A model generated the notes under the pieces. That model had not been told where the DNA came from and searched no databases. It saw nothing but the letters and a program-made list of their open reading frames with translations. Below, in pieces: positions 1 through 26,874 of a DNA stretch of 26,874 bases. The translations under genes and the position numbers were made by a program. The stretch is from assembly GCF_006345805.1 (NCBI RefSeq), contig NW_021834138.1, forward strand, positions 1 through 26,874. The letters are read 5' to 3'. The number at the start of each line of letters is the position of its first letter. Position 1 is the stretch's first letter. Source of the stretch: Octopus sinensis. Lineage: Eukaryota.

Positions 1-269
1 ACTACTCTACTAACTACTAACTACGCCACCACCCTTAATTATTCAACATTACATATGTAAATTTTATTAATTTGCTCCTACACACATACTGTCAATCACT
101 CAGCGAGAGCAGCAGGACAATCTGTGCGCCGACTAGAATAACCACTGTAGAATAACGTGATACACCCTATGAACTTTTGGAATTAAATCAGGTTGCACGT
201 AGAACAGCCACCAGTTAGATATAAACGATTCCACCGTCAGTTTTAAATTGATCCAAATTTAAATCGTCT

Positions 270-456
270 AATTCTTTTCTACTCTAGGCACAAGGCCCGA
301 TATTTTGAGGGAAGGGACCAGTCGATTAGATCGACCCTAGTACGCAATCAACTCCGAAAGGATAAAAGGCAAAGTCGACCTCGGCGGAATTTGAACTCAG
401 AACGTAAAGACAGACGACATATCGCTAAGCATTTCGCACGACGTGCTAACGTTTCT
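270..456 (-). mobile_element. tRNA-derived SINE, family A (octopus-type), head truncated
   Basis: Minus strand has the tRNA-like B-box GTTCTGAGTTCAAATTCC, then GAGGTCGACTTTGCCTTTTATCCTTTCGG and the tail CTTGTGCCTAGAGTAGAAAAG. The same body recurs at 453-651, 25445-25624 and 26049-26260. Confidence 0.85.
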
Positions 457-651
457 TATTTCTTTATTGCCCACAAGGGGCTAAACATAGAGGGGACAAA
501 GAAGGACAGACAAAGGGTACTAATTTCATCGACCCCGAAAGGATGAAAGGCAAAGTCGACCTCGGCGGAATTTGAACTCAGAACGTCGCGGCAGACGAAA
601 TACCGATCAGCATTTTGCACAACGTGCTAACGTTTTTGCCAGATCACCGCC
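453..651 (-). mobile_element. tRNA-derived SINE, family A, with alternative 3' tail
   Basis: Plus strand GACCCCGAAAGGATGAAAGGCAAAGTCGACCTCGGCGGAATTTGAACTCAGAACGT is nearly identical to 350-415. The head ends GCCAGATCACCGCC. The tail (CCCCTTGTGGGCAATAAAGAAATAAG on minus) differs from the neighbouring copy. Confidence 0.85.
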
Positions 652-870
652 CTATCTTCGTCTAATTTTGTCTACGATTCTTTCGGCTTCTTACCGAATC
701 ATGGAAACACGTGTAGCTGGGCTGTACTACGAAGAACAGACGTTCGCTCCGCGCTAGCAACTTTTAACTTTATATTTAGCTGAGTTATGAACCGATAATT
801 ATCAATCATGTTGGCTACAGTTCTGTAGTATATTGTAGTTCTCTAATAGTAATATTAATGAATCATAATT

Positions 871-985
871 TGCCACAAGGTCACCAAATTTGAAAGAAAG
901 TCTCATCAATTAAATAAAATCTTGAATAATGTTATTTTGCGCGAAAAATTAATAGCGAAGTCGACCCTGCAAGGTTTTAACTCAC
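871..985 (-). mobile_element. Highly diverged SINE family A remnant
   Basis: TTGCCACAAGG...GAAGTCGACCCTGCAAGGTTTTAACTCA resembles GGCACAAGG...AAAGTCGACCTCGGCGGAATTTGAACTCA of the intact copies. Confidence 0.45.
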
Positions 986-987
986 AT

Positions 988-999
988 TTTACATACATA

Positions 1000-1030
<31 letters not shown>

Positions 1031-1312
1031 TCATATATTCATATATACATATATCCATATACATATGTACATATTCATATATACATACACGTATATATTC
1101 ACACATATAAATGTATATATACTTATAGTTACTTATGTATGAAGGGATATTTATAAATATATATGTATGTGTGTATATATAAATATGTGTCCGAGTGTGT
1201 GTGTGTATAAACAGATCTATTGACACGTATATATGTGTATATGCAGTTACATACAGATTATAAAGATACATTCATATACATACATATATATATATATATG
1301 TATATATATATA

Positions 1313-1343
<31 letters not shown>

Positions 1344-1368
1344 CATATACAAATATAAATATATGTGT

Positions 1369-1418
<50 letters not shown>

Positions 1419-1530
1419 ATATATAGATATATTATGTATATATATATACACACCACAAATATAAATATATGGTATATATATAATCTTCAAACACCTACAC
1501 GCACACACACACACACATACACACACAGTG
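988..1530. repeat. Compound microsatellite region (TACA)n/(TA)n/(CA)n
   Basis: Directly visible low-complexity repeats; source of the YI/HT-rich spurious ORFs. Confidence 0.95.
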
Positions 1531-2233
1531 GAAACAGGAAGAGACAAGTAGACAGATATAGAGTGATATGGAGAGACAGACGAACTATGACATTCTGTCA
1601 TAAATACAAAACGAGAGACAAAAATGACGTGTCTGGCCATTGAGAAACAAACGAAACAATTCCAGCAGAACGTTATTTGCGATGTCATATTTATCGTATC
1701 TTTTTGCTTCTGCTCCATTACAGATATGAAAGACAGACGTTGAGAACTAAAAACCGACTGGAGATTTACATATTCATATATGACATTTCGCCATATATCT
1801 CAATAGTCTTTATCGCTCTCAACAAAAAATAAAATAATAAAAATGAAAAAATAAATATATAAAAATAAAATAGAAAAACAAGTGATGATACGAGATTTAT
1901 TGTTAAGTTACTTTGAAAAAATCTCGAAGACATTGTAGCAACAACAGTTATCACAACGATACAGCGATGTGTTGTAGTCTTACTAATTCTTTGTTTTATT
2001 TTCTTGTCACCTTTTTACAGATTTTGAAGAATACAAAGCGAAGACGCGTATAGATTAGCTATAAGTATTAATGAAACGAATCTAGAAATGCTATGTTGGT
2101 TCGAAGTTACTGTCTTTGGAAAAATCATATGAGAAATCTCAAAGGTTGATTTGAGTTGACTGAGGCATTCCGACATTTTACGCTGACGAGATTGGAAGTT
2201 CATTTGTATATTATAATGATAATAGGCAATGTT

Positions 2234-2510
2234 TATGTATGTATGCATGTATGTATGTATGTATGTATGTATGTATGTATGTATGTTGTATGTATGTATG
2301 TATGTATGTATGCATGTATGTATGTATGTATGTATGTATGTATGCATGCATGTATGTATGTATGTATGTATGTATGTATGCATGTATGCATGTATGTATG
2401 TGTGTGCATGTATGTGTGTGCACGTAAGCATGTGTGTATATATGAATGTGTATCAGCATTTATGCATGCATATATGTATGTATGTATTTTTGTAAGTATG
2501 TATGAATGAA
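2234..2510. repeat. (TATG)n tetranucleotide microsatellite
   Basis: Long GTAT/TATG run with CATG interruptions. Confidence 0.95.
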
Positions 2511-2730
2511 TATATGCATTTGTGTATGTTATGTAGGAACTTTGGTATTTATTTATGCGAACATATACGCATAGACTATAGACTAATACATCTTATCTAT
2601 ATACATGTGTGCGTGCGTGTGTGTGTATATATAAGTATGTGTACAAGTTTGTGTGTATGTGTGTGTGTATGTATGTAGATATATAAGAAACAAAAGTAAT
2701 GGGTTATATGCATATATCTATACATTAAAG

Positions 2731-2830
2731 GCCAACAGATGTTTCAGATCGTACTTGCGTGTACTGATGGTTCAATCTTATCAATCAAGAGAAAATATTG
2801 GGAACCGAGCCAAGTTATCTTCTTCGGAGC
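2731..2830 (-). ncRNA. Degenerate hammerhead-ribozyme-like motif (extended stem II)
   Basis: Minus strand CCGAAGA-AGAT...ATCT-GAAA-CATCTG-TT. The core has U4C and stem I is only about 3 bp. Confidence 0.3.
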
Positions 2831-2837
2831 TAAAACA

Positions 2838-2857
2838 TATTATATATATATGTTATA

Positions 2858-2946
<89 letters not shown>
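2838..2946. repeat. (TA)n microsatellite
   Basis: Nearly pure TA run. Confidence 0.95.
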
Positions 2947-2950
<4 letters not shown>

Positions 2951-2954
2951 ATGC

Positions 2955-3090
2955 TTAACAAGTCACGTCGCAATCACAAGAGATCAAGTTTGATCCCAGA
3001 ATCTTGGGCCAATGATATTTTTTATGGTCCCGGCTGAACCCATACCTTTTGAGGAAAATTGGTTCGATGGAAAGTATATGTAAGACTATA
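2955..3090 (+). mobile_element. Highly diverged SINE family B remnant
   Basis: CAATCACAAGAGATCAAGTTTGATCCC...CTTGGGCCAATG...TTGGTTCGATGGAAAG is colinear with the family B head at 4408-4515 and 3865-3920. Confidence 0.4.
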
Positions 3091-3408
3091 TTTTACGGTT
3101 TTACCTATAATGCAAAGGATCTGCGTTGTCTCGTTACTGGTGTTATAAATCTAATCGTTACTCAGCTACTTACACACGAATTCGATGAGTTTCGAATTTA
3201 ATTCATCGGAACAACCGAAATCTTATGATCACCAGAGCAAAACAATTCATTTTGTATCATACTGAGACAGAACGGGAAACCAGTGTTATGAGTCTATCGC
3301 CCGGGAAGGACCTTTGACTTCTATTTTTGATATATACGAGTATATAAAGGAAAAATTGAAAATGGAGACAAACGCTCAAGATGTTATTAAACCATTTATA
3401 TCTTCATA

Positions 3409-3497
3409 ACATCGACATATGTTTCGATGGATGCATTCAAAATAATCCGAGAGGATGTATAATTTGGAGCAATGCATCAATCTTATATAAAGGATAT
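3409..3497 (-). ncRNA. Decayed hammerhead-like motif
   Basis: An 11/12-bp stem (3426-3437 with 3471-3482) is followed on minus by GAAACATATGTC and a possible stem I ATATC/GATGT. The CUGANGA core is not intact (CTTTATATAA). Confidence 0.25.
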
Positions 3498-3773
3498 AAA
3501 CAACAGTGCTTAACAATTAGACATTTTAATAGATGTAAAAAACTTCAATATATGTGACGTGTATATATATATGTATATATACATATATATATATATGTGT
3601 GTGTGTGCGTGTGTGGTGTGTGTGCGTGTGTGTGTGTGTGTGTGTGTATACACACATCCATTTTCTATTTTTTCTATGTTCTCCAAAATAACTCCTACAC
3701 AAGTGTGATCACTGATTTCTAGGACACTTATGTGACATCTGGCTACCTTGTAATTATTCTCCTGGATTTTTCC

Positions 3774-3805
<32 letters not shown>

Positions 3806-3820
3806 ATATATATATTATAA

Positions 3821-3925
3821 TGTGGCTGTGTGGCAAGAAGCTTGCTTCTCAACCACATGGTTCCTCGGGCCGACCAAAGCCTTGTGAGGGGATTTGTTGA
3901 CGGAAACTGAAAGAAGCCAGTCGTA

Positions 3926-3964
<39 letters not shown>

Positions 3965-3986
3965 ATATTATATATATATATATATC

Positions 3987-4076
<90 letters not shown>

Positions 4077-4077
4077 C

Positions 4078-4124
<47 letters not shown>

Positions 4125-4390
4125 ATATATATATATGTATATATATTTATATATATGTATATATATATATGTATGGTATATATATATATGTGTCTGTGTT
4201 TGTCCCCCCAACATCGCTTGATGCTGGTGTGTTTACATCCCTGTAACTTAGCGGTTAGGCATAAGAGATCGATAGAGTAAGTACTAGGCTTACAAAGAAT
4301 AATTCCTGGGATCGATTTCTTCGACTAAAGGCGATGCTCCAGCATGGCCACAGTCAAATCACTGAATCAAATAAAAGAGTAAAAGAATAC
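3821..4390 (+). mobile_element. tRNA-derived SINE family B (CORE-like), with internal deletion and expanded internal (TA)n
   Basis: Head TGGCTGTGTGGCAAGAAGCTTGCTTCTCAACCACATGGTTCC is joined directly to TCGGGCCGACCAAAGCC, so the B-box and CACCTTGGGCAAG segment are deleted relative to 4408-4515. A TA microsatellite follows at 3924-4189, then the 3' half ending GCTCCAGCATGGCCACAGTCAAATCACTGAATCAAATAAAAGAG. Confidence 0.9.
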
Positions 4391-4407
4391 CAATAGATGA
4401 ATATATA

Positions 4408-4515
4408 GGCGCAGGCATGGCTGTGTGGTAAGGGCCTTGTTTCCCAACCACATGATTCCGAGTTCAGTCCTACTGCGTGGCACCTTGGGCAAGTGTCTTC
4501 TGCTATAGCTTGAGG
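4408..4515 (+). mobile_element. SINE family B 5' half
   Basis: GGCGCAGGCATGGCTGTGTGGTAAG (A-box region), GAGTTCAGTCC (B-box) and GGCACCTTGGGCAAGTGTCTTC (CORE-like). Confidence 0.85.
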
Positions 4516-4529
4516 TTGAGGTATAGCTT

Positions 4530-4771
4530 GAGGTTGTATATATGTATAAGTTGTATATATGTATAAGTATAGCTGTATTGGAGTGTATATATATATGTTT
4601 ACGTAGGTACATAAGGGTAGTTGTGTATGCGTATGTATATTGTATATATGTAAGACCGTGTGCAAGTGTGTATATATGCATATGAGTGTGTGGATGTATA
4701 TATATATACATGGATATGGGTATGTATTCATATATGTATATAAGGGTGTGCGTATGTGTATATGTGCATGG

Positions 4772-4806
<35 letters not shown>

Positions 4807-5075
4807 GTATATATATATATATATATATGGATGATGATGTATATGCATGTGTATATGTGTGTGCATATGTATATATATATGAATGTATATATGCATGGTG
4901 TATGTATATATATGCATATGCGTGTTTATGCGTATGTATGTATATATACATGTATATATATATATGTATATGCGTGTCTATGTGTATGTATATATGTATG
5001 TATACATGTATGTATGTATGTATGTATGTATTGTATGTATGTATATATATATATATATAAATATATATATAATGC
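4530..5075. repeat. Degenerate TA/TG/TATG low-complexity tract
   Basis: Visible compound microsatellite. Confidence 0.9.
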
Positions 5076-5719
5076 AGACACATAGCTACCCATAATATGT
5101 ATATACAAGTAGATACAGAGTAATTTATCCTGTATAATTGATTGTTGGACTCGATGTTCGCACTTGGGGCATTTCGTTTATATTGATATTCCTTTGATTC
5201 GAAGTGTGTACAGACTTTATTTTTATATTTCTATATAGAGTTGGCTTCATTTTTCGTTTTGTTTATATGCATCGATACGTATATATATACGCGAGTGAAT
5301 GATTAATGTGGTATATATGAAGATATACCATATTTATCTCATTTAAAATATATAAATGTTTTGTATATGTGTATGTATAAGTATTTATATGTACATATGT
5401 ATATCGTTTGATATATATATATATATGCGTTGGTCTATATATATATAGGCATTGATGCATTTATGTATAAGTGTGTATATGAATGCATTAAAAGAATATA
5501 TATATATATGTGTGTATGTGTGTGTGTGTGCGAGTGTGTGTGTATATATATTTATATATGTATATTTGTAAGCATGAGGGTTGGATGGAAACTAAAACAT
5601 TAAATTATTTTATATTGTATATATATAAGTTATTTTTCCATGTCTGTATTGAGTGGTTTCGTTTTCCAGCTTGTGTATATAAAGTATATATAAATATGTG
5701 TATATATAAACGTCTGTGG

Positions 5720-5928
5720 AGTAAATATTGTTTGCCAATATAACCTGGCAGGCCTTGTTTAGCACTAATGTTGCTGTAATTTAGCCCCAAGAGACATCGT
5801 CTCCAGTTAGCTATACGACACGATCTGTGTCCTTATGTTTTCGAACAAGGGAATCTAGCACCCTCATTCAGCTGAAAACAATATCTGTGTATCACAATTT
5901 TCGTGTTATTTCCCTTCATCAGCACAGA
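5720..5928 (-). mobile_element. Penelope pLTR-like repeat with degenerate hammerhead (5884-5928)
   Basis: Minus strand TCTGTG-CTGATGA-AGGGAAATAACAC-GAAA-ATTGTGA-TA-CACAGA has a perfect 6-bp stem I but damaged stems II and III. It continues CCCTTGTTCGAAAACATAAGGACACAGA...TAGCTAACTGGAGACGATGT...GGGGCTAAAT, homologous to 24839-24995. Confidence 0.6.
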
Positions 5929-6178
5929 ATAATTGTTCGGCTGGAGGTGGCGCTGCAAAATTCCCCTTCGAAATATATAGCTTTCAAAGTGACAACTAGT
6001 CACTGATCCTTTTTCTAATAAACGTCTGTATTGTGCAAATAAATCGGTTATAGAATAGAATAGTTATAGATTTAAATTTATGAGTTTACAAACTTTCAGT
6101 GAGATTATTTATTAATTTATGATTAAGCTCGCTCTTCGTAAAGATTTAGGAATTATAAATAGCTTAATTTGATATTAG

Positions 6179-6939
6179 ACTTCAACGGAGACATATAGAG
6201 AAACTCCATCAAAAACTAGCTCGTCTTTCAAACCATCTAACTTTCCTGTGTAGATGTAGAGACTCAAAGCTAATACCACCTGGTTTGAATATAACGACAC
6301 CAGTCGATTCGCATAAAGCTAGAAGAGTAGCGGAAAGGACAAGACATGCCCTCGTCCGTGAGAGGATCCATTGCAACCGTTGGAAAAAACATCAACTAAA
6401 TAACGAAATCAAAGAGAGGTTAGCTTCATTACTTGGGAGAATAACCAGAGATGATGATAGAAAGGGAACCCAACAATATCTAGAAAAGTTGTACATGAAA
6501 GAATTTGAAATGGTGAAGACACGCCAGATTAAGAAGTTTATGAAACTCAAAGGTCAGAGAGTGAAGACTGAAGTCCGTCACCCACCTGTGAAAGCAGTAA
6601 TTAATATAAGTTTAGTACTGATTCTGAAGAAGCAGTACTAAACAAAGGTCCCAACTTTGCGACAACCATCAGGCGCATTCCATACTTGGACTAAATAGCT
6701 CCTATTGAAGAGATAGCCATAAAGATACCAAAAGCTCGGAGATGAACTAAGGTGGAAAGTGAGACAAGTACAAGAAAAAGCGAAACTTCCCAAACCAAAC
6801 ATCACTAAAGAAGAAACGTCCGCTATTAAAAGACTAAAGAGTGACAATTCCATCATAATACTTCCAGCAGACAAGGGGAATGCTACAGTGGTGATGAACA
6901 AGTTTGACTACTCGGAAAAACTGGCAAGTCTTATAAGTG
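6179..6939 (+). mobile_element. Penelope-like element ORF fragment (N-terminal domain to start of RT), frameshifted
   Basis: Translates LQRRHIEKLHQKLARLSNHLTFLCRCRDSKLIPPGL..., then EAVLNKGPNF and KLPKPNITKEETSAIKRLKSDNSIIILPADKGNATVVMNKFDYSEKL. The KG-NF and ADKG motifs are typical of PLE RT N-termini. Confidence 0.85.
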
Positions 6940-7625
6940 TAGAAACAGTACTGTTCTGTTTTCAGCAATCCTGATATGGCCAATATGGACTGTATCAGTG
7001 ATGTTAATCCTCAACACACTATATGGGACATAACGTTTGGCGCCCCTGATGTCTTGGCGGCAATGAACGAAATTAAACACAATTCAGCAGTAGGTACCGA
7101 AAGGTTCCCTGCTTGTGTCCTGAAGGTGTGTCGACACCAACTTGCATTTCCTCTTGCTGATCTGTGGAGTAAATCACTGGATGCTGGCTATATCCTTGGA
7201 AACTTTCTGTTCCCGTCTGTTCTCCCTGTTTTCTAAAAGGGAAATAAGTCATTAGCAGTGAACTGCCGTCCGATCTCACTCATCTCTCATATCATCAAGG
7301 TATTTGAGAGGGTGGTGAGATCACGGGTAACCCAATTTCGTGACAGCAACAGACTGCTGAACCCCAACCAATATGGGGTCCGTAATGGAAGGAACTGTCT
7401 AACACACCAAAACACATTAGACTAGAAACAGACCCCCAGATGTTCAAGAGGTCTTTGGAAAAATTCCTTAAAAAAATCCCGGATAAACCTCTTACACCCG
7501 GATATATCTTCATGAACAATAACTCTCTCCTCGAGTAGGCCATGTTCGATTCTTGATTTGAATAACTTTGTTAGGTGGTGCCATTAAGTTAAACATGGCC
7601 TGGACCAATACAAGCTGAAACCTGT
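6940..7625 (+). mobile_element. CR1-type LINE fragment: RT N-terminal part joined to C-terminus and 3' UTR
   Basis: QYCSVFSNP...PVF*KGNKSLAVNCRPISLISHIIKVFERVVR...NQYGVRNGRNCLTH runs to about 7407, then jumps to ETDPQMFKRSLEKFLKKIPDKPLTPGY..NNNSLL. The 3' UTR AGGTGGTGCCATTAAGTTAAACATGGCCTGG is shared with 9932-10951. Confidence 0.85.
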
Positions 7626-7637
7626 CCAAATATCAAA

Positions 7638-7638
<1 letters not shown>

Positions 7639-7708
<70 letters not shown>

Positions 7709-7753
7709 CTGTGTGTGTGTGTGTGTATGCATATATATATATCTATATGTATA

Positions 7754-7803
<50 letters not shown>

Positions 7804-7810
7804 ATATATT

Positions 7811-7865
<55 letters not shown>

Positions 7866-7912
7866 ATATATATGTATATGTATATATATGTATATATATA
7901 TATATATATATA
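7639..7912. repeat. (TA)n/(TG)n compound microsatellite
   Basis: Visible. Confidence 0.95.
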
Positions 7913-7920
7913 AATATAGA

Positions 7921-8134
7921 AATGAAGAAAATGCTGACAAATAATTGAAGTAATTTAAGTAATTTAATTAGGTGAAAGTTCTTTTTACCGGTTGCGCATT
8001 TGTTATGCTTTTCAAAATATGATAAGCATAACAAATTATTTTGATAAGCATAACAAATGCGCAACCGGTAAAAAGAACTTCACCTAATTAAATTACTTAA
8101 ATTACTTCAATTATTTGTCAGCATTTTCTTCATT
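7921..8134. repeat. Near-perfect long inverted repeat (foldback/MITE-like), arms about 99 bp, 17-nt loop
   Basis: 7921-8019 is the reverse complement of 8037-8134 apart from one indel and one mismatch. The loop 8020-8036 is TGATAAGCATAACAAAT. Confidence 0.9.
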
Positions 8135-8180
8135 CCTTTTTTATATATCACCACTCGTGTTCGACATCTCCTTTTTTTTA

Positions 8181-8230
<50 letters not shown>

Positions 8231-8236
<6 letters not shown>

Positions 8237-9022
8237 TGTATAAACGGCAGTCTGTCTGTCTGTGTGTCTGTGTGTCTGTCAGGTTGTACCCTCACCCTGA
8301 CCACGGCTTTCAACTGATTCTGATGAAACTTGACACACACGTAGCCCAATGTCATAATTCAAAACTAACGCTGCGAAAATTTTGAAAAGTTCCCCCAGTT
8401 CTGAAAAAAAATCGATAAATTCGACATGGGTCGAGAATCTAAGCTTTTTATATGCAACACATTTTCTACAGACTGTCTAGGGGACGCAACTCGACCTTTT
8501 TACTCTCGGAACACGTGGGGTAAGTATCCCAATGTATAAAAATGTACAAAAACGGCAAAAAAGCGGGCAGCAATGTGAGTGACAACAACGAAAAAGTCAA
8601 AAGTGACCAAACTGAACAAACGAATGGAAAAGATTTTTTGATGCACACGACAAAAGCGTTTTATAATAAACCATGTAGCGTCCGAGGACCCTTAGGGTAC
8701 ATCAAAAATTTAAGGTAAAACGTTTGGGGTGGTAGTTATAAAGAAAGTGTAAACAAAAAAAGTATTCGAATAACTTGCGGCTGCGGCAGCTATTAGCAGA
8801 AGTGGCGGTATTGGGGGTAAAGTCTCGAATGTAATTTCTTCCTGGTAGGAATTGGTTGGGTTGAATTATCGATAGCTGTTTGATAGTTATTTTGGAGTGA
8901 AGAGAAGACATTGCAACCTATACATGCGCCTTTGTTCCCTAGAGGGAAAGGACTAGATTGGGATTAGTCGTTGCCTACTAGGGGCTCTTACATACCCGGG
9001 CAACGCCGGGCTATGCTGCTAG
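8231..9022 (+). mobile_element. Non-autonomous Helitron
   Basis: The 3' end has the GC hairpin CCCGGGCAACGCCGGG (8995-9010), then CTAG (9019-9022) followed by T. The 5' end is TATGTATAAACGGCAG plus a (GTCT) microsatellite, matching 21985-22000. It sits in TA repeats on both sides. Confidence 0.85.
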
Positions 9023-9119
9023 TATATATATATATATATATCTATATATATATATGTATGTATGTATATATATGTATATATATCTTATATGCATATTTAT
9101 ATATACATATATATTTATG

Positions 9120-9155
<36 letters not shown>

Positions 9156-9620
9156 CACATACACATACATACACACATCACAGGTACATGCACACACACA
9201 CACACACACACACTCACACTCACAAATGTACACGCACACATATACAAACGCACATGAAAGTGTGCGTTTGTCTGCGAGAATCTGCACATTTCTCCGTTAA
9301 CAAGAACATATCCCGAACTGTGTCCATATGTTCCTGTTCGCATGGGTATACGTGTATATGTGACAATGACTGGATTCATGGGTGTTTGCACACGTGCTTA
9401 ATATGTCCATAAAACAATATGAATAAAAGCATGTGGATCAAGCGTAAAGCTGTTAATTTTTTTCCATTATTTTGCATTAGTTAAAAGAAAACCAATCGTT
9501 TTTGTCGTTGTTTCTTCCATACATTTCAATAGACATCGTCGTATGTGATTCAATTCATTTTGTGTAGAGAAGCACGAAATATTTCAATTTTCCTATTAGA
9601 GCGATATCTATGACCACACA

Positions 9621-9651
<31 letters not shown>

Positions 9652-9855
9652 TACACACTCACACGCACACACACACACACATATATATACGTAGATACCT
9701 ATATATATATATATACATGTATATATAGATATATATACATATATATACATACCTATATATATATGTATATATACATATGCATAAATGTATACATATATAT
9801 ATATATAAGTATATATACACATATATATACATACGTATATATACATATATATATG

Positions 9856-9896
<41 letters not shown>

Positions 9897-9930
9897 ACAC
9901 ATATATATATATATATACATATGTATATAT
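9023..9930. repeat. Two compound TA/CA microsatellite blocks (9023-9240, 9610-9930)
   Basis: Visible. Confidence 0.85.
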
Positions 9931-9931
9931 A

Positions 9932-10951
9932 TAACTTAGAATAATAACTTAGAAACGTTTTGGCCAGTATTGGCCCAGGCCATGTCTAACTTAATAGCAC
10001 CACCTGGCGAAGTCTTTCATTCAGGATTGGGCACCAAGGCCCCGAGCAGAGAGTTATTGTTTGCGGAGACATATCCGGGTGTGGGTGGTTTGTCCGAGAC
10101 TGTTTGAAGGAATTTGTCCAAAGATTTCTTGAATTTGTGTGGTCAGTTTCTTTTTTGACGTGTCCTGTGTAATGTTGAAGAGAGCGGGTCCAATTGAGGT
10201 GAAATAGTTGTGCCGTATTGTCGTTATGTGATGCGATTTAGATTTTGTTGTGGACGGATAGCACGTGGTCCAAGCCTTGGATGTATTTTGAAGGTGATGC
10301 CAACATCATTCGGACAGTGATGATGGAATATTTTCCACATCATACAGATAATGTAGCGTTCACGGCGTCGTTGGAGTGAATACAGTTTCAGCTTCTCTAG
10401 TCTAGTCTACCCCAGTGAGTCAAGGTCTGACATGCCATCTATCTTTTTTGTGATTGACCTTTGGGGAGCTCAATTCTCATAATATTTTGTTTTGTGTAGG
10501 GAGACCACAGTGGACAGCAGTATTCAAGGTGGGGTCGGGCAAAAGTGGAGAAGAAAGGATAATAGTGTGGAATCTCTCGATTGGAAGGTTCTGAGATCCA
10601 GGAACACATTCTGCGGGCCATGTCAACTTTGCTGCTTATATGTGTAGCCCAGCTTATGTTGTTGTCCACTGTTACTCCCAAGTCTCTGATGTTGTTGGAT
10701 GCCATGAGAATTTCTCCAGAAGGAAGAGAGTATGGGAGTTTCAGAGCGTCCTCCCTTCCAAAGTGGATCAGTTCGAATTTGTCTTCCTTTAGCAAATGTT
10801 ATTCTTTTCCGCCCATTGGACAACAGCCAGTAGGTCTGACTGAAGGCTTATTCGGTCATCCACGCCATTGATGACCTTCTGGAGCTTGGAATCATCAGCG
10901 AAGTTCTGATGTTACTGTGTTGATGGTGTCAGTAATATCATTTATGTAGAT
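9932..10951 (-). mobile_element. 5'-truncated CR1-type LINE (RT catalytic region to 3' end)
   Basis: Minus strand IYINDITD...FADD (10891-10902) SKLQ...QWAEKN...KFELIHFG...RDLGVTVDNNISWATHI...RPHLEYCCPLWSPY, with several frameshifts. The 3' UTR matches 7573-7610 and the tail is TTCTAAGTTA repeated twice. Confidence 0.92.
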
Positions 10952-10990
10952 ATATATATTTATATATTTATGTATATACATACACACATG

Positions 10991-11021
<31 letters not shown>

Positions 11022-11039
11022 TATATATTATATATATAT

Positions 11040-11081
<42 letters not shown>

Positions 11082-11463
11082 GATTGTGAATATGAAATGT
11101 GTTCCGAAGTGAATTGCAGCTGTACATGTCCTCCAGTCAAAAACAATACAACTATTATATCGCTTCTCATATTTATCACACTTTTTCGTATATTTCTTCC
11201 ATATTTCCATGTGTCTATTACACAAGTATTGTTACAAGTATGTTTGCATGCAAGTGGTTCCTGCATACCAGCGCATTTGCGTGCATATGCATATCTACAT
11301 GTATATATTGTAGCTGCACACACGCATACATGCGTATCTCTCTGTCTATCTATCTATCTATCTATCTATCTATCACCCTGTCTGTCTGTCACTTTCTCTC
11401 TCTTCATACTACATACATACATACATACATACATACTACATACATACATTCATACTACATACT

Positions 11464-11520
<57 letters not shown>

Positions 11521-11598
11521 TATACATACACATATATACATTATATATATAAATAAATATATGGAGTTAAACGCAGGTGTTATTCAAAATTCTTTTAC

Positions 11599-11684
11599 TT
11601 TCGACATTTGTTTAGAAGATATCACTGGTATTATTCCAAAGGAATAAAATGGTGTAAAACAATGTTATCTTCTCTTCAGGGAAA
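11599..11684 (-). ncRNA. Degenerate hammerhead ribozyme downstream of PLE (probable pLTR)
   Basis: Minus strand TTTC(C)-CTGAAGA-GAAGATA...TATCTTC-TAAA-CAAATG-TC-GAAA. The 7-bp stem II encloses a 44-nt loop, and GAAA has become TAAA (G12U). Confidence 0.45.
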
Positions 11685-11959
11685 TGAAAAATGAAATTCG
11701 TCCAATAAGACATTTTAACAGAAAATAATGGATACGTATAGTGATTAACTGAACGCTATTGAGTTTGTTTCAAAAAAACGTTAGCAGATATAACGTCAAA
11801 GGTAGCCTATAGAAAGAGGAAGGGTAAAAAACCCCCAAATAAATGAGAAGTATATAACTATATGTATATTAAATAAAACCATATAGGCTTGGAAAAAAGA
11901 TATAGCTAGTGAGTGTGTAATGTAAGAAGAAAATTAATGTTTAAATTATATATAATGAT

Positions 11960-12990
11960 ATATATAACTTAAATGAACTAAAAGTGTGTTTCTGCCAATA
12001 TTTACATCGGTATGAATGCTCTATAACAGTGTTTACAAGGGGAGTTTAGGAAAAAAGAATAAGAAATAGTTCAGAATTACAGAGAAGACAGAATTCCTTG
12101 CCTTTGTCATAAGGTATCCGTAAATGTAGAGTAATGATTAGAAATTCTTTTAGATAACTGAAAAGATGAGCTTCTTATATAAAAATACTTCATTACCAGA
12201 AGTAATTTTACACTGGTATATAGAATTTTAAATTTTAGAGTTACTTGACATAAACTTGATTCTGTTTTAATTGACTTCAGATACAATAACCTTGTTATTA
12301 ATATTGTTATTAATATTTCTAGGGGGATGGGGGATGGATGGTCTTAGCTAAATTTATGTTAGTATTAGTAAATCTATCAATATTTAACAGGTTAATATTA
12401 CGTGAAGAGATAATTTGTAAAAGATTTTTGTGTTGGAAAAAACAATCCTAACCGTGTGTGAGTTGATAATAGAGTAATACCTAGAATTCTTTGGAAAATT
12501 CCGAATAATAGCTTCACGAAACTGCAACTGGAGATTAGATTTAATTTGCCTCCCGTATGGAATAATTAGCCAAATGGTTTTACTATTAGTTATCTTATTT
12601 CTAGTGTAACTATTTTTGAAAGACGTAGATTTACCTTTAGAACGAAAATAGGGGTTTAAATAAGGGTTATCTCCCTTCTTCTGTTTGGTGTTAACATATA
12701 AATTAGAACTGATATCGTTTATATCCTTACAACTAAATTTCGTATCTCCATTAGTAAAGGTAGAATAAGATTGAATAGAATTAATGTAGGTAACTTTCTC
12801 TGTATAACCTGCTTTAAGTAAGGCGGAGTTATAAAATTCGGCCTTATCATTGAAAATGTCAACATTAGCAGATAACTTAGACAATCTAAATGAAATATTC
12901 TTAACTAAGTTCATAGTAACTGCCTTAGAATGATTACTGAATTTGCTAATATACTTAAGATTGGTCGATGGTTTGTGGTACGGGAAGTAC
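11960..12990 (-). mobile_element. Penelope-like element fragment: RT thumb, linker and GIY-YIG endonuclease
   Basis: YFPYHKPSTNLKYISKFSNHS...ISFRLSKLSAN...IWLIIPYG...RNFPKNSRYYSIINSHTVRIVFSN, then IYQCKIT (12201-12221) / FYIRSSS..SKRISNHYSTF, and C-terminal CLLCNSELFLI (12061-12092). These are PLE linker and GIY-YIG motifs. Confidence 0.85.
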
Positions 12991-13114
12991 GCGTTTTATG
13001 TGTAAGTTAATATATATATATATTATATATATAATATATTATATATATATATATACATACATACATGCATAATACACACACACATATATGTATTTAACTT
13101 TGGAAGAAAGACCC

Positions 13115-13370
13115 CAAACTTAAAAAATAAGTTTTGAGGTTGGTGCCCCAGCATGGTCAGAATCTAATGACTGAAACAGAATAATAATAGAATAGTTCCT
13201 CGTAATAGTATATAATATCGGATGTTGTCCAAGGTGTACTATGCCTCGAAAATGTTGGGTTGGGCACAAATGGAAGGCTTTTGTTTATAGTTTTACTGTA
13301 TGAGAATTAATTTGCGACTAAATTATACGTGCTCCAGCATGACCGCAATCAAATGACTGTAACAAGTGCA
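13115..13370 (+). mobile_element. Two short SINE family B 3'-end fragments (13115-13195, 13310-13370)
   Basis: GGTGCCCCAGCATGGTCAGAATCTAATGACTGAAAC and GTGCTCCAGCATGACCGCAATCAAATGACTGTAACAAG. Confidence 0.7.
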
Positions 13371-13389
13371 AAAAATGATTAAATGAAAC

Positions 13390-13792
13390 AAGGACAGCGA
13401 CCACAGCAGTAACATCAACAGCACCAACGACAACAGTCAAAACGACAAAGGCAAAATCGACAACAACAACAACAATAAGAGCAACAATAACAACAGCCAC
13501 AACAATAACTGGCTCTGGTTTTCCGTTCTCAAGTGAATCTTGATGGCCGAAAAGAAACCTGACATGAACACTTTTGAGATATAATAAATACGAGACAAAG
13601 ACGCCATCTTAACCGTGTCTCGCTCTTACAATACAGCTACAGTAAATAAAACAGCCATTAATAATAACAATGATACTCGTCGACCTCCTCCTCGTTCTCT
13701 TCCTTCTCCTCCTCCTCTTCCTCCTCCTCCTCCTCCTCCTCCTCCTCCTCCTACTACTACTACTATACTACAACTAATAATAATAACAACAG

Positions 13793-13825
<33 letters not shown>

Positions 13826-13906
13826 GTCAACATCAACAACAACCACAACAACAACAACAATAATAATTATAATAATAATAATAACAACAAAAACAACAAC
13901 AACAGC

Positions 13907-13946
<40 letters not shown>

Positions 13947-13971
13947 TAATAATAATAATAATAATAATAAT
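13390..13971. repeat. Compound trinucleotide microsatellite (ACA, CCT, ACT, AAT, CAT, CAA, AAT)
   Basis: Successive visible trinucleotide runs. Confidence 0.95.
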
Positions 13972-14079
13972 AGCAAAAAAATAATTCATTTCAGAAAGCA
14001 GAAAACAGGAAGATTTGTGTCTTGAAACGTGGGTGGATCAAGGAAATTTATTGTTCTAAACAACAACAACAACAACAAC

Positions 14080-14112
<33 letters not shown>

Positions 14113-14411
14113 AGTGGAGAAACATCTGCTTTTGCATTGAAAACAGGATTAGCCACAAGTTTTAACTTTTCTTTTATGAATGATTTTCTTCATCATATCA
14201 ATATATTTCCTTATATCTATGTATATACATACATATACATACACACCATATATACACAATTTATATATATCTACACATACATATAAATATATATGTATCG
14301 CATATGCATACATATAATCTACATATATGTTGGTAGTGATATATATAGATACATGTATGTATGTTTATATGGTATATGTATGTATATATGTATGATTGTA
14401 TATATATATAT

Positions 14412-14488
<77 letters not shown>

Positions 14489-14549
14489 AATATATCTATA
14501 TATGTAATGTATATAGATATATATATATTCATATATATATATATATTAT

Positions 14550-14583
<34 letters not shown>

Positions 14584-14769
14584 AACAATCATACATATAT
14601 ACATACATATACATATATAAACATACATACATGTATCTATATATATCCACTACCAACATATATGTAGATATATATGTATGCATACATACATATGTATATA
14701 CGTACGTATGTATATAGATGCACACACAACACACTCTCACATGTACACACGAAGAATTTGTAAGCATAT

Positions 14770-15040
14770 ATTTTATGTGGGACAACTGGAGGCCAAAGGA
14801 ATACCACTTGAAGGCATTTCTTGTTGTTTCTTCAATAAATCTATTTTAGAAGTTTTGGAAATATATTTCATTCTTTACAACGGTTTAGATGTCAAACGAT
14901 AAATTATCGAATTTGTTTTAGATAGCATTCTTCTTTCTCAAGTTCTTTACATCCTAATCTTTCCAATATCCTTCCTGCTCCCTATTGTAATTCCTTCCGA
15001 TAATCCTGCCTCCCGAAACATCCTTCCCTATTCTTTGTCT
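14770..15040 (-). mobile_element. Possible decayed Penelope-like N-terminal fragment
   Basis: With frameshifts the minus strand reads RLGCKELEKEECYL/NKFDNLSF/NRCKE*NIFPKLLK, resembling the K..L.FL..C....I.P.L motif also seen at 6200-6290. Confidence 0.4.
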
Positions 15041-15387
15041 TTCTAAACTGGTGTTTATACCCCAAGCCCCAAAGCTATCTCTGTAACAATGCTCTCTAAG
15101 ACAAGCAGAAGGCACGAATGGTTACAAAAGAGACAGAAAGATAGATTGAGAGAGAGAGAGAGAGAGAGAGAGTATGTGTGTGAGAGAAAGGGAGGGGTTG
15201 GAAGTGAGAAAAAGAGGGAGAGGCATGAATGATGTGAAGGTGATTTCCGGTGAAAAAGCAATGGCTTCTTATTTTGGTCATAGTCATATTTATAAAGAGA
15301 TTCTCACAACGTCTTTATTCACGCCTTGAGAAGAACTTTAGAGAGAGAAATTAAAAGGGAATATATATATATATATTTAGGAAGGTA

Positions 15388-15545
15388 GGTAGGTTCAAGA
15401 ATAACTGTATGGTTAATAGGTACTCTTTACAACAACGTGGTTTCTGGATGAGATCCACTTCGTGGAACCTTGGGCAGGAGTTTTCTACTATAGTCTCAGG
15501 ATGATCAATACTTTGTGAGTGAATGTGGTAGATGGAAACTGTATT
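15388..15545 (+). mobile_element. Diverged SINE family B 5' half
   Basis: CGTGGAACCTTGGGCAGGAGTTTTCTACTATAGTCTCAGG...TTGTGAGTGAATGTGGTAGATGGAAACTG. Confidence 0.7.
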
Positions 15546-15551
15546 AATGTG

Positions 15552-15585
<34 letters not shown>

Positions 15586-15799
15586 TTCTAAAAATTCTTT
15601 CGACTGATATGTAATCTTGACGGTTACCGTGTTGTCTCTTATATCGGTTCTCACTGCTGGCTGGCCACAGCGAATGTTGGTGAAACTCAAGCTGGTGAAA
15701 ATTTACTAGGACTCGGTTATTAACTTCGCTTAGTAAGTCCGAATCTCCTCTTAAGGACTGCGTAGATACCGCAGAGAAAATAATGAGATTAATGAAGAA

Positions 15800-16440
15800 A
15801 GGACATACACCTTTAATATGAAGATCAAAAATTTCTCTAGAAATAAACTATATGATAATACAGAAAGGATTATTATTCCCATCGGTAAGCAAAATTATTT
15901 CAAATATTCCGAATATATTCTATGCGGCAGTAGAAAAACATTTTCCAAAAAATAGCAAGGAACTATCAGTTGTTTAACACTCACGAAATTAAAGTAGCAT
16001 TTTCTAATAGTAGAAACCTAGCACAAATTATTGCGAAGAGATTAAATAATTTCTATGAGAATGGTTTAATTATAATCAGAACATAAACAGTAATTTGATA
16101 GCTAACAGTAATGAGATACGCTTCATTGATAGCTATAATATCATGAGAAATAGTTATAAGAGAAACAACACAAAGGAAGCAATCGATGACAATCCTAGGA
16201 TCGAACTTGAAGTAGAAGATATAAACGCTAGAAAGTGCAGCACTAGGAAAGTAAATAGCACTAATAACCGAAGGTATAGCAACAACAGAATTAATGCAAG
16301 GGAAGTAAAATGTGTTGATTCAGCTACTATAACGGAAAGCGGTGACCAGAATGTAAAAGTTCAAAATAGTGTAATTAACTTAGAACATAGAAAAAATAAA
16401 TATAAGAATATAATTAATCAAATAATTAAATAAATATTAA
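15800..16440 (+). mobile_element. Penelope-like element linker fragment, frameshifted
   Basis: RIIIPIGKQ/..AVEKHFPKNSK/NYQLFNTHEIKVAFSNSRNLAQIIAK is homologous to the 12420-12580 segment of the minus-strand PLE. An Asn-rich ORF follows at 16095-16433. Confidence 0.7.
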
Positions 16441-16490
16441 TCAAATATTCAGGACTGCCACTTTACGTTGGCAAATAGACTTTACCCCTC

Positions 16491-16596
<106 letters not shown>

Positions 16597-16711
16597 TATG
16601 TATGTATGTATGCATGTATGACACTGTTTAGTTTTATTTCAAGATTTCTTGCCAATAGAGAAAGAGCCAGTTCCTAACTTAGATTCAAGGCTCCTTCATT
16701 GGAATTTCAAC

Positions 16712-16930
16712 ATGTGTGTCTTTGTTTCTGTGTTTGCCCCTCTCCCACCCCAACGCTTGGTGTGTTTACATCCCCGTAACTTAGCGGTTTGGCAAAAGAA
16801 ACAAATAGAATAAGTACCAGGCTTACAAAATAATAAGCACCGGGGGTGGGGGCGATTCATTCGACTAAAATTCTTAAAGGTGGTGCCCCAGCTTGGCCGC
16901 AGTCTAATGACTGAAACAAATAAAATATAA
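16712..16930 (+). mobile_element. SINE family B 3' half
   Basis: GTGTTTACATCCCCGTAACTTAGCGGTTTGGCAAAAG...AGGTGGTGCCCCAGCTTGGCCGCAGTCTAATGACTGAAAC. Confidence 0.88.
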
Positions 16931-16962
16931 AATATATGTCTGCTCAACTTTCCTTATCCTAA

Positions 16963-17216
16963 GTTAAACAAATACAGCAACGAGTTACCCTAAGAATATT
17001 GCACATACAAGAACAAGTCGCACTCCCATCATTGTGCATGCAGCAACAAGTTGCACTTACAGCGTTGCACAAACAACAAGTTGCACTCACATCAATTCCA
17101 CACAATAGCATGCTGTACTCAGAGCATTGTACATAGAGCAACAAGCTGTACTCACATCATTTTACACACAGCAGAAATTTGTAATCAAAGCATTGTGCAT
17201 ACATGTTGCACTTGGG
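16963..17216. repeat. Degenerate 33-bp minisatellite with alternating (66-bp) higher-order structure
   Basis: Units start at 16998, 17031, 17064, 17094, 17126, 17159 and 17192 (30-33 nt; core CAACAAGTTGCACT). Unit ends alternate ATC/AGC. Confidence 0.8.
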
Positions 17217-17359
17217 TTGCGCATACACTTGTAGAAATTAATATTGCTAGGTCAGAGCCTTAATGCAATACTAGAGAGACCCAGCACAACGTTCTAATCG
17301 TAGGAATACGAACTGCTACTGTTTACCATTTTATTGACTCAGCACTCGACTCCGCTCAC

Positions 17360-17377
17360 CTGCAGCTCAGCTCTCTA
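17360..17377 (-). CDS. Candidate 15/18-nt microexon of an unidentified gene
   Basis: Minus strand TTGATTTTTCTTTCCTACTTAG|TAG|AGAGCTGAGCTGCAG|GTGAGC. Splice signals only, no homology. Confidence 0.2.
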
Positions 17378-17856
17378 CTAAGTAGGAAAGAAAAATCAAT
17401 ATCGCGTGCATTTTAAACCGATATATTATGGCAGTAATCGAATTCTTCTGAATCCATGCTGAAACATTGTTTCATTCTTAACCATATAGGAAAGAAAAAA
17501 GAAGAAAAAAAAATGAAGAACAAATTCTCAAAGTAGTTTTGTTGTAATAAGGGAAATTTTAGTTCTATTCCATCGTGAAGTGTTTTGCCCGAATTTACTT
17601 CTTGAACCAAATACGAATATATATACGATAACAAAAAATGATAGACATAAAGAAAACTATTAAATGTATCAGATACATTAAATCTATTTAATGTACACAC
17701 TGTACATTATATTATACATATACGCAGGCACATAGAGGCGCACTCACTATGTATAGATGCACGCACATGCGTGCATTTGTATGTTCGTATATATTCAATA
17801 TTTTTGCATATTCATAGCTGTTTATCAATCTATCTATCTATATACTATTTATATAT

Positions 17857-17934
<78 letters not shown>

Positions 17935-18842
17935 TATATATATATACATACATACATACATATATATATACATACATGCATATATATATATACATATAAA
18001 TGCATATATAATATACATACATGTATATTACATACATACATACATACATAATACATAATATATATATATATATAATAATTATATATATATAATATAATTA
18101 TATATAATATATATGCGCAATGTATCTATATTTGTACGTACACACGCATACATTGGATATATACATACATACATACAAACATATATATATATGTGTATAT
18201 ATAAATATGCATACATGTACATATATATATATATACAGATATACGCTATCACACTTTCCTTCTCTCTCCACATTCTCTCACAGTCTCTCTTCCTTTCTCT
18301 CTCTCCCCTCTCTCTCTATATATAGTTACAAACACCCACACACATAGTTAACCGTATACTTGTATATATGTATATATATATATATATATACACACATATA
18401 TTTGTGTAATTGAGTTCATTGCTTTACTTTATTTTCTTTTGCTCATAATGATGATTGAATCAATGGAGTTATACTTGGAAAGTCAGTCTCCTTGGTGATT
18501 GCTTAGAAATCGTTAGGTTGTGTACCGAGAAAACCTTAAAATACTCTGCTTCGCGGAAAAAGAGCAAAAAAAAAAAAAAGAAGACAGAAACGAAACTGAC
18601 GCGAGTTCTCCAAATCCTGTCTATTAGTGGCTCAGTGAAGATTTGCAAAACATTCCAAAAGTTCTTCGTCTGAAATTCTTATGTGAATAGATGCACACAC
18701 TTGGGTGTATGCATCGACAGTTCAATCAAGAAGCCAACTCAACCCCATAGTTACAAACACCGGGAATTCTTTTAATTCAAAAAATCTTGTTGCTTTGTAA
18801 GCAATCGGCTTGAAGTTTCTCATGAACTTAAATTAAACTTCC

Positions 18843-19212
18843 TCTCGGTGAGGAATACGGTCCCAAGGATTAGGTCCGGTTTCTGAGCCACTTGCCATTT
18901 CACCATTCGTTTACCGCATGAACTTACATATGCGTGGCTTAAGCTTTGATGCGAAGGTCTTAGGAACAGGACCCAACCACAGGGACCGTATTCCTCACTG
19001 CAAGGAGAGTGGATAACTGTGGCAATTCTATAGCTAATACATGCAACCAAAGCTGCGATCGCAGGTCGCACTAGGACGTTGGGCCGAAAAACGGCGTTCG
19101 GCCGCATTGGTCGCGCTGTAAATATTAGACTGAGCCCGGTGCGTACGGGCTGTTGCAGCCGCTGCCGCGTCCGCGTGCAGATCAAGGCGTGCAGCGGCTT
19201 CACACCCTTCGA
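18843..19212. pseudogene. 18S rRNA-derived fragment with inverted 5' portion
   Basis: Plus 19011-19048 GGATAACTGTGGCAATTCTATAGCTAATACATGCAACC matches the conserved eukaryotic 18S block. Minus 18930-18949 TCAAAGCTTAAGCCACGCAT and minus 18884-18904 GGTGAAATGGCAAGTGGCTCA match the 18S segments immediately 5' of it. A 17-bp inverted duplication lies at 18848-18864 and 18982-18998. Confidence 0.85.
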
Positions 19213-19384
19213 TATCTTTTGTAAACACCTAATAACTTATAAACATCTAATTATTAAAGCGGAAAAATCATCAGAAAAGCCATTTCGATTAAGTTTTTCA
19301 TATAAGTATATGTGTGTGTACGTGTGTGTGTGTATGTGTGTGTATGAATGTGTTTGTATGTGTGTGTGTGAGTGTGTGTGTATG

Positions 19385-19590
19385 TGTGCGTGCTTTTTGT
19401 GTCTGTTTGTGTCCCCATCACTACTTGACAACCGGTGTTGGTGTGTTTACGTCCTCGTAACTCACCGGTTCGACAAAAGAGACCACTAGAATATGTATCA
19501 GGCTTTTAGGGTTTATTCGTTCGACTTAACTTCTTCAAGGTGGTACCCCTGCGTAGCCGTAGTCTAATGACTTAAACAAGTAAAAAATCA
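19385..19590 (+). mobile_element. SINE family B 3' half, preceded by (GT)n
   Basis: CTTGACAACCGGTGTTGGTGTGTTTACGTCCTCGTAAC...AGGTGGTACCCCTGCGTAGCCGTAGTCTAATGACTTAAAC. Confidence 0.85.
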
Positions 19591-19758
19591 AGAGATTAAA
19601 TGATTAAAAGATTATGGAAAGCTAACTCCGTTTAAATGAGTAACTGATATTTTTCTGTCATAAACAAGAGACAGCTTTCATTCAGCCACAAGATGTTATT
19701 CAGATTGAATTACATACAAAGTTACTTATTACTTTTCGGGGTTTTGCTCAGAAGAAAA

Positions 19759-20050
19759 ATGGCTGACGTTAATAACAGAAACTCTAATACCGACATCAAA
19801 CGTACTAACAAATCTGTGAGCTTTCAAAGATAGCGAAAGAATTCGTTTCACTTCACTGGATCTTTACATTCAAATCAAGATTTACTCCGTTGCTTTCAAG
19901 AAGCAAATGGAAATCCATCTGTTGGCTATCTAAAGCGGTTAAAGAATTTCTGAAATGAACTCCATCCGAACATAAACTTCTTAATCGTTAAACGACTTAC
20001 ACAATACGCATCTTTCGTTGCTTGAAAAACGGCTGCTGCACACACGTAGA
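19759..20050 (+). mobile_element. Probable Dong/R4 LINE ORF N-terminal fragment
   Basis: A single frame with stops: MADVNN...NQDLLRCFQEANGNPSVGYLKRLKNF*NELHPNINF...[12 protein letters not shown]. This resembles the N..L..CY..A......GY.KRL...W...P......L..Q motif I recall for R4/Dong N-termini. Confidence 0.55.
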
Positions 20051-20116
20051 TGGCAATTGTTATCTTAACTCTTGCGATGGTAGTTTTCTGAAGACACCCA
20101 AAAGCAGCAAAAGCAG

Positions 20117-20117
<1 letters not shown>

Positions 20118-20207
<90 letters not shown>

Positions 20208-20225
20208 TATACATATATACATATA
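20118..20225. repeat. Pure (TA)n microsatellite
   Basis: About 40 uninterrupted TA units. Confidence 0.97.
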
Positions 20226-20342
20226 AAAGAACGCTAAAAATGTATAAACGAACCACTGGCATCAATGTTATTTAATAGTATGTAATTTCTATGAATCTTT
20301 GTATAAAACTAATTCGACAGTGAGGGCTGTAAGATCTGTATT

Positions 20343-20470
20343 TTTTTTTTGTTCTTGCTTGTTTCAGTTATTGGACTGCGGCCATGCTGGTGCATTACCT
20401 TGAACGCTTCAGTCGAACAAATCAGCCTCAGTACTTTTTTTTGTCAAAGTCTGGTACTTATTCTATCGTT
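20343..20470 (-). mobile_element. SINE family B 3'-end fragment
   Basis: Plus GTTTCAGTTATTGGACTGCGGCCATGCTGG is the reverse complement of the family B tail. Confidence 0.75.
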
Positions 20471-20595
20471 TTATACAAATACGCATGCGCAAATACATAT
20501 GCACACCCACACACACATACAGACACGATGATGATCTTTCAGTTTCCGTTTGCCATATACACTCTTAAATATTTATATTTTTAATATAAATATTT

Positions 20596-20871
20596 GTACT
20601 TATTCAGTCGGTGTCTTCTCCAAACCGCGAAGTTACGAAAACGTAGACAAAACAACACCGACTGTCAAGCAATGGTGGAAGACAAAAACAAATATAAGAT
20701 ACACATACGGCGGGATTCTACATAATTTCCGTCGACCAAATTCACTCAAAAGACATTAGTTAACCGGGAACTATAGAAGAAGACTCCTGCCCAGGTGCCA
20801 TGCAGCGGGATTGAACTAGAAACCACATTATTGCTAAGCGAGCTTTGTAACCACAGAGCCACACCTACGCC
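20596..20871 (-). mobile_element. SINE family B, head and body, unexpanded internal spacer
   Basis: Minus GGCGTAGGTGTGGCTCTGTGGTT...AGTTCAATCCC...GGCACCTGGGCAGGAGTCTTC...GACGGAAA...CCGCCGTATGTGTATCTTATATTTG...CATTGCTTGACAG. Confidence 0.8.
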
Positions 20872-21978
20872 TCTAATATATATGCAGCTTCTAAAATACA
20901 ATTTAAGACTGAAGTCTGAGAATGTCTGCTTTCTTTAAAAAGAATGTTAAACAAAAGAGCATTCTTGTCTCGAATAAGTGGGAAAAATAACAACTACCAC
21001 TATTGCTGCGTTTAAAGATACCGACATCTTTGGAGATTATGTGAAAATATGCGATAATACGTATTGGAAAATTTTATAATTACTATTGTACTGATGCAGT
21101 TATTGTGAAAAACACACTTAAGAGATATCTGCAGTTATGTATCGGTATGAAATAATTGGTATGATAATCGTCAACAACTTGTGCTGCTGAATAGGATATT
21201 TAAATAAGGTAATAAGAAAATATAGTGAGAGCTGAACTACAGAAGAAACTCTACTTTACGCGACTGCTTCGGTCTTTAACTCATTATATATTAAAGAGGC
21301 CAAGCAGCATCCAGGTTACGACTCAGGCCGTGATATATTTATTATGAACAGACTATCATCATCCTACATTACTACATCTAGACAGACAAGTGATGTTTGT
21401 TTACAGCCACACATTAGAGATTGGTCCAGAACAATATGTTTTATCTCCAACCCATGACTCGGAGATGGAAATAGTCTAGATTTAGTTTTCATGAAATAAT
21501 CTGCTTTGAAGCCCAAAACTTATGATTATAAATTCTTTTAAAGCATTATTTTTATACATGACTGACACGCAAAGTATTGTTGTGAAATAAACTTTTCGAT
21601 GAGTTCAAATATATTTCGGATATATTTGACCCGTGAAAAGGGTCATTTTCCCTACAGTTTGCCACGGAGAAAAATTCTCGTTTTTGGTAAAAGGTGTAAA
21701 ATGCCAAAGTTGTTTTGAGAGCGCCTCTTATGATCCAAAATGTGCATTTCGAACTCTTTGTGTTCTCCAATGAGGTGGCATTTAAAAGTGCTAAATTTTG
21801 ACAATTTTAAATTAGCTAATTAACTGGTTTTAATTTTTAACTAAGATCAAGCTACCTAGAAATGTATGAGAAATGTATAAGCTTGCGGAAAATTTTTGGG
21901 TAAAAAACAAACATTAAATGTTTTGGAAAAGAAGTGAAATATAGGCAAACAACAACAGATGAATGTATTTATAGGCTA

Positions 21979-22175
21979 TCTCTCTCTATATATAAACGGC
22001 AAAATGTGTGTGTGTGTGTGTGTGTGTGTATCCTTTATACAAATCCACAATTTTTCAGTTAGAGGGCTCGCACTTTCTATGGTCATTCAAAACCGTCCAA
22101 AGATGGTCATGCACATCTTTACATTTCCCCAGTCACCCAGCAAAGCCATTAAAAATCAATAGAAGTGACTTTTTT
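21979..22175 (+). mobile_element. Helitron-type 5' end, truncated
   Basis: A^TC...TCTATATATAAACGGC followed by (GT)n, the same 5' motif as the Helitron at 8231. No GC hairpin plus CTAG-T end was found. Confidence 0.55.
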
Positions 22176-22274
22176 ACTAGCACTATGACCCTTCACCGCT
22201 TATAAACAGAAGGGTTAAGAACGAGAAATAGCAGAAAAGTTCCTTATATCTCTTCTTGATAAGGTTTGGCAAAT

Positions 22275-22810
22275 TCAAACGTGAATATCAAGTCGTTGTT
22301 ATTTTTCATCACCAGAGAACACCGCCTTCTTTAGTTGATGTTTATTCATGGCACACATGATCCATCAGTGTAAGAGGACTCTGAGACACCATATGTTTCG
22401 ACCTTATTGTGTGCCTTCTCAGTTAAGCTACCCCACAGGACCGATGAATCTTACAAGAATGCAGACTCTTGTTTATAGAAATCAATAAACAAATTATTTG
22501 CTGATGCTTGCCAAAACTGATAATAATTAATGGAATGGGGTGCGTGTAGAATAGTGAGAAACCAAACAATGACGTATCCGTTCGTTCTCACAATACGTTC
22601 TCAGAGATCCGAACGTGAATATCTGATCGCTGTTATTTTTCCTCATAGGAGAAGTTTTCCTCCATTTTTGACGACGAGTCTTCAGAACACACGCGATTCC
22701 CCGGAGTAACGGGACTTTGAGACATCTCAGTCTTGCAAGTTAATTGAGTGTCTCTTCAATCAAAGCTCTCCCGATCGGATATTCCAGACCGAATCTACTT
22801 TAATCTATTA
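22275..22810. repeat. Pair of diverged direct repeats, period about 335 bp
   Basis: ACGTGAATATC...GTTATTTTTC at 22279 and 22613; GGACT(C/T)TGAGACA at 22376 and 22712. Confidence 0.65.
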
Positions 22811-23233
22811 CGAAAGAATAGACACGCTAATTGTTAAGATTCTGCGTGGACTTAAGGAATTATTTCCTTGTATTTCTAAGTTCCCAAAACTGGTTACGTG
22901 TAACTACTTTAGACAAAAAATTAAAATATCGCAATATTTTTAACGATGGAAAATATATTTTAAATTCTTAATTAGATAAAAAGAAAATTGTGGAAATATA
23001 TTAAATCTACGTTCATTTACAAAAATAATGTACCCGAAGTAATTTGTAATTAATTGATAATCGATTAATTCTTAATGATTTGGACAATGCAACAAATTTA
23101 ACAACTTGCTTTTTTAAAAATTACATTTGTTATTAATGCAACAGGCATTAACACTGATTTTGTTAATGGTAATTTTTTTCGATCAAAGTTAGGTATAAAC
23201 TTTACATACGGTATCATTACTGATTATCATTCA

Positions 23234-23281
<48 letters not shown>

Positions 23282-23426
23282 GTGTGTGTTGTTGTGTGTG
23301 TGTGTGTGTGTTGTGTGTGTGTGTGTGCGTGCGTGCGTGTGTGTGTGTGCGCGTGCGTGTGCGTGTGTGTGTGTGTATGTGTGTGTGTGTGTGTGCGTGT
23401 ATGTGTGTGTGTATGTGTGTGTAAGA

Positions 23427-23562
23427 CAATTAGTTGGTTGTCATAATAAAACTCAAAGTTCCGGATATCGGGGCTGAAGTCTGCTCCGGCATCTCATCAG
23501 TTATCTGCATTTTTGTCTTAATATCCGAAACTCCGAGTTTTATAATGACAACCAGCTAATTG
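23427..23562. mobile_element. MITE-like foldback element, 42-bp inverted arms
   Basis: 23427-23468 versus 23521-23562 are complementary at 37 of 42 positions, with a 52-nt spacer. Confidence 0.7.
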
Positions 23563-23656
23563 TTACATATATTCATAGATAAATTCCTCTATTTTACATA
23601 GGTTTCATTCATTCTTTTGTTGTCATATTATTATTATCAATATATATATATATATC

Positions 23657-23731
<75 letters not shown>

Positions 23732-23900
23732 TATCTGATGCAAGTACTATCAATCAGGATTTTTTATAACAAACTTATGAGGTAAAATCGCAGAATCATT
23801 CTTTAAAGTTTAAATGTCTTATCCGTCGTATGACGGATAACTTTGGATTATACTTTTTCCACCAGAGGTAATATGTAAGTCAGGAAATATAACTTACATA

Positions 23901-24050
23901 GGCACGGGTATGACTGTTTGGTTAAAAAGATCGCTTGCCACACTGTGGTTCCAGGTTCGTTCCCACTGCGCGTTAACTTGGATAAGTGTCTTCTGTTATA
24001 GTCTCGGGTCAACTAGTTATTTGTGAGTGAATTTAGTAGACGGAAACAGT
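23901..24050 (+). mobile_element. SINE family B 5' half
   Basis: GGCACGGGTATGACTGTTTGGTTAAAAAG...GGTTCGTTCCCACTGCG...TTGGATAAGTGTCTTC...TTGTGAGTGAATTTAGTAGACGGAAAC. Confidence 0.8.
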
Positions 24051-24484
24051 TTACAATTTTCACTGGCAAGAACAAATCTTCTAAAACAGATTCGGAAAAT
24101 TCGAAGGGGCGCTTTGGTATACTGGTTAGACTTTCTGTCATATTAACAGATGCAGTTTCGTTTCTGGGGACAGTGCACGGGGTTTTTGTTTTTCTATCCA
24201 AGATATATTTTTTAATCCAATATTTTACACGATATTATTTCTAGCTTTATCTATTTCGAGTTCCATGGTTAAAAATAATTTAGTTCATCTCTTCAAAGTT
24301 TCTGACTATGCTTATGTAAACATCTTATAATTCTCGCTAGTAAGAACTAGTAAACTTCTAAAACAGATGGAGAAAATGCAAAGGTGTGCTTTGGTGTAAT
24401 GGTTGAAAGATCTGCAATGCTTACAGAAGACGTCGTTCTGAGACCCATGGACAGATTTCGTTTTCTTCTTTCCATTCAAGAACG

Positions 24485-24995
24485 GGGTGGATGTGCTTAT
24501 CTCCCTTGTTTGAAAACTTAAGGACACAGAGCACTTGTATCACATAGCCAACTGGAACGATGTTTCCTGGGGCTAAATAGCAGTAGCATTCTTCCTTTTC
24601 ATGGGACTGCCACATGAAGTTGGTAACAAACTATCTCTTTATCGCGCTGCTACTGTATACGTCCCTCTGAGAGATTTAGAAATGCAATATTTCTAATTTT
24701 GTAGGTCAGTGAATTTATTTCACTTGAAATTCTATAAGTTTTCAAAGGCGAATAAGCATCAAGAGCTAGGAAAGCAAGTTACTACAGACTGATGAAGAAT
24801 AATAACTCTGAAACTAGTCTCTGGATACTGGCTTTTCTGGGTGGAGGTGCTTATCTCCCCTGTTTAAAATCTTAAGGACACAGAACGCTTGTATCACATA
24901 GCCAACTGGAAACGATGTTCCCTGGGGCTAAATAGCAGTAGCATTCTTCCCTTTCATGAGACTGCCACATTAAGTTGGCAACAAGCCATCACTTT
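24485..24995 (+). mobile_element. Non-coding hammerhead-bearing retroelement (retrozyme/pLTR-like), about 1.4 monomers of 354 nt
   Basis: Direct repeats 24485-24640 and 24839-24995 (14 substitutions and 1 indel by my count), an 11-bp flanking duplication ATTCAAGAACG (24474-24484, 24996-25006), a hammerhead at 24785-24823, and no ORF. Confidence 0.75.
24785..24823 (+). ncRNA. Minimal type I hammerhead ribozyme, catalytic core intact
   Basis: CAGA-CTGATGA-AGA-ATAATAAC-TCT-GAAA-CTAG-TC-TCTG: stem I CAGA/TCTG, stem II AGA/TCT, palindromic stem III CTAG, and GUC cleavage triplet with cut after 24819. Confidence 0.85.
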
Positions 24996-25364
24996 ATTCA
25001 AGAACGATTTTACACCTACTATTCAGCGCTTTGTCATTTAAAGTTTTGTCTACTTCGAGTTCCACTGCTAAAGAGAATTTACTATATATTTCTAAACCTA
25101 ATCCTGATACAAGTATTTGTGTGCAAGACAGAATGAACAGTCAAATTATATAGCATAACAACACTTCAACAGTGTATTGGGTATTCAGTCAAAACAGTTT
25201 GAAGCAGGTATATGATAATCGATCAAATGGTTTAACGTCTGTCTTTTACATAAATGAATTTTTATCGATTTATTTTTGGTTGAAAAATTTCATAGTTTTT
25301 GCTCTTTGATTGTTATTTTAAATATAAACTTAATATCTGCATTTTGAGATTCTTTGCATCATCT

Positions 25365-25376
25365 TTATTATTATTA

Positions 25377-25412
<36 letters not shown>

Positions 25413-25440
25413 TATTATTATTATTATTATTATAATAATA
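25365..25440. repeat. (TTA)n microsatellite
   Basis: Visible. Confidence 0.95.
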
Positions 25441-25444
25441 TTTA

Positions 25445-25624
25445 AAATGCTTAGTGGCATTTCGTTCGTCTTCACGTTCTGTGTTCAAATTCCGCCGAGG
25501 TTGACTTTGCCTTTCATTCTTTCGAGGTCGATGACATAAGTACCAGTTGTGCACTGATGTCTATGTAATCGACTTACCCCCTTACGAGAACTTGTTGGCC
25601 TTGAGCCAAAATTTGAAACTATTG
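25445..25624 (+). mobile_element. SINE family A, 5'-truncated
   Basis: AAATGCTTAGTGGCATTTCG...GTTCAAATTCCGCCGAGGTTGACTTTGCCTTTCATTCTTTCGAGGTCGAT...GGCCTTGAGCCAAAATTTGAAAC. Confidence 0.85.
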
Positions 25625-25630
25625 TTCTAC

Positions 25631-25984
25631 ATAGTTGATATCGAGTACCACTTTGACCCAAGAATAATCAAGAAGGAAGGCGAAAATAGATAAATACTAC
25701 CCTCTTAAGTATGAGATAACCCGGCTATGGAAACTGAAGAAGGTAAACATAGTACCAGTTATTGCTGAATCGTTGGGGTCAGTATCAAGAAGAATATAAA
25801 GGAAATCGGAATAGAATGCCCAGTAGAACTGTTACGAAAGGTTTGCCTCCTTGGCATTGCCAGAATAGTCAGGAGAGTATTAGATAGCTGAAAAGAACAG
25901 ATAGTATGGTACTGTACGTCGCAGGCAGCAAAGCCGCTACGCCTGCGTGATTCCAGAAGTTCCAACAAAACCTGAGTTAGAAAA
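25631..25984 (+). mobile_element. Dong/R4 LINE 3' end (restriction-like endonuclease domain plus 3' UTR)
   Basis: IVDIEYHFDPRIIKKEGE/IDKYYPLKYEITRLWKLKKVNIVPVIAESLG/KNIKEIGIECPVELLRKVCLLGIARIVRRVLDS* (stop 25889-25891). This is the KY..L..E...W...V.PV...LG...LLG.A.I.R motif of R4/Dong RLE. It is followed by (TAA)n. Confidence 0.85.
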
Positions 25985-25988
25985 AATA

Positions 25989-26048
<60 letters not shown>
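25985..26048. repeat. (AAT)n microsatellite
   Basis: Visible. Confidence 0.95.
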
Positions 26049-26049
<1 letters not shown>

Positions 26050-26260
26050 TTCAAATTTTTGCCACACAGGCAGCTTGGGGGAAGGGATTAAGTCGATTAC
26101 ATCGACCCCAGTGTTTTCACTGGTACTTAATTTATCGATCGCAAGAGGATGAAATGTAAAATCGACCTCGGCGGAATTTGAACTCGGAACGTAGAGACGG
26201 GCGAAATACTGCTATTCATTTCGCCCGTTTCTCGCTAACGTTTCTACCATCTCGCCACCT
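26049..26260 (-). mobile_element. SINE family A, near full length
   Basis: Plus ATCGACCCCAGTG...TGGTACTTAATTTATCGATC...ATCGACCTCGGCGGAATTTGAACTCGGAACGT...GCTAACGTTTCTACCATCTCGCCACC. Confidence 0.88.

Positions 26261-26261
<1 letters not shown>

Positions 26262-26343
<82 letters not shown>
26262..26343. repeat. (AAT)n microsatellite
   Basis: Visible. Confidence 0.95.
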
Positions 26344-26345
<2 letters not shown>

Positions 26346-26874
26346 TGATGATATTTGAAACATCCGTTGAATTCTGCATCATTCCAATGTCTTGCTAAGT
26401 GTCACCTTGATATCTGAGGCAAAATTTGATAATACGCACATTTGATAATCATTGGCTTACAACTGTCACAATAAGACATAAACGAAGCAGTAAATATTTT
26501 TGAAATGTATTTAAATAATGCCCTACTCAAGACATGTCACTTATTATTTTCTGTATTTCTTGCTGTAGGGTGGCCTTTCATGAACCAAATCCAAATACCT
26601 CCCTGTTCACTTTTCTACCATTCCAAATACACCGACTATCAATGGTATTGTACAGGTCTTAAGATGCTACATTTTTAAAAATGTCAATAGTCAAATCTTT
26701 ATATTTACTGAGCTATCAGAACTCTTTCCAGAAAATATTACTATCAGGCTGTATGCATACACACACATATTGAAATATATATTTATATCTATACATACAT
26801 TACCAACGCCACAGCAAGGACCAGCCCCAAAGTCGGATCTACGATTTAAATTGGAATTGGTACTTGCATACCTC

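What the first reader, a model, noticed from the sequence alone, without database searches (positions are those of the whole stretch)
18843..19212. 18S rRNA retrocopy with twin-priming-type 5' inversion
Seen: the first approximately 140 nt of 18S lie on the minus strand (18981 down to 18843), head to head with the continuation on the plus strand (18982-19212), and the 17-mer GGGACCGTATTCCTCAC is present in both halves. The inverted half starts at TGTGGTTGGGTCCTG, resembling the mature 18S start (ACCTGGTTGATCCTG), and no upstream spacer sequence is attached. Established: twin priming (Ostertag and Kazazian 2001, L1) leaves an inverted 5' segment whose 3' end abuts the flank, often with a short duplication. 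Inference: a LINE RT copied a mature rRNA fragment by twin priming, unusual for a non-polyadenylated template and outside mammalian L1. If multi-copy, it would be an 18S-derived SINE-like family.
Basis: partly seen in the sequence, partly recalled or inferred. Interest (0 to 1): 0.72.

Follow-up and report, generated by a model that had tools for sequence, protein, structure and literature searches.

The report
Decayed, half-inverted 18S rRNA pseudogene fragment
A stray, mutated copy of about the first 200-260 bases of the small-subunit ribosomal RNA lies alone in AT-rich repeat-filled DNA with its first part flipped, which fits copying from RNA by a retrotransposon enzyme but cannot be proven from this one old locus.

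Summary
The sequence feature is real. A GC-rich island at 18840-19215 derives from the 5' part of eukaryotic 18S rRNA. One piece lies on the minus strand: 18S about 32/37-142 is firm, 18S 1-31 is weak. One piece lies on the plus strand: 18S 118-190 is firm, and it may run on to about 260. They are head to head and share a 25-nt overlap that holds the perfect 17-mer. No other rDNA occurs in the 26.9-kb window.

This layout is what twin priming predicts. The classical retroposition marks are missing, though. No target-site duplication rises above chance, and there is no A-tail or LINE tail. No second copy was found, and no genome of the host animal could be searched.

The claim that the inverted half starts at the mature 18S 5' end is weak: those bases add 1.6 bits, with p about 0.013. 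It is also confounded, because the same 23 nt extend the inverted repeat to 48 nt at 77%. That extension is itself far from chance, and the locus folds as a long imperfect hairpin (z = -6).

The copy is old, about 14% diverged at conserved positions. My best reading (0.45) is a tailless, 5'-inverted rRNA retropseudogene whose hairpin arms were later reshaped. A DNA-level rearrangement is the main rival (0.3). This is a new member of a known kind and of modest interest.

The parts
18840..18864 (-). Left arm: reverse complement of 18S about 118-142. Holds the reverse complement of the 17-mer at 18848-18864.
   Evidence: Exact 17-mer. 22/25 identical to 18982-19006. The GC-rich island starts at 18840. 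Extension to the left of 18840 is no better than shuffled sequence.
18865..18958 (-). Body of the inverted piece: 18S about 32/37-117. 18865-18887 also forms the left arm extension.
   Evidence: nhmmer 18949->18859 = 18S 37-125, E 6e-8. cmscan 18954->18830 = model 32-158, 16.4 bits. 40/50 matches at columns conserved in at least 90% of references.
18959..18981 (-). Ambiguous 23 nt. Either the reverse complement of 18S about 3-23 (the RNA's 5' end), or a right-arm extension complementary to 18865-18887, or a mosaic of both.
   Evidence: Adds 1.6 bits to the CM score. Collinear similarity to the 18S 5' end has p about 0.013. 15/23 complementary to the other arm, reached by 2 of 53,702 window 23-mers and by 4 of 200,000 simulations.
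18982..19006 (+). Right arm: sense 18S about 118-142. Holds the 17-mer at 18982-18998.
   Evidence: Global alignment to real 18S places GGGACCGTATTCC on AGATCGTACATTCC.
19007..19062 (+). Well-preserved 18S 138-190 (GGATAACTGTGGCAATTCTATAGCTAATACATGCAACCAAAGC...).
   Evidence: nhmmer E 5e-11. cmscan 21 bits, model 138-173. 36/38 matches at columns conserved in at least 90% of references.
19063..19215 (+). GC-rich continuation (62% GC, CpG o/e 1.3), presumed to be the species-specific V2 expansion region of 18S. Not verifiable here.
   Evidence: Sharp composition boundary at about 19215. Weak collinear match GCGCTGTAAATATTAGA to 18S about 201-218 (p 0.08). The alternative CM alignment to model 293 adds no score. 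The RNA fold is no better than shuffles (z -1.1).
19216..19238 (+). Tentative last 18S-derived bases: TTTTGTAAACACCTAATAACTT against 18S about 243-264, TTTTGGTGACTCTGAATAACTT.
   Evidence: Local alignment score is reached by 3% of window segments. Nothing beyond is significant (p 0.24).
18840..19006 (.). The whole inverted-repeat unit: 48-nt arms at 77% and a 71-nt spacer. It forms a long imperfect hairpin.
   Evidence: The single-strand DNA fold of 18830-19016 gives -37.3 kcal/mol, z = -6.1, with 0 of 200 shuffles as stable. It is about 10 kcal/mol more stable than the same arms around real 18S 1-117.

Best explanation
This is an old, solitary, non-functional copy of about the first 200-260 nt of 18S rRNA, made from RNA by a LINE reverse transcriptase at a chromosomal nick.

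Inferred steps:
1. First-strand cDNA was primed inside the rRNA, with no poly(A) (a 'tailless' retropseudogene). It ran leftwards from about position 260 and stopped near position 118.
2. The other DNA end of the break primed a second cDNA on the same RNA near position 142. That cDNA ran to, or close to, the RNA's 5' end.
3. That cDNA's 3' end then jumped onto the 3' end of the first cDNA. This is twin priming resolved by a template jump. It gives the reverse complement of 1..142 followed by sense 118..260, with a 25-nt duplicated overlap.
4. The 25-bp inverted repeat then let the locus fold as a hairpin. Repeated intra-hairpin templated repair (quasi-palindrome or template-switch mutation) made the neighbouring bases complementary too. 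This lengthened the stem to about 48+ bp and blurred the 18S identity of positions 1-36 and 100-117.

Shown directly: the 18S origin, the two orientations, the overlap, the lack of any other rDNA, the long hairpin and the age.
Inferred: the RNA intermediate, the enzyme and the order of events.
For: - 18S homology of both pieces, in opposite orientation and collinear with 18S.
- The breakpoints in 18S coordinates lie next to each other with a short duplication: 118-142, 22/25 identical including 17 perfect.
- There is no ETS, no later 18S and no 5.8S/28S anywhere in 26.9 kb. This is an isolated piece, not an rDNA unit.
- The inverted piece ends within a few nt of where the mature 18S 5' end should lie. 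There are 32 nt upstream of TCAAAG against 36 expected, and TGGTTGGGTCCTG resembles TGGTTGATCCTG (p about 0.013; cmscan aligns from model position 1).
- The two pieces are compatible with one age: 80% and 95% identity at conserved columns, Fisher p = 0.06.
- The stem extension is non-random, and 12 of 20 changes in the two arm extensions go towards the partner arm (p 0.013, post hoc).
- Precedents exist. Tailless retropseudogenes made by internal priming include 18S and 28S fragments (PMC5322556). Antisense 5S and tRNA pieces whose 5' start abuts the junction are attributed to twin priming (PMC13174262). 5'-inverted trans-mobilised retrocopies are a recognised class (PMC2912911). Template switching creates and maintains hairpins (PMC8794818).
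Against: - No target-site duplication: the best flank repeat scores no better than shuffled flanks (p 0.5).
- No A-tail or LINE-derived tail follows the sense piece. The right flank is AT-rich unique DNA, then a (TG)n tract and an unrelated SINE.
- The 5'-end assignment adds only 1.6 bits, and identity to 18S drops sharply upstream of position 37.
- If 18959-18981 is really a sense copy of 18S 95-117, the inverted piece is 5'-truncated and the main argument for an RNA template is lost.
- The proposed later hairpin reshaping is an extra assumption, needed to reconcile two non-random signals in 23 nt.
- The species' own 18S/ETS, other copies, the empty site and read support could not be examined.
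Confidence: 0.45

Rival explanations
1. DNA-level origin. Either a fragment of rDNA (or an earlier collinear 18S pseudogene) was captured at a double-strand break. Or, at or after capture, a replication or repair template switch (short-range template-switch mutation, MMBIR, or a staggered-break inversion) replaced 18S 1-117 with the reverse complement of 1-142. No reverse transcriptase is needed.
For: - No TSD and no tail.
- The locus is a strong hairpin (z -6.1), and the arms carry signs of templated copying between strands. Template switching has therefore probably acted here at least once.
- Template-switch events are known to create in-place inversions and hairpins (PMC8794818, PMC7954356).
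- Degraded rDNA pieces outside the arrays are known (PMC5381670).
Against: - One breakpoint must fall by chance within a few nt (or within 37 nt) of the 18S 5' end, with no ETS carried along.
- No other rDNA is nearby.
- An inverted tract of about 142 nt is long for a short-range template-switch mutation. This rests on my own knowledge of that literature, not on a test.
Confidence: 0.3
2. Same event type but different anatomy. The overlap is 48 nt, not 25. The plus-strand piece starts at 18959 (18S about 95). The minus-strand piece is 5'-truncated at 18S about 24-37. The likeness of 18959-18981 to the 18S 5' end is coincidence.
For: - 15/23 identity between 18959-18981 and the sense reading of 18865-18887 is far above chance.
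- The 48-nt arms are 77% identical. That is what two copies each about 14% diverged should show.
- nhmmer alignments of the minus piece start at 18S 35-37.
- The 5' bases add only 1.6 bits.
Against: - 18959-18981 is only about 28% identical to real 18S 95-117, while the adjoining 138-190 is 95% identical. The eight or so states it shares with the other arm are all non-consensus (my reading of the alignments).
- So the source would have to be abnormal at one of the most conserved 18S stretches, or the arms must have been homogenised later anyway.
- The collinear 5'-end similarity (p 0.013) would be chance.
Confidence: 0.3
3. The block is one member of a multi-copy repeat: an 18S-derived SINE-like or hairpin family, or part of a larger transposable element that captured rDNA.
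For: - The genome around it is packed with repeats. There are five copies of one SINE-like family within 27 kb.
- rRNA-derived SINEs exist, from 5S and from 28S (SINE28) (PMC4994717).
- The octopus repeat annotation lists about 893 families of unclassified SINEs (PMC13282606). This is relevant only if my identification of the organism from memory is right.
Against: - A single copy in the window, with unique flanks.
- No LINE-type tail and no tRNA/5S-type promoter region.
- No relatives among predicted proteins or in three sequence collections. Those collections are not expected to hold the host genome, so this is weak evidence.
Confidence: 0.1
4. Assembly or sequencing artefact: a chimeric or fold-back read joined in the assembly.
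For: Inverted junctions are a known artefact class (own knowledge). Read support was not available.
Against: - Artefactual fold-backs give perfect palindromes of the true gene. Here the arms are only 77% identical.
- The 18S copy is about 14% diverged from conserved positions.
- It is embedded in unique AT-rich flanks on both sides.
Confidence: 0.03

Closest known systems
Tailless retropseudogenes (internal priming by LINE-1; Schmitz/Noll et al., PMC5322556)
   Same: A copy of an abundant non-polyadenylated RNA, 3'-truncated inside the RNA and lacking an A-tail. 18S and 28S fragments are among the rare reported sources.
   Different: The reported rRNA cases are 5'-truncated, flanked by TSDs and found in therian mammals with L1. 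This one keeps or nearly keeps the 5' end, has an inverted 5' part, shows no detectable TSD and lies in a non-mammalian, probably molluscan, genome.
Twin priming / 5'-inverted L1 and retrocopy insertions (Ostertag and Kazazian 2001; PMC2912911)
   Same: An inverted 5' segment abuts a sense 3' segment. The breakpoints are adjacent in template coordinates with a short duplication.
   Different: The classic cases end in poly(A) and have TSDs, and the template is L1 or an mRNA. Here the template is rRNA, the tail and TSD are absent or eroded, and the enzyme is unknown.
Antisense 5S rRNA/tRNA-LINE-1 chimeric insertions (PMC13174262)
   Same: A small structural RNA lies in antisense with its 5' start at the junction. 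These are explained by a second priming event at the other end of the break.
   Different: In those chimeras the sense partner is a LINE-1 3' end. Here both partners come from the same 18S region and no LINE sequence is attached.
SINE28 and other rRNA-derived SINEs (PMC4994717; 5S-derived SINE3)
   Same: Ribosomal RNA sequence dispersed outside the rDNA by retroposition.
   Different: SINEs are multi-copy, have a promoter-bearing head and a LINE-recognised tail. None of that is shown here.
Degraded rDNA pseudogenes / orphons outside the arrays (PMC5381670)
   Same: A decayed rRNA-gene sequence at a non-rDNA locus.
   Different: Those are DNA-level copies that include spacers and IGS and are often near full length. 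This is a piece of about 400 bp of mature-rRNA sequence only.
Template-switch (quasi-palindrome) mutations that create and maintain hairpins (PMC8794818, PMC7954356)
   Same: Clusters of changes make two nearby stretches reverse-complementary, and a stem grows from an existing inverted repeat.
   Different: Those were shown by comparing related genomes. Here it is inferred from one locus and a consensus, post hoc.

Membership tests
Eukaryotic SSU rRNA-derived sequence (Rfam RF01960) | Significant sequence/structure match to the 18S model | tested here: met
   cmscan gives 21.0 bits (E 8.5e-4) and 18.0 bits (E 7e-3) on a 401-nt stretch. nhmmer with profiles of real 18S gives E 5e-11 and 6e-8 over the whole window.
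Eukaryotic SSU rRNA-derived sequence (Rfam RF01960) | Functional gene: reaches the gathering score, is full length, and keeps its helices | tested here: not met
   No hit at gathering threshold. Only 18S about 1-260 is present. Non-canonical pairs occur in helices of the 5' domain (NC line).
LINE-mediated retrocopy / retropseudogene | Target-site duplication flanking the insert | tested here: inconclusive
   The best direct repeats between 18780-18850 and 19200-19300 are 7-10 nt and no better than shuffles (p 0.5). An old TSD may have decayed.
LINE-mediated retrocopy / retropseudogene | 3' poly(A) or LINE-derived 3' tail | tested here: not met
   The sequence after 19215/19238 is AT-rich unique DNA without an A-run. 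The (TG)n tract at 19300-19395 belongs to the head of the next SINE copy.
LINE-mediated retrocopy / retropseudogene | Corresponds to the processed RNA only: starts at the mature 5' end with no spacer | tested here: inconclusive
   No other rDNA is present. Support for the 5' end is weak (1.6 bits, p 0.013) and confounded by the inverted-repeat extension. The species' ETS is not available.
LINE-mediated retrocopy / retropseudogene | An empty orthologous or allelic site exists | not testable with these tools
   No genome of the host or its relatives is in the searchable collections.
Twin-priming 5' inversion | An inverted 5' segment directly abuts the sense 3' segment of the same template | tested here: met
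   Minus-strand 18S about 32-142 lies next to plus-strand 18S 118-190.
Twin-priming 5' inversion | Breakpoints adjacent in template coordinates, with a small duplication or deletion | tested here: met
   A 25-nt overlap (18S 118-142), 22/25 identical. The overlap is 48 nt under the alternative anatomy.
Twin-priming 5' inversion | Both segments are the same age (a single event) | tested here: inconclusive
   40/50 against 36/38 matches at conserved columns, Fisher p 0.06. At the 80% threshold p is 0.17.
SINE (18S-derived) | Many dispersed copies | not testable with these tools
   One copy in the window. Nothing was found in the metagenome, prokaryote-genome or viral collections or in protein space, but these do not cover the host genome.
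SINE (18S-derived) | Composite build: promoter-bearing head plus a LINE-related tail | tested here: not met
   No tail. No tRNA-like head. No similarity of the flanks to other repeats in the window.
rDNA unit fragment / orphon (DNA-level copy) | Carries spacer (ETS/ITS/IGS) or neighbouring rRNA genes | tested here: not met
   A full-length 18S profile finds nothing else at E<=100. Rfam finds no 5.8S or LSU. The ETS itself could not be tested without the species' sequence.

The most novel reading that the evidence does not exclude
The locus is not a lone accident. It would be either one of several 5'-inverted 18S copies, showing that a non-mammalian LINE (in a cephalopod, if my identification of the SINE is right) carries out twin priming and end-to-end template jumps on rRNA. 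Or it would be the seed of an rRNA-derived hairpin repeat whose stem has been actively lengthened by template-switch mutation and which may be processed into small RNAs.
Probability: 0.1. Interest if true: 0.6.

Novelty: new member of a known kind. Interest (0 to 1): 0.3.

Why it matters
If the RNA route is right, this would be a rare example, outside mammals, of a LINE enzyme copying ribosomal RNA and leaving the 5'-inversion scar known from human L1. That would bear on how general twin priming and tailless internal priming are.

The locus also shows how a short inverted duplication may grow into a long hairpin by templated mutation. As a single old copy with no function in sight, it has little wider consequence. 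It is mainly an annotation item: an rRNA pseudogene fragment that could mislead rDNA or contamination screens.

Tried and rejected
- Rfam on the whole window at gathering score, and on 1 kb at E<=10, found no SSU hit. The hit appears only on stretches of about 400 nt or less.
- I looked for a longer duplication to the left of 18840, where the inverted piece would continue into 18S 143-195. It is no better than shuffled sequence, so I rejected it.
- Candidate TSDs were TTTGTAAGCA/TTTGTAAACA, AACTTA..TAAAC and AAGTTTCTCA/AAGTTTTTCA. All are at chance level.
- I first thought the minus piece was much more decayed than the plus piece, implying two events or hypermutation. A careful count at conserved columns gives p 0.06-0.17, so I dropped this.
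- Intact rRNA-like stems in the GC-rich part would have been a sign of youth. The fold z-score is only -1.1, so I dropped this too.
- An alternative covariance-model alignment of the plus piece to 18S 293 adds no score.
- Continuation of 18S beyond the downstream SINE or elsewhere in the window: none.
- Search for other copies or the species' 18S. The ORF across the junction and a sense-frame peptide of the GC-rich part have no protein relatives. The junction 22-mer is absent from metagenomes. A 24-mer of the plus piece is absent from prokaryote genomes and viral contigs.
- Attempts to identify the organism. One window ORF is not on record. The relatives of the LINE-like ORF sit on short contigs for which the tool gave only accession numbers, no organism.
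- tRNA scan: nothing.

Full report
**What is there**

The window is 33% GC and full of microsatellites and dispersed repeats. At 18840-19215 sits a sharply bounded GC-rich island of 45-72% GC. The 17-mer GGGACCGTATTCCTCAC occurs once on the plus strand (18982-18998) and once as its reverse complement (18848-18864), and nowhere else.

Rfam finds no family at gathering score in the whole window, and no SSU match when 1 kb is searched at E<=10. On a 401-nt stretch the eukaryotic SSU model matches twice. Plus strand 19008-19043 matches model 138-173 (21 bits, E 8.5e-4). Minus strand 18981->18830 matches model 1-158 (18 bits, E 7e-3).

To get an independent yardstick I fetched 112 real 18S loci from metagenomes with a degenerate pattern and built profiles from them. 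nhmmer with all filters off finds exactly two hits in the whole window. Plus strand 19009-19062 matches 18S 138-190 (E 5e-11). Minus strand 18949->18859 matches 18S 37-125 (E 6e-8). A full-length 18S profile finds nothing more, even at E<=100. So the 18S origin, the opposite orientations and the isolation from any other rDNA are established.

**Anatomy in 18S coordinates**

Global alignments to real 18S place the plus-strand piece from about position 118 (GGGACCGTATTCC on AGATCGTACATTCC) through the highly conserved GGATAACTGTGG.AATTCTA.AGCTAATACATGC block to about 190.

Further right the sequence stays GC-rich to about 19215 and cannot be assigned without the species' own 18S. Two collinear weak matches suggest it continues through an expanded V2 to about 18S 264. 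These are GCGCTGTAAATATTAGA (p 0.08) and TTTTGTAAACACCTAATAACTT at 19217-19238 (p 0.03). An alternative covariance-model alignment to position 293 adds no score.

The minus-strand piece runs from 18S about 142 at 18840 to at least 18S 32-37 at 18949-18954. A continuation to the left of 18840 is no better than shuffled sequence. The two pieces therefore overlap by 25 nt of 18S (118-142), with 22/25 identical and 17 in a row perfect.

**The contested 5' end**

I tested this in three ways:
- cmscan aligns 18981 to model position 1. Removing 18959-18981 lowers the score only from 18.0 to 16.4 bits.
- nhmmer does not include these bases in its alignment.
- The local similarity (TGGTTGGGTCCTG against TGGTTGATCCTG), at the offset expected from collinearity, is reached by 1.3% of random window segments.

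So the similarity is suggestive, not strong.

The same 23 nt are also 15/23 complementary to 18865-18887, which extends the inverted repeat to 48 nt at 77%. Only 2 of 53,702 23-mers in the window reach that level. Starting from the reverse complement of consensus 18S 1-23 with the observed number of random changes, only 4 of 200,000 simulations do.

Read the other way, as a sense copy of 18S 95-117, these bases are at random-level identity to real 18S. They share with the other arm only non-consensus states. That is hard to square with the 95% identity of the adjoining 138-190 block.

Both arm extensions look like mosaics of the two ancestral sequences. Twelve of 20 changes go towards the partner arm (binomial p 0.013). 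This is a post hoc count on my own alignment, with the binomial figure.

The region folds as a long imperfect hairpin. The single-strand DNA fold has z = -6.1, with 0 of 200 shuffles as stable. The fold is about 10 kcal/mol more stable than the same arms placed around real 18S 1-117. The simplest reconciliation is that a 25-bp inverted repeat was there first and the stem was lengthened later by templated copying between the arms. That process is described for quasi-palindromes and hairpins (PMC8794818, PMC7954356). This step is inference.

**Age and unity**

At columns conserved in at least 90% of the reference 18S genes:

| Piece | Matches | Identity |
|---|---|---|
| Minus strand (18S 37-110) | 40/50 | 80% |
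| Plus strand (18S 139-188) | 36/38 | 95% |

The difference is not significant (Fisher p 0.06; p 0.17 at the 80% threshold). A single event is therefore not excluded. My earlier impression of two ages was dropped.

Overall divergence is about 14%, so the copy is old and clearly non-functional. Helices of the 5' domain contain non-canonical pairs.

**Marks of retroposition**

There is no A-run or LINE-like tail after the sense piece. About 60-90 nt of unique AT-rich DNA follows. Then come a TG-rich tract (24-nt period, 19309-19388) and a copy of a SINE-like family that has five copies in the window. The TG-rich tract belongs to the head of that family.

The best direct repeats between the two flanks are 7-10 nt and no better than shuffled flanks (p 0.5). 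No target-site duplication can be claimed.

I found no other copy in the window. There are no protein-space relatives of ORFs crossing the junction or the GC-rich part. The junction and a plus-piece 24-mer have no match in metagenome, prokaryote-genome or viral collections. These collections are not expected to contain the host genome, so copy number remains untested.

**Organism**

No tool result names it. From memory, the SINE at 19398-19600 (core ...GGTGCCCCAGCATGGCCGCAGTCTAATGACTGAAACAAGTAAAA) is the abundant octopus SINE. This is a lead, not a test.

If it is right, recently active LINE clades in Octopus vulgaris include RTE, Dong-R4, CR1 and also L1-Tx1 (PMC13282606). An L1-type enzyme would therefore not be out of reach.

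**Mechanism**

The layout is the one predicted by twin priming: the reverse complement of the 5' segment, then the sense 3' segment, with breakpoints adjacent in template coordinates and a short duplication. If the inverted piece does reach the RNA's 5' end, the junction (position about 3 joined to position 118) is what an end-of-template jump onto the 3' end of the stalled first cDNA would give.

The missing A-tail fits internal priming, as in tailless retropseudogenes. These include rare 18S and 28S fragments in human (PMC5322556). Antisense 5S and tRNA pieces whose 5' start lies at the junction are likewise attributed to twin priming (PMC13174262). 5'-inverted trans-mobilised retrocopies are a recognised class (PMC2912911). 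I give this reading 0.45.

The main rival (0.3) is a DNA-level event. That would be capture of an rDNA or pseudogene fragment, with a replication or repair template switch producing the in-place inversion. It needs no missing TSD or tail to be explained away, and it fits the evidence that template switching has acted on this hairpin. It does require a breakpoint to fall by chance at, or within 37 nt of, the 18S 5' end, with no spacer.

A multi-copy family (0.1) and an assembly artefact (0.03; the arms are only 77% identical and the copy is diverged) are less likely.

**Verdict**

- The feature is a new member of known kinds: an rRNA-derived pseudogene fragment, probably a tailless 5'-inverted retrocopy.
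- Interest is modest (0.3). It would rise if a genome-wide search showed recurrent 5'-inverted rRNA copies, or an empty site with a TSD.

Noticed in passing
window 4189-4390(+), 16723-16934(+), 19398-19600(+), 20338-20468(-), 13141-13194(+): Five copies of one SINE-like family (about 70-85% alike). Each has a TG-rich head, a conserved core ...GGTGCCCCAGCATGGCCGCAGTCTAATGACTGAAACAA and an A-rich/(TAAAAG)-like tail. ARAGORN finds no tRNA in it. From memory it resembles the abundant octopus SINE. One copy lies about 90-190 nt downstream of the 18S block.
   Followed up: partly
window 7424-7891 and 9679-10151: A pair of inverted copies, 481 nt at 77% identity and about 1.8 kb apart. Probably two copies of a transposable element in opposite orientation.
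   Followed up: no
window 10439-10795 (-): A 118-aa ORF resembling the C-terminal region of non-LTR (LINE) reverse transcriptases (own reading). It has three relatives at 31-67% identity on short contigs, identified only by accession, and no Pfam domain.
   Followed up: partly
window 347-454, 528-635, 25444-25550(-), 26122-26249; also 24485-24642 / 24839-24997: Further short dispersed or tandem repeat families (81-91% identity) at both ends of the window.
   Followed up: no
window 12384-12914 (-): A 176-aa ORF, the only long ORF not made of microsatellite. It has no Pfam hit and is not on record in the contig index. It is possibly a transposable-element remnant.
   Followed up: partly
window 18884-18890 and 18934-18940: Inside the inverted 18S piece, the natural complement GCCAT/ATGGC (18S about 48-52 and 92-96) has become GCCAC/GTGGC. 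This double change keeps the pairing in the hairpin fold. The two stretches are not partners in the real rRNA structure (own knowledge). The change fits arm-to-arm templated mutation, or chance.
   Followed up: partly
window 18565-18583: An A-run (AAAAAGAGCAAAAAAAAAAAAAAGAAG) about 260 nt upstream of the 18S block, on the plus strand. It may be the tail of an unrelated retroelement. Its position and orientation do not fit a tail for the 18S copy.
   Followed up: no
whole window: Extreme microsatellite load. Tandem Repeats Finder lists 28 rows, some of them overlapping descriptions of one array, of (TA)n, (TATG)n, (TG)n, (AAT)n and (CCT)n. These generate most of the long 'ORFs' in the mechanical list.
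   Followed up: no
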